Assembly: GCA_044353855.1 (NCBI GenBank)
Contig: JBILBF010000001.1
Location: 642,233 to 706,232, forward strand
Length of the DNA: 64,000 bases
Direction of reading: 5' to 3'
Source of the DNA: Bacteroidia bacterium
GTDB lineage: Bacteria > Bacteroidota > Bacteroidia > UKL13-3
The position numbers and the translations under genes were made by a program. This document shows, one piece after another, positions 1 to 64,000 of the stretch (positions within the stretch are counted from its first letter, which is position 1; each line of letters opens with the position of its first letter). The notes below the pieces were generated by a model. The model worked only from the letters and a program-made list of their open reading frames with translations, made no database searches and was not told the DNA's origin.

Positions 1-462
1 TCTACCAATCTTATCGAAAACCAAGCGTTTAAAAAATTCAGAATTGGTATTGCTGTAGCCGATTGGAATACAGAAATTACGCATGCACTGTTAAATGGTG
101 CTATCGATTTTTTAAAAGAAAAAGGAGTTAAGGACAAAAATATACATGTAAAATTTGTCCCTGGATCATTTGAATTACCTCTTGCAGCTTCTTGGTTGGC
201 CAAACGTAAAGATATAGATTCAGTCATTACTTTAGGGTGTGTAATACAAGGTGATACCCGCCATTTTGATTTTATATGCGATGCTTGTGCTCATGGAGTT
301 ATGCAAGTAGGATTGGAAACCAACAAGCCTATCGTATTTGGTGTACTTACAACTGATAACCAAAAACAAGCTCAAGAAAGAGCTGGAGGTAAACATGGTA
401 ACAAAGGAATAGAAGCAGCCGAAACGGCTTTAAAAATGTTATTGGTAAAAGAGCAGATTTAA
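1..462 (+). CDS. ribH: 6,7-dimethyl-8-ribityllumazine synthase (riboflavin synthase beta subunit), 5' partial at window edge
   Basis: Frame 1 translates from nt 1 without a stop (STNLIENQAFKKFRIGIAVADWNTEITHALLNGAIDFLKEKGV...VITLGCVIQGDTRHFDF...GNKGIEAAETALKML), which is recognisable lumazine synthase sequence; stop at 462. Confidence 0.9.
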   Translation, partial: STNLIENQAFKKFRIGIAVADWNTEITHALLNGAIDFLKEKGVKDKNIHVKFVPGSFELPLAASWLAKRKDIDSVITLGCVIQGDTRHFDFICDACAHGVMQVGLETNKPIVFGVLTTDNQKQAQERAGGKHGNKGIEAAETALKMLLVKEQI

Positions 463-513
463 CCAAAGGATTAATATTAAGTTAACCTTAGTTGGGTTAT
501 TATTGTAATCTGA

Positions 514-1995
514 TTGCTACGTATATTCATGCAAAAATTATTATTTTTATGTACTGTTTTATGGGTGTTGTTATACTCGTGTAAAAAGGAGTTTGATGGC
601 GAGCGCAATAACCAAAATGCACCCGAAACATTCACGTTGGTTGATTCTATTATAAGAGATTCAAACAATTTACTTTCAACCACAGTTAAAGCGAGTTGGT
701 GGGGTGTTTCCAAATCTGGTTTTATTTCAGGATACGAGGTATCAACTGACAACCAACTAACATGGCAATTTACCAAAGCACAAGATGGAACCTTTTTATT
801 AAACCTCCCTTTAGGATTTGCTAAAGGCAATTTACCTATTTTTGTTAGAGCTATTGATAATATTGGACAAACAGATCCAACTCCTGCCGTAATGGTTTTT
901 CCGGTAAAAAATACCGCCCCTACCATTGTGTTTGATTATTTAACAGGTCGTAAAACAATAACTTATCCAGCCTTTAGGTACTATTGGATAACGACTGATT
1001 TAGATGGGCCACAAGATATTGAAAGTATCGAAATAGTATTAAATGACACCAATAAAACACCATTGGTGATGCCCAGCAATACAATAGCAGCAAGTTTTGT
1101 CGCGCTAAATAACAATGGTGTTTTTGACACGTCATGTTGGGTGTACCAAAATACGCGTTCGGTTCCTTTTGCCGAAAAACTACATGGTATTCAATTCAAC
1201 AAGCTCAATTATATTTTTATCCGTTCGGTAGATAGGGTGGGAGCAAAATCTGCTTGGGTACGCGATTCAATTACCATAAAAAAACCTAAATCGGATTTGT
1301 TGTTGGTGAATGATTATAGTACCAAAGGACCTGTTCAAAAATTTTACACTACACAAGTATCTAACTTAGGACCTGCATACAGTAATTTTGACTCCTTATT
1401 GTTGCTTACCGATTTGCCTGCTGATGTTTTTACAATCATCAAAACATTGGACTTTTATAAACGGATTGTTTGGTATAGCGATAATCCTACAAGTACTTTA
1501 GGGTTGGCTCAGTTGGTTACGCAAAACTTTTTTTTACAAGGTGGTCGAATGTTGATGACTTGCGAAATTCCAAATGATTTTCCGTATAACTCCGATTTGC
1601 TCAATTTTACACCTGTGCAAGAATTAGCGCTGCCTCCATCGGGTACAATATTGCGAATGAATAAAGACGAAATAATGTATCCTTATACTCCCGCAAACGG
1701 TTGGCCTACTTTAAAAGCTGAAGCTATTCTATCGAGTGCACGTCCATTTATAACATTTAGTCAGCCTTCTGGTGCTTTTACTTACGATTCAACCTGCAAA
1801 GCAAACATTTTAGCACAAAATACTCAAGGTACAACAGCATGGACGGGTCCTTCAAATGTACTCAGCAAAAGAGTAAAAGTTAATACCGGAAAGCCTGATT
1901 TGTTGTTCTTAACCTTACCCTTACATCGGTTAAATGGGAACAATAATATGGATTCTTTTTTTAGGCAGGCACTTATAACAGAGTTAGCATTTTAA
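514..1995 (+). CDS. hypothetical secreted lipoprotein (493 aa)
   Basis: N-terminal signal peptide ending in lipobox-like LLYSCKK; no recognisable catalytic motifs; stop overlaps purN start (TAATG). Confidence 0.6.
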   Translation: MLRIFMQKLLFLCTVLWVLLYSCKKEFDGERNNQNAPETFTLVDSIIRDSNNLLSTTVKASWWGVSKSGFISGYEVSTDNQLTWQFTKAQDGTFLLNLPLGFAKGNLPIFVRAIDNIGQTDPTPAVMVFPVKNTAPTIVFDYLTGRKTITYPAFRYYWITTDLDGPQDIESIEIVLNDTNKTPLVMPSNTIAASFVALNNNGVFDTSCWVYQNTRSVPFAEKLHGIQFNKLNYIFIRSVDRVGAKSAWVRDSITIKKPKSDLLLVNDYSTKGPVQKFYTTQVSNLGPAYSNFDSLLLLTDLPADVFTIIKTLDFYKRIVWYSDNPTSTLGLAQLVTQNFFLQGGRMLMTCEIPNDFPYNSDLLNFTPVQELALPPSGTILRMNKDEIMYPYTPANGWPTLKAEAILSSARPFITFSQPSGAFTYDSTCKANILAQNTQGTTAWTGPSNVLSKRVKVNTGKPDLLFLTLPLHRLNGNNNMDSFFRQALITELAF

Positions 1996-2564
1996 TGAAA
2001 AAAATACTACTGTTTGCATCGGGAAGTGGGAGCAATGCAGATAATATTTGCCATTATTTTAACAATAATGCCAATGTAAAAGTGGTCGCTTTGTGTTGCA
2101 ATAATCCCCAAGCAGGTGTGATTGCTAAAATGGAAAAATGGCAAGTACCCGTTCTGTTAACTAGCCGAGCACAATTAAATGATGCCAGTTATTTTTTACC
2201 GCTTATTCAACAATACAAACCAGATATTATTGTACTTGCAGGTTTTTTAGTATTGGTACCTCCTTATTTGGTCAAAGAGTTTCCCAATCGTATTATCAAT
2301 ATTCATCCAGCATTACTACCAAAATATGGAGGAAAAGGTATGTATGGACATTTTGTGCACGAAGCCGTTCTTGCTCAAAACGAAACCGAACATGGCATTA
2401 CAATTCATTTGGTAAATGAAAAATTTGATGATGGTGCACACTTGTTTCAACAGTCATTTGAAGTTACACCTCTGGATAACTTGGAATCATTATCGATGAA
2501 AATTTCACTGCTCGAAATGACTCATTACCCAAAAGTGATAGATGAGTATTTGGAGCATAATTAA
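1995..2564 (+). CDS. purN: phosphoribosylglycinamide formyltransferase
   Basis: GAR transformylase signature region IINIHPALLPKYGGKGMYGHFVHEAV and N-terminal ILLFASGSGSN; ~190 aa as typical. Confidence 0.9.
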   Translation: MKKILLFASGSGSNADNICHYFNNNANVKVVALCCNNPQAGVIAKMEKWQVPVLLTSRAQLNDASYFLPLIQQYKPDIIVLAGFLVLVPPYLVKEFPNRIINIHPALLPKYGGKGMYGHFVHEAVLAQNETEHGITIHLVNEKFDDGAHLFQQSFEVTPLDNLESLSMKISLLEMTHYPKVIDEYLEHN

Positions 2565-3058
2565 GTAGACTTAATTTTTTTCTCGATAAGTGAGGTTGAA
2601 AAACCCGGAATAAAATCGATGGTTTGTACGCTGCCACCTTTTGCTGTTACAATATCATAACCCACAATATTCTCAGCAGTATAGTCGCTACCTTTTACCA
2701 AAATATCAGGTTGCACCATATTAATAAGTTCATAGGGTGTTTGTTCCTCAAATAATATTACTGCATCTACAAACTCAAAAGAAGCTAAAATTAGCATACG
2801 CGAAAACTCATCTTGTATCGGGCGATGTGGTCCTTTTAGTTCACTTACCGAGGCATCGGTATTAACGCCAATAATCAACCTGTCGCCTAGGTCGCGAGCT
2901 TTGGCTAAATAATCTACATGCCCACGGTGAATAAGGTCGAATACACCATTGGTAAATACTATTTTTTCACCACCGTCATTCCACTGTACAATTTTTTGCA
3001 TCAACATATCTGGAGTTGTACATATTTTATTTTGAATGAATTCGGTATGAGTTTGCAT
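2561..3058 (-). CDS. cytidylyltransferase-like nucleotidyltransferase (RfaE domain II / D-beta-D-heptose 1-phosphate adenylyltransferase-like)
   Basis: FTNGVFDLIHRGHVDYLAKARDLGDRLIIGVNTD matches the HxGH nucleotidyltransferase motif of the RfaE domain II / glycerol-3-P cytidylyltransferase family; 165 aa. Confidence 0.7.
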   Translation of the reverse strand: MQTHTEFIQNKICTTPDMLMQKIVQWNDGGEKIVFTNGVFDLIHRGHVDYLAKARDLGDRLIIGVNTDASVSELKGPHRPIQDEFSRMLILASFEFVDAVILFEEQTPYELINMVQPDILVKGSDYTAENIVGYDIVTAKGGSVQTIDFIPGFSTSLIEKKIKST

Positions 3059-3139
3059 ATATATCAGATATTATAATGTGCAAAATACGGATAAGTTTTT
3101 AAGATAATGAAGGATACCATTTAGAAGGGAATAATTAAT

Positions 3140-3466
3140 ATCGAATTTCGAAATAAAAGAGGAAATATGAATGAAAAAGAAAGACTAAATAAGAGAATGA
3201 AGATTATTGGATTGAAGAAATAATTAATTTCGAAATTCGAGATTAAATATTCATAACCCCCAAAGAAAATATTTTCTATTGAATGATCAGATTTAGAAAA
3301 GGGATTGTTTTCTAAATTTTAAAAATTAAATATTATTTCGAAATTCGAGATTAAATATTCATAACCCCAAAAGAAAATATTTTCTATTGAATTATCAGAC
3401 TTAGAAAAAGGGATTTTATTCTAAGTTTAAAAATTAAATATTCGAATTCGACATTCGAATTTTGAG
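3140..3466. repeat. AT-rich intergenic tandem repeat: two full 108-bp units (3227-3334, 3335-3442) plus partial flanking copies, rich in TTCGAAATTCGA / CGAATTCG palindromic cores
   Basis: Direct reading: atttcgaaattcgagattaaatattcataacccc(c)aaagaaaatattttctattgaat... repeats with period 108; each unit holds a 8-10 bp hairpin (3291-3317 and 3399-3426). Confidence 0.85.
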
Positions 3467-3469
3467 TAT

Positions 3470-4456
3470 CTATTTTTTCTGTTGTTGAGCTAACACCAAT
3501 AACGAACAAACGCCACCAATAGCTAAGAGTAAAATCATTTGTACACCATGCACAATGGTTGCGTATGCAATGCCATCTGCTTGCGCTACACCAAATAACA
3601 ATAAGGATTGCATCACAGCAAAATGGTAAGTTCCTGCACCTGCTCCTGGAGCCGGAATAATCATACCTATAGAGCCAATTACAAATACGGTTAGGCAATC
3701 CATAAAACTAAGGTGTGCAGTTGCTTGCATGGCAAATAAGCAGAAATACATCATCAATACATAACAAATCCAAATACCAATAGATAATAATAAAAATAAT
3801 AATGGATTGTTGATTTTACGGATACTCAAAAGGCCCTCGGCAAAGCCTTTACATACAACTACTATTTTTTGAAGTAAGGGATGAGCAATAATTTTTTTAC
3901 GCATTATCAATAGCAATGTTCCGAGTAGTAAAAAAAATCCTATTACTACATATTTCAGGGTGTGATCAGCCGAAGAGGGATTACTATTAATTATATTATT
4001 CAGAACAAAATTACGAAGCAATTCAAACTGTATCAAAAAAACCACAAATAATAATAGTAGTAAAATAACAACATCAAATACACGTTCGGTAACAACGGTG
4101 CCCAGTGATTTATTAACAGGTATATCATTTGTTTTAAGCAAAGAAGCGCAGCGAGAAACTTCACCCGCTCTGGGTATAATATAGTTCATCATGTACCCAA
4201 TCATTACTGCATAAAAGCTGTTTTTTGCCGAAACGGTGTACCCCAAAGCTTTGTATAACATATTAGCCCTATATGCTCGTATATAATGGCTAATAACAGA
4301 AACCGACATGCCGGCTGCAATCCACCAATAATTGGTATGCTTAAATTTGAGCATCAAATCAGCCCAATCGGTTCCTTTAAAAACAATATATAAAAACAGA
4401 ACACCAATCAGTCCAATTATTGTGTATTGAATAACCGATTTTAGCTTTGCGCTCAA
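3470..4456 (-). CDS. integral membrane protein, lysylphosphatidylglycerol-synthase-TM-like / flippase-like (UPF0104) family
   Basis: 328 aa with ~8 predicted TM helices; N-terminal region resembles LPG_synthase_TM family proteins; 4-bp overlap with panD suggests an operon. Confidence 0.55.
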
Positions 4457-4803
4457 AAGTTTAGTTTGTTGTTTTGGTCAGGATAAATGGCAATTGGTTG
4501 GTGTTTTTTGGCCACCTCAAATTCCATTGAACAGTAGGAAATGATAATTAAATGATCACCAACAAATCCTTTGCGGGCAGCTGGACCATTGAGACAAATA
4601 ACGCCTGAGTTGCGTTCTCCTTTGATAATGTATGTTTCCAAGCGCTCTCCGTTATTCACGTTTACCACTTGTACTTTTTCATTTTCAATCATATTTGCAG
4701 CTTCCATTAATGCTTCATCAATGGTAATACTGCCCACATAATGAAGCTCCGTTTGGGTAAGCTTTACTCTGTGTATTTTGGATTTTAAAACTTCTATATT
4801 CAT
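4453..4803 (-). CDS. panD: aspartate 1-decarboxylase
   Basis: [90 protein letters not shown] is canonical PanD including the GS self-cleavage site; start set at the internal ATG (4803) rather than the ORF-track start 4863. Confidence 0.9.
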
Positions 4804-4897
4804 AAAAAGCGAGGCAAATGTATGGCAAAATTTTAGAATCACCCGATTTGTAAAGGCAAACATGCTAAAAATCCAGTAAAACTACCATATTGCATCT

Positions 4898-5875
4898 ATG
4901 AAATTAATACTTGCGCTTGAACCTCAATTGGCTAACAAAAAGATAACCTATAACGACACGTTATTATTACTAGGTTCTTGTTTTTCCGATAATATGGGTG
5001 CTTTGTTACATGATGCCAAGTTTAATGTTTTGTTTAATCCTACTGGAATTGTATTTGATCCATTAAGTATAGCTCAACATTTAAGCGATTATGTAACGGG
5101 TAAACAATATCAACCTAATGATCTTTTTCAGCACAATGAGTTGTGGCATAGTTGGCTTCATCATTCGCAGTTCTCTGCTCCTTCGCAAACACAAACTTTT
5201 ACAGCTATTAATGAGTCTATTTGTATTAGCCAACAACACCTGCAATCAGCATCGCATCTTTTTATTACCTTAGGGACAGCTTTTTCGTATTCTTTAAAAA
5301 GTGATGATAAAGCAGTGGCCAATTGTCATAAAGCACCCAAAGAATGGTTTGCAAAAAGATTGTTATCTATCGATGAAATGGTTCAGGTTTTAAAACAAAG
5401 TATTGATCAAGTAAAAAACGTAAATCCACCAATAGAAGTTGTTTTTACTGTAAGTCCTGTTAAGCATTTGCGCGATGGTATTATAGAAAATGTACACAGC
5501 AAAGCAAGGTTATTGGAAGTGGTGCATCAACTTCAAGCGCAACAATATTGCACTTATTTTCCTGCATATGAGCTAGTAACAGAAGTGTTACGTGATTACC
5601 GTTTTTATAAAAGTGATATGGCTCACCCAAATGAACAATCGATACAAATTGTATTCGACCATCTTTGTGAAACGTTTTTAACTGCTGAGTCAGCAAAACT
5701 AGTAGAAAGTGTAATGCATATTATAATGGCTAAAAAGCATAAACCAATACATGTTGATTCAACTACACATCAACAATTTTTACGTTTATTTTTGGATAAA
5801 ACAATGGGTATGCAACAACAATTGCCACAGTTAAATTGGGAACAAGAAATAAATTATTTTAGTAACAGGATATAA
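4898..5875 (+). CDS. GSCFA family protein
   Basis: N-terminal LLLGSCFSDNMG motif and overall length typical of the GSCFA domain family. Confidence 0.7.
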   Translation: MKLILALEPQLANKKITYNDTLLLLGSCFSDNMGALLHDAKFNVLFNPTGIVFDPLSIAQHLSDYVTGKQYQPNDLFQHNELWHSWLHHSQFSAPSQTQTFTAINESICISQQHLQSASHLFITLGTAFSYSLKSDDKAVANCHKAPKEWFAKRLLSIDEMVQVLKQSIDQVKNVNPPIEVVFTVSPVKHLRDGIIENVHSKARLLEVVHQLQAQQYCTYFPAYELVTEVLRDYRFYKSDMAHPNEQSIQIVFDHLCETFLTAESAKLVESVMHIIMAKKHKPIHVDSTTHQQFLRLFLDKTMGMQQQLPQLNWEQEINYFSNRI

Positions 5876-6501
5876 ATACTGTTCAAATATCTCGCTAATT
5901 TCCGTAATTAAAATTGCCTCATATTGTTGCGCTTTTCATCCATCCATTTATTTTTTCCTCCAGGTTTATAAGAGTTGCGCGCTTTTTTAGGTTCTTTATA
6001 TCGAGAATGTTTGCAGCTAGCAAAAAGGATAAAAATGGAAATGAAAAGAAGCGTTTTTATGGTGTTGGTAAACATGTTGGATTAAACTTTTGAAAACTCA
6101 ATTAACTAAAAAAAGCAAAAACCACCTAATTGGGGTAACAATTATTTTATATTGATAGTAAGATTAAGGGTAAAATGGCTTTTAAATTTTTAATGATCAA
6201 AGCTCACACGAATATTTTTTCGAAACTTTCAAGCGAATGTGTCGTCTGGGTGACTAACAACGGCTAGCCAATAAATAAAACAGATATAAATAAGTAAATA
6301 GGTTATAAAAGCGGAGCAAAAAGTATTGTATTGTTAAATATGGAGCAGTCACGGACGTTAAGTGCTAACCAACGTTTGCGGAGAGCGAGGGATTATTCCA
6401 TGATCCCATTATGGGGAGGCTAAAATCAAAGCCAGCTCGTAACCTCGCTTTTTTTAATGACTTCGCTTACATGCGCTCCTGCGTCACACTGATGCTAAGC
6501 C

Positions 6502-6536
6502 ATTAAAAAAGCCCATTAGCTTTGCTATGGGCTTTG
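6502..6536 (-). terminator. rho-independent terminator downstream of tRNA-Ser (minus strand)
   Basis: Perfect 9-bp stem aaagcccat/atgggcttt (6508-6535) followed on the minus strand by a TTTTTT run. Confidence 0.6.
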
Positions 6537-6541
6537 ACTTG

Positions 6542-6628
6542 CGGAGAGCGAGGGATTCGAACCCTCGATACCTGTTACAGTATACACGCTTTCCAAGCGA
6601 GCTCGTTCGGCCACTCTGACAGCTCTCC
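6542..6628 (-). tRNA. tRNA-Ser (anticodon GGA), type II with long variable arm
   Basis: Reverse complement reads GGAGAGC...TTGGAAA (anticodon loop, GGA)...long variable arm...GGGTTCGAATCCCTCGCTCTCCG; 87 nt; acceptor stem pairs 7/7; CCA not encoded. Confidence 0.85.
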
Positions 6629-6636
6629 GAAAATTA

Positions 6637-7386
6637 CTAGGCTTTTACAGCTTCAACCAATACTGCAATAAGTGAAGGGTCATTTTCAATTGCATTTCCT
6701 ACCACTACAATATCGGCACCAGCATTACAAGCCGCTTTCACGGCTTCTGGTGTGCGCATACCTCCACCTACAAATAAAGGAATTGTAATATTGTTTTTGA
6801 CTTCTCTAATCAGTTTCTCGGGTATAGGATTTTTGGCTCCGCTACCTGCATCCATATAAATAAATTTGAGTCCTAACATTTCGCCTGCCATTGCTGTGCA
6901 AGCTGCAATACTACTTTTATCTGAAGGTATTGGAGTGGTATTGCTCATATAACTAACCGAAGTAATATTTCCACCATCAATTAGCATATATCCAGTAGGC
7001 AAAATTTCGAGACCTGATTTTTTTAAAGTGGGTGCTGCAAGAACATGTTTGCCGATGAGCATCTCAGGATTTCGCCCAGAAATGAGGGACAAAAGTAAAA
7101 TGGCATCAGCTTGTTCATCAATTTGCATGGTATTTCCAGGAAAAAGTACAACAGGTATTGCAGTGTGTTGCTTGATTATAGTGATAGCGCGTTCGAAGTA
7201 ACCATTGGTAATAAGGCTGCCACCCACAAGTATCAAATCTACTTTGGCTGCAGTGCACATTTTACAGGTGTTTACCAACATAGCTTCATCTATGATGCTA
7301 TCGGGGTCTATCAATACAGCAAGTTGCTTTATGCCTTTGGCAGTGTTTGCAAGTAACTGGGTTAGTATCAAATTTTTCACACTCAA
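6637..7386 (-). CDS. geranylgeranylglyceryl phosphate synthase family protein (PcrB/GGGPS homolog; (S)-3-O-prenylglyceryl phosphate synthase)
   Basis: TIM-barrel GGGPS motifs: DPDS near N-terminus, VGGSL, IYMDAGSGA, LFVGGGMRTPE, ADIVVVGNAIE. Confidence 0.75.
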   Translation of the reverse strand: MSVKNLILTQLLANTAKGIKQLAVLIDPDSIIDEAMLVNTCKMCTAAKVDLILVGGSLITNGYFERAITIIKQHTAIPVVLFPGNTMQIDEQADAILLLSLISGRNPEMLIGKHVLAAPTLKKSGLEILPTGYMLIDGGNITSVSYMSNTTPIPSDKSSIAACTAMAGEMLGLKFIYMDAGSGAKNPIPEKLIREVKNNITIPLFVGGGMRTPEAVKAACNAGADIVVVGNAIENDPSLIAVLVEAVKA

Positions 7387-7656
7387 ATTGTATTATAAAA
7401 AGGACAAAAGCTTGATAATGAATTTATTTTTTTGCTTGTAAATACTAGGCAAATAAAAGACTTTTTGTGAATAAATCATGTTATGCACATATTAAGGCAT
7501 CAGAAAAACAAGGGGAAATGCTGTGGATGAAATAATGATGTGGAAAAGGCAGTTTGATAGAACGGTTTTCAGGAAGCAATTTTGGATAGAACCCCTCTTA
7601 AGGTTTTATAGCTTTAACAAAAAATACGATTAACTGAATTATTTAAAGCCTACTAT

Positions 7657-10600
7657 ATGAGCAATACCACCACCCAAAAAAAGGAACAAAAAGGCCTTCG
7701 TTTCAATCGCTTTTTTACCCAAGATGGAGTAAGTCCATTTGATTTGTATGAATACGATTCGCGTACTTCTGTCATTAAAAATCCCAATGGCGAAAAAGTG
7801 TTCGAACTTACCAATGTAGAAGTTCCCAAATCATGGAGTCAAGTTGCAACAGATGTGTTGGCCCAAAAATATTTTCGTAGAGCAGGTGTCCCATTAGCAG
7901 ATGGAAGTATAGGTGGTGAACATTCGATTAAACAAGTTGCACATCGTATGGCCAATTGTTGGATGTCATGGGGTGAAAAGTATCATTATTTTGATAGCAA
8001 AAAAGATGCTCAAATTTTTTACGATGAAATGGTATACATGATCATCGGTCAGTATGCTGCACCCAATTCACCTCAATGGTTTAATACCGGTTTGCATAGC
8101 TCATATGGCATTACTGGTAAACCACAAGGGCATTATTTTGTGAATCCTAAAACGAATAAATTGGAGCGTTCTACTTCGGCATACGAACGTCCACAACCAC
8201 ATGCTTGTTTTATTTTATCGGTTGATGATGATTTGGTCAATGAAGGCGGTATTATGGATTTGTGGGTTCGCGAGGCACGTATTTTTAAATATGGTTCGGG
8301 TGTAGGCACAAATTATTCAAAGTTGCGCGGAGCTTCCGAAAAACTATCGGGAGGTGGAACATCATCAGGTTTAATGAGTTTCCTAAAAATTGGTGACCGT
8401 GCTGCAGGTGCTATAAAAAGTGGTGGTACAACCAGGCGTGCGGCCAAAATGGTTTGTTTGGATTTAGATCATCCCGAAATTGTAGAATTTATAAATTGGA
8501 AAAAAAACGAAGAGAAAAAAGTAGCTGCATTGATTGCTGCTGGTTATCCAAGCGATTATGAAGGTGAAGCCTATGCAACCGTTGCCGGTCAAAATTCCAA
8601 TAACTCTATTCGTATTCCAAACGAATTTTTTACTGCCTTGGAACAAGACACGGATTGGAATTTAACTGCTCGCAGCAATGGCCAAACAATTAAATCCATC
8701 CCCGCTAAACAATTGTGGGATATGATAGGCGATGCAGCATGGGCTTGTGCCGATCCGGGTGTGCAATATGATACCACCATTAACGAATGGCATACTTGCC
8801 CCGAAGGTGGACGAATCAATGCATCCAACCCTTGTTCGGAATATATGTTTTTGGATAACACAGCTTGTAATTTAGCGTCATTAAACTTAATGCGTTTTTT
8901 TAATGCCGCTACCTGCCAGTATGATGTAAAAGGTATTGAACATGCTTCGCGTTTGTGGACAGTTGTATTGGAAATATCTGTATTAATGGCTCAATTTCCA
9001 TCCAAAGAAGTTGCACAATTATCATACGAATACCGCACCTTAGGGTTGGGTTATGCAAATTTAGGAACGGCATTAATGGTTGCTGGAATACCATACGACT
9101 CCTCAAAAGCATTTGCAATCGGTGGAGCAATTACCGCTATCTTAACTGGAACAGCGTATAAAACTTCGGCAGAAATGGCTAAGTATTTAGGAGCATTTCC
9201 TAAATACAAAGAGAATAAAAAACACATGTTGCGCGTAATGAAAAATCACCGTTATGCTGCCTACAATACTCCCGATTTATATGAAGGTTTAGCTATTCGT
9301 CCCGCAGGTATTGATACTAAAAATTGTCCTGATTATTTGTTAAGTGCAGCATGTACATCATGGGACATGGCCGTGCAAATGGGCGAAAAATATGGCTATC
9401 GCAATGCACAAACAACAGTTATAGCTCCTACAGGTACTATTGGTTTGGTAATGGATTGTGATACAACCGGTATTGAACCAGATTTTGCTTTGGTAAAATT
9501 CAAAAAATTATCGGGAGGGGGTTATTTTAAAATTATTAACCAATCGGTTCCAGCTGCACTAAAAAACTTAGGATATTCCCCATTACAAATAGATGCAATT
9601 ATCAAACATGCAACCGGTCATACTTCGTTAACAGGTGCTCCATTTATCAATCCTGAATCGTTATTATTTAGAGGATTTACTGTAGAAGAAATTGCAAAAT
9701 TAGACAAAGCAGCTGCAGGTGCATTTGAAATTGGTTTTGCCTTTAACCAATGGACAGTAGGTGAAGAATGTTTGCAACGGTTAGGATTCACCGCTGCCGA
9801 ATACAATAGTCCTAAATTTAATTTACTGCGCAAATTGGGTTACACCAAAACAGAAATTGATGCAGCAAATATTTATGTATGTGGAGCAATGACAGTGGAA
9901 GGTGCAGCTGACTTAAAAGACGAACATTTGGCAGTATTTGATTGTGCCAATAAATGTGGAACAACAGGCGAGCGGTATATTGCAGCATCAGGCCATATTC
10001 GTATGATGGCAGCAGCTCAACCGTTTTTAAGTGGTGCTATTTCCAAAACCATTAACCTGCCAAATGAGGCAACTGTGGATGAAATAAAAGAGTGCTACCA
10101 TTTAAGTTGGAGCATGGGCTTAAAAGCAAACGCATTGTACCGGGATGGGTGCAAATTATCGCAACCACTAAGCAATAAAAGTGATGTGGTGGATGATGAA
10201 GACATGCAAGAAGTTGTGGAATCGGTATTGGGCGAATCGGCTCATAAATCATTGGGCGAATTAACTCCTGATCAAGTATTGGAAGCTGCAACGGCTATTT
10301 TAAATAAATCGAGTGATACAGAGTTTAAACGAAAATTAGCGCGCATTGTAGAGCGTAAACAATTACCTGGCAAACGTGCTGGTTTTACCCAAAAAGCAAC
10401 TGTTGGCGGACAAACCATTTTTGTGCGCACAGGTGAATATGAAGATGGAACATTGGGCGAAATATTTGTGGATTTACACAAAGAAGGAGCAACCTTACGT
10501 TCGTTGATGAACTGCTTTTCTATTGCAGTATCATTAGGCTTGCAATACGGAGTTCCATTGGAAGAGTACGTTGATAAATTTACGTTCACCCGTTTTGAAC

Positions 10601-11034
10601 CTGCAGGTATGGTTACTGGGCATGATAATATTAAAAGTGCAACTTCCATAATTGACTATATGTTCCGCATGTTGGGATTTGAATATTTGGGCAGAGAAGA
10701 TTTTATACAAATTGCTCCCAATGAAGTGCAACGTGCAAACCTTGCAATGAATAAACCACATGTAACCATTGCACCCAAAACGATATATCCAGCAGAAGTA
10801 AATCCATTGTTGAATGAAGTTGAAACAACTGCACCCATCGGTTTTATGAAACCACAAACAACAGTGGAAACCATACAAGCCCCGATGGCCGAAATCGTTC
10901 AGCCAGACCAAACACAAGCCTATTTAAAAAGTTTTGGCGATAGCCCATCCTGCCCAAGTTGTGGTAGTTTAACTATTCGCAGTGGCGCATGCTACAAATG
11001 CATGAACTGTGGAACACAAACGGGGTGTTCGTAA
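7657..11034 (+). CDS. nrdJ: adenosylcobalamin-dependent ribonucleoside-diphosphate reductase (class II RNR)
   Basis: 1125 aa; active-site region [21 protein letters not shown]; C-terminal Cys4 zinc ribbon CPSCGS...CYKCMNCG typical of long NrdJ. Confidence 0.9.
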
Positions 11035-11195
11035 AAAGTCGTTGTCTTCGACTCCGCTCAGACAACATCAGAATTTGTAAATCCCTCATTGAATAAAATT
11101 CAGTGGGGGATTTTGGGTTTAAATGAATCTTGTATGATAAAATTCTATGAATAATATTAGGCGTTTCACTAGTAGAAAACTTATTGAGCTTTGGA

Positions 11196-11290
11196 GAATG
11201 TAGTAAAAGTGCATAAACGCAAAAAGCCATTCGGTCCCGATAGCTATCGGGAGGCGTTTTCTTTTTTTGCTCCCTTCATTGATAAAAGAT
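11196..11290. repeat. degenerate remnant of the GIY-YIG/tRNA-Asn junction (first ~8 codons of a GIY-YIG gene + hairpin interrupted by the 18-bp palindrome + tRNA 3'-end-like TTTGCTCCC)
   Basis: gtaaaagtgcataaacgcaaaaagccattcgg at 11203-11234 matches 13452-13483 (start of the intact GIY-YIG gene and its upstream hairpin); palindrome TCCCGATAGCTATCGGGA at 11235-11252; tttgctccc at 11269-11277. Confidence 0.6.
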
Positions 11291-11380
11291 GCAGCCAAAA
11301 TGAGTTAATGATGTATGGAATTATTAGGAAATTAGAAGTTTGATTTTTTATTGACTTAATCAGATTCAAGAAGAAGTTGG

Positions 11381-11644
11381 TTATAGCTTATGTTTACTTT
11401 TCTTTTCCTGCATCTTAATAAACATTTCAAACTCAATTATCAAGTCGCTCAACTTAAATTCAAATGCATCTGCAAGATTTTTAACCCAATAAAGTGTAGG
11501 TGTAATTAAACCACGTTCAAGTCGAGATATATTTTGAAAATTATTGCTCATTAAATCGGCTAAATCAGATTGGGACATGCCTTTTTTAGACCTTTTATAT
11601 CTAACAAAATCACCGAACAAAATGTTGTAGCCTCTTTTTTCCAT
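11381..11644 (-). CDS. XRE-family helix-turn-helix transcriptional regulator (87 aa)
   Basis: KKGMSQSDLADLMSNNFQNISRLERGLITPTLYWVKNLADAF is a classic Cro/C1-type HTH. Confidence 0.7.
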   Translation of the reverse strand: MEKRGYNILFGDFVRYKRSKKGMSQSDLADLMSNNFQNISRLERGLITPTLYWVKNLADAFEFKLSDLIIEFEMFIKMQEKKSKHKL

Positions 11645-11754
11645 TTAAGCCAAACAATTTGTGATAATAGACAACTTGTATACTAACCATATGTGGTTAT
11701 TTTTGTGATGAACATTACATTGATGTTCATCAACCAATTTAAAATAGTATTAAA

Positions 11755-12822
11755 ATGAAAAAAGTAATTTACATAACAATTGCAATTCTAGGATTTGCAA
11801 ATTTTACAATGGCACAAGTGCCAAGCTATGTGCCATCAGATAGTTTAAAAGGATGGTGGGGATTTAATGGTAATGCGAATGACCAAAGCGGTAATGGAAA
11901 TAATGGAACCGTGAATGGTGCTACATTAACAAGTGATAGGTTTGGAAATTCTAATAATTCTTATGGATTCAACGGTTCAAATAATTTTATTTCTTATAAT
12001 AACATTGCAAACCTCCCTATTAAGAACTCTTCGCGAACAATTTCATTATGGTTTCTTTTAACTCCTACTTCAGGATATAACGATGGATATTCACTAATTT
12101 CTTATGGAAGTAAGAATGTTAATGGTGGGTTGAATGATATTTTTATAAAAGCAGATCCTGCTTTGATCGAATTTAATGCACATAGTTGTTATACCGATAA
12201 TAATCCTGGAACAATTAATTCATTTTCAAGCACTTGGCATCATCTAATAGTAAAATACGATAGTGTTAGCATTGATAGTATAGATATTCGTTTTGATAAT
12301 TTAAAAATTGCATCAACTAATCATAACATAAATCAATTAAAAAGACTATTTACCGATAGTTCAGAAATGTTAATTGGTAAATCTGTAATTTCATATGCTA
12401 CTGAATTTTATTTTAATGGTAAAATTGACGACATCGGTATTTGGAATCGTGCTTTAACTGAACAAGAAATCACAAATCTATATAATGGTAATATTTGTTT
12501 TCAGAATATTAGCGTAACTGATACATTAGTTATAAATGTTAACCGTACTGGTTATAATCCTGTAACTTATAGTAACACTTTAAAGGTGTATCCAAACCCT
12601 ACAAAAGACCGCATCACTATTGATAATGGTGACATATCAAAAATGTCAGGATATTCAATAAAAATATTCAATTCATTAGGTCAACAAAAATTCCAATCAG
12701 CCATTAACCAACAACAATTTACAATTGATATTACACAATGGGGTGGCAATGGTTTATACTTCTTAAATTTACTTGATGCATCAGGAAATATTATTGATGT
12801 AAGAAAGATTTTATTGAATTAA
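11755..12822 (+). CDS. secreted LamG/concanavalin-A-like lectin domain protein with T9SS (Por) C-terminal sorting domain
   Basis: Signal peptide; LamG-like core (WHHLIVKYD...GKIDDIGIWNRALTEQEI); C-terminal KVYPNPTKDRITID...GLYFLNLLDASGNIIDVRKILLN is a T9SS CTD. Confidence 0.75.
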   Translation: MKKVIYITIAILGFANFTMAQVPSYVPSDSLKGWWGFNGNANDQSGNGNNGTVNGATLTSDRFGNSNNSYGFNGSNNFISYNNIANLPIKNSSRTISLWFLLTPTSGYNDGYSLISYGSKNVNGGLNDIFIKADPALIEFNAHSCYTDNNPGTINSFSSTWHHLIVKYDSVSIDSIDIRFDNLKIASTNHNINQLKRLFTDSSEMLIGKSVISYATEFYFNGKIDDIGIWNRALTEQEITNLYNGNICFQNISVTDTLVINVNRTGYNPVTYSNTLKVYPNPTKDRITIDNGDISKMSGYSIKIFNSLGQQKFQSAINQQQFTIDITQWGGNGLYFLNLLDASGNIIDVRKILLN

Positions 12823-12875
12823 TAAGCGTCTAATTTTTAATCATTAAATCAAAATAAACTAGCATTTTATTTGAA

Positions 12876-12906
12876 AAAGGAGAGTCAAATGGCTCTCCTT
12901 TTTTTG
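12876..12906 (+). terminator. rho-independent terminator of the LamG/T9SS gene
   Basis: aggagag tcaaatgg ctctcct stem-loop followed by TTTTTTT. Confidence 0.7.
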
Positions 12907-12993
12907 TTAATGTTAAAATATGCAACCACTTCTGGGGCTTGCTGTAAAAAGAAAAAGGTGACAGAAACGTTGCCTTGTTTAGTTGTGCTCCCT

Positions 12994-13011
12994 TCCCGAT
13001 AGAAATCGGGA
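12994..13011. repeat. imperfect copy of the 18-bp palindrome (TCCCGATAGAAATCGGGA)
   Basis: Differs from the perfect palindrome at 2 central positions; lies in the repeat-rich stretch preceded by GTGCTCCC. Confidence 0.6.
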
Positions 13012-13097
13012 CTGGGCTCCCCGATTGTGCAGCTCTATGCTCGTTCCTCACACAGCCGCAGCATCGGGATAAACTTCTCGCCCTCAAAATTTATTCA

Positions 13098-13130
13098 AAA
13101 AAAAAGACCGCAGACTGCGGCCTTTTTTTA
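13098..13130. terminator. bidirectional hairpin terminator (A-run / GACCGCAGACTGCGGCC / T-run); on the minus strand it directly follows the pseudo-tRNA-Asn 3' end
   Basis: aaaaaaaaagaccgcagactgcggccttttttt; position is consistent with being the original terminator of the split ancestral tRNA-Asn. Confidence 0.6.
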
Positions 13131-13135
13131 ATTTG

Positions 13136-13187
13136 CTCCCTGACCTGCCCCGATAGCTATCGGGGGAACCAGGGACCTATTGATTAA
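13136..13187 (-). pseudogene. tRNA-Asn pseudo-fragment: 3' half (anticodon loop to 3' end) with the 18-bp palindrome replacing the T-loop
   Basis: aatttgctccctgacctg + ccccgatagctatcgggg + aaccagggacct + attgattaa aligns with the intact tRNA-Asn at 13502-13548 except for the palindrome insertion and 1 mismatch. Confidence 0.75.
13148..13165. repeat. 18-bp perfect palindrome CCCCGATAGCTATCGGGG (variant of TCCCGATAGCTATCGGGA)
   Basis: Self-complementary; replaces the T-loop of the 3' pseudo-half. Confidence 0.8.
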
Positions 13188-13467
13188 GAGTTATAATTTT
13201 GTGAACCAGTTCAGGATACTGAATCAATGATTCAATAAACCGTTTACTCTTCATTCGTTTAATATGCATTTCAACTTTCAAGGCATGACTTCTATTTTCG
13301 CAAGGGATAATAAGCACTATTTCCCATGGAATTCCTGCTTTTGTCGAATTTGTGTTGAGTTCAGAACTGTTGTGGTACAAAAGACGTGCGTCAACATCCG
13401 TTGTTTCACCAGTATAATATCGATTGCGTTTAGTAGAATATAAAATATAGCAAAAGTGCATAAACAA
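13177..13467 (-). CDS. GIY-YIG nuclease family protein (COG2827/UPF0213-like, 96 aa)
   Basis: FCYILYS...RYYTGETTDVDARLLYHN...IPWEIVLIIPCE matches the GIY / YIG / Arg / Glu core of small GIY-YIG (URI) proteins; last three codons and the stop are encoded by the tRNA-derived fragment; start is immediately 3' of a hairpin+T-run. Confidence 0.8.
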   Translation of the reverse strand: MFMHFCYILYSTKRNRYYTGETTDVDARLLYHNSSELNTNSTKAGIPWEIVLIIPCENRSHALKVEMHIKRMKSKRFIESLIQYPELVHKIITLNQ

Positions 13468-13507
13468 AAAAAGCCATTCGGACAGAATGGCTTTTGCATT
13501 TAATTTG

Positions 13508-13581
13508 CTCCCTGACCTGGACTCGAACCAGGGACCTAGTGATTAACAGTCACTCGCTCTAACCAGCTGAGCTATCAAGGA
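13508..13581 (-). tRNA. tRNA-Asn (anticodon GUU), intact
   Basis: Reverse complement TCCTTGATAGCTCAGCTGGTTAGAGCGAGTGACTGTTAATCACTAGGTCCCTGGTTCGAGTCCAGGTCAGGGAG: 7-bp acceptor stem, D-arm, anticodon stem AGTGA/TCACT with loop CTGTTAA, T-arm CTGGTTCGAGTCCAG; 74 nt. Confidence 0.9.
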
Positions 13582-13612
13582 ATATTTTCCGATTTCAAGT
13601 TGTCAAAGCTTG

Positions 13613-13663
13613 TTGTTACTTGCTCTAACCTCCCGATAGCTATCGGGAGAGCTATCAAGGAAT
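13613..13663 (-). pseudogene. tRNA-Asn pseudo-fragment: 5' half (positions ~1-32) with the 18-bp palindrome replacing the D-loop; retains the native 5' flank
   Basis: gttacttgctctaacc + tcccgatagctatcggga + gagctatcaaggaat(tttcc) aligns with the intact tRNA 5' half at 13548-13590, including the upstream flank ttttcc. Confidence 0.75.
13631..13648. repeat. 18-bp perfect palindrome TCCCGATAGCTATCGGGA
   Basis: Self-complementary; identical to the copy at 11235-11252. Confidence 0.8.
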
Positions 13664-13745
13664 TTTCCTTTAAGGGGATGCAATGATAGGATTTGAAATT
13701 TAAATACGCAATATTTGCCACGAAAAAATTTAAAATAAAATTAGC

Positions 13746-14663
13746 ATGAGTTTATTAGTCGTTGGTAGCGTGGCATTTGACGCCATAGAAACACCTTTTG
13801 GAAAAACAGATAAAATTGTAGGAGGAGCAGCTTCGTACATTTCATTAGCAACTTCTTACTTTACAAATACCACCAAATTGGTTGCTGTAGTAGGGGATGA
13901 TTTTCCGCAATCTTTTGTTGAAACCCTAAACAAAAGAGGTGTAAACACGGAAGGATTGCAAGTAAAACAAGGAGAGAAATCATTTTTTTGGAGTGGTAAA
14001 TACCACACAGATATGAATTCGCGTGATACACTGGTTACCGAATTAAATGTTTTAGGCGATTTTGATCCTATCATTCCTGTATCCTACCAAGATTGTGAAT
14101 ACTTGATGTTGGGAAATTTAACTCCTGCCGTTCAACAAACAGTAATCAACCGGTTAACCAAACGCCCAAAACTAATTGTAATGGATACCATGAATTTTTG
14201 GATGGAAATAGCCATGGATGATTTGAAAAAAACCATTGCGATGGTGGATGTTTTAACAATTAATGATGAAGAAGCGCGTCAACTTTCTGGGGAATATTCA
14301 TTGGTAAAAGCTGCAGCCAAAATTATGTCAATGGGTCCAGCCTATTTAATTATTAAAAAAGGAGAAAACGGAGCATTGTTGTTTCATGGTAAAGAAGTGT
14401 TTTTTGCACCAGCATTACCATTAGAAGAAGTATTTGATCCAACAGGAGCAGGCGATACATTCGCTGGTGGTTTTATTGGATACCTTGCCAAAACGGATGA
14501 TATATCATTTGAAAACATGAAAAATGCCATCATTTATGGATCAGCAATGGCTTCGTTTTGTGTTGAGAAATTTGGTACCGAGCGAATCCTAGATTTGAAA
14601 GCGGATGAATTGAAAGCTCGAATAGCACAATTCCAGCAACTCGTGAAGTTTACAATTGACTAA
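13746..14663 (+). CDS. PfkB-family carbohydrate/nucleoside kinase
   Basis: C-terminal DPTGAGDTFAGGFIGYLA is the ribokinase/PfkB anion-hole motif; 305 aa. Confidence 0.8.
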   Translation: MSLLVVGSVAFDAIETPFGKTDKIVGGAASYISLATSYFTNTTKLVAVVGDDFPQSFVETLNKRGVNTEGLQVKQGEKSFFWSGKYHTDMNSRDTLVTELNVLGDFDPIIPVSYQDCEYLMLGNLTPAVQQTVINRLTKRPKLIVMDTMNFWMEIAMDDLKKTIAMVDVLTINDEEARQLSGEYSLVKAAAKIMSMGPAYLIIKKGENGALLFHGKEVFFAPALPLEEVFDPTGAGDTFAGGFIGYLAKTDDISFENMKNAIIYGSAMASFCVEKFGTERILDLKADELKARIAQFQQLVKFTID

Positions 14664-14732
14664 TTTAACCATTTGTTAAAACAACCTCAATTGTTACATT
14701 TGCCGCACTCACAATTAAAGAAATAGCATATT

Positions 14733-16004
14733 ATGTCACAAAACACAGCAACACATAGCAATGATAATCCATTTGAATCGATGATGTCTCGTTTCGATGA
14801 AGCAGCTCGTATTATTGGTTTAGATGAAGGTTCATATAATGTATTAAAATCGCCACAAAAAGCGGTTATTGTTTCTATTCCAGTAACAATGGATAATGGT
14901 ACCGTTCAAGTTTTTGAAGGCTTTCGTGTTGTACACAATGCTAACTTAGGTCCATCAAAAGGAGGAATTCGTTATTCAATGGATGTAAATTTGGACGAAG
15001 TAAAAGCATTGGCTGCATGGATGACTTGGAAATGTGCTGTTGTTGGTATTCCATACGGAGGTGGCAAAGGAGGTATCAAATGCGATCCACGTAAAATGAG
15101 CAAAGGTGAATTAGAAAGAATGACACGAGGATACACCGATTTAATGGTTGATGTTTTTGGTCCAGATAAAGATATTCCCGCACCAGATATGGGAACAGGT
15201 CAACAAGAAATGGCTTGGATAATGGATGAGTATTCTAAATTAGTAGGTTATTCATCTCCAGCAGTTGTAACTGGCAAGCCATTGGTTTTAGGAGGTTCAT
15301 TAGGCCGTGTTGAAGCTACCGGTCGTGGTGTAATGGTTTCAACCCGCTCAGCATTATCTAAATTGGGCATTAGCCCTATTGGATGTACTTGTGCTGTTCA
15401 AGGGTTTGGTAACGTAGGTTCTATTTCTGCCAAATTACTGCAAATGCAAGGAATGAAAGTGCTTGCAATTAGCGATGTTACTGGTGGGTATTTTAATGCT
15501 GAAGGAATTGATATTGAAGCAGCAATTGCTTTCCGCGATGGAAATAATGGAACCTTAGAAGGCTTCAAAGCAGAAAGAATTAGCAACGAAGAGTTATTAG
15601 AGCTTGATGTTACGGTATTAGTTCCAGCTGCAATGGAAAATCAAATTACAGTTGACAATGCTGATAAGATAAAAGCAAAATTAATAGTTGAAGGAGCAAA
15701 CGGACCAACTGTTGCTGGTGCAGACACAATTTTGAACAAAAAAGGAATTATGGTAGTGCCTGATATTTTGGCAAATGCGGGTGGTGTTACTGTTTCATAT
15801 TTCGAGTGGGTACAAAATCGTCTGGGTTATTTTTGGACAGAAGAGCGCGTATACCGCAGAGCCGATCGTGTAATGAAAACTGCTTTTGAATCAGTTTATG
15901 CAGCTTCTTTAAAATATAATATTAGCATGCGTATTGCAGCCTACGTTGTATCTATTGCTAAAGTTGCCGAAGTTGAAAAACTACGTGGCAAGTTTGGGGT
16001 ATAA
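14733..16004 (+). CDS. gdhA: glutamate dehydrogenase (Glu/Leu/Phe/Val dehydrogenase family)
   Basis: GIPYGGGKGGIKCDP catalytic lysine motif; Rossmann GFGNVG; 423 aa. Confidence 0.9.
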   Translation: MSQNTATHSNDNPFESMMSRFDEAARIIGLDEGSYNVLKSPQKAVIVSIPVTMDNGTVQVFEGFRVVHNANLGPSKGGIRYSMDVNLDEVKALAAWMTWKCAVVGIPYGGGKGGIKCDPRKMSKGELERMTRGYTDLMVDVFGPDKDIPAPDMGTGQQEMAWIMDEYSKLVGYSSPAVVTGKPLVLGGSLGRVEATGRGVMVSTRSALSKLGISPIGCTCAVQGFGNVGSISAKLLQMQGMKVLAISDVTGGYFNAEGIDIEAAIAFRDGNNGTLEGFKAERISNEELLELDVTVLVPAAMENQITVDNADKIKAKLIVEGANGPTVAGADTILNKKGIMVVPDILANAGGVTVSYFEWVQNRLGYFWTEERVYRRADRVMKTAFESVYAASLKYNISMRIAAYVVSIAKVAEVEKLRGKFGV

Positions 16005-16080
16005 TTGATTCATATTTAATTGCCACTTATTCGCTCAAACTGCATTTATGGTTTAAACCAATGCTTCAAGATCTGAGTTA

Positions 16081-16773
16081 ATGAGTGGCGATATTTTTTA
16101 CTATTTAATATACAAAATAATGCTACACAGAGAGGGTAAAGTCACTATAATGTTAACCTTGGTTTTCTTGTTTGTACTCAATGGTACAATTGGATATTTT
16201 TTCCCCGAAACAGTGTGGTTGCAAAATATTTTTATAGCTTTATCTATTGTATTTTTAATCATTATTCTTCAGTTTTTTCGCAATCCCTCAATTAAGCCAA
16301 CACTGGGAGATAATTTAGTTATCTCTCCTGCTGATGGAAAAGTTGTTGTTATTGAAGAAGTAATGGAGACCGAGTTTTTTAATGAAAAACGTATTCAGGT
16401 TTCCGTATTTATGTCGCCCTTTAATGTGCATGTAAACCGCAATCCAGTAGGTGGAGTTGTAAAATACTTTAAATACCATAAAGGTAAATATTTGGTAGCT
16501 TGGCATCCTAAATCAAGTACCGAAAACGAACGCACAACAACCGTAATTGAAACACCAAACAAAGTACAAATTTTGTTTCGTCAAATTGCTGGAGCCTTGG
16601 CTAAGCGTATTGTATGGTATGTAAAAGAAGGGCAATCCGTGCAACAAGCTGGCGAAATGGGGTTTATTAAATTTGGATCACGTGTTGATATATATTTGCC
16701 CCTACATACCAATATAAAAGTAGAACTTAATCAGGTTGTTAAAGGAGGCCGAACTATTTTAGCAGAGTTATAA
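16081..16773 (+). CDS. psd: phosphatidylserine decarboxylase proenzyme (true start probably the internal ATG at 16120)
   Basis: N-terminal TM segments; C-terminal FGSRVD (pyruvoyl-forming cleavage-site region); length typical of Bacteroidota Psd. Confidence 0.8.
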   Translation: MSGDIFYYLIYKIMLHREGKVTIMLTLVFLFVLNGTIGYFFPETVWLQNIFIALSIVFLIIILQFFRNPSIKPTLGDNLVISPADGKVVVIEEVMETEFFNEKRIQVSVFMSPFNVHVNRNPVGGVVKYFKYHKGKYLVAWHPKSSTENERTTTVIETPNKVQILFRQIAGALAKRIVWYVKEGQSVQQAGEMGFIKFGSRVDIYLPLHTNIKVELNQVVKGGRTILAEL

Positions 16774-16833
16774 GTTATACTTTTATTAACAAAATACTGT
16801 TATATTTGAGTTATCAATTTAAATAAAAATACC

Positions 16834-17106
16834 ATGAAAAAATTATTCGTATTGTCGGTATGTATCGTGTTAAGTGCAGTTGCTTTTGCTCAAACACCAA
16901 CCAAAAAAGATGCTCCCAAAGCAGCTACATCATTAACGGTATCACAACCAGCTGCAACTGATGCAGAAGTTTCGAGTGTGGTTTTAGATACTAAAAAGGC
17001 TGCTAAAAAAGAATGCAGCGTTGAAGAGAAAAAAGCTTGCGGAACAAAGTCAGGCAAAAAATCATGCTGCAGCAGTGCAGATAGTAAAAAAGAAGAAAAC
17101 AAATAA
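16834..17106 (+). CDS. small secreted Lys/Ala-rich protein with Cys-rich C-terminus (hypothetical)
   Basis: Signal peptide MKKLFVLSVCIVLSAVAFA; C-terminal KKECSVEEKKACGTKSGKKSCCSS; followed by a terminator. Confidence 0.5.
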   Translation: MKKLFVLSVCIVLSAVAFAQTPTKKDAPKAATSLTVSQPAATDAEVSSVVLDTKKAAKKECSVEEKKACGTKSGKKSCCSSADSKKEENK

Positions 17107-17121
17107 TAGTGTTTTCGTTTT

Positions 17122-17161
17122 TAAAAAAAAGCCATCACGCAATGCGGAATGGCTTTTTTTA
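17122..17161. terminator. bidirectional terminator between convergent genes
   Basis: aaaaaaaa gccat cacgcaatgcggaat ggc ttttttt. Confidence 0.65.
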
Positions 17162-17177
17162 TGCTCATTATTGTTGA

Positions 17178-19217
17178 TTAGCTTTGTAGCGGTAAGCTAA
17201 AAAAGAAAGATGTTCCGTTGTCTTTTTGGCTTTCTGCCCAAATTGTTCCTCCATTTCTTTCTATAAAGTCTTTGCAAAGCATTAATCCGAGGCCAGTTCC
17301 TTTTTCGTTTGCAGTACCTTTGGTGCTCGGGTGTTCATGTTGGTTAAATAATTTGGCTAAATTTTCTGTGCTTATACCTACTCCGTTGTCTTTTATTTCT
17401 ACAATACATTTCTGCTCTGTTATTGATGCCAATAATGAAATTGAACCACTTTCAGGTGTGAACTTTATTGCGTTTGAAATCAAATTTCGCAATACTAAGT
17501 TTATCATATCAATATCGGCAAATGCAGTTATGTTTTCGTCTACAGAATTAACCAGGGAAATGTTTTTTTGATGTGCCGCTGAGTTTAATAAATTGATGTT
17601 TTCTTGTGAGAGTGAATGGATATTTAGTTTTTGACGGTGAATGGTTACTCCTTTGATTTGCGCAGATGCCCATATCAATAAATTTTCTAATAAATCAATC
17701 GTGTTTTCTACAGAACTGGAAATCTGTTTGGTAATCTCTGAAGTATCTATGGGGACATACTCTTTATTACTCACTAAATCAAAATAGAGCTTCATTGTGG
17801 TCAAATTGTTTCGTAAATCATGTGATATGATAGAAAAGAAACGATCCTTGACACTATTCAGTTGATCTAGTTTTTCTTTTTGCTCCATAATCGAAGCGTT
17901 TTTATCAATTAATTCAATCTGCTGCTTTCGCAAGTTTTTGGCTATACGCCTGTTTTGAATTGTAAAAGCTATAAGAAAAATAAATAGGACTCCTAAAACA
18001 ATAGAAGCTATTGTAAATAGATTGGTAACAGCTTTTTCTTTGGTAAGTTCTATTTCATTTATTTGTTGTTCTTTATGCAGCAATTCTATTTGTTGTTGTT
18101 TTTTTTCTGATTCATATACAAGGAGTTGATCTGTTAGTTTTTTCAAACTGCTGTCGTTAAAAATGGAGTCTTTTAACTCTTTGCTTAACGTACTAAAAGT
18201 AGTTGCTTTTTCATTTTCTTGGGTAAGTTTATAAACTATAGCTAAACCTTGATAAGCCTCTTCCAATTCAATTTTTGAATCTATATTTTTGGAGAGTTGA
18301 ATCGCTTTTTGATAAGATTGAATCGCTTTATCATAAAGCCGAATGGAAACAAAAGTTGCACCCATGGCATTGTAGTTAGATACCATAATGGGCAGTGCTT
18401 TAATTTGTTCGCTCATAAACAATGAACGCTTAAAGTAGTTTATAGCTTTTTCAGAATGACCATCAAGTTGTTCAATTGTTCCTAATTGATACAAGGTTGA
18501 TGCAATGCCTGGATTGTTATTAAATTCAGTATATAAGGCTAATGATTTCAAGAAATAAGTTTTTGCTTTTTGAGGTTCCTGTTGTCGCAAGTAACTATTG
18601 CCAATATTGTCGTATCCAACAAGTGCTCTAAATTTATCGGATGATTCTTCGTATAAGCTGATTGCTTTTAAATTGTATTCAATTGATTTGGAGAAATTAT
18701 TTTGACGGGCATAAATGCTTCCAAGAGCGTTAAATACATTAACCATTCCCACTTTGTCTTTTAATTCTTCATAATACCTCAAAGCCTTTAAATAGTTTTC
18801 GGAAGAAAGCGGTAAGTTTCCTTGTGAGAAATAAATACCCGCAAGAGCTGCAGTTACATCTGCAATATTTTTGGTGTTTTTTAAATTTACATAATAACCT
18901 AATGCTTCTGTGTAATGCTCTTTTGCAGTGGTTATGCCCATTCTAAACTCAATTGCAGCAAGTGTTTGTAAAGCTTTAGCATGTGATGCATCATCTTTTA
19001 ATTCGGTTGCATACTGTATAGCTTGGTTTAAATACTGAATGGCAAGCTGTGGATTGTTGTTTCGATTTAGCTGTGCAATAATTTGCAATGCAACTAATTT
19101 ATCTGCGTCAGCTCCAGTACTAATGATTTGTTGTAAACTATCTGAATTGATTTGCTGAGCGAATAGTTGTACACTAAAAATAACTGAAATACATAAATGA
19201 TAAATTACCTTTTTCAA
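17178..19217 (-). CDS. sensor histidine kinase with periplasmic/N-terminal TPR repeats
   Basis: Signal peptide; ~8 TPR-like repeats; TM helix; HisKA (FFSIISHDLRNNL) and HATPase_c (GTGLGLMLCKDFIERNGG) motifs. Confidence 0.8.
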   Translation of the reverse strand: MKKVIYHLCISVIFSVQLFAQQINSDSLQQIISTGADADKLVALQIIAQLNRNNNPQLAIQYLNQAIQYATELKDDASHAKALQTLAAIEFRMGITTAKEHYTEALGYYVNLKNTKNIADVTAALAGIYFSQGNLPLSSENYLKALRYYEELKDKVGMVNVFNALGSIYARQNNFSKSIEYNLKAISLYEESSDKFRALVGYDNIGNSYLRQQEPQKAKTYFLKSLALYTEFNNNPGIASTLYQLGTIEQLDGHSEKAINYFKRSLFMSEQIKALPIMVSNYNAMGATFVSIRLYDKAIQSYQKAIQLSKNIDSKIELEEAYQGLAIVYKLTQENEKATTFSTLSKELKDSIFNDSSLKKLTDQLLVYESEKKQQQIELLHKEQQINEIELTKEKAVTNLFTIASIVLGVLFIFLIAFTIQNRRIAKNLRKQQIELIDKNASIMEQKEKLDQLNSVKDRFFSIISHDLRNNLTTMKLYFDLVSNKEYVPIDTSEITKQISSSVENTIDLLENLLIWASAQIKGVTIHRQKLNIHSLSQENINLLNSAAHQKNISLVNSVDENITAFADIDMINLVLRNLISNAIKFTPESGSISLLASITEQKCIVEIKDNGVGISTENLAKLFNQHEHPSTKGTANEKGTGLGLMLCKDFIERNGGTIWAESQKDNGTSFFFSLPLQS

Positions 19218-19927
19218 CTGGTTACATTTTCTGCTAATTTAAATCCACTTCCATGAATATTCACTATTTCAACTGTAGTATCTTCTTTAAGGAGTTTTCT
19301 TAGCTTATTAATATATACATCTAAATTACGTGCTGTGTAAAAATCATCTCGTCCCCATACACTCAGCAATATTGCATTTCGGCTTATTAAATTGTTTTTG
19401 TTTACAATAAAAAGTTTAAGCAACTCTGCCTCTGTTGTACTAATTCTTTTTTCATTTCCAAACTGTTTAAGGATGTGAAGGGTATAGTCTACTTCGGTAT
19501 ACCCTGCAACTAAAATTTCATCCTTTGAAGCAATTCCTGGTTGTGCGAGTTGTGTTCTTTTAATGATTGCTTTGATTCGTGCAATGAGCTCTTGAGTACT
19601 AAAAGGTTTAGTGATGTATTCATCTCCCCCAATTTCAAACCCTTTTAACTTATCTTCTTCTGCTGAGTTTGCAGTTAAAAAAATAATGGGTACATGTTTA
19701 TTCGTTAGTCTAATTTCTGCAGCAAGTTCAAATCCGTTTTTTTTCGGCATGTTTACATCAAAAATACATAAATCAAAACGCTCTGTTTTAAAAGTTTCAA
19801 GTCCCTCAACACCATCTTTACATAATTTGATTGTAAATCCAGCCAATCGCAAATTCTCTTTTAATAAGATACCTAAACTGCTTTCATCTTCAACAAGTAA
19901 TAAATGAGGGAATACTTCCTTTTGCAT
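19214..19927 (-). CDS. two-component response regulator, OmpR/winged-helix family
   Basis: Receiver domain (LLVEDE...D in CIFDVNMPKKNG...K) plus C-terminal trans_reg_C (VDVYINKLRKLL); 4-bp overlap with the kinase gene. Confidence 0.85.
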   Translation of the reverse strand: MQKEVFPHLLLVEDESSLGILLKENLRLAGFTIKLCKDGVEGLETFKTERFDLCIFDVNMPKKNGFELAAEIRLTNKHVPIIFLTANSAEEDKLKGFEIGGDEYITKPFSTQELIARIKAIIKRTQLAQPGIASKDEILVAGYTEVDYTLHILKQFGNEKRISTTEAELLKLFIVNKNNLISRNAILLSVWGRDDFYTARNLDVYINKLRKLLKEDTTVEIVNIHGSGFKLAENVTS

Positions 19928-20118
19928 AAGCTGATGTTGGTTTTGAACAAATGTATAGCATTCATATTTCTTCTTAAAATATTTATAACAGAAGCTTCTT
20001 AATATATTCTAAATTAATCTTCATTATTTAGTTTCTATTGATATTAAGACGTTGGTTAATGTTTTCTTAAAAATGAAATTATTGAATTTTAGAATCAAAA
20101 TGAACATACTTCACTACA

Positions 20119-20985
20119 TTGCTTAAACTTATGTTATACCAAAATACACTCAAACTTCTTCGAATTCCCTTTTCGATTTTTTTGATGCCTGTTTTTTTAT
20201 TTGCATTAAGCCAAACACAACCTATTAATTGGATGCACGCAAGTTTACTTTTTATCGTGCTACATATCTTTATTTATCCATCAAGCAATGCTTATAATAG
20301 TTATATGGATAAAGATGAAACGAGTATTGGTGGACTCGAATTTCCACCACAAGCCACTAAACAACTTTTTTATGCGAGTATATTAATGGATAGTATAGGG
20401 CTTATTATTACTGCTTATATTAGCCTTCATGCAGTTGTCTGTATTGGACTATATATTTTAGCTTCTCGCTTATATAGTTATCGTGGTATAAGGTTAAAAC
20501 AGTTTCCTGTTGTAGGTTTTTTAACGGTTGTTTTTTTCCAAGGTTTTTTTACTTTTTATTTTTGTCAAACCAATATAGGTATTGGCAATATAAATTGGAT
20601 TGCAGCTATTGCGGCTTCTTTTCTTATTGCAGGAGTGTATCCGCTTACACAAATATACCAACATGTAGCTGATGCAAAAGATGGTGTCCAAACCATTAGT
20701 ATGCTGCTTGGGTATAAAGGTACATTCCTTTTTACAGTTGCCATGTTTACAATTGCCAATGCACTATTGTTTTATTGTTTTGCCATACAACATAATGAAC
20801 ATCATTTTTGGATATTAAGCGGATTGTTGTTTCCTACCATTGTATATTTTTTGTATTGGATGAATATCGTATGGAAAGATGAAACACAAGCAAATTTTAA
20901 AAACACTATGCGAATGAATTTGATAGCCTCAAGTACTATGAATTGCTGTTTTCTAATATTATTATTTCTGAATCTACATACATGA
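20119..20985 (+). CDS. UbiA-family aromatic prenyltransferase (membrane)
   Basis: 8-9 TM helices; Asp-rich motif NAYNSYMDKDETSIGG (NxxxDxxxD); 288 aa. Confidence 0.75.
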   Translation: MLKLMLYQNTLKLLRIPFSIFLMPVFLFALSQTQPINWMHASLLFIVLHIFIYPSSNAYNSYMDKDETSIGGLEFPPQATKQLFYASILMDSIGLIITAYISLHAVVCIGLYILASRLYSYRGIRLKQFPVVGFLTVVFFQGFFTFYFCQTNIGIGNINWIAAIAASFLIAGVYPLTQIYQHVADAKDGVQTISMLLGYKGTFLFTVAMFTIANALLFYCFAIQHNEHHFWILSGLLFPTIVYFLYWMNIVWKDETQANFKNTMRMNLIASSTMNCCFLILLFLNLHT

Positions 20986-22073
20986 GCAAACTTATATCAA
21001 TTGGCACGGCAACGCCCGAATTTGAAATCAACCAAATGGATATACATGCCTTTATGGATGTAATTTATGATGGAACAATAGAAGAAAAACGTAGGCTAAA
21101 ATTATTGTACGAGCGAAGTGGAATAAACAAACGATTTTCTGTAATACCTGATTATGACACTCAATTAAAAGAGCGGACGTTATATGCTCAAACTAAAAAC
21201 TTAGAACCGTTTCCTTCTATAGAATTGCGTATGGCTAAATACCAGCAAAAAGCTGCTCCATTAGCAGTAAATGCTAGCCATCAGGCTTTCCAAAACAGTT
21301 CGTTTTTGCCTCAACAAGTTACACATTTAATTACAGTTTCGTGTACAGGGATGTCGGCACCAGGGTTGGATTTGGAGGTAATGGAGTTATTAAACCTGCC
21401 AAATTATACCGAGCGTACTTCTGTCAATTTTATGGGGTGCTATGCTGCTGTTCATGCACTTAAACAAGCAGATGCTATTTGCAACAGTAGACCAAATGCA
21501 TGTGTGCTTATTGTATGTGTAGAGTTGTGTACACTGCATTTCCAAAAAACCAAAGATTATGATAATTTAACCGCTAATGCTATTTTTGGTGATGGCGCTG
21601 CTGCATGTATTGTGGTTAGTGATGAATTGGATACTCATTCTCAATCTGCTTCTATTCAATCTTTTTATAGCGAAGTACATGCTAGTGGAAAACAAGACAT
21701 GGCATGGCAAGTGTCATCTACTGGTTTTTTGATGACGTTGAGCGCTTATATTCCACAGTTAATTGAAAGCAATATTGACCAGCTTTTACAACATGCATTA
21801 GGTAAATATGGTATTTCCCAAAATGAAATTGCGGGTTGGGCAATTCATCCAGGTGGTCGTAAAATTGTGGAAGTAATAGCATCAAAATTGCAACTAAAAC
21901 AAGATGATGTGAAACACTCTTACCAAGTATTACATGATTATGGTAACATGTCATCACCAACAATTTTATTTGTGTTAAAACAAATGTTAGAAGACAATAC
22001 ACTAAAGGGTAATATTTTTGGTGCAGCATTTGGTCCGGGTTTAACCATGGAAACATTTTTAATTCACAAGTAA
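20982..22073 (+). CDS. type III polyketide synthase (chalcone/stilbene synthase family)
   Basis: Catalytic Cys in NFMGCYAAVHAL, His/Asn regions, C-terminal GAAFGPGLTME; start at internal ATG 20982 gives a 4-bp ATGA overlap with the UbiA gene. Confidence 0.9.
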   Translation: MSKLISIGTATPEFEINQMDIHAFMDVIYDGTIEEKRRLKLLYERSGINKRFSVIPDYDTQLKERTLYAQTKNLEPFPSIELRMAKYQQKAAPLAVNASHQAFQNSSFLPQQVTHLITVSCTGMSAPGLDLEVMELLNLPNYTERTSVNFMGCYAAVHALKQADAICNSRPNACVLIVCVELCTLHFQKTKDYDNLTANAIFGDGAAACIVVSDELDTHSQSASIQSFYSEVHASGKQDMAWQVSSTGFLMTLSAYIPQLIESNIDQLLQHALGKYGISQNEIAGWAIHPGGRKIVEVIASKLQLKQDDVKHSYQVLHDYGNMSSPTILFVLKQMLEDNTLKGNIFGAAFGPGLTMETFLIHK

Positions 22074-22099
22074 TTTATGTTGATTTAGCACCTATTAAT

Positions 22100-22795
22100 A
22101 TGTTTACTAACAGATCAACTCTAACAGAATTATTAGATGCAGATAGTATTCCACAACAAGATTTGTTTCGCAATTTACATGAGTTGGATGTTATCAATAG
22201 ATTACTTGGCGGACATGCTGTTACCCTAAAAGCAATCAAAAGCTTAAATCTAAAACAAGATAAAGTGTACCATGTCTTAGATATTGGAAGTGGAGGAGGT
22301 GACACATTAAAAGCCATTGCAAAGTGGGGTAGAAAAAATGGAATTCAATTAGCGTTAACTGGGGTAGATTTAAAATCGGATTGTATCCAATACGCTCAAT
22401 CTTTTTGTAAAGAGTATCCTGAAATCACATTTATTCAAAGCGACTATCGTCAAATACCCAATTTACAGTTAACATTTGATATTATTATTTCTGCTCTTTT
22501 TTGCCATCATTTATCAGATGATGAAATACAGGATTTATGTTTGTGGGGGAGTAAACATGCTAACAATGCTTTTATTATAAACGATCTTCATAGGCATCCA
22601 CTAGCTTATTATAGTATTGCATGTCTCACCCAAATTTTTTCACATTCATATCTTGTCAAAAATGATGCAAAGTTATCGGTATTGCGTGGGTTTAAAAAAA
22701 GTGACCTAACTAAACTAATTAATTTTTTATCCACTCAAAAAATCACCCTAAAATGGATGTGGGCATTCAGGTGGTTATTGGTAATTCGAAAATGA
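22100..22795 (+). CDS. SAM-dependent methyltransferase
   Basis: Class I MTase motif I VLDIGSGGGDTL; 231 aa. Confidence 0.8.
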   Translation: MFTNRSTLTELLDADSIPQQDLFRNLHELDVINRLLGGHAVTLKAIKSLNLKQDKVYHVLDIGSGGGDTLKAIAKWGRKNGIQLALTGVDLKSDCIQYAQSFCKEYPEITFIQSDYRQIPNLQLTFDIIISALFCHHLSDDEIQDLCLWGSKHANNAFIINDLHRHPLAYYSIACLTQIFSHSYLVKNDAKLSVLRGFKKSDLTKLINFLSTQKITLKWMWAFRWLLVIRK

Positions 22796-23919
22796 GTACT
22801 TCACAACCATACGATGTAGCCATTATTGGTGGCGGACTTGCAGGCTTAACCTTTGCCATTCAAATGCGCAAAGTAGGCTTACATGTTTTACTATGTGAAA
22901 AAGAAACCTATCCTTTTCATAAAGTATGTGGAGAATACATTAGCATGGAAAGTTGGGATTTTTTGGAGCGTTTAGGTGTGCCATTATCCAACATGAATTT
23001 GCCACGTATTACCAACTTAACTATTTCTGCTCCCAATGGCAATACATTATCACACAAGCTTAATTTGGGTGGATTTGGGATTAGCCGCTACACGTTGGAT
23101 TATAAACTCTTTACCATTGCCAAAAAGTTGGGTGTTGATATAAAGGAAGGGTGCACTGTAAATGATGTTCATCATCAGCAATTGCATACCAATGCAGGAA
23201 ATTTTTCGGCAAACATAATTGTGGGTAGCTGGGGCAAACGTTCTAAAATGGATGCAAGTTTGATGCGTAATTTTTTACAACCGCATAATAGGAAGTTAAA
23301 TAATTATGTAGGTGTAAAATACCATATTGAAGCTGATTTACCAGAAAATGTAATTGAGTTACATAATTTTAAAAATGGCTATTGTGGCATTTCCAAAATT
23401 GAAGATAACAAATACTGCATATGCTATTTGGTGAGTGGGCAAGAATTAAAATTAGCACACGGAAATATTCAACAATTACAAGAAAATGTGCTGATGAAAA
23501 ACCCATACCTGCAAAAATATTTTTCACAGTTTCCATCCTTATATGCCAAACCATTAACCATTTCACAAATTAGTTTTGAGCCTAAAACATTAACCGAACA
23601 AGGCATCATTATGGCAGGTGATGCTGCAGGATTAATAACACCACTTTGTGGTAATGGAATGAGTATGGCTATGCATGCATCTTATTTATTAGCACAACAA
23701 CTTATAGCTTATTTTGATGGTAACCAATCGAAAGAAATGCTCATTAAAAATTACAGTAATGATTGGCAACAGCATTTTTCAAGTAGGTTAAAAACTGGAC
23801 GTTTTATTCAATCATTATTTGGTAATCCTTTCCTTACCAATATTGCTATTCCTTTGCTTAAGCCATTCCCATTTGTAATAAATGCTTTGGTAAAAAGCAC
23901 CCATGGCAAACCTTTTTAG
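22792..23919 (+). CDS. FAD-dependent monooxygenase / geranylgeranyl-reductase-family oxidoreductase
   Basis: Dinucleotide-binding YDVAIIGGGLAGL and GD motif GDAAGLITPLCGNGMSMAM; ATGA overlap with the methyltransferase stop. Confidence 0.8.
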   Translation: MSTSQPYDVAIIGGGLAGLTFAIQMRKVGLHVLLCEKETYPFHKVCGEYISMESWDFLERLGVPLSNMNLPRITNLTISAPNGNTLSHKLNLGGFGISRYTLDYKLFTIAKKLGVDIKEGCTVNDVHHQQLHTNAGNFSANIIVGSWGKRSKMDASLMRNFLQPHNRKLNNYVGVKYHIEADLPENVIELHNFKNGYCGISKIEDNKYCICYLVSGQELKLAHGNIQQLQENVLMKNPYLQKYFSQFPSLYAKPLTISQISFEPKTLTEQGIIMAGDAAGLITPLCGNGMSMAMHASYLLAQQLIAYFDGNQSKEMLIKNYSNDWQQHFSSRLKTGRFIQSLFGNPFLTNIAIPLLKPFPFVINALVKSTHGKPF

Positions 23920-23939
23920 TCTATTCGTGTTTTGTATAC

Positions 23940-24626
23940 ATGAAACATTATGTAATAGTTGGAGCCAGCAGTGGCATTGGATTTGAACTTGCCAAACAAT
24001 TGAGCCCTAGTCATAAAATAACAGCATTAGCTCGAACAGAAAAGGAATTAGGCAGCCTTAATAACACTTCTTTTTACAGCTGTGATATTGCTGAAGAAAC
24101 CCCAACGTTTCCGTCAATAGAAATCCCAATTGATGGCTTAATTTATTGTCCGGGTACCATCAATCTAAAGCCTTTTAGAGGGATTAAAAACGAAGATTAC
24201 CTTCACGAGTGGAACATTAATTTTTTAGGTGCGGTAAAAACAATTCGCAACTATTTACCTCAATTACAACAAGGCCAAAATCCAAGTATTGTATTGTTTA
24301 GTACCATTGCTGTTCAACTCGGAATGCCATTTCATGCCAGTATTAGCGCTGCTAAAGGAGCTGTTGAAGGGTTAACCAAAAGTTTAGCAGCTGAGTTTGC
24401 CCCCAAAATTAGGGTAAACGCAATTGCTCCATCGCTTACCAATACACCTTTGGCTGATAAGCTATTGAATAACGAAGCTAAATTATCAGCAGCAGCCGAA
24501 AGGCATCCATTAAAAACAATCGGGCAACCAAATGATATTGCAGACGCTGTTCTTTATGTATTAAACGCAAATTGGGTTACAGGCCAAATTATTCATGTTG
24601 ATGGGGGCATGAGTGCTATTAAATAA
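23940..24626 (+). CDS. short-chain dehydrogenase/reductase (SDR)
   Basis: IVGASSGIGFELA cofactor-binding motif; S...YxxxK (SISAAKGAVEG) catalytic region. Confidence 0.85.
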   Translation: MKHYVIVGASSGIGFELAKQLSPSHKITALARTEKELGSLNNTSFYSCDIAEETPTFPSIEIPIDGLIYCPGTINLKPFRGIKNEDYLHEWNINFLGAVKTIRNYLPQLQQGQNPSIVLFSTIAVQLGMPFHASISAAKGAVEGLTKSLAAEFAPKIRVNAIAPSLTNTPLADKLLNNEAKLSAAAERHPLKTIGQPNDIADAVLYVLNANWVTGQIIHVDGGMSAIK

Positions 24627-25155
24627 TTACAGTGATTCTTACATAAATAAAAACAATAGTTACTTTAAATGGAAAAAAGGGTTTTACGCCTCAATTTCCA
24701 TCAATTTACCAATCTCCAAATGTAAAACCAATCAAAGTAAAAATGGATTTGCGTTTTGTTGAGAAACAGCATATAAAATGCAATAGAATAATATTGACAG
24801 TTTAAGAATATATAAAAATCATATTGGAAAATAATTCGTATTTGAATGTCCATAACATGCTACTGTTAAATCAAAGCAAAAGCACAGGTGTAAATGGTTT
24901 GGAATCATATAATGCTTTAATTAAAAAGAAGGAACTACCCAATGTAAAGGGTATTTAATATCTGGTATAATTAGTCCAATTGCGCTCAATTGTTCACAGG
25001 TATAATTTTAGCTGTCTATTTTTGTGTTATGCTGTTAAGGCCTTGTATCTTGTATATCTTAGGTTATTGTAACGCGATATTAGATTTCAAATCCTCAATA
25101 TCCACCGCTTTCTTCGGGGTAGTCTATTTCGTAAGATGAAGTATTCGGTTTAGTT

Positions 25156-26319
25156 TTGGTGTTGATGATACTCACACATAAATACGAACCATCAATACTC
25201 ATTGACGAAATGCATTGGCAGCAATGTCGAATGTATGATGAATTGGTTAAAATTTTTGAGTTTATAGACTTACCCGAAAACATAAAAGTTATTGAGCAAC
25301 AAAATAGTGCCATTTTAAGAGCCTACTATGCAAATGCAATAACCCATAATATCATTGATATTAAAACGGTAAAGTATATTGTTAAAGGCAATATAAAACC
25401 TAAAGGCATAAACGAACGTGCAGTTGAACAATTTATAAAAGCAGAACGTTATCTCGATTCAATAGTAAACGAGTCATTAAGTATTTCGATAGTATATCAA
25501 CTTCAAAAAATTCTAATTTTAGATTTATACAACAACCGAGAGGATGTTAATTTATTTTCAGCAAATTCTGTTCGTCCAATAGAAAAGCTTAGTGCAACAG
25601 CTGAGATGGAATTGGAATCATTATTTGAGTTTATAAATACTGATAATGAATTTCACCCTATCAACCAATCTTGGATTTTACATTTTAGGTTATTAAATAC
25701 CCGTTTGTTTTCTGAAGGAACTACAAAAATTGCATCTTTACTTCAATATTTTTGGCTTAAGAAAAAAGGAATGGATGCTTTTGGTATGCTAAGTATAGAG
25801 CATGAGTTATATGTAAACAAAAATGAATATCAAGGTTTTTGGGATGATCAACTCCCGGAATATGTAAACGATATTCAACAACAGTTTAATTTTGGAATGG
25901 AATTGTTTGGCACGCAACTAGATCGAATCAAACAATTATTACGTTCCTATTTTAGAAAACAGGTGGATTTTGAGAAGCTCAACCCCCGTCAAAAAAATAT
26001 CATGAATTATGTTTTTGAGCGTGGATATCGATTAAAAGAAATGGATGATTCCGTTTTAAATAAAAGACAAAAATTAATTATGTATATCATTCAACATAGA
26101 GGATTTATTTCTACTAAAGACTTGGTGAATGAGTTTGAATGTAATCGGAAAACCATACAGCGAGATTTTGTTTCGTTAACCGATAATAATTTGGTAAAAA
26201 TAATTGGAAAAGGTGCAGGTTTACGTTATGCTGTAAACCTAACGGAAAGAAAGTATCAGCATTTAGATAAATACCAATCTCCTTTGGTTGTTGATGATCC
26301 GATTGAAATTGAATTATAA
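25156..26319 (+). CDS. hypothetical protein with tandem C-terminal winged-helix (DeoR-like) DNA-binding domains; possible degenerate Fic-family architecture
   Basis: Two C-terminal wHTH-like segments (RQKNIMNYVFERGYRLKEM; RQKLIMYIIQHRGFISTKDLVNEFECNRKTIQRDF); the central HP...R region lacks the HPFxxGNGR Fic motif. Confidence 0.55.
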   Translation: MVLMILTHKYEPSILIDEMHWQQCRMYDELVKIFEFIDLPENIKVIEQQNSAILRAYYANAITHNIIDIKTVKYIVKGNIKPKGINERAVEQFIKAERYLDSIVNESLSISIVYQLQKILILDLYNNREDVNLFSANSVRPIEKLSATAEMELESLFEFINTDNEFHPINQSWILHFRLLNTRLFSEGTTKIASLLQYFWLKKKGMDAFGMLSIEHELYVNKNEYQGFWDDQLPEYVNDIQQQFNFGMELFGTQLDRIKQLLRSYFRKQVDFEKLNPRQKNIMNYVFERGYRLKEMDDSVLNKRQKLIMYIIQHRGFISTKDLVNEFECNRKTIQRDFVSLTDNNLVKIIGKGAGLRYAVNLTERKYQHLDKYQSPLVVDDPIEIEL

Positions 26320-26321
26320 CC

Positions 26322-26358
26322 AAAAAAAAGGTCCCACTATACGGTGGGACTTTTTTTA
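26322..26358. terminator. bidirectional terminator between convergent genes
   Basis: aaaaaaaag gtcccac tatac ggtgggac tttttttat. Confidence 0.7.
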
Positions 26359-26577
26359 TAGTTCGTCTTCGTTGTAAAAATAATCCTCATTGGTCGGGTA
26401 GTCCGGCCAAATTTCTTCAATACTTTCAAATGGTTCACCATCATCTTCCAATTCTTGTAAGTTCTCAATTACCTCTAAAGGAGCTCCCGAACGTATTGCG
26501 TAGTCTATCAGCTCATCTTTAATTGCGGGCCAAGGTGCGTCATCTAAATGTGATGCTAATTCTAATGTCCAGTACAT
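26356..26577 (-). CDS. small acidic DUF2795-like protein (73 aa)
   Basis: Conserved small Bacteroidota protein pattern (MYWTLELASHLDDAPWPAIKDELIDYAIRSGAP...). Confidence 0.55.
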   Translation of the reverse strand: MYWTLELASHLDDAPWPAIKDELIDYAIRSGAPLEVIENLQELEDDGEPFESIEEIWPDYPTNEDYFYNEDEL

Positions 26578-26662
26578 AGTATTATCTGTTTAATTTAATG
26601 CGAATATAAAATTTTGAAGTTACTGCGAAAGTAATTTTTTGAATAATTAATTCCTGCCAAAT

Positions 26663-27757
26663 TTATTTGCTTAAATCTATCATTTTCAGCGTTTCAGCTT
26701 TATTTATTTTGCCTGTAGGGGTATAGCTAAAGGAGGGAAAAGTATAATATAACTTTGGAATCTCATGTTTAGCTAGTTTTTGAGCCAACTTCAAAATAAG
26801 TCCTTTTTGTTGCGAGGGATCCCAATTTGTTGATTCAATAAGGGCTATTACTTTTTGTCCGTATAACATATCATCTATCCCGCAAATAAAAACATTGGTT
26901 ATGGTATCTGATAATACAGAACGAATGGCCTCTTCAATTTTGCCAGGAAATATTTTTAACCCACCTGAATTGATTATATCATCGGCTCTTCCCAAAACAA
27001 TAAACGATGTATCATCTATTAGCTCGACTACATCATTTGTTTGCAACCAACTATTATTTGTGGAAACACTTTTAATAGCAAGGCAATGTCGATCATCTGT
27101 TCGAATATTTACACCTTTTAGTAAGGTGAAATAATCCTCTTTGCCAATTTGTTTGAGTGCTATATGGCTAACCGTTTCGGTCATTCCATAAGTATGAAAA
27201 ACTTTGGTGTTCAACTTACCTAAAGCGGCTTCTAGCTTTTTATCAATGGTAGTTCCGCCTATAAGTATCCGACTAAATTTAGTGAGTTTTTGGGTTTCAT
27301 TGGCTTCATTTTTAATTATTGAAAAAACCTGTAATGGAGCAAACGATGCAAAAGTGTATGGGTGATTGATTTGTATGTTTTGTAACGGATTACTACCTGG
27401 TTCTTGTAATGTAATAGTAGCACCTAATATCAAACCGCGTACAAGCAACATTGCCCCCCCAATAAACTGTGTGTTCATGCAAAGTAAAATATGTTCATCA
27501 GCAGTAAGCAATAATGTTTCTATTGTGCTTTTTGCACTCGCTTCTAATTGTTCACGGTATAGTATTGTTTTTTTCGGAATACCTGTTGATCCCGATGTAT
27601 GAAAAACAAATTGTTGTTGGTTATTTAGCCATTGTTGTGCAAGCTTAAACGAAAAGGTATGCATAGCTTCGTCATCACTTAACAGAGCTGCTCCATCATG
27701 CTTTATTGCATTAAATGAATAGCTTTTGTTATTTACGATTATTGAAGACATGTTCAA
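26663..27757 (-). CDS. menE: AMP-binding enzyme, probably O-succinylbenzoate--CoA ligase (short MenE type)
   Basis: AMP-binding motif HTSGSTGIPK, YGMTE, and GRADDIINSGG; the 364-aa length is typical of Bacteroidota MenE. Confidence 0.65.
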   Translation of the reverse strand: MNMSSIIVNNKSYSFNAIKHDGAALLSDDEAMHTFSFKLAQQWLNNQQQFVFHTSGSTGIPKKTILYREQLEASAKSTIETLLLTADEHILLCMNTQFIGGAMLLVRGLILGATITLQEPGSNPLQNIQINHPYTFASFAPLQVFSIIKNEANETQKLTKFSRILIGGTTIDKKLEAALGKLNTKVFHTYGMTETVSHIALKQIGKEDYFTLLKGVNIRTDDRHCLAIKSVSTNNSWLQTNDVVELIDDTSFIVLGRADDIINSGGLKIFPGKIEEAIRSVLSDTITNVFICGIDDMLYGQKVIALIESTNWDPSQQKGLILKLAQKLAKHEIPKLYYTFPSFSYTPTGKINKAETLKMIDLSK

Positions 27758-27834
27758 TTCTATTTAAATTATTGGCTAAGCCATTTTAACAAAAAATGGA
27801 ACAACCAATCACCATATAAACTCATTACAATCAA

Positions 27835-28479
27835 CTAAAAAGTATAACGAACATACTTGATCGTTCGTCCTTTTGCGGAAAATTTATTTTCGTAATATGT
27901 TCGGATTTCCCGTAAATGAGGATGTGAATCTTGGTTTCCATGCACATCCCAATTTACCTCTTGTGTTGTAATATTTACCTCTTTTAAAACCTCAAGCGAA
28001 TATTCAAACAAAGGAGTATCGTCTGTTTTAAAATTAACTACACCACCTGGTTTTAAAATTTGTTTGTATAAATTTAAAAATCCTGGGCTTGTTAGCCTAT
28101 GCTTAATATGTCTTTCTCTGGGAAAAGGGTCAGGAAATGTAATCCATATTTCGTCTACTTCGTCTACTTCAAATACTGTTGTAATATTGTTTATAATCAT
28201 TCGGATAAAACCCGCATTGGTAATGCCTTGCTCTTTAGCTGTGAGTGCCCCACGCCACATTCTATTGCTTTTAATATCAATACCCAAAAAATTTTTTTCA
28301 GGATATTGCGTGCTCAATGCAACTGTATACTCTCCTTTACCACATCCCAATTCTAATACCAAGGGGTGATTATTTTTGAACACCTCTTGTTTCCATTTCC
28401 CCTTTAAATCATAAGGAAAATCAAAGGTTTTATCAAACTCTTTAAACTCTGCAAATTGCTGTAATTTTCTTTTAGCCAT
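27835..28479 (-). CDS. trmB: tRNA (guanine46-N7)-methyltransferase
   Basis: VLELGCGKGEYTVAL SAM motif and TrmB-typical core; 214 aa. Confidence 0.9.
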   Translation of the reverse strand: MAKRKLQQFAEFKEFDKTFDFPYDLKGKWKQEVFKNNHPLVLELGCGKGEYTVALSTQYPEKNFLGIDIKSNRMWRGALTAKEQGITNAGFIRMIINNITTVFEVDEVDEIWITFPDPFPRERHIKHRLTSPGFLNLYKQILKPGGVVNFKTDDTPLFEYSLEVLKEVNITTQEVNWDVHGNQDSHPHLREIRTYYENKFSAKGRTIKYVRYTF

Positions 28480-28501
28480 AATACGGGCACAATGATAGCG
28501 G

Positions 28502-30637
28502 TTATCTTTTTACTGATAATACCTCAAACAAAAAATTATACTCAAACGCAACTTCTTTTAATGCAGCAAATCTTCCGGATGCACCTCCATGACCAGCTTC
28601 CATATTTGTTTTGAAAAGGAGCAGGTTATTGTCAGTTTTCATTGTTCGCAATTTAGCAACCCATTTGGCAGGTTCCCAATATTGCACTTGTGAATCATGC
28701 AACCCTGAAGTGACCAACATTGTTGGATACGCTTGTGGTTTTACTTGGTCGTAGGGCGAATACGACAACATATAATCATAATATTTTTTTTGATTGGGAT
28801 TTCCCCATTCATCATATTCATATGTTGTGAGTGGAATGCTACTATCCATCATGGTTGTAATTACATCCACAAACGGAACATCAGCAATAATAACACTATA
28901 TAAATCGGGCTGCATATTGCTAATAGCTCCCATCAAAAGCCCGCCAGCACTAACTCCCGAAGCAACCAGTTTAGATGCTGAGGTATATTTTTGTTCAATC
29001 AAAAATTGAGAACAAGCAATAAAATCTGTAAAGGTGTTTTTCTTTTTCAGGAGTTTCCCATCTTCATACCAAAATCTTCCCATTTCTTGTCCACCACGTA
29101 CATGGCAAATGGCAAATACAAAACCCCTATCCAATAAACTCAGTCGTGCTGAGCTAAAATAAGCATCCATGCTTGAACCATAACTTCCATAAGCATATTG
29201 GTATAAAGGTGCCGAACCATCATGGTTAAAACCTTTACGGTACACTAATGAGATGGGAACTTTTACCCCATCGGATGCTGTTGCATACACGCGTTCGCTT
29301 ACATAATTATTTTTATCAAATGCCCCACCCATCACTTGTTGTTCTTTTAATAATGATTTAGTATGTGAGTTCATTTCATAATCATAAGTGCTCATGGGCG
29401 TTGTGAGCGATGAATAACGGTAACGAATAACATCAGTGTCGTACTCAGGATTGTATGACGTGTATGCTGTATAAGTTGGCTCACCAAAATTCAGGTAATG
29501 TTCCTCGTTTGTGTTTCTATTTATAAAACGCATGTTCAACAATCCTTCATTTCGTTCTTCAACTACTAAATAGTTTTTGAAAATATCTACGCCTTCAAGG
29601 AACACATCATTGCGGTGTGCAATCACTTCTTTCCAATCATTTTTTGATTGATTAAATGGCGTGGTTGTTTGCATTAACCTAAAATTTTTTGCTTTCCAAT
29701 TGGTTACCATAAAAAAGTTTACTCCATCGTGCGTAAGTGAATATTCATGATTCTCTTCACGCGGCAAGAATGGTTGAAATTCGCTATTAGGTTTATCAGC
29801 ATCTAGCAATAAAATTTCTGTGCTCAACGTGCTATTAGCAATAATCTCTAAATACTTTTTGGATTTTGTTTTGCCAATGGATAATGAAAACTCTTCATCT
29901 ATTTCTTCATAAACCAACACATCTTTAGTTTGTGGAGTTCCCAAGATATGCTTGAATATTTTACGTTCCTGCAAGGTTTCAATATCCTTATCTACGTAAA
30001 ATATTGTTCTATTATCGTTTGCCCAAACAGCTTCTCCTGTTGTGTTTTCGAGCACTTCATCAAAATCTTTTCCGGTTGTTAAATCCCTAAATCGCATCTG
30101 GTACAAACGCCTGCTCACCAAATCTTCACTGTAAGCCAACAAGTTATTATCGTTGCTAATTTCCAATGAACCTAAATCGTAGTATGAATGACCTTTTGCG
30201 CGTTCGTTTTCATCCATTAAGAGTTCTTCTTTAGCATCTAAATTACCTTGCTTTCTGTAATTGATTGCATAGTCTTTTCCTTGTTCGTATTTGTTGTAAT
30301 AAAAGTAATCACCATCTTTATACGGAACGGATTCGTCATTTTCTTTCACACGAGCTTTAAGTTCATTAAACAAAGCGTCTTCGGCCTCTTTCGAATCTTT
30401 TAATACAGCTGCACAATAATCATTCTCTGCATTGAGGTAGGCAATCACTTCAGGGTTTTCTCTTTCCTTCAGCCAAAAATAATTATCGGTTCTCGTATGG
30501 CCATGTTCATTAAAGGTATGTGGCTTAATGTTGGCAACTGGAGGTGTTGGTTTATTCATATTTGGTTGGCAAGCGGTAAATGTAACCAAACTCACTATAA
30601 TCGATTGACATAAATTTTTAATGACCCATTTATTCAT
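28502..30637 (-). CDS. ptrB: S9-family prolyl oligopeptidase / oligopeptidase B (protease II), lipoprotein
   Basis: Beta-propeller N-domain plus alpha/beta hydrolase domain with nucleophile motif GVSAGGLLMG; lipobox TFTAC. Confidence 0.85.
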   Translation of the reverse strand: MNKWVIKNLCQSIIVSLVTFTACQPNMNKPTPPVANIKPHTFNEHGHTRTDNYFWLKERENPEVIAYLNAENDYCAAVLKDSKEAEDALFNELKARVKENDESVPYKDGDYFYYNKYEQGKDYAINYRKQGNLDAKEELLMDENERAKGHSYYDLGSLEISNDNNLLAYSEDLVSRRLYQMRFRDLTTGKDFDEVLENTTGEAVWANDNRTIFYVDKDIETLQERKIFKHILGTPQTKDVLVYEEIDEEFSLSIGKTKSKKYLEIIANSTLSTEILLLDADKPNSEFQPFLPREENHEYSLTHDGVNFFMVTNWKAKNFRLMQTTTPFNQSKNDWKEVIAHRNDVFLEGVDIFKNYLVVEERNEGLLNMRFINRNTNEEHYLNFGEPTYTAYTSYNPEYDTDVIRYRYSSLTTPMSTYDYEMNSHTKSLLKEQQVMGGAFDKNNYVSERVYATASDGVKVPISLVYRKGFNHDGSAPLYQYAYGSYGSSMDAYFSSARLSLLDRGFVFAICHVRGGQEMGRFWYEDGKLLKKKNTFTDFIACSQFLIEQKYTSASKLVASGVSAGGLLMGAISNMQPDLYSVIIADVPFVDVITTMMDSSIPLTTYEYDEWGNPNQKKYYDYMLSYSPYDQVKPQAYPTMLVTSGLHDSQVQYWEPAKWVAKLRTMKTDNNLLLFKTNMEAGHGGASGRFAALKEVAFEYNFLFEVLSVKR

Positions 30638-30696
30638 TGGGCAATATTATACGCTTTGATGAGTTGGCAAAATAAAATTTGTTGAGTGGCAAACTA

Positions 30697-31209
30697 TCAT
30701 CTTTTCTTCCAAATAGGAACATTGCTACAAGCTTCGCCATACATAATGCTTTTAACATAAGGAGAAAGTTTATGGGTAATCTCAACGTAAGCACTTATTG
30801 GAACTGGCACATCACTGCATCCTTTTATGATAACTCGTGTATCGCTAAAAGAAGCATAATCTACTTTAGCTAAAGCATCTTGATACAAAATGGTTTCAAG
30901 TGCAGTTAAATCACCAAATACATATCGATTGGCAAAAGGTTCAATATTCACGGCTAAAAGCATATAAGCCCAAGTGGGGATAATGGCATCTGTTGAACAC
31001 ATAAATGCTATATTCTTACTTGTGTATTGTTGCCAATCATGATTTTTAATGTGCTCCCGAAAGTCTTTCTCTTTGAGAATCATTTCCCGAAAAAGCCAAT
31101 CTTTTATATCCAATAAAACACGTTCGCCTTTATGAAAGTAATCTTCCAAATTCAAGGTAATCAATCCACTATTGGCAATTTTATTTTCTATTGGTTCAAT
31201 GTTTTCCAT
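30697..31209 (-). CDS. conserved hypothetical protein (possibly DUF2480 family)
   Basis: 170-aa ORF with no recognisable motifs; good coding periodicity; in operon position downstream of glyQS. Confidence 0.5.
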   Translation of the reverse strand: MENIEPIENKIANSGLITLNLEDYFHKGERVLLDIKDWLFREMILKEKDFREHIKNHDWQQYTSKNIAFMCSTDAIIPTWAYMLLAVNIEPFANRYVFGDLTALETILYQDALAKVDYASFSDTRVIIKGCSDVPVPISAYVEITHKLSPYVKSIMYGEACSNVPIWKKR

Positions 31210-31340
31210 ATTGTATTATTTCCAGCAGATTTCGCTTATAACACTGATTGTCTCATGTTTTCTAACAGTTTGATAAACACATACTAATTGATTTTGTTCC
31301 ATCCAGAACATCTTTCTGCCAGAATCTAATTGTAACTGTG

Positions 31341-32807
31341 TTACGCTAGCAACTTTTTCCAACTGATTTCCTCCGATAAAATTTCCCTTATCTTTTCTAT
31401 CGATATGCGTTCTTGTTTCATAGTATCACGATAGCGAATAGTGACAGTTTGGTTCTCTAAACTTTCATGATCAATGGTAATGCAAAAAGGCGTTCCCAAA
31501 GCATCTTGCCTGCGGTAGCGTTTTCCAATTGCATCTTTTTCTTCATAAAAACAAGTGTAATCTAATTTTAAATCATTCATTAATTGACGAGCTACTTCAG
31601 GTAATCCATCTTTTTTGGTTAGCGGAAATATGGCTATTTTAAAAGGAGCTAAAATGGGTGGTAATGAAAGTACAACTCTTGTGTCTTTTCCATCTTCACC
31701 TACAATTTCTTCTTTATAACTGGCACATAATACGGCCAAAAACAATCGGTCTAAACCAATCGATGTTTCAATTACATACGGAATATAATTTCCATATGGT
31801 TTTCCATTTTCATCTAAATCTGCATCAAAGTATTGCAGTTTTTTTCCAGAAAGTTCTTGATGATTCTTTAAATCAAAATCAGTGCGAGAATGGATACCTT
31901 CCATTTCTTTAAAACCAAAAGGGTAATTAAACTCAATATCAACAGCAGCATCGGCATAATGTGCAAGTTTTACATGGTCATGAAAACGGTAATTTGAATC
32001 GCCTAACCCTAATTTTTTATGCCAAATTAATCGTGCTTCTTTCCAATATTCATACCATTTTTTTTGTGTGCCTGGACGAATAAAAAACTGCATTTCCATT
32101 TGTTCAAACTCTCTCATTCGCATAATAAACTGACGAGCTATAATTTCGTTGCGAAAGGCCTTGCCAGTTTGTGCTATACCAAACGGAATTTTCATTCTGC
32201 CTGATTTTTGTACGTTTAAAAAATTAACAAAAATTCCTTGTGCTGTTTCAGGTCGAAGATAAATTTTATCCGCATCTTCGGCCATTGCTCCCATTTCGGT
32301 ACTAAACATTAAATTAAATTGACGAACGTCTGTCCAGTTGCGTGTGCCACTTATTGGACAAGCAATATCATGTTGTTCAATTAATGTTTTAAGTTGAATA
32401 AGGTTATTGTCAACTAATGCTTTATCTAATGCTGTTTGTAGTTCTTCGGCTTTGGTAGTTTTGCCATCTTTTTCATACCGTGTAATTTTATCTTCCAGCA
32501 ATTGATCTGCACGATATCTTTTTTTACTGTCTTTGTTGTCAATCATGGGATCGCTGAAACCATCTATATGCCCACTTGCTTTCCATGTTTTAGGATGCAT
32601 AAAAATAGCCGCATCTAATCCAACAATGTTTTCATGCATTTGCACCATAGCTTTCCACCAATACTGGCGTAAGTTATTTTTAAGTTCAACTCCGTTTTGT
32701 CCATAATCATAAACAGCCCCCAAGCCATCATAAATTTCACTAGATGGAAAAACAAAACCATACTCTTTGGAATGGCTCACTACTTTTTTAAAAATTTCTT
32801 CACTCAT
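31341..32807 (-). CDS. glyQS: glycine--tRNA ligase (homodimeric class II type)
   Basis: N-terminal KEYGFVFPSSEIYDGLGAVYDYGQNGVELKNN, class II motifs and anticodon-binding C-terminus; 488 aa. Confidence 0.9.
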   Translation of the reverse strand: MSEEIFKKVVSHSKEYGFVFPSSEIYDGLGAVYDYGQNGVELKNNLRQYWWKAMVQMHENIVGLDAAIFMHPKTWKASGHIDGFSDPMIDNKDSKKRYRADQLLEDKITRYEKDGKTTKAEELQTALDKALVDNNLIQLKTLIEQHDIACPISGTRNWTDVRQFNLMFSTEMGAMAEDADKIYLRPETAQGIFVNFLNVQKSGRMKIPFGIAQTGKAFRNEIIARQFIMRMREFEQMEMQFFIRPGTQKKWYEYWKEARLIWHKKLGLGDSNYRFHDHVKLAHYADAAVDIEFNYPFGFKEMEGIHSRTDFDLKNHQELSGKKLQYFDADLDENGKPYGNYIPYVIETSIGLDRLFLAVLCASYKEEIVGEDGKDTRVVLSLPPILAPFKIAIFPLTKKDGLPEVARQLMNDLKLDYTCFYEEKDAIGKRYRRQDALGTPFCITIDHESLENQTVTIRYRDTMKQERISIEKIREILSEEISWKKLLA

Positions 32808-33059
32808 ATCTTTCGCGAATATAAAAATATTTGTAGTGATTAAGGAATTAGTTGGTTCTGTATGGAGGATATATTTGCTGTTAGACTAAATTAATAATTA
32901 GAAAAATTGAAAACCAACACGAAATATATTTTAAAGTGTTTAATATCTATACGTTACATTTATGAGTGTTTCCATGCGTTTATTGAATATAACCTTATTC
33001 ACTCTTCATGCATAACTTGTTTTGATTTTAGCTAAGGATTGTGTTTAACTTGCAGTTGT

Positions 33060-34355
33060 TTGATACTTATTTATAGCCTACATATTGACTCCCCTCGATT
33101 GCAGTATATTTTGCATGAGCTTTTTACACGTAGATTAGGTGTTGTGTATTCCTTAACGGGTGATCTTAATTCCTTTAAAAACCATGTTGGCCCTAAGATT
33201 AATTATAGTCATCAATCAATTGATGATTGTTTGCATATAAAGCCACATGAGTTGTTGTTTGACCAAAACATTAGTATTTATAATGTGAATGTAAATCATA
33301 ACAATGAATGGGATACATTCATTTGGGAGCAAAATGGAGATGTTCCATTTGAATTGTTTGCAGCTTCTTTTTATTTATTGAGCCGATATGAAGAATATTT
33401 ACCTCATAAAGTGGATGAACATAATCGATTTGACCATGAACAAAGTTTGGCTGTACAGTATGGATTTATTGAAACACCCTTGATCGATAAATGGGCAATT
33501 AAACTGAAGATTTTGTTAGAAAATAAATTTGGCCCTATTCCATCTCAACCGCCTTCATATCAATTTATCTCAACTTTTGATATTGATACAGCTTATTTAT
33601 ATAAAGGTCTTGAGTATGGTAAACAACTTAAGAAAACGATTAAATCTGCAAGTTTAATGCGCTTTGGAAAGCTTGCTGAACAATTGCAGGTTATGAATAA
33701 TAAGATTGACGATCCCTATGATACCTATGATTATATCCAACATATAGCAAAGCAAACACCTATTTTGTATTTTGTTCACTGTGGTGGAGATTCTGAATAT
33801 GATGAATCTATTTCTTTAGAAACGATAGAAATGCAACATCTTTTGGCGAATCTTTCTAAACAATCTGCTATCGGTATTCATCCTTCTTATAATTCATTTA
33901 ACAATAGCGAAATTATATCCACTGAAAAGCAAAAACTAGAAAAAGTGTTGTCTAAAAAGATTACCCAAAGCAGGCAACATTTTTTACGTTTTCAGTTACC
34001 ACAAACAATGAAATTACTTATTGAATGTGGTATTACAGAGGACTATTCTATGGCTTATAGCGGTGTTTCAGGCTTCAGAGCATCAACAGCTCATCCTTTT
34101 TTATTTTTTGATTTAGAACAAAATGTATGCACATCACTTTTATTATACCCAACTACAATAATGGATGTTACTCTTCGACATAATATGAATCTTACCATCT
34201 CATCAGCAATAAACAAAGCTGAGCAATTAATTCAAGAAGTGAAGCAAGTAAATGGATTATTTATTAATCTTTGGCATAACAGTAGCTTTAGTCATACCGA
34301 TGAATGGTATGATTGGCGCGAAGTGTTTGAGAAAATATATATTTTAGGCAGATGA
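33060..34355 (+). CDS. hypothetical protein, possibly polysaccharide-deacetylase-like (start probably TTG at 33060)
   Basis: 431-aa ORF conserved-looking throughout; 4-bp overlap with the downstream FemAB/GNAT-like gene; family assignment tentative. Confidence 0.5.
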   Translation: MILIYSLHIDSPRLQYILHELFTRRLGVVYSLTGDLNSFKNHVGPKINYSHQSIDDCLHIKPHELLFDQNISIYNVNVNHNNEWDTFIWEQNGDVPFELFAASFYLLSRYEEYLPHKVDEHNRFDHEQSLAVQYGFIETPLIDKWAIKLKILLENKFGPIPSQPPSYQFISTFDIDTAYLYKGLEYGKQLKKTIKSASLMRFGKLAEQLQVMNNKIDDPYDTYDYIQHIAKQTPILYFVHCGGDSEYDESISLETIEMQHLLANLSKQSAIGIHPSYNSFNNSEIISTEKQKLEKVLSKKITQSRQHFLRFQLPQTMKLLIECGITEDYSMAYSGVSGFRASTAHPFLFFDLEQNVCTSLLLYPTTIMDVTLRHNMNLTISSAINKAEQLIQEVKQVNGLFINLWHNSSFSHTDEWYDWREVFEKIYILGR

Positions 34356-35260
34356 TAAAGTATGTAACACACCATGAAATTGATAAAACGAAGTGGGATA
34401 TATGTATTGAACAATCAGCTAATAGTTTGGTCTATGGATATAGCTGGTATTTAGATATTGTTGCCCCTCAATGGCATGCTTTAATACTTAATAACTATGA
34501 AGCAGTAATGCCACTTACAGCTAATCGCAAACTATTTATAAATTACCTGTATCAGCCTTTTTTTACCCAACAACTAGGGGTGTTTTATACGCCCTTTTTT
34601 ACACAAGACTTGATTCATGATTTTATCGATGCAATTCCTAGTAAATATAAATTTATTGATATAAATATTAATGATCAAAACGAAATAGAAAGTACAAAGT
34701 ATAACATTAAAAAACGTAAGAATTTTGTACTAGACTTAAATTATACTTATGATCATTTACATAAACATTTTGATGATCATTGTAAACGAAATATTAAAAA
34801 AGCAAAAAAAGAAACCTATTCAATCCAAGTATTAGATCCTGCTTTAGCAGTTGCATTTTACCAAAAGCATAAGGCACAAAATACAGCAAATATACTAGTC
34901 AAAGATTATCAAAATCTGTTACAGCTATTGCTTAAGGCAAACGAAAAAAAATTCTTGCTGAGTCGAGGTGTTTTTACAGAAAATAATGAGCTAATTGCTG
35001 TAAGTGTTTTCATTATGCAACGCGGACGGATCATCTATCTATTGGGAGGTGCAAATGAAATTGGGAGGGAAAGGAGAGCTATGTATCGGTTGTTTGACGA
35101 TTTGATTCATCAGTTTAGTTGTCACGCCTTCATTTTGGATTTTGAGGGTTCCGAAATACAAGGCATTGCTCGCTTTTTTAAAGGATTTGGAGCAAAAAAG
35201 CAACCCTATTTTAAATTACAAATAAACAGACTACCTTGGTTTATGAAATGGCTCAAATGA
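34352..35260 (+). CDS. GNAT-fold acyltransferase, FemAB-like family
   Basis: N-terminal HEIDKTKWDICIEQSANSLVYGYSWYLDIVAPQWHALILNNYEAVMPL pattern typical of Bacteroidota FemAB-like GNAT proteins. Confidence 0.6.
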   Translation: MIKYVTHHEIDKTKWDICIEQSANSLVYGYSWYLDIVAPQWHALILNNYEAVMPLTANRKLFINYLYQPFFTQQLGVFYTPFFTQDLIHDFIDAIPSKYKFIDININDQNEIESTKYNIKKRKNFVLDLNYTYDHLHKHFDDHCKRNIKKAKKETYSIQVLDPALAVAFYQKHKAQNTANILVKDYQNLLQLLLKANEKKFLLSRGVFTENNELIAVSVFIMQRGRIIYLLGGANEIGRERRAMYRLFDDLIHQFSCHAFILDFEGSEIQGIARFFKGFGAKKQPYFKLQINRLPWFMKWLK

Positions 35261-35265
35261 TAAGA

Positions 35266-35296
35266 AATAAATTTTTATTTCTTATCATTTGAGCCA
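35266..35296 (+). terminator. terminator hairpin (13-bp perfect stem gataagaaataaa/tttatttcttatc)
   Basis: Direct reading; AT-rich stem immediately after the stop codon. Confidence 0.55.
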
Positions 35297-35367
35297 TCTT
35301 GCCAATGCTCTTATCCTAATAATATAATATTAACTTAGGGAATCATTTAGTTGAATTAATAGAAATC

Positions 35368-36240
35368 ATGAAAATCGCAGCCATAGATATTGGATCAAAT
35401 GCTATACGTCTTCAAATAGCTAGAGTAACAAATGAAATTGGAGAAGAACCTTTTAAAAAAGTTGAATTTGTACGCATTCCCATTCGACTTGGTGATGATG
35501 CATTTACAGATGGAAAAATAAGCAAAGAAAAACGTGAAATTTTTTATAAAGCCATTCATTCATTTGCTTTGTTAATGGATGTGTATGAGGTTGAAAGTTA
35601 TATGGCATGTGCAACCTCTGCTCTACGAGAAGCTAAAAATGGAAACAGGATCGTTGAAAGAGTTTTTGAAAAATCGGGATTAAAAATTGAAATCATTAAC
35701 GGTAAACGTGAATCAGAATTAATTTTAAAATCAATTAAACAACATTTAGAACCTGGTAAAAGTTATTTAACCATTGACGTTGGTGGAGGGAGTACTGAAA
35801 TGACAGTAATCAAAAATAAAAAAGCATATGATTCTGTTTCATTTGATGTAGGAACAATTAGATTATTAGATAATGCTGTAAAGAAAAATACGTGGGACCA
35901 AATTGAAGCTTATGTTAAAGGACATGTTAAAGATTTTAAAAATGCCGAAGCAATAGCTACCAGTGGCACTATAAATAAGATTGCAATGATTATCAATCCT
36001 TCAACCGATCCACATATCACTACAGATCAATTAGATTATTTTTACAAGGATGTTAAAAAACTAAGTATGATTGAACGAATTGAGAAATATAAATTAAATC
36101 CTGATAGAGCGGATGTAATTGCACCATCAGCAAGTATTTATCTTAAAATATTAGGTTGGGGAAATATTGATAAAATGCATGCACCTAGTGCTGGACTTAA
36201 AGATGGTATTTTATATGAGCTTCTTGAAAAAATTAAATAG
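35368..36240 (+). CDS. ppx: Ppx/GppA-family phosphatase (exopolyphosphatase / guanosine pentaphosphatase N-domain)
   Basis: MKIAAIDIGSNAIRLQIARV actin-like ATPase motif and DVGGGSTE. Confidence 0.8.
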   Translation: MKIAAIDIGSNAIRLQIARVTNEIGEEPFKKVEFVRIPIRLGDDAFTDGKISKEKREIFYKAIHSFALLMDVYEVESYMACATSALREAKNGNRIVERVFEKSGLKIEIINGKRESELILKSIKQHLEPGKSYLTIDVGGGSTEMTVIKNKKAYDSVSFDVGTIRLLDNAVKKNTWDQIEAYVKGHVKDFKNAEAIATSGTINKIAMIINPSTDPHITTDQLDYFYKDVKKLSMIERIEKYKLNPDRADVIAPSASIYLKILGWGNIDKMHAPSAGLKDGILYELLEKIK

Positions 36241-36984
36241 ATGCGATACGTTATTCAATTAGCTTATAAAGGAACAAACTACCATGGCTGGCAAAAACAA
36301 CATAATGCAGTGAGTGTGCAAAGTATATTGGACGAAAAAATTTCTTTATTACAAGGTGAAAATATTGAAACGCTTGGTTGCGGTCGAACAGATACAGGGG
36401 TTCATGCTAAAAATTTTTACGCACATTTTGATTCAACAAAAATAATAACCCCCGATATTTTTGTTCACAAAATCAATCAACTATTACCCAACGATATTGT
36501 AGTTTTTGAAGTATTACATGTTGCTGATGATTTTAATGCTCGTTTTGATGCGGTAAGCAGAACATATGAATATTGGATTATTCAAAAGCAAAATCCTTTT
36601 TTAATTGGACTCTCATTATATCAATATAGGCCATTAGATATTGAACGAATGAACATCGCTGCAGAATCATTAATTGGGACTAAAAACTTTGAATGTTTTA
36701 GTAGAGTTCAAACACAGGTAAATAATTTTATATGTACTATTGAATATGCTCAATGGACAATTGAAGATGACAAATTAATTTTTACCATTAGAGCCAATCG
36801 TTTTTTGCGAAGTATGGTTCGAGCAATCGTTGGAAGTTTACTTGAAATTGGTAAAGGCAAACTTCCTACAACTAATATTCAGTATATTATCGATAGTAAA
36901 AAAAGAAGTGAAGCAGGCCAATCAGCTCCTGCAAAAGGGTTATATCTAACTCAAATTGAATACCCCAACCTGCCTCTTAAATAA
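36241..36984 (+). CDS. truA: tRNA pseudouridine(38-40) synthase
   Basis: LGCGRTDTGVHA catalytic Asp motif; 247 aa. Confidence 0.9.
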   Translation: MRYVIQLAYKGTNYHGWQKQHNAVSVQSILDEKISLLQGENIETLGCGRTDTGVHAKNFYAHFDSTKIITPDIFVHKINQLLPNDIVVFEVLHVADDFNARFDAVSRTYEYWIIQKQNPFLIGLSLYQYRPLDIERMNIAAESLIGTKNFECFSRVQTQVNNFICTIEYAQWTIEDDKLIFTIRANRFLRSMVRAIVGSLLEIGKGKLPTTNIQYIIDSKKRSEAGQSAPAKGLYLTQIEYPNLPLK

Positions 36985-37002
36985 TTTACATGTAATCAAC
37001 TT

Positions 37003-38778
37003 ATGTCGGGAAGCATTCAGCCAAAAAACACAACAGGATCAGCGTTTAAATTGAGTTTGCTTAGGCGTGTATATGCTCTAGCTAAACCTTATCGAACCAA
37101 ACTGTTTACGGCTATTGCACTAACCTTATGTATGTCGTTTTTAGGCCCATTCCGTCCATTTCTTATTCAATACACGCTTGATAATAATGTTGCCAAAGGG
37201 GATATGAAAGGGCTTGTATCAATGAGTATACTTATTTTTGGTTTGTTGTTATTACAGTCTTTGTTTCAAGTATGGAGTACTATTTTCACCAATTTTTTAG
37301 GTCAAAGTGTTATCAAAGATTTACGTATTCAAGTGTATACATACCTTACAGGTTTAAAGTTGAAATTTTATGATAAAACACCTGTTGGAACGTTGGTTAC
37401 CCGTTCGATCTCTGATATTGAAACGATTGCTGATGTTTTTAGTGAAGGGCTTATCAATATCACAGGGGATTTGTTGCAGATTGTATTCATTCTAATATTA
37501 ATGTTTTATACCGATTGGCGTTTAACCTTAATTAGTTTATCTGTATTGCCAGTTCTTTTATACGCTGGTTATTTGTTTAAAGAAGCGGTACGTAAATCTT
37601 TTGAAGCTGTTAGAAATGAAGTTGCCAGACTCAATACATTTGTACAAGAGCATATTCAAGGAATGCAAATTGTACAACTATTTAATAGAGAAGAAAAAGA
37701 GTTAGATAGCTTTAAAGAAATAAATCGTACTCATAGAGATGCTAATATTCGTTCCGTATTTTATTATTCTGTATTTTTTCCTATAGTAGAAATGGTTGCT
37801 GCGGTTTCAACTGCTTTGATTCTTTGGTATGGAGCTAAAGAAGTTATTTGGGAAACTACTACCATAGGTATATTAATTGCATTTATCATGTATGTAAATT
37901 TGTTTTTTAGACCTATACGTCAGTTAGCGGATAGATTCAATACTCTGCAAATGGGCATGGTTTCGGCCGAAAGGATCTTTAAATTAATTGATACTGAACA
38001 AAATTTAGAACCAAGTGGAACAAATCCTTTGGATGATATTATTGGCACTATTGAATTTAAAAATGTATGGTTTGGATATGCCAAAGATGAATATGTTCTG
38101 AAAAATATTAATATCAAAGTAGATGAAGGTAAAATTATAGCTCTTGTAGGCGCCACTGGAGCTGGAAAATCTTCTATTATCAATTTAATTAGTCGGTTTT
38201 ATGAAATCGATAAAGGGACTATTTATGTTGATGGATTAGATTTATACACTTTGAACATAAAAGATGTTCGCAAACATATATCCGTTGTATTGCAAGATGT
38301 TTTTTTATTTAGTGGTAGTGTCATGCAAAACATTAAACTATTTAATCAAAGTTGTTCGGATGAGCAAGTAATAGCTACTGCTAAACTTTTAGGAGCACAT
38401 TCATTTATTTCAGCTTTGCCTAATGGATATAATCAAGAGGTGCATGAACGAGGTGCTACTTTATCTGTTGGCCAACGTCAGCTTATATCATTTGTTAGAG
38501 CAATGGTTAATAACCCCAAAGTGCTTATTTTGGATGAAGCAACTTCATCTGTTGATAATGAAACAGAAGAGCTGATACAACAAGCTATTGGTAAAATGAT
38601 GAAAGGCAGAACATCAATTGTGATTGCACATAGGCTTTCAACTATTCAATATGCAAATGAAATTGTGGTGCTTGATAAAGGTGAAATAGTAGAACGGGGA
38701 ACCCATGCTCAACTCATATCTTTAAATAAGGTTTATAAACAACTATATGAATTGCAGTTTGCCGAATCGATAGGTTAA
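37003..38778 (+). CDS. ABC transporter ATP-binding/permease fusion (MsbA-like exporter)
   Basis: 6 TM helices + NBD with Walker A GATGAGKSS, signature LSVGQRQ, Walker B ILILDEATS. Confidence 0.85.
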   Translation: MSGSIQPKNTTGSAFKLSLLRRVYALAKPYRTKLFTAIALTLCMSFLGPFRPFLIQYTLDNNVAKGDMKGLVSMSILIFGLLLLQSLFQVWSTIFTNFLGQSVIKDLRIQVYTYLTGLKLKFYDKTPVGTLVTRSISDIETIADVFSEGLINITGDLLQIVFILILMFYTDWRLTLISLSVLPVLLYAGYLFKEAVRKSFEAVRNEVARLNTFVQEHIQGMQIVQLFNREEKELDSFKEINRTHRDANIRSVFYYSVFFPIVEMVAAVSTALILWYGAKEVIWETTTIGILIAFIMYVNLFFRPIRQLADRFNTLQMGMVSAERIFKLIDTEQNLEPSGTNPLDDIIGTIEFKNVWFGYAKDEYVLKNINIKVDEGKIIALVGATGAGKSSIINLISRFYEIDKGTIYVDGLDLYTLNIKDVRKHISVVLQDVFLFSGSVMQNIKLFNQSCSDEQVIATAKLLGAHSFISALPNGYNQEVHERGATLSVGQRQLISFVRAMVNNPKVLILDEATSSVDNETEELIQQAIGKMMKGRTSIVIAHRLSTIQYANEIVVLDKGEIVERGTHAQLISLNKVYKQLYELQFAESIG

Positions 38779-38785
38779 TAATATA

Positions 38786-40087
38786 TTGCCTATTACTATG
38801 TTACGTATACTGCTTTTTTGTTTTGTAAATATATCTATTGTTACTGCCCAAAATAGGATAATGATAGATAGCTTAACTCATGTTTTAAAAACTGAAAAAA
38901 AGGATACTTCAAAAATTAATATATACAACTTACTCGCCTGGGAATACCACAATTCTAATATTACGCTTACTGATAGTTTTGCTTCATTGGCTATAACATT
39001 TGGGGAGAAAGAAAAATTTTGTAAAGGCTCAGGAAACGGGTATTTAAATAAATCATTTGTTTATAGAAATGCGGGTAATTATCCAGCAGCACTTCAAGCT
39101 TGTAGGTGGGCCCTTGTTCAGTTTTTAAAATGTGGATATAAGTTGGGTTATGCCTCCGCTTACAATAATATTGCGAGTATTCATTACTTGATGAGTAACC
39201 ACAGCACTGCCCAATTTTATTATTACCAATCTCTTAAAATATCGGAGTCGTTAGGAGATGAAAAAGGTACAGCTAGAACATTAAATAATATTGGTGTCGT
39301 ATTTATGGAACAACGTCAATATGATAAAGCATTAATTTATTTTAATAAAGCATATGCAATACTACAATCTCAAAATGACGATCAAGGCATGGCAGACTGT
39401 CTTAATAATATAGGCAGCATTTATCAATTCAAAAATGATACAAAACAGGCTGTAGAAAGTTATCAAAAATGTGCCGAAATAAATGCCATAGTTGGTGATA
39501 AAAAAGACGAATCGAGTGCAATCCATAATATAGGACTAGTATATTATGATCAACATGATTTTAAAAATGCTCTTACCTATTTTCATATATCATTAAGGCT
39601 TGATGAACAGTTAGGGAATATTCCTTCTATTATCCTTACTTATAATAGCATTGCAAATTGTTATATTAAATTATCGATGTATCATGCCGCGTTTAAGTAT
39701 GCAAATGAGGCTCTTCAATTAGCCTTAGGATTTAATATGAAAACTGAAATAATGAATGCTTATGAGTTATTATATAAAATTGAACAACAAAAAGGCAATT
39801 TCAAAAAAGCATTATCTTTTCATGAATTGTATAAGGCTTATAATGACTCCATTTACAATATAGAGACCAATGACAAAGTTGCTGAACTTGAAACTCAGTA
39901 TTTACAGGAGAAACAAGAAAAACAATCTCTGTTGAATACAAAAGAACAAGAAATTAACCTCATTCATTCTCAAGAAAAAGAACATGCTGTTACACAATAT
40001 ATTTTTATAATAGGGCTGGTGCTTATCATTTTTGTATCGTTGATTTATATTGTTTTTTTCTTGATAAGAAAGGTGAAATCATCTTGA
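38786..40087 (+). CDS. TPR-repeat protein with C-terminal transmembrane anchor
   Basis: Signal peptide; multiple TPR repeats (NNIASIHY..., LNNIGVVFMEQRQYDKAL...); coiled-coil; C-terminal TM IFIIGLVLIIFVSLIYIVFF. Confidence 0.65.
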   Translation: MPITMLRILLFCFVNISIVTAQNRIMIDSLTHVLKTEKKDTSKINIYNLLAWEYHNSNITLTDSFASLAITFGEKEKFCKGSGNGYLNKSFVYRNAGNYPAALQACRWALVQFLKCGYKLGYASAYNNIASIHYLMSNHSTAQFYYYQSLKISESLGDEKGTARTLNNIGVVFMEQRQYDKALIYFNKAYAILQSQNDDQGMADCLNNIGSIYQFKNDTKQAVESYQKCAEINAIVGDKKDESSAIHNIGLVYYDQHDFKNALTYFHISLRLDEQLGNIPSIILTYNSIANCYIKLSMYHAAFKYANEALQLALGFNMKTEIMNAYELLYKIEQQKGNFKKALSFHELYKAYNDSIYNIETNDKVAELETQYLQEKQEKQSLLNTKEQEINLIHSQEKEHAVTQYIFIIGLVLIIFVSLIYIVFFLIRKVKSS

Positions 40088-40170
40088 TTTTCAGTTAAAT
40101 AAAACGCAATTGTAATTTGCGTAAAAAAGCGCATATTTGCCCCACTTAAAAGCACAAATAGTAACAATTC

Positions 40171-41055
40171 ATGGCAGTATTAGTAGACAAAAATTCTAAA
40201 GTAATTGTGCAAGGTTTTACGGGAAGCGAAGGTAGCTTTCATGCACAACAAATGATTGAATATGGAACAAACCTAGTTGGTGGTGTAACACCAGGCAAAG
40301 GTGGCCAAACTCATTTAGACAAACCTGTATTTAACACAGTTAAAGAAGCAGTAGATAAAGCTGGAGCAAATACCTCCATTATTTTTGTGCCTCCTCCATT
40401 TGCAGCTGATGCAATTATGGAAGCAGCTGATGCTGGTATTAAAGTTATTGTCTGTATAACGGAAGGCATTCCAGTAAAAGATATGATTGATGCCAAAGAA
40501 TACATTAAAGGAAAAGAATGCACGTTAATTGGACCAAATTGTCCGGGTGTTATTACTCCTGGTCAAGCAAAGGTTGGTATCATGCCTGGTTTTGTTTTCA
40601 AGCAAGGTCGTATTGGTATTGTATCTAAGTCAGGTACTTTAACCTACGAAGCGGCAGATCAAATTGTGAAAGCTGGAATGGGAATTAGCACAGCCATTGG
40701 TATTGGAGGAGATCCTATTATTGGAACACCAACCAAAGGTGCAGTTGAATTATTAATGAACGACCCCGAAACGGATGCTATTGTTATGATTGGTGAAATA
40801 GGAGGAAACTATGAAGCTGATGCAGCACGTTGGATTAAAGAAACTGGAAACAAAAAGCCTGTAGTAGGATTTATAGCTGGACAAACTGCTCCTCCAGGTC
40901 GTAGAATGGGTCATGCTGGTGCAATTGTTGGAGGTCATGATGATACTGCTGCTGCTAAAATGGCTATTATGCGCGAGTGTGGTTTACATGTTGTCGAATC
41001 ACCAGCAGAGATTGGTTCTAAAATGTTGGAAGTATTAAGCGCAAAAGGAATATAA
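40171..41055 (+). CDS. sucD: succinate--CoA ligase [ADP-forming] subunit alpha
   Basis: [17 protein letters not shown], phospho-His region MGHAGAIV; 294 aa. Confidence 0.9.
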
Positions 41056-41078
41056 ATTTAATAATACGAATATAAATT

Positions 41079-41114
41079 AAGGCGTCTTACTATTTTAGTT
41101 GGACGCCTTTTTTA
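41079..41114. terminator. terminator between convergent sucD and downstream minus-strand gene
   Basis: ggcgtc ...loop... gacgcc followed by TTTTTT. Confidence 0.6.
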
Positions 41115-41552
41115 TTAGTCAAGAATGATATTTAAAGGTTGTCTGATTAAACTAATTTTTACTTCATTCAGAATTTCGGGAAAAAACGCTTCAATATTAA
41201 AATCAGATAATAAAACTGTAAAATCAAATGTGAGCAATGGAGGTTGATTATTTCCAGCTGAATTATTTTTTTGAAAAATACTATAGTTAGCAGGAGTAAG
41301 TATCCTAATACCATTTATTTTAGTGCTGCCATTTATCTTATGAGGGATATCAGTACGTTGATTGGATAACTCTTTACCTGGTTCTATTTGTAAATTACCC
41401 CTGTAAATTAATTTTTCATTATGCTCCTTTAGCTCGTTTGCCAATCCAATATTCTCTGTAGTAAAACTTCTTATTTTTACTTTAAGTATGAGTTCACCTG
41501 ATTGCATATTAATTTCAACAGTCGCTTCTTTTGAATGAACTGATATTGGCAA
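41115..41552 (-). CDS. hypothetical protein, probable lipoprotein (annotated TTG start; upstream in-frame extension has signal-peptide-like sequence but no ATG)
   Basis: Frame stays open to 41669 (…SLFFLLLLYSINIDCVAQ…), which suggests an unusual start codon; no motifs. Confidence 0.45.
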   Translation of the reverse strand: MPISVHSKEATVEINMQSGELILKVKIRSFTTENIGLANELKEHNEKLIYRGNLQIEPGKELSNQRTDIPHKINGSTKINGIRILTPANYSIFQKNNSAGNNQPPLLTFDFTVLLSDFNIEAFFPEILNEVKISLIRQPLNIILD

Positions 41553-41664
41553 AGAATCCTTTCCAACAGCATGAAATGTAACAGTACAATTTCGATAGGT
41601 TTGTGCTACACAGTCAATATTTATAGAGTATAAAAGGAGTAAAAAAAATAAGCTAATAGCTGTT

Positions 41665-42852
41665 TCAATTTAATACCCTTTTTAAGTCATTTAACAAATC
41701 ATCAATATCCTCAACACCTACACTAAGGCGCAATAAATTATCTACTACACCTGCAGCTTCTCGCTCAGCTTTGGGAATGCTAGCATGTGTCATAGTTGCC
41801 GGATGGTTTATTAAACTCTCAACTCCACCTAATGATTCTGCTAATGTAAACACTTCAAAAGATGAAGCAAATGTAAAAGTGTCTTCAATGGTTGCATTTT
41901 TGAGAACAATAGAAATCATTCCACCGAAATCACGCATTTGTTGTTTTGCAATTTCGTGATTAGGGTGATCAGTAAAACCTGGCCAGTATACTTTTTCAAT
42001 TTTGGGATGTGTTTTCAAAAATTCAGCAATGACTCTACCGTTTGCACAATGCGCTTTCATTCGCAAATGCAATGTTTTTATGCCGCGTAATGCTAAAAAT
42101 GAATCCATTGGTCCTGGTGTAGCTCCACAAGAGTTATGGATAAAAGCCAATTGTTCGTATAAAGAATCATCACTAGTAAGCAAAGCACCCATCACTAAAT
42201 CACTATGCCCACCTATGTATTTGGTAACACTATGCATCACAATATCAGCACCCAAATCCAAAGGGTTTTGCAAGTATGGCGAAGCAAACGTATTATCAAC
42301 AGCATAAATTAATTTGTGTTGTTTAGCTATTACTCCGCATGCGTGAATATCAATTATCTGCATTGTTGGATTGGTTGGGGTTTCAATCCAAAGTAATTTG
42401 GTTTTATCGTTTACATATGAGCTAATATTTGCTGGATTGCTTAAATCAATAAAATGAAATTTGATTCCATAATTAGCAAAAACCTTTGTAAACATCCGAT
42501 AGGTTCCACCATATAAATCATTGCCTGTAATAACTTCATCACCTGGTCTTAACATTTTGATTACAGCATCAGTTGCACCCATTCCACTGCTAAAGGCCAA
42601 TCCATATGTTGCGTTTTCTAAAGCAGCTAAGCAGGCTTCTAATGCACTACGTGTTGGGTTTTTGCCACGAGCATATGCATATCCTTTGTGTTTACCCGGG
42701 CTTTCTTGCGCATAGGTTGACGTTTGGTAAATTGGAGTCATTACAGCGCCAGTTGTTGGATCAGGTTGTTGGCCTGCATGTATGGCTTTGGTTCCAAAAC
42801 CTAGTTTTGATGTATCTTTCATGTTTAAAACAATCTCAATTTCAGTTGGCAA
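41665..42852 (-). CDS. PLP-dependent Cys/Met metabolism enzyme (cystathionine gamma-synthase / gamma-lyase family); probable start at MKDTS (42822)
   Basis: GTKAIHAG...MTPIYQTSTY and the PLP-lysine region of the CGS/CBL/MGL family. Confidence 0.85.
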   Translation of the reverse strand: MPTEIEIVLNMKDTSKLGFGTKAIHAGQQPDPTTGAVMTPIYQTSTYAQESPGKHKGYAYARGKNPTRSALEACLAALENATYGLAFSSGMGATDAVIKMLRPGDEVITGNDLYGGTYRMFTKVFANYGIKFHFIDLSNPANISSYVNDKTKLLWIETPTNPTMQIIDIHACGVIAKQHKLIYAVDNTFASPYLQNPLDLGADIVMHSVTKYIGGHSDLVMGALLTSDDSLYEQLAFIHNSCGATPGPMDSFLALRGIKTLHLRMKAHCANGRVIAEFLKTHPKIEKVYWPGFTDHPNHEIAKQQMRDFGGMISIVLKNATIEDTFTFASSFEVFTLAESLGGVESLINHPATMTHASIPKAEREAAGVVDNLLRLSVGVEDIDDLLNDLKRVLN

Positions 42853-42955
42853 ATCTAAGATTTATATTGAGTTATATACTGTTAGAAATTTATCAACAAT
42901 TGATTTGCTACTTTCGAAAATAGAATTACTTTTAACCTCATAATTAGAAGCTATT

Positions 42956-43321
42956 ATGCCAACTCAATTTATTAAAAAAATGAACAAAACCGAAGCTGGT
43001 TTTCATCTCCTTACATTATTGTCTCTTGCAGATGGTCATATTCATGCTGAAGAAGCAACTGTTATTTTAGATTTTTTGAACGACCATTTTAAAGATAATA
43101 TAGATTTAATAAAGGAGCAAGCATTTCTGCGTGCATTACCAATAGCAGAATACGAAAATCATTTTACAGAAACAGCAGAACATTTTTATTCGTTAAGCAA
43201 TGAAGATGAAAGGCACACGATTACTCATTTTGCTATGGAGGTAGTAATGGCCGATGATGCATTAGGTAATCATGAAAATACATTAATTACTAAATTATAC
43301 GACTGTTGGGCAATTGAATAG
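42956..43321 (+). CDS. TerB-like domain protein (hypothetical, 121 aa)
   Basis: Helical bundle pattern LLTLLSLADGHIHAEEATVILDFL...FAMEVVMADDALGNHENTLITKL resembles the TerB/DjlA-N fold. Confidence 0.5.
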   Translation: MPTQFIKKMNKTEAGFHLLTLLSLADGHIHAEEATVILDFLNDHFKDNIDLIKEQAFLRALPIAEYENHFTETAEHFYSLSNEDERHTITHFAMEVVMADDALGNHENTLITKLYDCWAIE

Positions 43322-43379
43322 TAGAAAGAGTTACCTATACTCGTTCAAACATTACATTAGTCACTTTTTACATTTATAA

Positions 43380-44210
43380 ATGGAAGCTTATTTTGAGTTT
43401 ACGATACGTTGCAATAATGATTTAAGAGAACAGCTTATTGCAGAGTTTGCAGATGAAGAATATGAAGGGTTTATTGAAACTGAAACGGGATTTTCTGCCT
43501 ATATTATTGCATCCGCGTTTAAGCGAGATATTTTTGAACAAGTATTGTTAAAATATGAAATAGATCCTAATTCAGTTGCTCAAAGTCATATTGAACAACA
43601 AAATTGGAATGCACAATGGGAAGCAGGATATGAACCCATTATTATTGAAAACAATGTCATTGTCAAAGCACCTTTTCATCAAATTGATAAAAAATATCCA
43701 TACGAATTATGGATTCAGCCTAAAAACACTTTTGGTACTGGACACCATGAAACAACTCAATTGATGTTGCGTTTGATGTTGCAGGTAAACATGAAAGATA
43801 AAAAGGTTTTTGATTATGGAAGTGGTACAGGTGTTTTAGCCATCATGGCCAGTAAAATGGATGCCTCATCTATTTTTGCTATAGATATTGATGATTGGAG
43901 TGCTGAAAATATTTTTGAAAACACCCAACTGAATAGTATTGAAAATATACAATTTGAACAAGGAGATTTAAACAGCGTAAAGCCTCAAAAATTTGACGTA
44001 ATTCTAGCCAATATTAATAAAAATATATTGCTATTTAGTTTTGCGCAATTAGCACCACTTACCGCCAACAATGGAACGTTACTTATTAGTGGATTTTATG
44101 AAAACGACCTGAACGATTTAAAAGCATCGGCTTTTATTTCAGGGTTTATATTTCAAGATTATATAACACTTAATAATTGGTGTGCAGCAACTTTTAAAAA
44201 TCAACAATAG
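43380..44210 (+). CDS. prmA: ribosomal protein L11 methyltransferase
   Basis: VFDYGSGTGVLAI SAM motif with PrmA-type N-terminal domain. Confidence 0.85.
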   Translation: MEAYFEFTIRCNNDLREQLIAEFADEEYEGFIETETGFSAYIIASAFKRDIFEQVLLKYEIDPNSVAQSHIEQQNWNAQWEAGYEPIIIENNVIVKAPFHQIDKKYPYELWIQPKNTFGTGHHETTQLMLRLMLQVNMKDKKVFDYGSGTGVLAIMASKMDASSIFAIDIDDWSAENIFENTQLNSIENIQFEQGDLNSVKPQKFDVILANINKNILLFSFAQLAPLTANNGTLLISGFYENDLNDLKASAFISGFIFQDYITLNNWCAATFKNQQ

Positions 44211-44298
44211 TTAGTGTATACTTTTTTGTGGGTGTTATTAATATAGTAAAAAAACTCCTATCACCATAATATCATAACCAACAATAACCTTAAAACAT

Positions 44299-45492
44299 AT
44301 GTACGGAAAACTCAAACAACATCTTCAAAACGAATTAACAGATATTGAATCCGCTGGTTTATATAAAAACGAACGCATTATAGCTTCTGAACAAGGTGCA
44401 GAAATAACACTTACATCTGGTGAAAAAGTGTTAAATTTTTGTGCTAATAATTATTTAGGCCTTTCTTCACATCCCAGGGTTAAAGAGGCTGCAAAAAAAG
44501 CAATAGATTCACATGGTTTCGGAATGAGTTCAGTTAGGTTTATCTGTGGAACTCAAGATATTCATAAGGAATTGGAAAAAACCATTGCTACATTTTATGG
44601 AACAGAAGATACCATATTGTATGCAGCAGCTTTTGATGCAAATGGAGGGATTTTTGAACCATTGTTTCAAGAAGCGGATGCGATTATAAGTGATTCATTA
44701 AACCATGCTAGTATTATTGATGGTGTGCGACTTTGCAAAGCGCAGCGATACCGTTACAATAATAATGATATGGCCGATTTGGAAACGCAATTGGTAGCTG
44801 CTACTGAAAAAGGTGCAAGGTTTAAAATTATTGTTACTGATGGTGTGTTTAGCATGGATGGTTATGTTGCCCAAATGGATAAAATTTGTGATTTGGCCGA
44901 TAAGTATGATGCATTGGTTATGACCGATGAATGCCACAGTGCTGGGTTTATTGGAAAAACAGGTAGAGGAGTTCCAGAGTATTGTAATGTAATGGATCGA
45001 GTAGATATTATTACGGGAACTTTAGGTAAAGCATTAGGTGGAGCAATGGGCGGATATACTACCGGTCGCAAAGAAGTTATTGAATTGTTACGACAACGTT
45101 CTCGCCCATATTTATTCTCTAATTCTTTAGCACCTTCAATTGTTGGTGCTAGTATTGAGGTGTTTAAATTATTAAATGAAAGCACTGCTTTGCGCGATAC
45201 GTTGGAGAAAAATGTTAATCAGTTTAAAGCGGGAATGCAAGCTGCAGGTTTTGATTTACGTGGTGGTGCTTCAGCAATCGTACCCGTAATGTTGTATGAT
45301 GCAAAATTAGCACAAACCTTTGCACATAAATTGTTAGCAGAAGGAATTTATGTAATCGGATTTTTTTATCCAGTTGTTCCAAAAGATTTAGCACGTATTA
45401 GGGTTCAACTTTCTGCTGCTCACGAACCTGCACATATTGATAAAGCAATTGCGGCTTTTATTAAGATTGGTAAAGAGTTAAATGTAATTTAA
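44299..45492 (+). CDS. kbl: glycine C-acetyltransferase (2-amino-3-ketobutyrate CoA ligase)
   Basis: Alpha-oxoamine synthase family; PLP-Lys region TGTLGKALGGAMGG; 397 aa. Confidence 0.9.
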   Translation: MYGKLKQHLQNELTDIESAGLYKNERIIASEQGAEITLTSGEKVLNFCANNYLGLSSHPRVKEAAKKAIDSHGFGMSSVRFICGTQDIHKELEKTIATFYGTEDTILYAAAFDANGGIFEPLFQEADAIISDSLNHASIIDGVRLCKAQRYRYNNNDMADLETQLVAATEKGARFKIIVTDGVFSMDGYVAQMDKICDLADKYDALVMTDECHSAGFIGKTGRGVPEYCNVMDRVDIITGTLGKALGGAMGGYTTGRKEVIELLRQRSRPYLFSNSLAPSIVGASIEVFKLLNESTALRDTLEKNVNQFKAGMQAAGFDLRGGASAIVPVMLYDAKLAQTFAHKLLAEGIYVIGFFYPVVPKDLARIRVQLSAAHEPAHIDKAIAAFIKIGKELNVI

Positions 45493-45685
45493 TAGCATAT
45501 GATTAACATCAGATTAATCATTAACATGTATTTATATTGTTTATAATCAACAAACTACGTTAGTTTAATTTTCTTATTTAACATTCAATTAACGTCTAAT
45601 TGATATTGAATTAACTTAACATTAATGTTTGGTTAACTGTTGACAAGCATTCGAAAGATACTTTTGTCGTACTATAATTTCACAC

Positions 45686-48598
45686 ATGAAAACAGTTCGA
45701 CTTAAGTATCTTTTTTTGTTATTAATCAGTACAATAGCTTTTGCAATTAATGCACAAACAGGTCGTATTGGAGGTAAAATAATTGACAAAAAAACAGGAG
45801 AAGAATTAATTGGCGTATCTGTTCAAATTGAAGGCACAAGTATTGGTGCTGTAACCGATTATGAAGGAAAGTTTGTGATCAATAATATTCAGCCAGGCAC
45901 CTATAATTTATTGGTTACATACATATCGTATTCAAAAAAGAATATAAAAGCGGTAGAGGTTAAAGCAAAAGAAACTACAACAATCAATTCTTCATTAGAA
46001 GAATCTTCTAACGATTTAAATGAGGTAGTTATACAAGCTGAGTTTAAAAAAGAATCAGCAAATGCGTTACTTATTCAGCAAAAAAATGCCGTTTCAGTTT
46101 CGAGTGGTGTTTCTGCCGATTTAATTAAAAAAACACCAGATAGAACTACTGCAGATGTAGTCAAACGGATTAGTGGTGCATCGGTTCAGGATGGAAAATT
46201 CGCCATTGTACGTGGATTAACGGATAGATATAATTCTGCTTTTATCAATGGCGCTCCAATGCCAAGCACCGAAAGTGATCGTAAAGCATTTTCGTTGGAT
46301 TTAATTCCTGCAGCAGTAATTGATAATATGATGATTCAAAAAACAGCTACTCCTGATATGCCTGGTGATTTTGCTGGTGGATTTATTGGAATCAATACAA
46401 AAGATATTCCTGAAGAAAGTAGTTTTTTTGTGGGAATGAGCGGTCAATACCATTCTATTACTACATTTAAAGAAGGTATACAAGGGCCAAAAAGTAAAAC
46501 GGATTGGTTAGCTTATGATGGCGGAACACGCACTATCCCTTCTGATGTAATGAGCACTGAAGAATCTACTAACAATAACTCGTTTGCCAATAATATTAAT
46601 GACACCAAAAAATTCAACAACGATTATTCATTTAAAACGGTAAACTCTTTTCGCCCAAATATAAGTTTTCAATTGGGAGGTTCTAAGCGTTTTCAAGTTG
46701 GCGAAAAAGACCAATTAGGTATTATTGGAACTGCTTATTATAATAATAGTTTTAAAGCAACACCATTAACTACAGCATCTCCACGCCAAATTGGTGTAAA
46801 TCAAACAGAAGTTAATCAAAATGATAGCGATGGGTTGTTTTACACTATTGCTAATTACAGACAAACGGTTGCAATAGGAGGTATTTTTAATATTTCCTAT
46901 AAACTTGGAAACAACAGTAAGTTTACGTTCAAAAATTTATACACCCGTAATGCAGAAGACCAAACAATAAATAGAACAGGTTACGGAACGGATCCTAACA
47001 ATCCTCAATTGGCTCAACAATATGATGATTACATTTTCTCTTACCAATCAAGTAGCATGTATTCTACCCAACTTTCAGGCGAACATTTAATTCCATCAGC
47101 AAAAATTAAAGTAAAATATATTGGTAGCTTTAATAATATCCATAGAGAGATGCCTGACTTTAGAAGATTGATGTACCAAAGCAATAAAAATAATGCAATT
47201 GACGCCAATACTGGTTTAGCTATTGATTCAGCTTACAGCAAACCGGTAGCTTCTATTTTGCCCAATGCGCGTACATTTACTCCTTTAAATTCTGGCCGTT
47301 TTTCTTCAATTTTGGACGAACAAAGTTGCCACGCAGGGTATGATGTAGCTATTCCGTTTAAGTTGTTTAAAAAATCGGAAGTAAAAGTTGGAGGTTACCA
47401 CCAAATAAGAACTCGCGCATTTAATGCTAGAACTTTTATGTACAGCATTGATGATAATAATAAAGACCAAGGTAGATTGGATAGTTTGCAAAATGTAAGT
47501 TCGGGTCAAATTTTCAACAATCAAAATATTGATTCGGCTACTTATTTTCAGAAAGAAACAACCCAAGGATCAGACCAATATGATGCAAGCTCAAAATTGC
47601 ATGCAGGATATGTAATGTTGGATAATAAAATTACCAGTAGACTGAGATTAATTTGGGGCGCTCGTGTTGAAAGTTATAACCAAAAAATAAGTTCTGAAGC
47701 TCAAGGTGCACAGCAAAAAGTTGATACTACCGTGGTGGATATTTTACCTTCAGTGAATGTGGTATATGAACTAACAGATAAAATTAATGTTAGAGCAAGT
47801 TTTGCCAAAACGGTTTCTCGTCCTGAGTTTCGTGAGTTTGCTCAACTTGCCTTTTACGAAGTAAATGCTAATGCGATTATTACTGGAAATCCATTTTTGA
47901 TTCGGACCCAAATTTATAATTATGATTTAAAGTTTGAATGGTATCCTAGTGCAGGGCAAACATTTTCTGTCAATCCTTTTTACAAATATTTTGTCAATCC
48001 AATTGAAAATACGGTAAACCCATTACAAGGAGGACTAAGAGGTTTTGGTTATCAGAATGCACCTTCAGCTCAAAGTTTAGGAGTAGAGTTTGAAGCACGT
48101 TTTAATATTGGTGCTTTGATAAAAGCGGAACAACGTTCATTATGGAACAGAATAGGTGTTTTTTCTAACCTAGCGTTAATTAATTCAACTGTTAAACTAG
48201 CCGATCCAATTGCTGGTCAACAAGATGTTGTGAATAGTCGTCCGCTTCAAGGTCAATCACCTTATGTATTTAATGCAGGGTTAAACTATAATAATATTGA
48301 AAAGGGATTTGATGTAAGTGTAAATGCAAATAGAGTTGGAAGAAGAATTGCTTATGTAGCCAACAACAATCGTTTTATGATTTGGGAAAATCCACGTACC
48401 GTAGTTGATATGAGTGTGTCAAAAACGTTTAAGAAAAAACTGCAAATGAAATTTATTGTAGGTGATTTATTGGCTCAAGACCTTGTTTTTTACCAAGACC
48501 TAAACAAAAATGGCAAGTATGAAAACGGACAAGATGTTGGGTTTAATGTTTGGAGAAACGGTTTTACCACAACGTTGAGTTTTACGTATAACTTTTAA
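45686..48598 (+). CDS. TonB-dependent outer-membrane receptor with N-terminal CarboxypepD_reg domain
   Basis: Signal peptide; GRIGGKIIDKKTGEELIGVSVQIEGT (carboxypeptidase-regulatory-like); plug region; C-terminal SFTYNF terminal Phe. Confidence 0.85.
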   Translation: MKTVRLKYLFLLLISTIAFAINAQTGRIGGKIIDKKTGEELIGVSVQIEGTSIGAVTDYEGKFVINNIQPGTYNLLVTYISYSKKNIKAVEVKAKETTTINSSLEESSNDLNEVVIQAEFKKESANALLIQQKNAVSVSSGVSADLIKKTPDRTTADVVKRISGASVQDGKFAIVRGLTDRYNSAFINGAPMPSTESDRKAFSLDLIPAAVIDNMMIQKTATPDMPGDFAGGFIGINTKDIPEESSFFVGMSGQYHSITTFKEGIQGPKSKTDWLAYDGGTRTIPSDVMSTEESTNNNSFANNINDTKKFNNDYSFKTVNSFRPNISFQLGGSKRFQVGEKDQLGIIGTAYYNNSFKATPLTTASPRQIGVNQTEVNQNDSDGLFYTIANYRQTVAIGGIFNISYKLGNNSKFTFKNLYTRNAEDQTINRTGYGTDPNNPQLAQQYDDYIFSYQSSSMYSTQLSGEHLIPSAKIKVKYIGSFNNIHREMPDFRRLMYQSNKNNAIDANTGLAIDSAYSKPVASILPNARTFTPLNSGRFSSILDEQSCHAGYDVAIPFKLFKKSEVKVGGYHQIRTRAFNARTFMYSIDDNNKDQGRLDSLQNVSSGQIFNNQNIDSATYFQKETTQGSDQYDASSKLHAGYVMLDNKITSRLRLIWGARVESYNQKISSEAQGAQQKVDTTVVDILPSVNVVYELTDKINVRASFAKTVSRPEFREFAQLAFYEVNANAIITGNPFLIRTQIYNYDLKFEWYPSAGQTFSVNPFYKYFVNPIENTVNPLQGGLRGFGYQNAPSAQSLGVEFEARFNIGALIKAEQRSLWNRIGVFSNLALINSTVKLADPIAGQQDVVNSRPLQGQSPYVFNAGLNYNNIEKGFDVSVNANRVGRRIAYVANNNRFMIWENPRTVVDMSVSKTFKKKLQMKFIVGDLLAQDLVFYQDLNKNGKYENGQDVGFNVWRNGFTTTLSFTYNF

Positions 48599-48615
48599 TA
48601 AAAATAGATATTAAA

Positions 48616-48646
48616 AAGTCTCGGGGATGAGCCGAGACTTTTTTTA
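48616..48646 (+). terminator. rho-independent terminator after the TBDR
   Basis: gtctcgg ggatgag ccgagac + TTTTTTT. Confidence 0.75.
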
Positions 48647-48751
48647 TGCCTAAAATTTTGGTACATAACATTAGTTTAATAATGCATTTACACAAGGTTC
48701 ATGTTACCGTAACATTATCATGAAGCACCTCGGTTAAACTTGTGGCATTAA

Positions 48752-58436: not shown

Positions 58437-59588
58437 CTATGCCTGCAATACAATTCTAAACGTAGTTCCCTTGTTAACTTCCGAATGTTTCACAAATATT
58501 TTACCACGGTGGTAATCTTCTATAATACGTTTGGCTAAAGATAGGCCAAGCCCCCAACCTCTTTTTTTGGTGGTATATCCAGGCTTAAATACTGTTTTAA
58601 GTTTGGAAGGAGGTATTCCTTTTCCTGAATCTGTTATATCTATTAATACCGAGTCGCCTTGTGCTTGGGTTCGCATGGTAATACTGCCTTCTCCTGTCAT
58701 AGCATCAATAGCATTTTTGCAAATATTTTCAACTACCCATTCAAATAAAGGCACATTCATTTGTGCAGTTAGTTCGTCTTCATTTTTGACCAATAAAAAT
58801 TGAACACGTTGTGAAGTACGAAGTTGTAAATAGTTGATGCTGTCTTGTAAAATTTCGTCAACAATTTCCGTTTCCAATTTGGGTGCTGATCCTATTTTTG
58901 AAAATCGCTCGGTAATCAATTCCAATCGTTTTACATCTTTTTCTAGCTCTAATAAATATTCTTCTTGATCTACTTTTTCTGTTTCGCGTATCAAATTTAT
59001 CCAACCCATCAGGGATGAAATGGGTGTTCCCAATTGGTGAGCTGTTTCTTTGCTCATACCCACCCATACTTGATTTTGCTCGGCTCTGCGCGAAGAACTA
59101 AATGCTAAATAAGCAACCAAAATAAAAATACCAATAATACTAAGTTGGTAGTAAGGATATTGTTTGAGTTGGGTTAGAATAATAGAGTTGCGGTAATATA
59201 AATAATTGTAACGTTTGTTCACCTCGTCATATAAAATAGGAATGGGTTCTTTGTTTTCAATCATATTGGCTAGTTGAGTACGCAAATAAACAGTATCGTT
59301 TGAGCGGGTCGAATCTAAATTTCGGTGAGCGATTATTTCACCTTTATCATCCACTAAAATAACTGGGATGGACTCATTGTCTTTAATGATGTCAAGTAAA
59401 AAAGTAAAATCGCCTTCTGCCTTTACCAGTTGTTTGGTGGCATTAGCCCATAACACTACTTTTTTTTCTTCCTCTTTAGCTAGCTTTTGTACCAGCTTTT
59501 GGGTATACCATAGCGAATACATACCAATGCCAATGGCAATGATAAAGAGGATTCGCTTCCACCATATTTTTTGTTCGTACAATCGCAT
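58437..59588 (-). CDS. sensor histidine kinase (membrane, orphan)
   Basis: Two N-terminal TM helices; HisKA H-box (ETAHQLGTPISSLMGW); HATPase_c (GWGLGLSLAKRIIEDYHRGKI). Confidence 0.8.
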   Translation of the reverse strand: MRLYEQKIWWKRILFIIAIGIGMYSLWYTQKLVQKLAKEEEKKVVLWANATKQLVKAEGDFTFLLDIIKDNESIPVILVDDKGEIIAHRNLDSTRSNDTVYLRTQLANMIENKEPIPILYDEVNKRYNYLYYRNSIILTQLKQYPYYQLSIIGIFILVAYLAFSSSRRAEQNQVWVGMSKETAHQLGTPISSLMGWINLIRETEKVDQEEYLLELEKDVKRLELITERFSKIGSAPKLETEIVDEILQDSINYLQLRTSQRVQFLLVKNEDELTAQMNVPLFEWVVENICKNAIDAMTGEGSITMRTQAQGDSVLIDITDSGKGIPPSKLKTVFKPGYTTKKRGWGLGLSLAKRIIEDYHRGKIFVKHSEVNKGTTFRIVLQA

Positions 59589-59608
59589 ATTGCTCGAATA
59601 TATAGATA

Positions 59609-60370
59609 TTGCAACAATTATTGAATAACGCTGTTATGCTAGCAATTATTGAGCACCTACAAATAAAACGAACTGTTGACTTTAGCAAACCGCTAGATAT
59701 ATCGATTCCAATGCACTCGGGGACAAACAATCCCAATGCGTTTGGCATTCAGCCACCTGAGTTTAAACCTTTTGAAGCGGGTGGATTTGTAGGCTCTGTG
59801 GCACAAGGAGGAAGTGTAAATTGCAAAAATTTATTTTTGAATGCACATGGTAATGGCACCCATACCGAATGTGTAGGTCATATTAGCAAAGAAAAAATAA
59901 CCATTAACCAAACGCTCTCTCAGTTTTTTGCCATTGCACAAGTTATTACCCTTGAACCACAACACAACATATTAAGCCAAGCACAAGTTGAGCAGTTGTT
60001 GGATGCTAACACGGAAGCACTTATCATTCGCACATTGCCTAATGATGAAAGGAAATTAACCCGCAATTATTCGGGTAATAATCCTGCTTGTTTAACGGCT
60101 GACCTGTGCAAACTATTGGCACACAAAAACATTAAACATTTACTCATTGATTTGCCTTCGGTAGATCCTGAAGAAGATGGAGGCGCATTATCGGCTCACC
60201 ATGCTTTTTGGAACTATCCAGCAAATCCACGTTTGGATGCTACCATTACTGAAATGGTATTTGTACCCAACCAGATAACTGATGGCATGTATTTACTCAA
60301 TTTACAGATAGCATCATTGGAAACTGATGCAAGCCCAAGTAAGCCTGTATTGTATGCATTTTTACCATAA
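59609..60370 (+). CDS. cyclase-family protein (kynurenine formamidase-like)
   Basis: HGNGTHTECVGH resembles the HxGTHxDxPxH metal-binding motif of the cyclase/arylformamidase family; start may be a downstream ATG. Confidence 0.65.
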   Translation: MQQLLNNAVMLAIIEHLQIKRTVDFSKPLDISIPMHSGTNNPNAFGIQPPEFKPFEAGGFVGSVAQGGSVNCKNLFLNAHGNGTHTECVGHISKEKITINQTLSQFFAIAQVITLEPQHNILSQAQVEQLLDANTEALIIRTLPNDERKLTRNYSGNNPACLTADLCKLLAHKNIKHLLIDLPSVDPEEDGGALSAHHAFWNYPANPRLDATITEMVFVPNQITDGMYLLNLQIASLETDASPSKPVLYAFLP

Positions 60371-60402
60371 TTTTTAAACAACAGGAAACCTAAACACACA
60401 AT

Positions 60403-61470
60403 ATGACTGAATATACAGAAGAGGTAGACGACACCGAAGAATCGACAGAGCAAGATTTATTTGAACACCATCGTATTGTAACGGATAAGGGACAAGCTTT
60501 ACTGCGCATCGATAAATTTTTGATGCACAAAATGCAAAATGCAAGCCGCAGTAAAATACAAAATGCAGCTGATACAGGGTGTATTTTGGTAAACGATAAA
60601 GCGGTAAAATCGAGTTATAAAGTAAAGCCCTTTGATATTATTTCGGTTGTTTTTCCGCATCCACCTAAAGATAATGATACCATTGTTGCCGAAGAAATTC
60701 CGTTGGATATTATATACGAAGATGAGGATGTATTGATTGTAAATAAACCTGCTGGTATGGTAGTGCACCCAGGATACAATAATGTTACAGGTACATTGGT
60801 AAATGCTTTGGCATGGCATTTAAAAGATACCTCGTTTGCCAAGGATGGAAATATTCGTCCGGGATTGGTTCACCGCATTGATAAAGATACAACTGGTTTA
60901 TTGGTTGTTGCCAAAAATGAATTTGCGATGACACATTTAGCCAAACAGTTTTTTCACCATACCATTAAGCGTTCATATATTGCTTTGGCTTGGGCCGATT
61001 TTGAAGAAGAAGAAGGCACAGTAACAGGTTATATTGGCAGAAGCACCCGCGATAGAAAAGTGTTTACCATGTATGAGGATGAAACTGAAGGGAAGTGGAG
61101 TGTTACTCATTACAAAGTATTGGAGCGGATGAATTATGTAACCTTATTAGAGTGCAAGTTAGAAACAGGCCGTACACATCAAATTAGGGTTCACATGAAA
61201 CACATAGGGCATTCCTTATTTTCGGATAGTACATATGGTGGCGATCGTATTTTAAAAGGTACCACTTTTACCAAATACAAGCAATTTGTAGATAACTGTT
61301 TTCGCATTATGCCAAGGCAAGCATTGCACGCCCGTTCCTTAGGATTTGTACACCCAGTTACAGGTAAAGAGTTGTTTTTTGAAGCGCCATTACCTGCCGA
61401 TTTTACAGGCGTACTCGAAAAATGGAGAGGATACAGCAAACATGTAATTGAAAAAAATGAAGCAGAATAG
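60403..61470 (+). CDS. rluD: RluA-family 23S rRNA pseudouridine synthase (RluD-like) with S4 domain
   Basis: S4 RNA-binding domain; catalytic HRIDKDTTGLLVVAKN. Confidence 0.85.
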   Translation: MTEYTEEVDDTEESTEQDLFEHHRIVTDKGQALLRIDKFLMHKMQNASRSKIQNAADTGCILVNDKAVKSSYKVKPFDIISVVFPHPPKDNDTIVAEEIPLDIIYEDEDVLIVNKPAGMVVHPGYNNVTGTLVNALAWHLKDTSFAKDGNIRPGLVHRIDKDTTGLLVVAKNEFAMTHLAKQFFHHTIKRSYIALAWADFEEEEGTVTGYIGRSTRDRKVFTMYEDETEGKWSVTHYKVLERMNYVTLLECKLETGRTHQIRVHMKHIGHSLFSDSTYGGDRILKGTTFTKYKQFVDNCFRIMPRQALHARSLGFVHPVTGKELFFEAPLPADFTGVLEKWRGYSKHVIEKNEAE

Positions 61471-61495
61471 TTAGGGTAAAAATAATTAGAGTAAA

Positions 61496-61526
61496 GGGTT
61501 GTAGCCAAAAGCTACAACCCTTTTTG
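61496..61526 (+). terminator. rho-independent terminator after rluD
   Basis: gggttgtagc caaaa gctacaaccc + TTTTT. Confidence 0.75.
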
Positions 61527-62332
61527 TGTATACTTGTACCATGGATGCAAAACAAATATGCTTACAAGCAGGTGAGTTAGCCAAGCAAGTAGGATTATTT
61601 ATTAAAACAGAAGCTAAAAATTTTAGTGCAGATAAAGTTGAAGAAAAAAGTTTTAACCAATTGGTTTCATACGTAGATAAAACTGCCGAAGAAAAATTGG
61701 TGAAAGGCTTATCTGCTATTTTTCCAGAAGCAGGTTTTATAACCGAAGAAGCAACCATTGCTGTGGAGCAAAAAGAATATATGTGGGTAATAGATCCGTT
61801 GGATGGTACCACCAATTTTATTCACGGTATACCCGTTTACAGTGTGAGCATTGGGTTGCTACAACACCATAAACCCATTATGGGCATTGTGTACGAAATA
61901 AACCGCGATGAATTATTTTATGCATGGGAAGGCAGTAAAGCCTATTTAAATGGAACCGAAATTTCGGTAAAACAAAATGCAGATTTATCCAAATCATTAT
62001 TGGCCACAGGTTTTCCGTATTACGATTTTGATGGCATGAAAGGATACTTAAATGCATTGCAGTATTTTATGAAAAACACACAGGGTATGCGCAGGTTGGG
62101 AAGTGCTGCCGTTGATTTAGCTTACGTGGCTTGTGGCCGGTTTGATGGTTATTTTGAATACGGTTTAAGCCCCTGGGATGTTGCAGGTGGCGTATTTATT
62201 GTGCAACAAGCGGGTGGTGTAGTTAGCGATTTTAAAGGAGGTGATGATTGTATTTTTGGCAAAGCCATTGTCGCATCATCCAAAGCGTTGTATCCCAGTT
62301 TTTTTGAAGTGGTGCACAAAGAGTTTGCTTAA
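61526..62332 (+). CDS. suhB: inositol monophosphatase family protein
   Basis: WVIDPLDGTTNFIHG and metal-binding Asp/Glu motifs of IMPase; start may be the downstream ATG (MDAKQ). Confidence 0.85.
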   Translation: MYTCTMDAKQICLQAGELAKQVGLFIKTEAKNFSADKVEEKSFNQLVSYVDKTAEEKLVKGLSAIFPEAGFITEEATIAVEQKEYMWVIDPLDGTTNFIHGIPVYSVSIGLLQHHKPIMGIVYEINRDELFYAWEGSKAYLNGTEISVKQNADLSKSLLATGFPYYDFDGMKGYLNALQYFMKNTQGMRRLGSAAVDLAYVACGRFDGYFEYGLSPWDVAGGVFIVQQAGGVVSDFKGGDDCIFGKAIVASSKALYPSFFEVVHKEFA

Positions 62333-62790
62333 AAAAGTTCGCGTACATTAATACCAAACAATGCAGATAAGCCATACAAGGCAAGTGTCCATCCCAAAAA
62401 GGAAAAAAACATATACCGTTTGATGCGCCATTTGTTTTCTTCTAAAGCTGCAGCCATAATCGTTCCAATAGGAACGGATAATAACAGTGGTGTTAAAAAG
62501 GCTATTCCATACAACTCATACTTGATGATAATTTTGACGATCCATCGTTTGGTATTGTTTATTTTAATGCCTCCTTGTTTGGGCTTTGCTGGAAAAAACT
62601 TGCGGTAAATAGTTACAAGTAATTCCCATAAATATAAATAAACCACAACACCCAACATTCCTCCTCCTACTGTGCATATCAGTGTTTCCCAAAATCCCAA
62701 TTCGGTAGTTATTGCTCCAATTACCCCAAATATATATTTAACGGAACTGGTAAGGGCAACACCAATATACTGTGCAATGTGTTCGTTCAT
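62329..62790 (-). CDS. hypothetical integral membrane protein (153 aa, 4 TM)
   Basis: Hydrophobic segments throughout; no motifs; 3' ends overlap suhB by 4 bp (convergent). Confidence 0.5.
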   Translation of the reverse strand: MNEHIAQYIGVALTSSVKYIFGVIGAITTELGFWETLICTVGGGMLGVVVYLYLWELLVTIYRKFFPAKPKQGGIKINNTKRWIVKIIIKYELYGIAFLTPLLLSVPIGTIMAAALEENKWRIKRYMFFSFLGWTLALYGLSALFGINVRELF

Positions 62791-62820
62791 GAGACGGTAA
62801 ATATAGGTAAGTATGTTGAG

Positions 62821-64000
62821 CTATTGTTGCAGAAGTTGATTGTAGTGTTGTATTGCCTCTAATGCTTTAAGTACTGTTTTATCGTTGCTGTTTGTTACTG
62901 TATAATAACCATTGTCTCTCCACAATTGTCGAGCAATTAGTGCTTTGAGTTGGCGGCTTATAAATTCTTTCGTTTGTTTGTTATCAGTTGCACTTGCTTT
63001 AACTCCTTTAGCAGTTGCATAGGTAACAAATTGCGTAAACACATCATCATTAAAACGGTTATTAAAAGCAATTACATCTGTATATTTTTTTAACGCCAAT
63101 CGGTGTACATCAACATACGAATAACAAAACTGATTGAGTAATCCTGCAGATAATACTTCGGTTGTATACTTGTTTCGGTAAGAGGTATCAATAGGCACAA
63201 AAATATCGGGCATAATACCTCCTTTGCTATACACAATACGGCCATTTGCAGTTTTATAAATGGTGCTATCTTTGTGTTTAAATTTGGTGGCATCTTCTAA
63301 TTCTCCTCCCTCAAGTCGGCCGTAAATCTCTTCTTCATAAGCATCGTATCCAATATCATAGGGCTTTTGAATGCTGCGCCCCGAAGGTGTGTAATACCTT
63401 GCTATGGTAAGCCTAATAGCTGATCCATCTTTGAGTTCAAAAGGTTCTTGTACCAATCCTTTTCCAAATGATCTTCTGCCAATTAAAATACCTCTATCCC
63501 AATCTTGTATGGCACCAGAAACTATTTCGCTAGCTGATGCAGAACCCTCATCTATGAGTACAATTAACTTCCCTTTTTCAAATAGACCTTTTCGTTCTGC
63601 GGTGTATTCGTTTTTGGGTTGTGTACGTCCTTGCGTGTACACAATCATTTTATGGTTATCCAACAACTCATCACTTATTTCAGTTGCAGCAGTGAGGTAT
63701 CCTCCAGGGTTTCCTCTTAGGTCTATTACCAAATGTTGCATACCTCGTAGTTTAAGTTGGTTTATGGCGGCCACAAATTCTTCGTGGGTATTGGCTGCAA
63801 ATCGGCTAATTTTTATATAACCAGTTTCCTCATTCAGCATCATGTTTACATCTACACTGTGAATGGGAATGGTATTGCGTGTAATGGTGTAGGGAATTTG
63901 TTGGTTGGCATCGGCACGGTAAATAAGCACTTGAACTTTGGAATCTTTTGGGCCACGCAGTAATTTAAATACGTTTTCATTTTTGATTCCAATACCCGCT
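62821..64000 (-). CDS. S41-family C-terminal processing peptidase (tail-specific protease), 5' partial: frame remains open to the window edge
   Basis: LIDLRGNPGGYLTAATEISD (S41 core) and catalytic Ser/Lys region; upstream of the annotated GTG at 63930 the frame continues (…AGIGIKNENVFKLLRGPKDSKVQV…), a PDZ-like region, with no stop before nt 64000. Confidence 0.85.
   Translation of the reverse strand, partial: AGIGIKNENVFKLLRGPKDSKVQVLIYRADANQQIPYTITRNTIPIHSVDVNMMLNEETGYIKISRFAANTHEEFVAAINQLKLRGMQHLVIDLRGNPGGYLTAATEISDELLDNHKMIVYTQGRTQPKNEYTAERKGLFEKGKLIVLIDEGSASASEIVSGAIQDWDRGILIGRRSFGKGLVQEPFELKDGSAIRLTIARYYTPSGRSIQKPYDIGYDAYEEEIYGRLEGGELEDATKFKHKDSTIYKTANGRIVYSKGGIMPDIFVPIDTSYRNKYTTEVLSAGLLNQFCYSYVDVHRLALKKYTDVIAFNNRFNDDVFTQFVTYATAKGVKASATDNKQTKEFISRQLKALIARQLWRDNGYYTVTNSNDKTVLKALEAIQHYNQLLQQ

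Follow-up and report, generated by a model that had tools for sequence, protein, structure and literature searches.

The window, the 64-kb stretch of DNA analysed here, contains two neighbouring genes on the minus strand that are separated by 411 nt. The upstream gene (3470-4456) encodes a 328-aa flippase-like/LPG_synthase_TM membrane protein (PF03706, TIGR00374), and the downstream gene (2561-3058) encodes a 165-aa D-glycero-beta-D-manno-heptose 1-phosphate adenylyltransferase of the rfaE-domain-II type. A sequence-only reading of this DNA had called the downstream gene cytidylyltransferase-like; its protein matches Pfam PF01467 and NCBIfam TIGR02199 (191 bits, cutoff 181.5). The spacer that runs from the stop codon of the flippase-like gene to the start of the adenylyltransferase gene (3059-3469) has a GC content of 22.6%, compared to 34.9% for the window, and it is the most AT-rich 411-nt stretch in the 64 kb. 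Repeats fill 3129-3465, and the 70 nt adjoining the gene start (3059-3128) are unique.

We found a tandem repeat at 3218-3458 with a period of 108, 2.2 copies, 89% matches and a score of 378 (TRF), which is far beyond chance. Unit 1 (3227-3334, 108 bp) spans the interval between the cores of two successive motifs, and unit 2 (3335-3442, 108 bp) is the orthologue of the single unit present in a sister lineage (L164/L180 in our numbering). The two units are 89% identical without gaps and 92.7% identical with gaps. TRF, a repeat search and alignment all bear out the two 108-bp units with partial copies that had been described from the letters alone, and nothing resembling the unit occurs elsewhere in the window. 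The identical 411-nt spacer is present in five independent JGI assemblies/contigs. Hence, the 108-bp repeat is not an assembly artefact. Three Logan contigs end within the repeat. L010, a short Logan contig, lacks one unit, either because it is a real variant or because k-mers collapsed via the 34-nt stretch common to the units.

Quasi-palindromic arms and small hairpins

The conserved element of the spacer is a quasi-palindrome of ~28 nt and not the small hairpin. It reads AATATTTAATC-TCGAATTTCGA-AATAA in gene sense and is present in four copies (A-D). Arm A (3129-3157) is an inverted, right-type copy (sense TTTATT-TCGAAATTCGA-TATTAATTATTC) with 93% complementarity over 28 nt to arm C and 90% over 29 nt to site B; it is kept in L011, L012, L015, L163, L164 and L165, and its core is invariant in four species. 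Site B (3219-3252) is a chimeric quasi-palindrome composed of the left-arm flank AATATTTAATC, the core TCGAATTTCGA and the right-arm flank AATTAATTATT. Arm C (3333-3360) is of the left type (sense GAATATTTAATC-TCGAATTTCGA-AATAA) and, over 27 nt, has the same sequence as each of the three L015 copies and as the arm directly upstream of a four-helix-bundle (4HB) gene in L164/L180. Site D (3436-3465) is a degenerate left-type arm that lacks 6 nt of the intact L164 copy and starts 5-10 nt past the stop codon of the upstream gene.

The palindromic cores that the sequence-only reading had pointed out, TTCGAAATTCGA and CGAATTCG, are present. The motif has 11-1-11 dyad symmetry, and its 20-nt core has 5 matches in 64 kb compared to 0.07 expected, all of them within this spacer; in ~650 kb of related loci, we found none outside the same spacer. 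Orthologous spacers keep the TCGAA(A/T)TTCGA core unchanged even in species in which the DNA identity of the flanking gene is down to 77-80%. Scanning a metagenome collection that evidently does not include the source organism for the 20-nt core TTAATNTCGAATTTCGAAAT gave 72 contigs with one match each, none of which is this locus; these matches are unrelated short (ATTTCGAA)n palindromes with neither a 4HB ORF nor a partner arm within 1.5 kb. Unit 1 also carries a 14-nt perfect palindrome, AGAAAATATTTTCT (3264-3277), which occurs again in unit 2 (3372-3385) and whose counterpart in L164 is imperfect.

When the sense strand of the window is folded, the MFE and centroid structures alike pair arm C with arm A (z = -4.9). 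In an alignment of seven arm pairs taken from five loci, 86% of the cells pair, compared to 22-55% with the partners slid. Of the 29 pairs, 12 are invariant, and one arm position has U-A in four rows, G-C in two rows and G-U in the remaining row. For covariation, the arms score 0.084 versus 0.050, and 20 of 500 shuffles match this score. Arm complementarity is kept across lineages, with modest evidence of covariation; concerted evolution of the arms could be an alternative source of the complementarity. Reading the alignments by eye across cassettes, we found no clear sense-strand excess of G.U over A.C among the arm mismatches, which gives no support for RNA-level selection on the arms.

The segment between site B and arm A (3158-3218) has a pyrimidine-rich sense strand, and relatives have homologous spacers. 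Window positions 3247-3125 match L164 positions 1190-1312 at 85% (blastn), and the segment has ~72% identity to L015 positions 3794-3924. An 18-aa ORF with AGAGGA upstream of it lies on the plus strand inside this segment (3167-3223). We did not see it intact in L015, where the sequence was read by eye, and for this reason it was set aside as a candidate.

The two small hairpins described earlier are also present. Hairpin H1 (3291-3317, ATTTAGAAAA-GGGATTG-TTTTCTAAAT) pairs perfectly over 10 bp around a 7-nt loop, and hairpin H2 (3399-3426, ACTTAGAA...TTCTAAGT) has an 8-bp stem followed by one mismatch and two more pairs. The reported changes, T>C on one arm and A>G on the other, are real and lie at paired positions. 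The energies of H1 and H2 are -5.8 and -6.6 kcal/mol on the sense strand and -8.5 and -8.6 kcal/mol on the plus strand; overall, the stems are weak (-2.6 to -8.6 kcal/mol). A perfect 10-bp stem with a loop of 3-12 nt arises in 4.9% of dinucleotide shuffles of the 22.6%-GC spacer. The terminator scan returned 0 sites, and no stem contains more than one or two G-C pairs. Searching Rfam with positions 2900-3700 at E<=10 produced chance-level matches only (best E-value 1.4; snoR28 at 19 bits with a threshold of 45, Trp_leader at 14.8 bits with a threshold of 41). The Rfam search of L163-L165 (E<=1) gave nothing relevant, and there was no rRNA match at the window spacer.

Six of the eight differences between the units fall in the ~30-nt hairpin (P ~0.008 under uniform mutation, by binomial arithmetic), and this clustering is consistent with a hot spot of mutation. 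H2 and the L164 hairpin are the same save for one position of the 3' arm (G in the window, A in L164), and H1 differs from both H2 and the L164 hairpin at five positions. At the paired site, the sense strand has U-A in H1, C-G in H2 and C.A in L164, the last of which is a U.G wobble on the plus strand only. The single copy in L164/L180 is uncompensated on the sense strand. The most parsimonious history would be two independent single-step repairs of one mismatch, which gives mild support for kept pairing. Clustered, arm-symmetric changes are a known signature of template-switch mutation in quasi-palindromes, and one template switch that copied the 3' arm of an L164-like ancestor would give both 5'-arm changes of H1. 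The small hairpin is a quasi-palindrome within the duplicated interior, and the double change between H1 and H2 is explained equally well by palindrome-templated mutation and by selection; it is based on two sequences, or three with L164, and the 108-bp unit with its hairpin is known only from two lineages (the window and L164/L180). The earlier proposal that structure matters in this spacer holds for the ~28-nt arms around the cores and fails for the small hairpin as a conserved element.

Three allelic states of the site

Relatives were taken from 80 loci found in a genome scan with the adenylyltransferase, and the closest named relative is Bacteroidetes bacterium UKL13-3. We found that the orthologous spacer is hypervariable. 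It measures 13 nt in UKL13-3, ~80 nt in L013 and ~280 nt in L016, where the palindromes are unrelated. In L011 and L012 it is ~215 nt long and retains arm A and a degraded partner, and in L015 it is ~700 nt long and contains three perfect arm copies and a 119-aa ORF.

Three sister lineages with flanking genes that are 91-94% identical at the nucleotide level carry the site in three states. The site is empty in L178/L179, the closest sister lineage (92-94% nucleotide identity in the flanking genes), where it reads TAATTTTAGATG and has a spacer of 6 nt and no repeat. It is gene-less in the window, with 411 nt and two units, and it is full in L164/L180, where a spacer of 1102 nt (~1.1 kb) contains a 119-aa 4HB gene within inverted repeats. 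The order in L164/L180 is site D, one hairpin unit, arm C, the 4HB gene, the right arm, a 92-nt repeat in four copies, each of which contains the arm, and the promoter-like block described below; window positions 3499-3306 match L164 positions 423-622 at 87% (blastn). Comparing empty (L178, L014) with filled sites by eye, we found no target-site duplication. The orthologous spacers do not support the proposal that the 108-bp units and their hairpin form a conserved leader of the adenylyltransferase gene, and the proposal largely fails the refuting test that the sequence-only reading had set for it.

Gene identities are incongruent among the three sister lineages, with 85% for the upstream gene versus 94-98% for purN. 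Hence, the states may have been exchanged by recombination and not have arisen in situ; judging from these identities, recombination around the site is likely.

A promoter-like block that is conserved across species lies at 3081-3106 on the minus strand, and its sense strand reads TATCTTAAAAAC..TATTTTG. The TATTTTG resembles the Bacteroidota -7 box TAnnTTTG, and the block is 22 nt upstream of the ATG in the alignment of the window, L015, L011 and L012. The block is missing from the empty-site relatives L178 and L014, which indicates that it is part of the inserted DNA. The adenylyltransferase gene probably uses this block, which arrived with the insert, as its promoter. Since the conserved block separates the repeats from the ATG, they are probably upstream of the gene's own leader and not inside it. 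Our promoter scan, which does not cover Bacteroidota promoters, found fewer sigma-70-like sites than in shuffles.

Inverted repeats around four-helix-bundle genes

The 119-aa ORF of L015 and L164 encodes a 4HB protein of TIGR02436/PF05635 (S23p, the 23S-rRNA-IVS-protein family), with 59 bits to TIGR02436 for the L015 protein. At the orthologous site, a 4HB ORF is present in L164/L180, L015, L163 and L165. Among 5.8 billion proteins, the three nearest homologues of the L015 4HB protein (84-89% identity) are all from this same locus, in L163, L164 and L165. Hence, part of the clade has the 4HB gene as a resident at this site. In the window, a profile built from 120 homologues detected no 4HB ORF at E<=10, and neither a profile search nor blastn detected a 4HB coding remnant.

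Inverted repeats flank each 4HB gene that we examined. The L164 gene is flanked by AATCAATATTTAAT[CTCGAAT]TTCGAAATAATA arms and the L015 gene by a perfect 33-nt inverted repeat, and across six insertion sites all ten genes have flanking inverted repeats of 23-48 nt. The ten are from this locus (L015, L163, L164), from between pntA and pntB (L166, L172, L176), from two positions in a conjugation operon (L170), from between DoxX and SDR (L177) and from between cas1 and cas2 on an Anabaena plasmid (L182); nine are co-oriented with their neighbours. The inverted repeats score 30-66, whereas the shuffles average 17-25, and in each case 0-2 of 300 shuffles score as high as the real sequence. In the RNA folds of L164 and L166, the arms form a terminal stem that encloses the whole ORF (MFE and centroid). 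The closest protein relatives have arm words of the TTCGAAAT type, and the others have the low-complexity words AGCTGATAGC, CTAAATCCTAAAC and AAGTAAAAAG. Hence, the arms seem to travel with the 4HB gene rather than to stem from the host site.

Tandem repeats are found beside several of these cassettes, with units of 92 nt (four copies, L164/L180), 26 nt (2.2 copies, L015), 25 nt (3.3 copies, L165) and 21 nt (3.5 copies, L172). Searching plasmids with the 4HB protein (tblastn) gave a single match, in Anabaena, and no Bacteroidota plasmid context. In Flavobacterium columnare, a published table places a 4HB gene between gmk and nadD (PMC5524665). Our literature search found no inverted-repeat-flanked 4HB cassettes outside rRNA; absence from that search is not proof of novelty.

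Probable origin of the spacer and its proposed relation to intervening sequences

We consider it likely that the spacer is a gene-less, locally duplicated remnant of an inverted-repeat-flanked 4HB (IVS-like) cassette. Positions 3059-3469 would be DNA inserted between two co-oriented genes that are adjacent in the empty-site relatives. The 4HB gene would most likely have been lost when recombination or slippage took place across the perfectly palindromic 12-nt core, AATTTCGAAATT. Because this core is a perfect palindrome, both arms share a 12-nt direct repeat, and a deletion across this direct repeat would remove the gene and leave the chimeric site B. In L164, the left-arm part precedes the 4HB gene and the right-arm part comes after it; the sequence past site B in the window matches the sequence past the right arm downstream of the L164 gene. 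Site B may be read from this match as the scar of a deletion, with the arms collapsed onto their shared core. Since the window holds no 4HB remnant, we infer the deletion from the chimeric site and the relatives.

Successive arms would then have undergone unequal recombination or slippage, which would have duplicated the arm and 80-nt interior upstream of the former gene. This step would turn the order D-X-C, as in L164, into the order D-X2-C-X1-B of the window, which is the 108-bp tandem repeat. The compared sequences suggest deletion rather than insertion as the direction of change; the history may instead have been the opposite one, in which the 4HB gene was inserted in other lineages into a pre-existing palindrome-rich spacer.

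On read-through from the upstream gene, arm C or site B would pair with arm A to form an AU-rich stem of 27-29 bp. RNase III may cut this stem, as it does in the IVSs of 23S rRNA, which would uncouple the two cistrons, and the downstream gene would then be expressed from the promoter-like block just past arm A. The tandem repeat itself is best read as debris and local amplification of the cassette arms. Residual roles are likely at two levels: in RNA, the read-through stem would be a plausible RNase III substrate between the cistrons, and in DNA, recombinogenic palindromes would drive the indels of the relatives.

The cores had also been likened to operator half-sites, and four TTAAT-n-TCGAA-w-TTCGA-n-ATTAA sites could bind a dimeric transcription factor, possibly the 4HB protein, that controls the adenylyltransferase gene. 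The symmetry part of this idea stands, as the cores have the 11-1-11 dyad, stay invariant at 77-80% flanking identity and are strongly over-represented locally; the site spacing of 89-110 bp would permit looping, and arm A lies ~45 nt upstream of the conserved promoter-like block. The regulatory part is unlikely. Neither the 64 kb nor the ~650 kb of related loci contain a further copy, so that no regulon is visible; no regulator gene lies nearby, and in close relatives the gene is expressed behind a spacer of 6 nt or 13 nt that has no site. Arms with other words bracket 4HB genes at unrelated loci, which indicates that they travel with the cassette and not with a regulated gene, and we regard an operator array as unlikely. 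Selection on H1 and H2 as a small RNA structure (a leader, an sRNA or plus-strand terminators) with compensatory evolution would draw on the plus-strand series U-A, U.G, C-G, which is a classical wobble path, and on the T-run that follows each hairpin on that strand. With L164 as outgroup, there are three paired states, and pairing is kept or improved even though six of eight differences fall in the hairpin. However, these are three sequences only, their stems are weak (-2.6 to -8.6 kcal/mol), ~5% of shuffles give a 10-bp stem, and the unit is missing in all other relatives, including the closest. No Rfam family or terminator call accompanies the hairpins, the strand on which they behave better is antisense to the two flanking genes, where no gene needs a terminator, and template-switch mutation gives the same arm-symmetric signature. 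Such a selected RNA is improbable.

Dispersed repeats are another known source of paired arms. Correia elements of Neisseria, ERIC/IRU and BIME/REP are intergenic elements of 100-150 bp with terminal inverted repeats of ~26 nt; they are co-transcribed, form long hairpins and occur in tens to hundreds of dispersed copies per genome. The hairpins of Correia elements serve as substrates of RNase III and can provide parts of promoters. The segment from site B through the spacer to arm A has a similar shape, since its ~124 bp with 28-nt terminal inverted repeats are of MITE size, and it lies in the most AT-rich 411 nt of the window. Unlike these families, the element is known from one locus, as neither the window nor the related loci contain a second copy, and its arms are tied to a protein-coding cassette with which they are shared in the sister species. 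The metagenome matches to the core are solitary, unrelated palindromic runs, and no target-site duplication is evident by eye. An ordinary MITE/REP-like repeat with no relation to the 4HB gene is, by these comparisons, very unlikely. A further account would be a recent, neutral slippage duplication in a junk AT-rich spacer that has no identity as an element. Low-GC, palindrome-rich DNA is prone to slippage and the copy number may vary (L010), but this account leaves unexplained a 27-nt arm that is 100% conserved between species at ~77% nucleotide identity, the three-state polymorphism and the 4HB architecture that recurs elsewhere. It is largely refuted, and we give it hardly any weight.

As a probable remnant of a 4HB cassette, the spacer compares best with the intervening sequences of 23S rRNA. 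The 23S IVS of Coxiella has an S23p ORF, 28-bp terminal inverted repeats and RNase III cleavage in the stem, as well as variable-copy tandem repeats beside the ORF and ORF decay, and 'remnant of transposition' and 'mobile element' are still open hypotheses for it (PMC4990558). The window element shares with the IVSs of Coxiella burnetii and Leptospira (PMC4990558) a PF05635/TIGR02436 protein in its sister-species version, terminal inverted repeats of ~28 bp with the ORF in the loop, sporadic presence, decay or loss of the ORF, and short variable tandem repeats beside the ORF. It differs in that it lies between protein-coding genes and not in helix 9, 25 or 45 of 23S rRNA, its ORF is gone, its arms consist of TTCGAAAT-type words, and RNase III cleavage is here only predicted. 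The window has arms that are complementary over 28-29 nt, where ~25-35 nt are expected of the class, and homology to a full cassette, and it has neither the ORF nor the 23S location of an IVS. Since the ORF is absent here and present at orthologous sites, the window is a derivative and not a full member of this class.

Avd of diversity-generating retroelements is a homologous four-helix-bundle pentamer (PMC10053308), but no reverse transcriptase and no template/variable repeat pair lie near the spacer, and the window has no 4HB gene. Leader RNAs, attenuators and terminators are alike in having hairpins in a spacer upstream of a gene; unlike them, this spacer has no Rfam match and no terminator site, and its structure is not conserved with the gene.

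The S23p IVS family is known. We found no description of its intercistronic form, of a gene-less scar with amplified arms or of the polymorphism between empty, full and scar states, and these appear to be new. We further propose, tentatively and with less confidence than the origin of this spacer, that 4HB genes with low-complexity arms of ~25-45 nt may be widespread, selfish 'intervening-sequence' cassettes that reach beyond 23S rRNA, depend on host read-through and stem processing, and are lost by arm collapse that leaves scars. If this is true, such cassettes insert between co-transcribed genes (pntA/pntB, gmk/nadD, conjugation genes, cas1/cas2 and flippase/rfaE), and arm collapse leaves palindromic scars and tandem arm duplications like those of the window. 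The arms would then be the functional RNA or DNA part, as an RNase III site or as the binding site of the pentameric 4HB protein.

For annotation, the locus is a caution: where an AT-rich spacer of Bacteroidota holds tandem repeats and 'covarying' hairpins, these can be debris of a cassette and not riboregulators. The origin, mobility and purpose of S23p-encoding IVSs in 23S rRNA have been a question since the early 1990s. This locus is a natural experiment, in which three near-identical lineages have an empty site, a full cassette and a gene-less scar with amplified arms. With the architecture of an ORF in an inverted-repeat loop also present between protein-coding genes, the mobility of the cassette, the role of its arms and the action of the 4HB protein become testable.

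Genes and a small ORF at the insertion site

The spacer that holds the 108-bp tandem repeat ends at the adenylyltransferase gene (2561-3058, minus strand), which converges with purN (1995-2564, plus strand). The 3' ends of these two genes overlap by 4 nt (2561-2564), and their junction leaves no space for a terminator. Among the window, L180 (a sister lineage with a full cassette at this spacer) and L178 (a sister lineage with an empty site), pairwise identity was 94-98% for purN, 90-93% for the adenylyltransferase gene and 85-92% for the flippase-like gene on the other side of the spacer. Since adjacent genes give incongruent pairwise identities, these comparisons suggest that the sister species recombined around the insertion site.

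Within the spacer, between site B (3219-3252) and the right-type inverted-repeat arm A (3129-3157), we found an 18-aa ORF, MNEKERLNKRMKIIGLKK (3167-3223, plus strand), which runs antisense to both flanking genes and has AGAGGA 5 nt upstream. Reading the sequence of the relative L015 by eye, we found no intact counterpart of this ORF.

Four-helix-bundle genes and palindromes at other loci

On an Anabaena cylindrica plasmid (L182, NC_019772.1), a four-helix-bundle gene (155585-155932) lies on the opposite strand between cas1 and cas2 and is flanked on both sides by 36-nt inverted repeats of AAGTAAAAAG words (score 45 vs 21 ± 3 in shuffles). At a further locus, L170, two different four-helix-bundle genes (643-1005 and 1517-1879) are interleaved with the conjugation genes PrgI, TraC-like and TraG. 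Each has its own arm type, with GCTTATAGCTGATAGC words at one and ATATCGAATTTCGAAT words at the other.

Eight metagenome contigs from the scan for the 20-nt arm core (L091, L100, L113, L116, L123, L138, L149 and L160) carry short (ATTTCGAA)n palindromes between low-complexity runs, GGATTGCGGATT... on one side and CCCTATGCCCCATGCC... on the other. These palindromes are intergenic, their hosts are unrelated and GC-richer, and no four-helix-bundle gene was found near them in any of the eight.

Other tandem repeats in the window

The thiamin pyrophosphokinase gene (52904-53572, minus strand) is flanked by heptamer arrays (52754-52906 and 53645-53678), with 15.9 copies of AATAACG and then 4.9 of ACTATTG on one side and 3.7 of ACTATCA/ACTATTG on the other. 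The ACTATTG-type words are direct repeats on both sides, and no inverted repeat was found. Overlapping 21-nt tandem repeats of about 2 copies (76-89% matches) occupy 18286-18344.

Repeats and palindromes in the same spacer of relatives

Downstream of the four-helix-bundle gene, L164, like L180 a sister lineage with the full cassette, carries a 92-nt tandem repeat (4.0 copies, 75% matches; 1116-1478) that is identical in L180 (2062-2424). This repeat differs from that of the window, and every unit contains a right-type arm. Hence, tandem amplification recurs around the arms. In the relative L016, two copies of an unrelated, GC-richer palindrome, GAGACGCATAAT(G/T)ATGCGTCTC (about 3725-3750 and 3940-3965), fill the same spacer. 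The insertion site draws different palindromic insertions.

Follow-up and report, generated by a model that had tools for sequence, protein, structure and literature searches.

Small palindromic insertions are known as Rickettsia palindromic elements, yeast mitochondrial GC clusters and fungal mtDNA double-hairpin elements. These Rickettsia and organelle elements lie in structured RNA genes, in intergenic DNA and near endonuclease ORFs, and they insert into each other. MITEs and insertion sequences have an internal sequence bounded by terminal inverted repeats and come with a target-site duplication. Homing endonucleases of the I-TevI/Seg type combine a catalytic and a sequence-specific DNA-binding domain in about 200–250 amino acids in total, and we know of no cognate-hairpin component in these systems. 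Segmental amplification is promoted by phage SegB, which acts in a tRNA gene region (PMC13096335). Stand-alone bacterial Slx1-like proteins have been described as minimal GIY-YIG domains (PMC1564403). REPs are imperfect palindromes of 20–40 bp with a GTAG or CGTC head and a high copy number, and this tag defines the REP superfamilies (PMC3733652).

We analyzed a palindromic 18-mer, TCCCGATAGCTATCGGGA, in a 64-kb window, i.e., the whole stretch of DNA. We consider it probable that this palindrome belongs, as their cognate hairpin, to small and probably selfish cassettes that reside in Bacteroidota tRNA genes. The cassette family is Bacteroidota-wide and previously undescribed. No description of either palindrome or cassette was found in the literature searched, as anticipated by a sequence-only reading of the window, which had not recognized a described element.

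The palindrome lies in a GIY-YIG cassette at a tRNA-Asn gene

A pattern search allowing up to three mismatches found exactly the four sites already counted in the sequence-only reading, all of them within 2.4 kb. Shuffled sequences gave an expectation of 0.02 sites, and four sites were reached in 0/100 shuffles. Copy contexts were assigned by direct reading of the sequence together with ARAGORN and Rfam. The locus contains the following features:

11197..11275, minus strand: remnant of a further cassette junction (family D3, with 82% identity to 13444-13492; family D4)
11235-11252: palindrome copy, perfect TCCCGATAGCTATCGGGA
12986..13019, minus strand: older tRNA-Asn 3'-end fragment, GAGCCCAG-palindrome variant-AGGGAGCA
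12994-13011: palindrome copy, imperfect, TCCCGATAGAAATCGGGA, within this fragment
13018..13082, minus strand: split palindrome arms TCCCCGAT ... ATCGGGA around a 37-nt insert
13099..13129, minus strand: intrinsic-terminator-like hairpin closing the cassette (family I16)
13134..13191, minus strand: 3' pseudo-half of tRNA-Asn, anticodon arm to 3' end (families D7 and D10; flank matching)
13148-13165: palindrome copy, CCCCGATAGCTATCGGGG, CCCC/GGGG variant, at the T-loop position of the 3' pseudo-half
13177..13461, minus strand: gene for a 94-aa stand-alone GIY-YIG nuclease of Slx1/UPF0213 type
13469..13496, minus strand: terminator-like hairpin AAAGCCATTCTGTCCGAATGGCTTT with a T-run after it, in the gap that separates the tRNA from the GIY-YIG start codon
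13507..13581, minus strand: intact tRNA-Asn(GTT) (ARAGORN; Rfam RF00005, 67.5 bits)
13582..13614, minus strand: spacer from the 5' pseudo-half to the intact tRNA
13615..13661, minus strand: 5' pseudo-half of tRNA-Asn, tRNA positions 1 to ~33 (comparison with the intact tRNA, flank matching)
13631-13648: palindrome copy, perfect TCCCGATAGCTATCGGGA, at the D-loop position of the 5' pseudo-half

The two tRNA halves enclose the spacer, the intact tRNA and the ORF. The 5' pseudo-half reads TCCTTGATAGCTC-palindrome-GGTTAGAGCAAGTAAC, i.e., the D-loop AGCT is gone and the palindrome stands in its place; the same structure occurs at the orthologous loci L130, L133, L135, L264 and L267. Likewise, the 3' pseudo-half reads ...AGGTCCCTGGTTC-palindrome-CAGGTCAGGGAGCA and has lost the T-loop GAGTC, with the CCCC/GGGG variant in identical placement in L130, L134, L135 and L264. 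The intact tRNA has no palindrome inside, in agreement with the earlier reading. The GIY-YIG gene has its final codons and its stop inside the anticodon arm of the 3' pseudo-half, and the ORF ends in tRNA-like sequence in all relatives. A counterpart of the terminator-like hairpin upstream of the ORF was found at all orthologous loci. The hairpin that closes the cassette has 15-nt arms of 93% complementarity with A/T runs on its flanks. In its 3' part, AAATCGGAAAATA, the spacer corresponds to the native leader of the tRNA in relatives; unlike the palindrome, the spacer diverges fast, with 25–28 of 36 positions identical between relatives.

The two remaining copies lie in older material. On the minus strand, the remnant runs from a tRNA 3' end, AGGGAGCA (11275..11268), through the palindrome-looped hairpin to a GIY-YIG ORF start. 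Only the initial ~18 nt of the ORF are present, with the ATG at 11214..11212 (minus strand), so the GIY-YIG start read here earlier is a truncated remnant, and this hairpin does not precede the intact gene. Here, the palindrome has taken over the loop of a hairpin together with part of its 3' arm; this hairpin is 82% identical to the tRNA-to-GIY spacer hairpin 13469-13496 (families D3 and I2). Only at this copy does a T-run follow the palindrome. Copy 12994 is flanked by GAGCCCAG and AGGGAGCA of the further tRNA-Asn 3'-end fragment and hence lies at a T-arm/acceptor junction, not in a clean loop. The claim that the palindrome takes the place of loops holds for the D-loop, the T-loop and the hairpin loop at 11235.

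The cassette resembles integrase-borne tRNA islands (attL/attR) in that the insertion lies near the anticodon arm, the tRNA is restored and a displaced partial copy is left. Moreover, serial displaced copies pile up beside the gene. In contrast to such islands, the cassette has only ~0.4 kb and no integrase, 5' as well as 3' halves are displaced, and the displaced loops are rewritten with a specific hairpin. Its sole ORF is the 94-aa GIY-YIG protein, and no tyrosine or serine integrase gene lies within it. A Pfam scan of the ORFs at 11.3–14.7 kb (GIY-YIG, HTH, LamG/T9SS, PfkB) showed no Y1 transposase; the neighbour that is conserved is the GIY-YIG gene. A group I intron in the tRNA anticodon loop was rejected, as a permissive Rfam search of 10.5–14.5 kb yielded tRNA only.

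The nuclease is a minimal Slx1/UPF0213 protein

The 94-aa protein belongs to Pfam PF01541 (E 2.3e-11), and Pfam showed the catalytic domain alone, with no separate DNA-binding domain. Searches of the PDB with phmmer gave 1zg2 (E 2.4e-5), 1ywl (8e-3) and SLX1 (0.04). The AF2 model (pLDDT 90) has two short C-terminal helices, and Foldseek ranked 1zg2, 4xlg, 7cq3 and 6seh (UPF0213, Slx1) on top with E from 3e-3 to 6e-2; UvrC and I-TevI scored 0.5 and 1.4, respectively. The conserved GIY-YIG catalytic residues are present (Tyr, Tyr-Gly, Arg, Glu), and Y5, Y15, Y16, G18, R26, H30, N31 and E64 were invariant in the alignments. The ORF had a dN/dS of 0.04–0.07, at a dS above 1, i.e., with synonymous sites saturated. 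The nuclease is a member of the stand-alone bacterial Slx1/UPF0213 branch; it consists of a minimal domain and lacks auxiliary ones.

As with free-standing GIY-YIG homing endonucleases (T4 Seg, I-TevI relatives), a small nuclease gene is found in or beside a conserved gene. Insertions of homing endonuclease genes can carry a partial duplication of the host gene; like these, the cassette pairs a functional, restored copy with a displaced fragment. Unlike homing endonucleases, the protein has 94 amino acids without a separate DNA-binding domain, and its nearest match is Slx1/UPF0213 rather than I-TevI. Furthermore, the restored tRNA is identical to the naive target, so a homing-type immunity via site disruption does not apply.

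Hairpin type follows the nuclease clade

The nuclease is associated with tRNA genes and hairpins across relatives. Among 80 diverse metagenome loci with GIY-YIG relatives of 38–51% identity, an intact tRNA on the same strand lay within 300 bp of the nuclease gene at 59. The hairpin family follows the pattern NN-CCGA-(T)-N4-(A)-TCGG-NN. Strict matches occurred within 200 bp of the gene at 66/80 loci and relaxed ones within 260 bp at 75/80 (94%), which bears out the tie to the adjacent GIY-YIG gene proposed earlier. The density of strict-pattern hairpins was 1.63 per kb close to the gene vs 0.10 per kb farther off, and family hairpins at these loci sit inside displaced tRNA halves.

The type of hairpin is specific for the nuclease clade. 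Clades 1–2 had 41 16-mers and zero 18-mers, clades 3–5 had 61 18-mers and zero 16-mers. Type thus follows the nuclease and not the tRNA species, without exception in 102 hairpins, and the rule holds on off-norm tRNAs (L200, tRNA-Phe with the 18-mer type; L254, tRNA-Arg with the 16-mer type). As cassette lineages are not independent samples, this correlation could reflect shared host lineages instead of recognition.

These data bear on a different explanation, which we regard as rather unlikely, namely that the palindrome is an independent micro-element mobilized in trans by another enzyme. It would accumulate in displaced tRNA halves only because these are dispensable stem-loops, and cassettes with interrupted repeats would be harder to delete and so survive. 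The match between hairpin type and nuclease clade, "wrong" tRNA cases included, speaks against it, as does the presence of the hairpin in 94% of cassettes although solo copies are rare per genome. Moreover, no candidate transposase was seen, and half-sites alone were never above chance.

At L047 and L225, displaced halves contain a second, unrelated palindrome family (CCTGYCTGCCGRCAGGCAGG-like).

Hairpins replace loop nucleotides

We mapped 64 hairpins by matching their flanks to the tRNA. They carry a replacement signature, i.e., 5 nt were lost in 37 cases, 3 nt in 16, 4 nt in 10 and 11 nt in one, and no target duplication was found in any of the 64. The hairpins occupied the T-loop (27), the variable loop (15), the D-loop (15), the anticodon loop (4) or other positions (3). 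A simple insertion element, as had been considered in the sequence-only reading, does not fit this replacement. MITEs and insertion sequences were rejected as well, since 3–5 nt are lost without duplication and half-sites alone do not exceed chance. Rickettsia and organelle elements are similar in being short and self-complementary, in the kinds of places they occupy and in their mutual insertion. In contrast to the hairpin described here, they are longer, confined to particular lineages and for the most part have no identified cognate enzyme, and they are insertions, not replacements of 3–5 nt.

The hairpin is a discrete unit with a covarying stem and sharp ends. Its two outer stem pairs were complementary in 61/65 and 63/65 unique copies, with three and two pair types, respectively, whereas the third pair outward matched in 13/65, the level of chance. 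The pair flanking the 16-nt core was T..A in 106/134 copies, and symmetric double variants were seen among dispersed copies.

Replacement of 3–5 nt instead of clean insertion is what break repair might produce, and the arms are perfectly symmetric. The palindromes could then be untemplated repair scars of nuclease cuts, or products of local fold-back synthesis at each site. However, the inner 14 nt are identical across hundreds of unrelated sites and genomes, the palindrome is unrelated to the local flanks, and no matching acceptor sequence was found in any tRNA. We consider this explanation extremely improbable, and an untemplated form of the repair footprint suggested earlier is excluded by the recurrence of one sequence in more than 100 genomes. 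A templated or cut-and-paste form of it survives and merges with the cognate-hairpin explanation.

Hairpins are conserved while copy number varies

Both palindromes of the cassette are 18/18 identical across the window, L130 and L135, with spacers at 62–78% identity. Judged from these sequences, the hairpins behave as maintained cassette parts, not as decay products. Such conservation at saturated divergence would not be needed for mere repeat interruption and is a further point against an independent micro-element. So is the loss of hairpins with a dead nuclease gene: in L265, the GIY gene is frameshifted, and palindromes and pseudo-halves are gone.

Copy number is polymorphic among loci: there are 1, 2 or 11 of the 5' units, and GIY units number 1, 2 or at least 7. 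The 5' unit is single in L130 and double in L133. In L264 (Bacteroidetes bacterium UKL13-3), tandem arrays lie on both sides of tRNA-Asn, one of 11 5' units of 80 bp and the other of at least 7 units of 410 bp, each with GIY and a 3' half; the distal units are more diverged, yet all palindromes are perfect. These arrays resemble the outcome of SegB segmental amplification. Tandem arrays can also arise through ordinary unequal recombination without any nuclease. A clean pair of empty and filled sites for the whole cassette was not recovered; nearest were L265 (decayed) and L266 (a different type).

Strong sequence conservation and stem covariation would also be expected if the hairpin-bearing tRNA halves were functional RNA or DNA parts for the cassette or its host and the hairpin itself were immobile. 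They might stabilize or process the nuclease mRNA (as a long T-/D-arm hairpin or a two-copy panhandle), act as a tRNA-like decoy or bind a regulatory protein, with dispersed copies as by-products. The end of the ORF within tRNA-like sequence in all relatives fits such roles, and a long-range stem is predicted in which base pairing joins the two palindrome copies to each other and to the acceptor strands. Also, the terminator-like hairpin between tRNA and ORF implies that the ORF may depend on read-through. Against this, the hairpin position varies by cassette (T-, variable, anticodon or D-loop), many cassettes hold one half only, identical hairpins lie at more than 100 unrelated intergenic sites without orientation bias, and nested copies and filled vs empty terminator loops look like insertion-like events. 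We consider an immobile functional part clearly unlikely.

Most dispersed copies lie outside cassettes

The exact 16-nt core was found in at least 120 genome stretches, 118 of them named Bacteroidota, and the 14-nt inner sequence is common to hundreds of unrelated sites and genomes. Copies per genome are apparently few, with one matching 8-kb stretch per contig in several multi-megabase contigs among the matches listed. A GIY-YIG family gene was absent in 117/120 genome stretches (within the fetched stretch of up to ~15 kb) and in 46/46 viral stretches (within the stretch fetched). Solo copies were mostly intergenic without gene-orientation bias. They lay between convergent, divergent and tandem gene pairs at 16 : 15 : 55, compared with 91 : 86 : 437 in the background. 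An intrinsic terminator or operator site was rejected, since this placement shows no bias toward gene ends or promoters and a T-run follows only copy 11235.

About 85–90% of dispersed copies lie outside obvious hairpin loops or stems. Copies were nevertheless more than tenfold enriched within perfect stems (7.6% vs 0.6%, p ~1e-7), terminator loops occur filled (L248, L223) and empty (L253, L256), and copies are nested inside other copies. Targeting of hairpin loops, as proposed earlier, is therefore supported by the terminator loops, the nested copies and the stem enrichment, but not by the large majority of copies. Abundant copies without loop preference or GIY-YIG neighbours, which would count against the proposal, are in part what we found. 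The earlier observation is confirmed and its interpretation is partly supported.

These copies favour an independent micro-element, i.e., the many stretches without the gene family, the intergenic placement without bias, and nested and terminator-loop copies far from any cassette. The unrelated palindrome family in displaced halves of L047 and L225 can be added here.

A putative nuclease-hairpin pair

Our preferred explanation remains that of a cognate hairpin. A cassette consists of one stand-alone 90–100-aa Slx1/UPF0213 GIY-YIG gene in a tRNA gene split near the anticodon arm. It brings a replacement tRNA part, so an intact tRNA remains, and the displaced 5' or 3' part stays alongside. There, a discrete GC-rich hairpin of 16 or 18 nt stands in place of 3–5 nt of a loop (D-, T-, variable or anticodon), the 18-mer of the window being the version that belongs to its nuclease clade. 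The nuclease, like its structure-specific relative Slx1, may have stem-loop or cruciform DNA at tRNA genes as its substrate. The hairpin could be its recognition target or a feature that makes the displaced half refractory; it would abolish the single-stranded loop and break a direct repeat otherwise able to delete the cassette. As the intact tRNA in the cassette has normal loops, plain immunity from loop cutting fails to explain its sparing. The same activity might occasionally write the hairpin into terminators, other palindromes and elsewhere, giving rise to dispersed solo copies that would relate to the nuclease as REPs to their RAYT.

As in REP/RAYT, a single cognate enzyme gene, flanked by repeats, goes with a short palindromic repeat, most copies are dispersed, extragenic and distant from the gene, and the repeat variant follows the enzyme lineage. 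Unlike REP/RAYT, the enzyme is a GIY-YIG nuclease of Slx1/UPF0213 type and not an HUH Y1 (IS200-like) transposase. The hairpin is perfect, 16–18 nt long, without a GTAG or CGTC head and seemingly of low copy number per genome, it takes the place of 3–5 nt in loops of displaced tRNA halves, and one sequence is shared phylum-wide. The IS200/REP-type machinery suggested earlier is not supported, as both HUH transposase and GTAG tag are absent.

Only tentatively do we suggest that nuclease and 16–18-nt hairpin form a new mobile pair, in which a structure-specific GIY-YIG enzyme would excise a few loop nucleotides from DNA stem-loops and have its cognate hairpin put in their place. If true, this would be a nuclease-driven "loop-rewriting" analogue of REP/RAYT, through which the enzyme would invade and mark tRNA genes and amplify around them. 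The data would even allow a bolder version, in which hairpin-bearing tRNA halves are DNA or RNA handles that direct the putative nuclease to the matching tRNA gene.

A split-arm form of the hairpin

Longer elements with palindrome ends formed no family, with a split-arm form of ~50 nt as the sole exception. It is present in the window at 13018..13082 and as a homologous structure in L266. In the window it abuts a conserved 16-mer, GGCGAGAAGTTTATCC (minus strand), which was found in L066 and L184 too.

A GIY-YIG gene lies between displaced, palindrome-bearing tRNA halves

Pattern search of the 64-kb window, allowing up to three mismatches, found TCCCGATAGCTATCGGGA at four sites, all within 11235-13648, against an expected number of 0.02 from shuffles. 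Together with direct reading of the sequence, the search confirmed the four copies and the loop placement described in the sequence-only reading. The locus reads as follows.

Features of the tRNA-Asn cassette, all on the minus strand
13661..13615: 5' pseudo-half, TCCTTGATAGCTC-palindrome-GGTTAGAGCAAGTAAC (sequence reading)
33-nt spacer between the 5' pseudo-half and the intact tRNA-Asn
13581..13507: intact tRNA-Asn(GTT) (ARAGORN and Rfam)
Terminator-like hairpin between the intact tRNA-Asn and the 94-aa ORF
13461..13177: 94-aa GIY-YIG ORF
13191..13134: 3' pseudo-half, ACTCTTAATCAATAGGTCCCTGGTTC-palindrome-CAGGTCAGGGAGCA (sequence reading)
13129..13099: second terminator-like hairpin, 3' of the 3' pseudo-half

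The palindrome substitutes the D-loop AGCT in the 5' pseudo-half and the T-loop GAGTC in the 3' pseudo-half, and the intact tRNA-Asn contains neither copy. The anticodon arm of the 3' pseudo-half holds the final codons and the stop codon of the ORF. Two additional copies of the tRNA-terminal AGGGAGCA are present in the window. The copy at 12993..12986 adjoins the imperfect palindrome at 12994, and past the copy at 11275..11268 the minus strand continues with a hairpin, in which the palindrome at 11235 stands in place of the loop, and with the first ~18 nt of a GIY-YIG ORF. This stretch is 82% identical to the tRNA-to-ORF junction 13444-13492. This hairpin had been described as preceding a GIY-YIG start; it precedes only a gene remnant, i.e., these ~18 nt, and not the intact gene. 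The window has three displaced tRNA 3' ends, which fits repeated displacement events.

On the minus strand of 13095-13670 the two palindrome copies are mutually complementary. In the predicted minimum-energy fold of this stretch, the 5' and 3' pseudo-halves pair via their acceptor strands and palindromes in a long-range stem of ~26 bp. A hairpin-like 16-mer at 2846 lies inside a 165-aa ORF and was taken as a chance occurrence.

The nuclease is a conserved Slx1/UPF0213-type protein

Stand-alone bacterial Slx1/UPF0213 GIY-YIG proteins are widespread and, to our knowledge, have no established function. The 94-aa ORF encodes a GIY-YIG domain (PF01541, E 2.3e-11), with the stand-alone UPF0213 proteins BH0048 and EF2693 as nearest solved relatives by sequence, then Slx1. 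Among structural matches of its AlphaFold model (pLDDT 90), UPF0213 and Slx1-Slx4 ranked above UvrC and I-TevI. Bacterial Slx1-like proteins have been described (PMC1564403) as a minimal version of this domain that lacks auxiliary domains. Catalytic residues were invariant across our alignments, and orthologue pairs gave dN/dS of 0.04-0.07 at dS > 1; judging from these constraints, the nuclease gene is therefore functional. The subfamily comprises ~2200 clusters at 50% identity (E up to 1e-3). We found no relatives on plasmids, nothing stronger than weak Listeria-phage matches in phage records, and no NCBIfam model for the 94-aa protein.

Relatives of the nuclease gene are linked to tRNA genes and to the hairpin

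We analyzed 80 metagenome loci encoding relatives of 38-51% identity. An intact tRNA on the same strand lay within 300 bp of the gene at 59 loci (50 upstream, 9 downstream). The closest tRNA was most commonly Asn or Phe, then Leu, Met and Arg, with one case each of Val, Thr and Gly. At 66 of the 80 loci, the sequence within 200 bp of the gene included a hairpin NN-CCGA-(4 or 6 nt)-TCGG-N'N'. Hairpin density was 1.63 per kb by the gene compared with 0.10 per kb farther off. With a relaxed pattern, 75 of 80 loci were positive, and two of the five exceptions had hardly any downstream flank. Nuclease family, tRNA genes and hairpin form a tight three-way association.

The hairpin is sited within the displaced tRNA part. 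Both flanks of 64 hairpins could be matched to positions in the intact tRNA nearby. Although many of these 64 share descent, they cover several tRNA species and all four loops. None of the 64 was a clean insertion: the hairpin had replaced 5 nt (37 cases), 3 nt (16), 4 nt (10) or 11 nt (one). This replacement signature was found in the T-loop (27), variable loop (15), D-loop (15), anticodon loop (4) and other positions (3). The terminator loop of related cassettes was likewise either filled by the hairpin (loci L248, L223) or empty (L253, L256), with ~5 nt replaced.

Hairpin types follow nuclease clades

Copies next to the nuclease gene, counted without requiring outer pairing, showed covariation of the stem. 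Among 65 unique copies, the first pair outside CCGA/TCGG was complementary in 61 (three pair types) and the second in 63 (two pair types), and complementarity of the third pair was at chance level. Symmetric double substitutions were also seen among dispersed copies, and the four central bases are variable.

The hairpin occurs as an 18-mer (core CCGATNNNNATCGG) and as a 16-mer (core CCGANNNNTCGG). The proteins were clustered by sequence, and the types segregated completely with the nuclease clades: clades 1-2 had 41 16-mers and no 18-mers, and clades 3-5, which include the window protein, had 61 18-mers and no 16-mers. The segregation also held where the tRNA is not the one usual for the clade. 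A clade-3 gene at tRNA-Phe (L200) has the 18-mer type in a Phe-derived T-arm, and a clade-1 gene at tRNA-Arg (L254) has the 16-mer type in an Arg-derived fragment. As the flanks are tRNA-specific and the hairpin is clade-specific, we conclude that the hairpin must have been installed in each newly occupied tRNA, with the caveat that nuclease clades could also track host lineages.

A longer form has arms CCCGAT...ATCGGG around a 36-37-nt insert (window 13018-13082; L266 ~225-300, reverse strand of 1-4000; L066 4211-4272; L184 625-640). The conserved motif GGCGAGAAGTTTATCC always stands before it and a tRNA-Asn T-arm/acceptor fragment after it; the inserts of the window and L266, compared by eye, look roughly 65-70% alike. 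Possibly this longer form is an older, or 'full-length', relative of the hairpin. A second palindrome family (CCTGTCTGCCGACAGGCAGG / CCTGCCTGCCGGTAGGCAGG) also sits in loops of displaced tRNA halves beside GIY-YIG genes (L047 7760-7779; L225 ~695-715, together with a nested 18-mer; flanks in L044 and L099). We also considered an origin of the palindrome from the tRNA 5' end, with half-site TCCCGATAGCT resembling the acceptor strand plus U8, A9 and D stem, and rejected it as this acceptor was found in none of 70 distinct tRNAs of the fetched DNA.

Palindromes are conserved and amplified at the tRNA-Asn locus

Relatives keep the order PfkB, tRNA-Asn, GIY-YIG gene and, farther on, ribonucleotide reductase. 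When the window is compared with its relatives L130 and L135, identity is about 50-60% at third codon positions of the ORF and 62-78% in spacers, as against 18 of 18 identical positions in both palindromes and almost unchanged tRNA-like flanks. The two copies, of TCCC type in the D-loop and CCCC type in the T-loop, are distinct in every lineage. The flanks could be maintained by gene conversion from the intact tRNA, but the palindromes cannot. Strain polymorphism for individual copies had been proposed as a comparison and was not found in the source population: all nine contigs examined, of 17 encoding the identical protein, had the same copies. An origin of the palindromes as untemplated scars is excluded because the same sequence recurs across genomes.

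Conservation, as well as the predicted pairing of the two palindrome copies, would also agree with a purely RNA-level role of the hairpin-bearing halves. Such a role is compatible with these data, but leaves the varying hairpin position and the dispersed, nested and terminator-loop copies unexplained.

Copy number at the locus varies. L133 has two 5' units compared with one in L130, L134 has two 3' halves in series, one with a half-deleted palindrome, and L267 has two 5' units and two GIY-YIG units. In Bacteroidetes bacterium UKL13-3 (L264, complete genome CP012155.1, locus 1-4000), an 80-bp unit made up of 5' half, palindrome and spacer is present 11 times in tandem. After the intact tRNA-Asn follow at least seven tandem, near-identical 410-bp units of hairpin, complete GIY-YIG gene and 3' half with palindrome, in an array extending past the fetched stretch. 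Distal units diverge more (up to about 10 changes, chiefly in the spacer), and all palindromes are perfect. In L265 the GIY-YIG gene is frameshifted, and palindromes and pseudo-halves are absent.

It is possible that the palindrome is an independent micro-element that merely piles up in dispensable tRNA halves, as the second, unrelated palindrome family found there would suggest. Such an element would explain less well why the hairpin is clade-specific, conserved in sequence, present in 94% of cassettes and lost in L265.

Each relative has different genes in the DNA that separates the cassette from ribonucleotide reductase (window 11276-12985, L130 5407-6159, L135 5527-7767), and this DNA resembles a variable, tRNA-linked island. 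In the window it encodes an XRE-type HTH protein (11381-11644) and a LamG/T9SS-tail protein (11755-12822), with cassette remnants on both sides.

Dispersed copies occur throughout Bacteroidota

The exact 16-nt core was present in at least 120 stretches of a species-representative genome collection. Among the matches listed, 118 were named Bacteroidota, from five or more orders, one was unclassified and one was a contig in a MAG labelled Variovorax. The latter (L117, CALRRY020000044.1, filed under Variovorax paradoxus) carries a typical tRNA-Met/GIY-YIG/palindrome cassette and is probably a mis-binned Bacteroidota contig. The pair flanking the core was T..A in 106 of 134 copies among the matches listed, hence the unit is an 18-mer; flanks outside it are unrelated among dispersed copies. 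Viral or proviral contigs also contained the 18-mer, in 46 stretches. Dispersed copies are mainly intergenic, with no preference among convergent, divergent and tandem gene pairs, and some lie within terminator loops or nested inside other copies. In these stretches half-sites alone were found only at chance level, and no longer element family sharing palindrome ends was found. A full-length transposon with palindrome ends was rejected, as solitary half-sites were no commoner than chance.

The proposed proximity to a GIY-YIG gene held for cassette copies, but not for dispersed ones: among the matches listed, the family HMM detected a gene in three of 120 genome stretches (L066, L117, L047), each with the palindrome in the adjoining displaced tRNA half, and in none of 46 viral stretches. 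The proposed loop preference likewise stood in part. Perfect flanking stems of at least 6 bp were enriched (7.6% of copies vs 0.6% of intergenic controls, p about 1e-7), but the majority of dispersed copies have no such stem. In two MFE-based tests the effect was modest against random-position controls and was gone against intergenic controls (p = 0.29), so that of the loop-preference tests only the stricter, perfect-stem test was significant.

Directly after the 18-mer, A was found in only 5% of flanks compared with ~30% expected, and symmetrically for T before it (L010-L129 and L138-L183), which may be a target preference or an effect of how the unit ends are defined. On two contigs classified viral (L141 ~4800-4900, L161 ~3350-3430) the palindrome occupies a D-loop position, and a ~45-nt flank continues through a CAT anticodon arm into the T arm of a tRNA-Met-like gene; no GIY-YIG gene was present in these fetched stretches. 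Low-complexity oligo-repeats flanking solo copies (L107, L120) were rejected as an associated feature, being no commoner there than elsewhere in the intergenic DNA of these loci (p = 0.73). Such degenerate repeats (e.g., TACGAAT or ACAACT units; L107 5280-5530, L120 1340-1560 and 6100-6230, L058 5700-5800) make up intergenic DNA in many Bacteroidota and are a general trait of it.

A probably selfish nuclease gene and its proposed cognate palindrome

Slx1-type enzymes are structure-specific, and the nuclease therefore most likely targets stem-loops or cruciforms formed by DNA at tRNA genes. The hairpin would be its cognate site and would mark the displaced halves or neutralise them. By turning a 7-nt loop into a tetraloop on a 6-7-bp stem it would remove the single-stranded loop, and it would interrupt a ~40-bp direct repeat able to delete the nuclease gene. 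Now and then the same activity might place the hairpin in other stem-loops or sites, giving solo copies comparable to REPs and their RAYT. Tandem arrays may have arisen by unequal recombination stimulated by breaks; phage SegB has recently been reported to stimulate segmental amplification at a tRNA region (PMC13096335). This reading has its weak points: the intact tRNA of the cassette has ordinary loops and is spared, neither a hairpin template nor a transfer route is evident, and solo copies are mostly away from nuclease genes and outside stems.

Of known systems, REP/RAYT works most like the present one, but its HUH transposase and GTAG tag are missing here. Free-standing homing endonuclease genes and tRNA-targeting islands also resemble it, but the nuclease has no DNA-binding domain and an integrase is missing, as is the target duplication of MITEs and insertion sequences. 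The literature searched, covering part of the journals, contained no account of the system or its palindrome, in keeping with the earlier assessment of the palindrome as an undescribed element. We rate the system as a selfish nuclease gene with its cognate palindromic repeat, and there is a real chance that its mechanism is new in kind. If the nuclease does rewrite loops, this would be a new mechanism of sequence mobility, by a very small enzyme specific for structure and sequence alike.

Slx1/UPF0213 GIY-YIG proteins gain a testable genomic context, i.e., tRNA genes, displaced halves and a clade-specific hairpin. The finding accounts for the phylum-wide 18-bp palindrome and for recurrent pseudo-tRNA fragments and tandem arrays by Bacteroidota tRNA genes. 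It also accounts for spurious 'PIAIG' extensions of called genes. These C-terminal extensions result when gene callers or ORF lists translate through the palindrome, giving the peptide PIAIG(T/R), for example at the C-terminus of protein P0009 and in window ORFs 11119-11298 and 13575-13721. Many nuclease-family members have N-terminal extensions of 25-40 aa, which probably start within the upstream tRNA or hairpin.

Follow-up and report, generated by a model that had tools for sequence, protein, structure and literature searches.

Why should the DNA that follows nrdJ carry the beginning of a gene for a GIY-YIG nuclease, joined to the end of a tRNA, when both stand complete further along the same strand? 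The window, by which we mean the whole stretch of DNA analysed here (64,000 nucleotides), holds one intact GIY-YIG gene, placed after a gene for tRNA-Asn. Downstream of nrdJ, which ends at 11034 on the + strand, the first-pass annotation had seen a decayed earlier copy of the junction between these two genes. This reading held: the stretch 11188-11290 is a scar without function, left by an earlier copy of a cassette in which a GIY-YIG gene is linked to tRNA-Asn, and it is matched by orthologous remnants in related genomes, by extra copies at 17 of 80 loci of the family and by an intermediate state in a close relative (L220), its diagnostic block being no generic repeat.

The evidence begins with a gapped local alignment, where 11197-11276 pairs with 13444-13514 over the 3' end of tRNA-Asn (AGGGAGCAAA), an A-run, a hairpin/terminator, the spacer 'gcgttt' and an ATG followed by five codons. 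It scores 75, whereas 500 shuffled versions averaged 19.5 and never exceeded 43. At its core lie 30 ungapped nucleotides (11205-11234 = 13452-13481, with 2 mismatches). The match of about 32 nt to the start and upstream hairpin of the intact gene, as first proposed, is real, its paired coordinates being offset by 2 nt. The scar can be read as follows.

11188 to 11214, minus strand: N-terminal remnant of an older GIY-YIG copy, with its ATG at 11214-11212, reading MHFYYILQS and continuing into unrelated sequence.
11215 to 11234, minus strand: 3' arm of the old terminator hairpin T1 with the pre-ATG spacer (ccgaatggctttttgcgttt), matching 13462-13481 at the intact junction.
11235 to 11252, no strand: palindrome P (TCCCGATAGCTATCGGGA), perfect over 18 nt, in place of the loop and 5' arm of the old hairpin.
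11253 to 11275, minus strand: copy of the tRNA-Asn 3' end with an A-run and the first part of a terminator of the T2 type (agggagcaaaaaaagaaaacgcc), directly repeated at 13119-13141.
11276 to 11290, minus strand: possible degenerate remnant of an anticodon arm (cttttatcaatga, compared with ctcttaatcaatagg at 13176-13190), a weak likeness seen by eye, without statistical support.

The palindrome, the sequence resembling a tRNA-Asn 3' end and the eight or so surviving codons had thus been correctly recognised. Seven of the nine residues of the remnant agree with the intact start, MHFCYILYS, and the two sequences diverge beyond. Its frame is that of the minus-strand ORF 11119-11298. Another called ORF, 10973-11230 (minus strand), had been considered spurious apart from this N-terminal remnant; it lies in another frame, runs antisense over the 3' end of nrdJ and has no Pfam match, and is therefore spurious as a whole. 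The hairpin arm at 11215-11234 shares with the intact T1 of the window the lineage-specific 'aatgg'. The 23-nt repeat (family D4), in which TTTTTTTGCTCCC occupies 11262-11274, is 83% identical between its two copies and finishes with the tRNA-Asn 3' end in reverse complement. On the + strand, P and the T-run after it score as terminator-like, so that the scar may incidentally terminate between the convergent nrdJ and HTH genes. Taken alone, the scar is ordinary genome debris.

What the debris comes from is visible at the intact copy. From the promoter side towards nrdJ, the features are these.

13615 to 13661, minus strand: 5' half of the resident tRNA-Asn, comprising t1-13, P at 13631-13648 in place of D-loop t14-17, and t18 to about t32; it adjoins a conserved promoter region.
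13582 to 13614, minus strand: 33-nt leader of the inserted tRNA, which holds the conserved AAATCGGAA (alignment of relatives).
13507 to 13581, minus strand: functional tRNA-Asn(GTT), carried by the insert (ARAGORN; Rfam tRNA, 67.5 bits).
13469 to 13495, minus strand: terminator hairpin T1 between tRNA and GIY-YIG gene (fold -15.8 kcal/mol, z = -4.45).
13177 to 13461, minus strand: intact 94-aa GIY-YIG gene of the SLX1/UPF0213 class, as judged from its match to PF01541 and its modelled fold.
13135 to 13191, minus strand: 3' half of the resident tRNA-Asn, from about t31 to t57, P at 13148-13165 in place of T-loop t58-62, and t63-75.
13099 to 13129, minus strand: terminator T2, the native terminator of the resident tRNA-Asn, found directly after the functional tRNA in the unoccupied site of L226.
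12985 to 13090, minus strand: an 'odd element' made of GGGCGAGAAGTTTATCC, a hairpin and a copy of the tRNA-Asn 3' end with a degenerate P (12994-13011), collinear with L226 and L224.
11381 to 12822, both strands: cargo between two P copies, with an XRE-type HTH gene (11381-11644, minus; Pfam HTH_3) and a T9SS-sorted lectin-like gene (11755-12822, plus; Pfam Laminin_G_3 and Por_Secre_tail).

BLAST of the tRNA against the window, together with a repeat search, shows that the two displaced halves make up one complete tRNA-Asn, split in its anticodon stem-loop. The 3' half also encodes the last codons and the stop of the GIY-YIG gene. A relative, L226 (GCA_900175145.1), appears to display what such a site looks like when unoccupied, with the same promoter region, a single unsplit tRNA-Asn, T2 and the odd element, no cassette-type GIY-YIG gene and no P. 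Over 13012-13191 the window is collinear with L226 from the 3' part of its functional tRNA through T2 to the odd element (74% over 181 nt, E 3e-23), and it follows that leader, tRNA, T1 and GIY-YIG gene together are an insert in the resident gene. In this alignment P appears as a clean net insertion of 13 nt in the T loop, and the resident 5' half (13615-13661) corresponds to the 5' end of the single tRNA. The current cassette, namely the 33-nt leader, intact tRNA-Asn, T1 and the 94-aa gene, was thus inserted at about t31/32, in the anticodon stem-loop of the resident tRNA-Asn. Further downstream, L226 keeps a T1-like hairpin with 'gtttt', a relic which suggests that an earlier cassette may have been lost there, loss instead of primary absence being a possibility. 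The U-run of T1 stops 4 nt ahead of the GIY-YIG ATG, from which we infer that the gene is expressible only by read-through from the tRNA promoter.

Distal to the cassette come T2, an older small relic, the 1.75-kb cargo (HTH and lectin) and finally the scar. The HTH/lectin block is absent from L010, L015 and L220. The odd element is without P at the corresponding place in L226 and L224, and its motif is also found after tRNA-Asn in Flagellimonas crocea (L074); the leader motif AAATCGGAA likewise stands upstream of the tRNA in L221. Searched at gathering and at permissive thresholds, Rfam recognised neither the remnant nor the tRNA fragments nor the odd element, giving just weak leader-like matches that arise from hairpin and U-run. 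Two other interpretations of the fragments were tried and dropped. The tRNA halves might pair in trans around the cassette and form a split RNA resembling a tRNA; the substitutions found in their anticodon stem do not compensate one another. The 5' fragment with its spacer might be a decayed 'type B' cassette (fragment, GIY-YIG gene, tRNA); the likeness of the spacer to the ends of type-B ORFs is limited to 'caagcttt'.

How old is the scar? All nine contigs with the identical GIY-YIG protein have DNA that is 100% identical across the region, which leaves nothing to learn from comparing strains. Homologues 86% (L010-L013), 79% (L014) and 69% (L015-L017) identical sit in the same neighbourhood, running from pfkB and tRNA-Asn to nrdJ. 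Their order (L010-L017) is a 5' fragment with P, tRNA, hairpin, GIY-YIG gene, a 3' fragment with P, a second hairpin copy and a remnant of the GIY-YIG start, this remnant being placed directly after the displaced tRNA-Asn 3' fragment and the second terminator copy. The L010 remnant and window 11203-11234 share 31 of 32 nt, which makes the scar orthologous and old; over the codons that survive, the DNA is the same in both (gcgtttATGCACTTTTAC). The orthologous hairpin of L010 has no P.

Further relatives were found by anchoring on the conserved pfkB gene. The closest of them, L220, with a pfkB 96% identical, has a 1.8-kb AraC island between the tRNA and its GIY-YIG copy. The copy so displaced has a premature TAA and is followed by the same remnant; it shows an intermediate state on the way to the decay of a displaced copy. 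After the 3' fragment of L220 there is, moreover, a single hybrid P (CCCC...GGGA) in place of the two copies that lie 1.9 kb apart in the window. Its left flank is the C of the T-loop copy, its right flank the A of the scar copy, and it is joined directly to 'ccgaatgg...gtttATG'. Compared with the two copies of the window, this hybrid identifies 11253-13147 as an indel delimited exactly by P, of which the scar copy at 11235-11252 is the left breakpoint, and P as a recombination breakpoint. At the same site, Bacteroidetes bacterium UKL13-3 (L218; complete genome CP012155.1) has 8.1 tandem units of 410 nt, each with terminator, GIY-YIG gene and 3' fragment with P, together with 11.3 tandem units of 80 nt made of the 5' fragment with P and a spacer, each array being 98% uniform. 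Among these relatives one sees amplification in tandem, displacement and decay alike. A signature of the co-conversion type, in which the target is restored and displaced fragments of it flank the insert, is seen in the window, L010, L015 and L218. As a side remark, some of the 'pseudogenes' at this site (L221, L223) may be homopolymer sequencing errors.

The palindrome deserves attention in its own right. The first-pass annotation had noticed it, missing that P is a phylum-wide motif and a recombination breakpoint, and also that the intact tRNA is part of an insert that splits a resident gene. The core of P (CCGATAGCTATCGG) is present in the 64-kb window as three perfect copies and one degenerate copy, all within 2.5 kb (shuffles predict 0.07); each copy sits inside a piece of tRNA-Asn, and there is no solo copy in the 64 kb outside this locus. 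The string 'ggttc-P-caggtcagggagc' is 100% conserved between the window, L010 and L015, where the invariant sequence, P included, amounts to 42 nt in the 5' fragment and 36 nt in the 3' one. The spacers have diverged, and dS in the adjoining gene is at least 1; P and its flanks must thus be under constraint. The unit with tRNA and GIY-YIG gene has P on both sides in the window and in L010-L017.

Beyond this locus, a scan with one genome per species found P in at least 120 stretches, all from Bacteroidota and from several classes. Among the matches listed, the bases flanking P are T/A in 79% and complementary in 96%, with no systematic complementarity further out. That complementarity stops after the first base on either side makes of P an 18-nt unit and not the tip of a longer inverted repeat; the latter idea was rejected, extended hairpins accounting for 8% of the copies among the matches listed, against 2% in controls. 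P is mostly intergenic (10% of the copies among the matches listed are inside ORFs, such ORFs covering 77% of the bases) and enriched near tRNAs (11 of 135 within 600 nt, again among the matches listed). About 130 of the 135 copies among these matches are far from any GIY-YIG gene. Solo copies have no consistent target-site duplication: among the matches listed, 8 of 134 have one of at least 5 nt, about 1.3 being expected, mostly in microsatellite contexts. Lacking this hallmark, P is unlikely to be a classical cut-and-paste MITE. It could be a site for the nuclease, a means of breaking up direct repeats by which the gene would be lost, or a hairpin at the RNA level. In the literature that we searched, its sequence was not found in any paper.

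What kind of enzyme is encoded next to it? The 94-aa protein matches PF01541 with 44.3 bits (cut-off 22.6; E 2.3e-11). Profile searches of the PDB lead to 1zg2 (8e-8), 1ywl (7e-6) and SLX1 (1e-4), with no match to I-TevI or UvrC at E < 0.01. An AlphaFold2 model (pLDDT 89.6) has the order beta-beta-alpha-beta-alpha-alpha-alpha; in Foldseek its top matches are UPF0213 and SLX1, with a probability of 1.00 to 1zg2 and to SLX1 structures, of 0.47 to UvrC and of 0.28 to I-TevI. Sequence profiles and modelled fold thus agree in assigning the protein to the SLX1/UPF0213 branch of the GIY-YIG superfamily, UvrC and I-TevI being clearly more distant. Across ten sequences, some as little as 33% identical, the columns that never vary are Y5, Y15/Y16, G18, R26, H30, N31 and E64, and the catalytic Tyr, Tyr, Arg, His and Glu are conserved. 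The protein amounts to the catalytic domain followed by two short C-terminal helices, with no recognisable DNA-binding or auxiliary domain. NCBIfam and PHROGs hold no family for it. A phage origin is not supported, given that there is no PHROG match and that tblastn against phages yielded just two marginal matches, both to Listeria phages (E 9e-4).

A wider set of 80 diverse loci, 38-51% identical, was obtained by scanning metagenome contigs with an alignment of GIY-YIG proteins, and it shows that the cassette architecture is family-wide. A tRNA on the same strand lies within 320 nt of the gene at 59 of the 80 loci (upstream at 50, downstream at 9), for a chance expectation of 1-2%, an estimate based on how densely tRNAs lie in 823 kb of other loci from Bacteroidota. 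These 59 tRNAs are of the isotypes Phe (23), Asn (18), Leu (6), Arg (5), Met (4), Gly, Val and Thr (1 each). Most of the 80 loci have displaced fragments of the same tRNA on the flanks of the ORF, with a loop replaced by a palindrome. Where the palindrome is P, the loop in question is the T loop or, in some cassettes of Asn, the variable loop; in those of Met it is the anticodon loop, and in fragments that precede the ORF, with the tRNA downstream, the D loop. P lies within 150 nt of the GIY-YIG gene at 38 of 80 loci. Cassettes of tRNA-Phe and tRNA-Leu have a different palindrome, CCCGAAGCTTCGGG or CTCCGAAGCTTCGGAG, and which variant is present follows the clade of the protein (CCCGATAGCTATCGGG versus CCCGAAGCTTCGGG). 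A neighbour-joining tree groups the proteins by isotype, the two Phe-linked loci with a palindrome of the GATAGCTATC type falling outside the main Phe clade. The region that precedes the ATG is directly repeated after the stop codon at 42 of 60 loci (7% in cross-locus controls). After the intact gene, 17 of these 80 unrelated loci have extra full tandem copies or N-terminal remnants, from residues 1-21 to 1-52. The family comprises some 2200 clusters at 50% identity (E <= 1e-3), almost all of 80-130 aa. Many of its members have been called with N-terminal extensions of 25-40 aa, apparently running through the tRNA.

From this body of comparisons we draw a reading that we hold to be probable: the events that shaped the locus and left the scar, homing, amplification and exchanges from one P to another, would have been driven by the nuclease. 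Expressed by read-through from the tRNA promoter, the enzyme would cut or nick structured DNA at a tRNA gene or at P. Recombination provoked by the cut would copy the cassette, together with its replacement tRNA, into unoccupied tRNA genes, that is, homing with co-conversion; it would also amplify units in tandem, as in the segmental amplification associated with SegB, and remove or add DNA from one P to the next. Once separated from the tRNA, older units would cease to be expressed and decay into scars. For the locus discussed here, the likely history would start with tRNA, T1 and an old GIY-YIG gene. T2 with the odd element, and the HTH/lectin cargo, would then have been inserted at the 3' end of the tRNA, an episode marked by the 23-nt repeats at 11253-11275 and 13119-13141. 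Subsequently, the old copy would have decayed to its ATG and 8 codons and P entered the hairpin, before the split from L220. Finally, a new cassette would have inserted into the anticodon region.

The account that competes best with this reading, unlikely as we find it, makes of the GIY-YIG gene an ordinary host gene, tied to the tRNA through RNA or DNA repair or tRNA processing, so that repeats, fragments and remnant would result from passive slippage or unequal crossing-over, with no mobility driven by the nuclease. It has real merits. The ORF is under purifying selection (dN/dS 0.03-0.07, with dS of at least 1) and its synteny is stable; a constant chromosomal position over such a divergence, with such strong selection, also fits a host gene. 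It counts against homing, too, that the enzyme is a bare catalytic domain, lacking a module for DNA binding of the kind that gives homing endonucleases their specificity for long sites. The survey of the superfamily by Dunin-Horkawicz et al. places the selfish enzymes in another branch, describing the bacterial SLX1-like group as minimal, vertically inherited and non-selfish, in keeping with the housekeeping role generally granted to the SLX1/UPF0213 class, and the fusion with TrmH found in the GIY-YIG literature hints at a link to tRNA (PMC1564403). Unequal exchange alone, furthermore, can make tandem arrays. However, a host gene has no need to split a resident tRNA and to bring its own copy of it, nor to be linked to 8 tRNA isotypes, each time with displaced fragments. 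Its state, too, differs between close relatives: intact in the window, L010 and L015, amplified eightfold in UKL13-3, displaced and interrupted by a stop in L220, while L226 has no cassette-type gene.

Somewhat less plausible still is the accretion of an island, whereby an element with a tyrosine integrase would have come repeatedly to tRNA-Asn and duplicated the 3' part of the tRNA as attL/attR, the GIY-YIG gene being a passenger and the remnant an old piece close to attR. Several features look the part: direct repeats of the tRNA 3' end (11253-11275 and 13119-13141) bracket the HTH/lectin block, the stretch 13135-13191 duplicates the 3' part of the tRNA, the last 17 nt of the odd element copy the tRNA 3' end in the manner of an att site, and the region from tRNA-Asn to nrdJ is variable among relatives. 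Accretion probably explains the cargo blocks. It fares poorly with the cassette itself. The Pfam families of the genes called within 10 kb on either side include neither integrase nor transposase; what would be the 'island', separating the intact tRNA from its displaced 3' half, is a single ORF of 285 nt; the 5' half of the tRNA is displaced as well, which is not a product of integrase crossover; the same ORF-only architecture recurs at 8 tRNA isotypes, with a GIY-YIG phylogeny that tracks the isotype; and the arrays are tandem and uniform.

There is next to nothing, finally, to recommend the reading by which the 32-nt block and the palindrome are a chance likeness or a common intergenic repeat unrelated to GIY-YIG, for while the palindrome alone is widespread in the intergenic DNA of Bacteroidota, mostly not beside GIY-YIG genes, the non-palindromic block (11205-11234) has just two copies in the 64-kb window, both at GIY-YIG junctions (shuffles predict 0.00), and it belongs to an 80-nt alignment that includes tRNA end and ORF start and has orthologous remnants in relatives.

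If, as we propose, the nuclease drives these events, the biology of homing endonucleases would come to include cellular tRNA genes and a branch of GIY-YIG enzymes regarded as non-selfish. Pseudo-tRNA fragments and mis-called ORFs of one class in the annotations of Bacteroidota genomes would find their explanation, and a dispersed, conserved palindrome would gain a candidate protein partner, hence a testable pair of enzyme and site. The recurrent architecture is that of a minimal SLX1-like GIY-YIG gene set on tRNA genes of at least 8 isotypes across Bacteroidota, which splits the resident tRNA, supplies a replacement and amplifies in tandem, each cassette carrying one of two near-invariant palindromes. 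A bolder view, which we put forward tentatively and would not yet bet on, is that the mini GIY-YIG enzyme and the 18-nt palindrome form a partnership across Bacteroidota, and the first selfish lineage of SLX1/UPF0213. The enzyme would be a structure-specific nuclease, made by read-through from the tRNA promoter, that recognises the extruded palindrome or hairpins of tRNA genes; it would insert cassettes with a replacement tRNA into anticodon regions, write or maintain the palindrome where disabled tRNA halves had their loops and inside other hairpins between genes, and drive both tandem amplification and indels from palindrome to palindrome. The literature searched gave no description of the cassette or of P, and this family of tRNA-linked nuclease cassettes with a conserved 18-base palindrome, present throughout Bacteroidota, is apparently undescribed.

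Several known systems offer points of comparison. Phage T4 SegB and related free-standing GIY-YIG homing endonucleases reside in clusters of tRNA genes, and the likeness is that of a GIY-YIG nuclease gene embedded among tRNA genes (PMC2330249; PMC13096335). The amplification associated with SegB has its match here in the 8-unit array of UKL13-3 and in the tandem copies found among the 17 of 80 loci mentioned above. Unlike SegB, the cassette is chromosomal, in Bacteroidota, with no clear phage relatives; its 94-aa enzyme, reduced to the domain, belongs to the SLX1/UPF0213 branch and not to the I-TevI/Seg branch with its DNA-binding tail; and the resident tRNA is split, its loops replaced by a fixed palindrome. 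In mitochondria, free-standing homing-endonuclease ORFs leave 3'-terminal duplications of their target gene, atp6 or cob for example (PMC6279837). As in the present case, the insert restores the target and the displaced 3' part stays downstream as a pseudo-fragment, beside degenerated endonuclease ORFs (PMC6279837). The difference is that our target is a tRNA and not a protein gene, in a bacterial host, and that a cassette of the window type carries a whole replacement tRNA and leaves both resident halves in place.

Integrative elements that target tRNA genes, with duplication of the tRNA 3' part as attL/attR, are said to have been described by Williams in 2002. Here too, the 3' part of the tRNA has piled up in several copies downstream of the gene, with variable cargo in between; by contrast, there is no integrase, the cargo of the core unit is the nuclease ORF only, and 5' fragments are duplicated as well. 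REP sequences, which have a head motif, form REPtrons with the RAYT transposase, an enzyme of the HUH/Y1 type. They share with our cassettes a short conserved intergenic palindrome, a single small gene of nuclease type flanked by copies of it, and a variant that tracks the clade. The enzyme here is however GIY-YIG and not HUH/Y1, P, a perfect palindrome of 18 nt, lacks the head motif of REP, the whole is linked to tRNA genes, and solo copies of P are sparse, none being present in the 64-kb window outside the locus. Fungal mitochondria have palindromes of their own: the PstI palindromes of Neurospora flank tRNA genes and yeast has its GC clusters, all suspected of being mobile or recombinogenic, and a yeast study reportedly describes a mobile family of GC clusters. 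We know of no protein partner established for them. They resemble P in being CCC...GGG palindromes of about 18 nt in AT-rich DNA, next to tRNA genes and endonuclease ORFs, and differ from it in that sequence and host are unrelated. As for the protein, the SLX1/UPF0213 enzymes (YhbQ-like; PDB 1zg2, 1ywl, 4xlg, 7cq3) are its best matches in sequence and fold, with the same catalytic residues and the same minimal domain, whereas they are treated as repair or housekeeping proteins, with no link to tRNA genes or selfish behaviour described (PMC1564403). The interest of the locus, then, lies not in the scar but in the wider system that left it, which is related both to tRNA-associated GIY-YIG homing elements and to pairs of palindrome and nuclease.

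In the complete genome of Bacteroidetes bacterium UKL13-3 (L218, CP012155.1), positions 1640-5930 hold eight tandem GIY-YIG units of 410 nt each and eleven tandem pseudo-tRNA 5'-fragment units of 80 nt each, the two arrays surrounding one single tRNA-Asn and carrying 19 copies of the palindrome within 4.3 kb. Of the near-identical relatives L010, L012 and L013, L013 alone carries the 81-nt 5'-fragment unit in duplicate (1060-1225), and a 46-nt hairpin (gtcccgctctgcctaagcagagcggga...) is inserted 3' of the GIY-YIG remnant in L012 and L013 (about 607-652), L010 being without it. This duplication and this insertion indicate recent turnover on a small scale.

A second, unrelated UPF0213-type GIY-YIG gene of 98 aa lies approximately 160 nt past the old T1-like hairpin in two genomes (L224 2142-2438; L225 1972-2268). 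It is missing from their close relative L226, whose sequence parts from theirs immediately 3' of that hairpin. GIY-YIG genes therefore seem to have accumulated more than once at this same boundary.

Gene callers translate through the palindrome, giving ...PIAIGT... (the C-terminus of protein P0009; window ORF 11119-11298 on the minus strand), and miscalled upstream starts appear to fall inside the tRNA, which the open frame of L055 shows directly; many family members are called at 120-134 aa. As a consequence of such calls, these small nucleases carry artificial N- or C-terminal extensions in public protein sets. The flanking nrdJ is split into three to four called pieces in JGI contigs L015-L017 (about 9233-12285), and in L221 and L223 the GIY-YIG reading frame is shifted within homopolymer runs; in both cases errors of long-read assembly are a more probable cause than genuine pseudogenes. 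The DNA from pfkB to the 5' tRNA fragment (window 13662-13745) is kept in all relatives (...ggcaaatattgcgtatttaaatttcaaa.cctatcattgcatccc). Its match to the S15-Flavobacteria leader is below threshold (28.9 bits, cut-off 46.5), and it most likely holds the divergent promoters from which pfkB and the tRNA are transcribed.

In the tRNA-Phe and tRNA-Leu cassettes (L144-L215; e.g. L146 653-668, L170 2795-2810), the T loop of the displaced tRNA fragments has given way to a palindrome of a second family (CCCGAAGCTTCGGG, CTCCGAAGCTTCGGAG, TGCCGATGCTTCGGCA). Across 823 kb from other Bacteroidota loci no dispersed copies of it were found, and in this it differs from P, the 18-nt palindrome of the window's tRNA-Asn cassette. 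Many solo copies of P sit inside short tandem hepta- or octamer repeats with the same motif on both sides, e.g. tacgaat or gtgagtg, which suggests that P is connected with intergenic DNA of a microsatellite-like kind.

Solo palindromes within tandem repeats (locus, position)
L027, 353
L036, 1179
L058, 4342
L095, 2883
L115, 5354
L119, 2140
L128, several

A conserved module is also found 3' of tRNA-Asn terminators (window 12960-13090; L226 2700-2790; L224; L074 4200-4290). Its parts are GG(G/A)CGAGAAGTTTATCC, a hairpin that spans about 45 nt, and 17 nt that repeat the 3' end of tRNA-Asn. The window, L224-L226 and the distant Flagellimonas crocea (L074) all have it. No match to the module was found in Rfam. 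The outer arms of its hairpin, CCCGAT...ATCGGG, are those of P. The module may represent the relic of an old att site, P in a 'long form', or a small RNA.

Follow-up and report, generated by a model that had tools for sequence, protein, structure and literature searches.

A candidate family of small, integrase-free cassettes with an Slx1-like GIY-YIG nuclease in the tRNA genes of Bacteroidota

Prophages, ICEs and genomic islands that target tRNA genes insert in the anticodon- or T-loop region with an attP that carries the 3′ part of the tRNA; the gene is restored by sequence from the element, and the displaced 3′ fragment becomes a direct repeat at the far end. In the REP/REPIN–RAYT systems, the RAYTs are HUH/Y1 transposases that are usually single-copy and not linked to tRNAs.

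Two further systems bring nucleases and tRNA genes together. Group I introns that carry homing endonucleases occupy tRNA anticodon loops in cyanobacteria and Patescibacteria (see PMC13011429). In phages, the 27-bp site of the nuclease SegB includes a conserved motif of the tRNA T arm (PMC2330249), and segB is statistically tied to tRNAs and drives the tandem amplification of tRNA and segB together, which proceeds via microhomology of the tRNA 5′ end with the segB 3′ end (PMC13096335).

Here we consider a locus in a window of 64,000 nt, meaning the whole stretch of DNA analysed, from contig JBILBF010000001.1 (GCA_044353855.1, Bacteroidia bacterium, UKL13-3 lineage); all coordinates are positions in this window. 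On its minus strand, an intact tRNA-Asn(GTT) is preceded by a 5′ fragment of tRNA-Asn; after it come a terminator, a GIY-YIG ORF of 94 aa and a 3′ fragment of tRNA-Asn. On balance, we favour the reading that this tRNA-Asn gene has been colonised by a Bacteroidota-wide family of tiny integrase-free cassettes built on a 94-aa Slx1-like GIY-YIG nuclease.

The locus partially resembles each of the described systems. As with SegB of phages T4 and T6, a free-standing GIY-YIG gene sits among tRNA genes, and units of part of a tRNA plus the nuclease occur in tandem. However, SegB is phage-borne and I-TevI-like, whereas the window protein is chromosomal, 94 aa long, limited to the catalytic domain and closer to Slx1/UPF0213 (Foldseek probability 1.0 versus 0.3). 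Neither a healing tRNA segment nor a conserved palindrome has been reported for SegB systems, and the cassette has both; where SegB has a T-arm motif in its site, the T loop is the part replaced by the palindrome in most 3′ fragments of the cassette family. Like tRNA-integrating elements, the cassette has the tRNA 3′ part directly repeated at its two ends, a restored tRNA and a precise, repeat-bounded presence or absence; unlike them, it has no integrase, spans about 0.4 kb, exists also in a mirror-image, promoter-bearing form that restores the tRNA 5′ part, builds tandem arrays and has a palindrome in the displaced copy. It shares with group I introns the anticodon-loop junction in a tRNA gene and the possible GIY-YIG ORF, but there is no ribozyme, a terminator stands between tRNA and ORF, and function is kept by duplication rather than by splicing. 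Likewise, the REP/RAYT systems offer a short dispersed palindrome, a nuclease gene flanked by its copies and a long-term, partly vertical inheritance, yet the enzyme here is a GIY-YIG hydrolase and not an HUH/Y1 (IS200/IS605-like) transposase, the repeat measures 16–18 bp, and the copies that lie in frame within genes make the palindrome more like the Rickettsia palindromic elements than like REP.

The divided tRNA-Asn gene

The features of the locus and of two remnants downstream of it are as follows.

13615 to 13661, minus strand: tRNA-Asn 5′ fragment, made of tRNA positions 1–13 (13661–13649), a palindrome (13648–13631) and positions 18–33 (13630–13615)
13631 to 13648, no strand assigned: palindrome copy 1, TCCCGATAGCTATCGGGA, with an exact core
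13582 to 13614, minus strand: 33-nt spacer and inner leader upstream of the intact tRNA, a scar of about 10 nt and then ...gaaatcggaaaatat
13507 to 13581, minus strand: working tRNA-Asn(GTT), intact (ARAGORN; Rfam RF00005, 67.5 bits, E 3.6e-14)
13469 to 13495, minus strand: cassette-type terminator hairpin (AAAAGCCATTCTGTCCGAATGGCTTTT and a T-run) between tRNA and ORF, from the hairpin listing
13177 to 13461, minus strand: GIY-YIG nuclease ORF, 94 aa, Slx1/UPF0213-like (Pfam PF01541; 96 aa if read from the TTG at 13467)
13134 to 13191, minus strand: tRNA-Asn 3′ fragment, made of tRNA positions 32–56 (13191–13166), a palindrome (13165–13148) and positions 62–76 (13147–13134)
13148 to 13165, no strand assigned: palindrome copy 2, CCCCGATAGCTATCGGGG
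13097 to 13122, minus strand: second terminator (GGCCGCAGTCTGCGGTC and a T-run) 3′ of the 3′ fragment, read from the sequence
12986 to 13068, minus strand: older remnant, with a split palindrome, a degenerate palindrome TCCCGATTTCTATCGGGA (13011–12994) and a tRNA 3′ end AGGGAGCA (12993–12986)
11110 to 11277, minus strand: oldest remnant, with a tRNA 3′ end GAAGGGAGCA (11277–11268), a terminator and the start of a frameshifted GIY-YIG ORF; its downstream limit (about 11110) is approximate

The initial annotation had reported the two tRNA fragments, the complete tRNA and the nuclease gene on the minus strand, and ARAGORN, Rfam, Pfam and alignments confirm all four, together with the hairpin and T-run terminator after the 3′ fragment (13122–13097; the plus-strand mirror of this hairpin is listed at 13108–13120). 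Its proposal that the two fragments make exactly one tRNA-Asn needs correction: they meet at tRNA positions 32/33, but they overlap by about 2 nt and parts of their D and T loops are replaced by palindromes. The overlap at 32/33 puts the break where the anticodon loop begins on its 5′ side; the junction is in that loop as first described, within 1–3 nt of the point then chosen. When compared with the tRNA, the 5′ fragment is 94% identical over positions 1–13 (18 nt, including flank) and 88% over positions 18–33 (16 nt), with the D-loop AGCT swapped for the palindrome between them. The 3′ fragment is 92% identical over positions 32–56 (26 nt) and 100% over positions 62–76 with 7 nt of trailer (21 nt), and part of its T loop is swapped for the second palindrome copy. 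The coding region reaches into this fragment: the final codons of the ORF, ACT CTT AAT CAA TAG, belong to the anticodon arm of the tRNA fragment. The initial annotation had counted three codons and the TAG stop as tRNA-derived; it is the last four codons and the stop.

The sequences that flank the working tRNA differ from those at the outer edges of the locus. The native leader beside the PfkB gene precedes the 5′ fragment; the inner leader, kept in relatives, is unlike it, and the inner and outer terminators differ likewise. The inner type of terminator hairpin is also found 3′ of the tRNA in five related loci (L001, L005, L006, L009 and L087; L-numbers denote the loci or contigs compared) and in the oldest remnant at 11221–11260. 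These differences agree with the original view that a working tRNA has been preserved, and they suggest, at the level of sequence comparison, that the healing tRNA segment is cassette-borne. The structure of the 5′ fragment recurs in relatives (L001, L003, L006, L009, L086–L089 and L098), and the D-loop position of its palindrome matches that in ORF-bearing tRNA-Asn cassettes of the mirror-image form, called type B here (L022, L039, L060).

The palindrome and the two downstream remnants did not figure in the first account. In the older remnant, a 37-nt insert splits a palindrome copy (CCCGAT at 13068–13063 and ATCGGGG at 13025–13019), and TCCCGATTTCTATCGGGA matches the palindrome core with 2 mismatches at 12995–13010. 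In the oldest, the cassette-type terminator holds a palindrome in its loop (11252–11235), the GIY-YIG ORF start is frameshifted from its ATG at 11214, and 49 nt are 82% identical to 13444–13492. Cargo-like genes lie between tRNA-end remnants, at 11381–12822 in the window and also in L086. The idea that the locus holds a group I intron, or some other kind of structured RNA, was considered and rejected: an Rfam E-value scan of 12500–14000 gave tRNA alone above noise, and the Thr/Trp-leader matches at 13097–13180 are simply palindrome plus terminator.

A GIY-YIG family linked to tRNA genes

The ORF product matches PF01541 with 44.2 bits (cut-off 22.6; E 2.4e-11) over profile positions 1–74 of 78. 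It had been described as a 96-aa, COG2827-like protein; the assignment holds, and the length of 94 aa in its homologues makes the ATG at 13461 the likely start. The catalytic residues, namely Y5 and Y16 (the tyrosines of GIY and YIG), R26, H30 and the metal-binding E64, are invariant in 117/117 family ORFs. In profile searches against the PDB, the best matches are to UPF0213 structures (1zg2, 3.8e-7; 1ywl, 4.3e-6) and to SLX1 (8.8e-5). The AlphaFold model (pLDDT 88.5) has a beta-sheet and four helices across 96 residues, and Foldseek places 1zg2 and the Slx1 chains (4xlg/6seh/7cq2) first with a probability of 1.00, as compared with 0.3–0.4 for I-TevI and UvrC. To judge by profile and predicted fold, the protein belongs to the Slx1/UPF0213 (COG2827) branch and not to that of UvrC or I-TevI. 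Consistent with this, it is a minimal domain with no auxiliary domains and no Asn among columns conserved at 90% or more, as the Slx1 cluster has been described (a minimal domain without a conserved C-terminal Asn; PMC1564403). The NUMOD/HTH DNA-binding module of I-TevI and SegB is absent. The protein is predicted to cut DNA, and the target proposed for it below is likewise putative. NCBIfam, PADLOC and PHROG models gave no match to this GIY-YIG subfamily, and the literature searched holds no description of tRNA linkage or mobility for UPF0213 proteins.

The family is large and its association with tRNA genes is strong. At least 427 confirmed matches were found in GTDB species-representative genomes, and 1,537 protein clusters were matched at E ≤ 1e-10. 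Among 80 Bacteroidota genome loci with homologues, an adjacent tRNA is present at 62, its type being Asn, Phe, Met, Arg, Leu or another, and 66/68 tRNAs are co-oriented with the ORF. Within 500 nt of GIY matches at the 80 loci, tRNA density is 0.60/kb versus 0.0036/kb elsewhere, a 168-fold enrichment. On the other side of the ORF lies a partial copy of that same tRNA, bearing the palindrome and starting or ending at the anticodon loop; the 3′-fragment arrangement follows the ORF in 78/109 non-redundant family copies, and the ORF stop codon is often inside that loop. Loci that have no intact tRNA (L034, L063, L077) open with a bare 3′ half that runs from the anticodon loop onward, which marks the boundary of the unit. 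The clades of the protein correspond to the type of tRNA, and the tRNA that is occupied varies between lineages. The possibility was raised initially that GIY-YIG genes at other tRNAs would prove unrelated; those found are related and share the same architecture, which by that criterion argues for mobility.

Copy number and integrity vary. About 30 of 90 sequence sources with a GIY match carry more than one match in tandem; in UKL13-3, 8 ORF units accompany at least 11 5′-fragment units in tandem, and in L006 an 80-nt unit of leader, 5′ fragment and 10 nt is repeated at least 11 times. Decayed or truncated ORF copies occur in the window (11214), L086 and L088, and the assembly breaks at these elements in 14/80 loci.

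The initial annotation had read the locus as one homing event, in which a single composite insert of about 420 bp (spacer, complete replacement tRNA, terminator and ORF) entered the anticodon loop and left the flanks as reciprocal halves. The abutment of the fragments at positions 32/33, the outer leader and terminator that are unlike the inner ones, and the recurrence of the same five-part arrangement in L001–L004, L009, L087 and L098 all fit such an event. The modules, however, are found apart in relatives: L095 has the tRNA and ORF without the 5′ fragment, which suggests one module alone beside an otherwise native tRNA-Asn, and in L086 the 5′ fragment and tRNA stand 1.8 kb from the ORF unit. 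The unequal unit numbers in UKL13-3 speak against it as well, as do the tRNA fragment on one side of the ORF only at most family loci and the resemblance of the 5′ fragment to ORF-bearing type B cassettes. We consider a single insert quite unlikely; given the separate modules and the one-sided fragments, a better reading of the window is a pair of mirror-image modules, each joined to the tRNA at the anticodon loop. In single-unit loci of the other, downstream form (type A: the window, L015, L046, L059, L080) the inner terminator is unlike the outer native one, and in single-unit type B loci (L062, L069) the inner TAnnTTTG leader is unlike the outer native one. Inner and outer terminators have the same sequence at many loci, where local duplication or homogenisation fits as well as import.

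Among close relatives, a unit is present or absent at a neighbouring tRNA-Met site, where L087/L090 and L089/L091, with identical PfkB, show a clean 369-bp filled/empty difference. The unit is bounded by a 13-nt tRNA 3′-end repeat, CAGGTGGGCCCAC, and its ORF in L087 is an open frame with ACG where ATG is expected (HMM scan). The polymorphism may be a gain or a precise deletion. At the tRNA-Asn site beside PfkB, where the initial annotation had proposed to look for an uninterrupted gene, no clean empty version was found in relatives with PfkB 86–100% identical; nine contig look-ups show the ORF there intact, decayed, truncated, displaced or arrayed, and no naive site.

Direct repeats of tRNA 3′ ends around inserts are classic for tRNA-integrating elements, and with the cargo-like genes between the tRNA-end remnants they could suggest that the repeats are att-site duplications left by integrase-mediated islands, with the GIY-YIG gene as a passenger. 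We regard this as very improbable. Among called genes with Pfam marks within 3.5–6 kb of the related loci L001, L002, L005, L087–L091, L095, L098 and L099, there is no integrase or transposase, in agreement with the first description of the element; the type B form duplicates the 5′ part of the tRNA together with a promoter; and the palindrome is left unexplained. The units are merely 370–410 bp long and their content is always the same ORF family.

It is worth considering whether the ORF is instead a host gene, inherited vertically and bound to tRNA loci by its work, such as the processing of R-loops or replication-transcription conflicts where tRNA genes are highly transcribed, with fragments, palindromes and arrays arising incidentally from this activity and from local repair. 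The PfkB–tRNA-Asn–GIY arrangement is kept across PfkB identities of 86–100% and even in other orders (L010, L011, L047), a persistence from which inheritance could be largely vertical. The family dN/dS is 0.05–0.16 at saturated synonymous sites (pS 0.74–0.83), and by this measure the ORF is under strong purifying selection. The correspondence of protein clades with tRNA type points the same way, as does the likeness to Slx1, a structure-specific repair nuclease. No relatives of the family were found among PLSDB plasmids or IMG/VR, and a phage collection gave two weak Listeria phage matches and nothing else. Nonetheless, a host gene fits poorly with presence/absence polymorphism between near-identical strains, frequent pseudogenes and truncated copies, highly variable tandem copy number, a cassette that supplies the tRNA with a terminator or promoter, bare units away from intact tRNAs and differences between lineages in the tRNA occupied. 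We think it unlikely. Some of the same observations count against the selfish cassette that we favour: no clean empty tRNA-Asn site was found in the relatives, an idle homing gene does not show such strong purifying selection at one fixed locus over dS > 1, and phage, plasmid or viral copies that could serve as vectors were not found in the collections searched. Two further points weigh against it. The 94-aa protein lacks the DNA-binding domain typical of known homing endonucleases, and both the D arm and the T arm of the intact tRNA are normal, such that the resident copy stays cleavable if those arms are the target.

The palindrome and its wider distribution

In each displaced tRNA fragment, a loop is replaced by an 18-bp palindrome, (T/C)CCCGATAGCTATCGGG(A/G). 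The core CCCGATAGCTATCGGG has 4 copies in the 64 kb (one with 2 mismatches), all within 11236–13647, against a chance expectation of 0.06. In the family as a whole, the palindrome lies within 160 nt of 97/109 ORF copies, and 115 near copies contrast with about 12 non-array copies in 761 kb. Its general form is the inverted repeat CCCGA(N4–6)TCGGG, present in the tRNA loop region of every displaced fragment. The arms of the palindrome are invariant while the synonymous sites of the ORF are saturated, and the palindrome variant tracks the protein clade. An origin from the tRNA acceptor or D-stem was suggested by similarity to TCCTTGATAG; the same palindrome stands beside tRNAs with unrelated acceptor stems, and the likeness is therefore taken as coincidence.

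The palindrome is not confined to the cassette, as a reciprocal metagenome scan revealed dispersed copies: at least 120 metagenome stretches carry it, in many unrelated contexts. Some copies lie in frame inside genes, including housekeeping genes, where they encode PIAIG or PDSYRG; in Mrp/NBP35 proteins that are 85–93% identical, it is present or absent in place of a native hairpin loop. It is also nested in the loops of hairpins, namely the terminators at 11252–11235 and in L087/L089, and the split copy at 13068–13019. We also considered and rejected the idea that the palindrome always sits at the centre of a local hairpin: flank pairing of at least 6 bp was found in just 4/86 metagenome copies, and insertion at hairpin centres is thus not general, although hairpin-flanked copies amount to 5% versus 0.6% in controls.

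This distribution invites an alternative in which a system like REP/RAYT is primary, the dispersed 18-bp palindrome being the mobile entity and the GIY-YIG protein its nuclease, and in which the tRNA linkage is secondary: tRNA-derived hairpins would be preferred places to land, and the ORF would owe its expression to the promoters and terminators of tRNAs. The many unrelated contexts, the in-frame copies, the Mrp/NBP35 difference and the nesting in hairpin loops speak for it, and the GIY ORF is the sole gene that consistently adjoins the palindrome. On the other hand, a GIY ORF lies within 600 nt at only 9/88 metagenome occurrences among the matches listed, about 5% of solo copies are in an obvious hairpin, a hydrolytic GIY-YIG nuclease alone cannot cut and rejoin as HUH transposases do, and the healing tRNA segment and anticodon-loop junction are left unexplained. 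We regard this alternative as possible, though doubtful. Given the low linkage to GIY ORFs in metagenomes, it could conversely be the palindrome in the fragments that is secondary.

A proposed route of cassette movement

In the cassette reading that we favour, we infer the direction and mechanism of movement as follows. A type A cassette would carry, in order, the 3′ portion of a tRNA from the anticodon loop on, a terminator of its own and the ORF. Joined to a resident gene at the anticodon loop, it would complete the resident 5′ portion to a working tRNA; the resident 3′ portion would be displaced to the far side of the ORF, to which it gives a stop codon and a terminator. A type B cassette would be the mirror image, with the ORF, a promoter-bearing leader and a tRNA 5′ portion, and would leave the displaced 5′ fragment upstream. 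The window would then hold a live type A unit, an ORF-less type B relic and the two older relics. Units may be gained, lost and amplified through recombination across the tRNA-derived direct repeats, where the viable crossover zone would be the short stretch of tRNA distal to the palindrome. The process probably starts with a break made by the nuclease, by analogy with phage T4 SegB and its action at the T-arm sequences of tRNAs. Because the palindrome is also a dispersed repeat, it is most likely the cognate DNA element of the nuclease; the two would then form a nuclease–repeat partnership, and may be a pair of the REP/RAYT type.

A bolder extension can be put forward tentatively, as a speculation that may well fail: that an Slx1-like, structure-specific mini-nuclease and its cognate 16–18-bp hairpin are a self-propagating pair and an unrecognised class of bacterial mobile DNA. 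The hairpin would be deposited in hairpin loops of the DNA, whether in terminators, within coding genes or as the D, variable and T loops of tRNAs, and the nuclease gene would ride in tRNA genes that are split at the anticodon loop and healed by its own tRNA segment, with no integrase, transposase or reverse transcriptase. DNA structure, and not a long sequence, would determine the target, for instance a cloverleaf or hairpin that extrudes where tRNA genes are heavily transcribed.

In the open full-text literature searched, neither the palindrome nor the PIAIG/PDSYRG peptides are described, and no account links Slx1-like GIY-YIG genes to tRNAs; the cassette family, though widespread, is apparently undescribed. 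There are practical consequences, since these elements break metagenome assemblies at tRNA genes, and their pseudo-tRNAs and spurious ORFs are prone to mis-calls in annotation. If the cassette reading is true, a testable function would be available for a branch of the UPF0213/Slx1-like proteins, which had none, and an unreported 18-bp palindromic repeat that lies in frame even in housekeeping proteins would gain a candidate enzyme. The SegB phenomenon, with its tRNA-targeted GIY-YIG nuclease and tandem amplification, would extend from phages to bacterial chromosomes, and a selfish cassette of about 0.4 kb, without an integrase, would inhabit the essential tRNA genes of a major phylum without destroying them.

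The tRNA-Asn locus of the window

The initial annotation described five parts in order (5′ fragment, tRNA-Asn, GIY-YIG ORF, 3′ fragment and terminator), and this order is borne out by ARAGORN, Rfam, Pfam and a repeat finder. Two older remnants lie at lower coordinates.

Features of the tRNA-Asn locus
13661-13615, minus strand: tRNA-Asn 5′ fragment, first in order, read from the sequence
Between the 5′ fragment and the intact tRNA-Asn, minus strand: 33-nt spacer
13581-13507, minus strand: intact tRNA-Asn(GTT), found by ARAGORN; Rfam 67.5 bits
13495-13469, minus strand: inner terminator hairpin, between tRNA-Asn and ORF
13461-13177, minus strand: GIY-YIG ORF (Pfam PF01541, E 2.4e-11)
13191-13134, minus strand: tRNA-Asn 3′ fragment, overlapping the 3′ end of the ORF
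13122-13097, minus strand: second terminator, unlike the inner one in sequence
13068-12986: older remnant, comprising one palindrome with 37 nt inserted into it, another that is degenerate, and the 3′ end of a tRNA
11277-~11110: oldest remnant, a tRNA 3′ end, a terminator with a palindrome in its loop and a frameshifted GIY-YIG ORF start

The repeat finder matches the fragments to the tRNA over 18 nt (94%), 16 nt (88%), 26 nt (92%) and 21 nt (100%), and alignment to the intact tRNA confirms the earlier claim that the fragments adjoin each other at tRNA positions 32/33. It was also rightly seen that the last codons and TAG stop of the ORF are anticodon-arm sequence of the 3′ fragment. The likely start is the ATG at 13461, because homologues are 94 aa long. 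Absent from that account is a palindrome that interrupts each fragment: in the 5′ fragment the D-loop AGCT is swapped for TCCCGATAGCTATCGGGA, and in the 3′ fragment part of the T loop is swapped for CCCCGATAGCTATCGGGG. The palindrome core has four copies in the 64-kb window, all within 11236-13647, versus 0.06 expected. Two of them belong to the fragments, and the remaining two mark the older remnants. The split copy at 13019-13068 (CCCGAT...ATCGGGG) carries the 37-nt insert at its centre; in two loci of relatives, fragments have a palindrome of a second type, CCTGCCTGCCGGCAGGCAGG, in their D loop (L013 and L084; L numbers denote loci of relatives or metagenome contigs throughout). The split copy and the CCTGCCTGCCGGCAGGCAGG copies are hairpins inserted into hairpins.

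Other genes lie between successive tRNA-3′-end remnants: an HTH_3 regulator and a LamG/Por_Secre_tail protein in the window (11381-12822), and an AraC regulator with two small ORFs in L086 (2039-3650). They look like ordinary genes, as if they were cargo that had entered by the same route. Mechanically called ORFs of 48-85 aa (12830-13087, 12975-13187 and 13575-13721) cross the fragments and palindromes, and their translations hold PIAIG- or PDSYRG-like strings. These ORFs are most likely spurious and risk being annotated as genes; in L099, a 73-aa gene has been called at the equivalent place.

A family of tRNA-linked GIY-YIG units

All 117 family ORFs compared keep five residues unchanged (Y5, Y16, R26, H30 and E64), and dN/dS is 0.05-0.16 for pairs with estimable dS, the most divergent pairs being saturated at synonymous sites. 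A profile search of PDB sequences places the UPF0213 proteins BH0048 and EF2693 first, followed by Slx1, a structure-specific nuclease that acts on branched DNA. Likewise, the AlphaFold model (mean pLDDT 88.5) is closest in fold to 1zg2 and to the nuclease domains of Slx1 (probability 1.0); I-TevI and UvrC rank far lower.

A word-indexed protein search returned only 14 relatives; a pattern scan of one genome per GTDB species gave at least 427 tblastn-confirmed loci, and an exhaustive profile search 1,537 clusters at 50% identity (E <= 1e-10). The best 80 of the at least 427 loci are all from Bacteroidota (Chitinophagales, Flavobacteriales, Sphingobacteriales, Cytophagales, Saprospiraceae and Bacteroidales). 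Among these 80, tRNAs occur at 0.60 per kb up to 500 nt from a GIY match versus 0.0036 per kb elsewhere, 62 have a nearby tRNA, and 66 of the 68 tRNAs nearby point the same way as the ORF. In 14 of the 80 the locus starts no more than 200 nt before the ORF (L007, L012, L017, L023, L027, L048, L065, L072 and L085 are examples of such placement, among others), mostly with the contig ending at the tRNA or shortly past it, just upstream of the ORF; repeats of the cassette break short-read assemblies.

The units come in two mirror-image types. In type A (Asn, Phe, Met, Leu) the tRNA comes first, with 35-60 nt between its end and the ORF, and past the ORF, whose stop is often the TAA of the anticodon loop, lies a 3′ fragment of the same tRNA that begins at or near the anticodon loop and is followed by a terminator. 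In type B (Arg-CCT, plus some Asn, Met, Thr and Cys) the ORF is preceded, at a distance of about 60 nt, by a promoter-like leader and a 5′ fragment that extends to the anticodon; the stop of the ORF overlaps a TAnnTTTG box, and after another 4-22 nt comes the intact tRNA. In a neighbour-joining tree the proteins group by tRNA type, with types A and B of one tRNA as neighbours. Three loci that have no intact tRNA (L034, L063, L077) start with a bare tRNA 3′ half from the anticodon loop, which therefore marks the unit boundary.

Tandem GIY matches occur in about 30 of the 90 sequence sources that have any. In Bacteroidetes bacterium UKL13-3, the closest complete genome (L006, CP012155; 3560-7760), a single tRNA-Asn is flanked by arrays, with at least 11 tandem 80-nt units (leader, 5′ fragment, palindrome) before it and 8 tandem 410-nt units (terminator, ORF, 3′ fragment, palindrome) after it.

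The palindrome with and without the nuclease gene

Of 109 non-redundant ORF copies, 97 have a palindrome of the form CCGA(N2-8)TCGG no more than 160 nt away (downstream only in 53, upstream only in 19, on both sides in 25). There are 115 within 600 nt of an ORF, and about 12 non-array copies in the rest of the 761 kb. The arms CCCGA/TCGGG are invariant, and the variable centre tracks the protein clade, with GATAGCTATC accompanying Asn, Arg and Met and GAAGCTTC accompanying Phe and Leu. Even where two loci have ORFs with saturated synonymous sites, their palindromes are identical; the palindrome is therefore under selection. Its place in the fragment varies by lineage, always within a loop region (the D loop or 3′ side of the D stem, the variable loop, the T loop), and it is also found in terminator loops.

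For the reciprocal test, an exact-match scan of metagenome contigs gave at least 120 stretches with the palindrome. In the 80 loci fetched from these (L104-L183), 9 of 88 occurrences lie within 600 nt of a GIY ORF and 12 of 88 within 900 nt of a tRNA; the remainder are solo copies in unrelated contexts, both intergenic DNA and long ORFs (for example CCCCGATAGCTATCGGGG at L161 1556-1573, L146 2031-2048, L182 4814-4831 and L152 1856-1873). In frame within long ORFs it encodes PIAIG or PDSYRG. Among Chitinophagaceae Mrp/NBP35 proteins that are 85-93% identical, some read ...YFIPAE-LPDN... and others ...YFIPAAPIAIGVPEN...; genes with the palindrome have it in place of the loop of a native CCGGC...GCCGG hairpin. 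An obvious hairpin surrounds no more than about 5% of the solo copies. On these results the palindrome is a dispersed, polymorphic repeat in its own right. One copy (L175 3792-3809) lies immediately 5′ of AGGAAAGTCCGGGCAACACAGGGC, which resembles the conserved start of bacterial RNase P RNA; if so, this palindrome would presumably occupy the place of the P3 hairpin.

Among the contexts seen, the GIY-YIG ORF is the sole gene that consistently adjoins the palindrome. The palindrome is most likely the cognate DNA element of the protein: the protein might recognise or process it, or it might be a footprint left behind that destroys a target in the spare copy.

History and possible movement of the units

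Relatives' contigs at tRNA-Asn, located via the neighbouring PfkB gene, carry the modules of the window apart. L095 (PfkB 88% identical) has tRNA-Asn, the cassette terminator and a decaying ORF without the 5′ fragment. L086 (PfkB 96%) has the 5′ fragment and the tRNA, followed by another kind of terminator, an AraC gene, two ORFs and, 1.8 kb further, a tRNA-end remnant, the cassette terminator, a GIY ORF broken by an in-frame stop, and a palindrome-bearing fragment. The ORF of L088 is truncated. In L089 and L091 a second, different small GIY ORF directly follows tRNA-Asn and is interrupted by another gene, the nested gene encoding a 197-aa GIY_YIG_2 protein (PF20815; L089 1788-2702, L091 913-1827). 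The single insert first proposed thus captures how the locus ended up, but we do not read it as one event. The palindrome in the 5′ fragment of the window has the D-loop position seen in ORF-bearing type B tRNA-Asn cassettes (L022, L039, L060), and we therefore read the window as two units, probably an ORF-less type B relic upstream and, downstream, a type A unit that is still live. For either type, the anticodon loop is where the unit joins the tRNA; hence the outer fragments resemble reciprocal halves, and the tRNA in the middle may derive entirely from cassettes.

Where a locus holds a single unit, what separates the intact tRNA from the ORF is unlike the native flank beyond the fragment. 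A distinct inner terminator is present at five type A loci (the window, L015, L046, L059, L080) and a distinct inner promoter leader at two type B loci (L062, L069); the inner terminator type of the window is shared by the oldest remnant there and by L001, L005, L006, L009 and L087. The simplest reading of these sequences is that the cassette would bring the healing tRNA part with its terminator or promoter, and that the displaced fragment would be the resident gene's. We only infer this import, because inner and outer terminators are identical in many loci, which equally fits ORF-deleted arrays, local duplication or homogenisation.

A search for an empty site, suggested in the initial annotation, yielded no naive tRNA-Asn site at the PfkB locus among these contigs. 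The arrangement there reaches other orders (L010, L011, L047), which argues that much of its history is vertical. At the neighbouring tRNA-Met, 1 kb from the tRNA-Asn locus, contigs with identical PfkB differ by a clean 369-bp block. Filled sites (L087 2843-3211, and L090) contain a second GIY-YIG unit, with tRNA-Met, another terminator, a Met-clade GIY ORF, AGAGCATCTGACTC, T, CCCGATAGCTATCGGGG and CAGGTGGGCCCAC, followed by the same native terminator that in the empty sites (L089 1120, and L091) comes after tRNA-Met. The block is bounded by the 13-nt tRNA 3′ end CAGGTGGGCCCAC as a direct repeat. Its ORF has ACG in place of the ATG of others, so precise loss is at least as likely as gain.

This anatomy fits a mechanism in which units would be gained, lost and amplified by recombination across tRNA-derived direct repeats. 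Exchange between a palindrome-bearing unit and a resident tRNA would give an intact tRNA only if it fell in the 13-25 nt distal to the palindrome, and this zone coincides precisely with the direct repeat at the ends of the tRNA-Met block. By analogy with T4 SegB, the GIY-YIG nuclease plausibly makes the initiating break. Outside what this mechanism explains are the resident tRNA, which stays a potential target, the dispersal of an 18-bp hairpin by a hydrolytic nuclease, and strong selection on the ORF at an apparently fixed locus.

It is worth considering these units in light of known systems. T4 SegB is a GIY-YIG homing endonuclease that recognises a tRNA T-arm motif (PMC2330249) and drives tandem amplification of tRNA and segB through microhomology (PMC13096335); the present family shares its superfamily, tRNA linkage and arrays, but differs in branch, host and architecture. 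The restore-and-displace logic is that of tRNA-integrating islands, although islands have an integrase, and no integrase or transposase was found among the called genes around ten related loci. REP/RAYT likewise combine a nuclease with a dispersed palindrome, but their enzyme is HUH, and group I introns of tRNAs share the site but have a ribozyme. In the openly accessible full-text literature we found no description of the family, the palindrome or the PIAIG/PDSYRG peptides. We regard the GIY-YIG tRNA cassette as a variant of kinds already known, although there is a real chance that it represents a new class.
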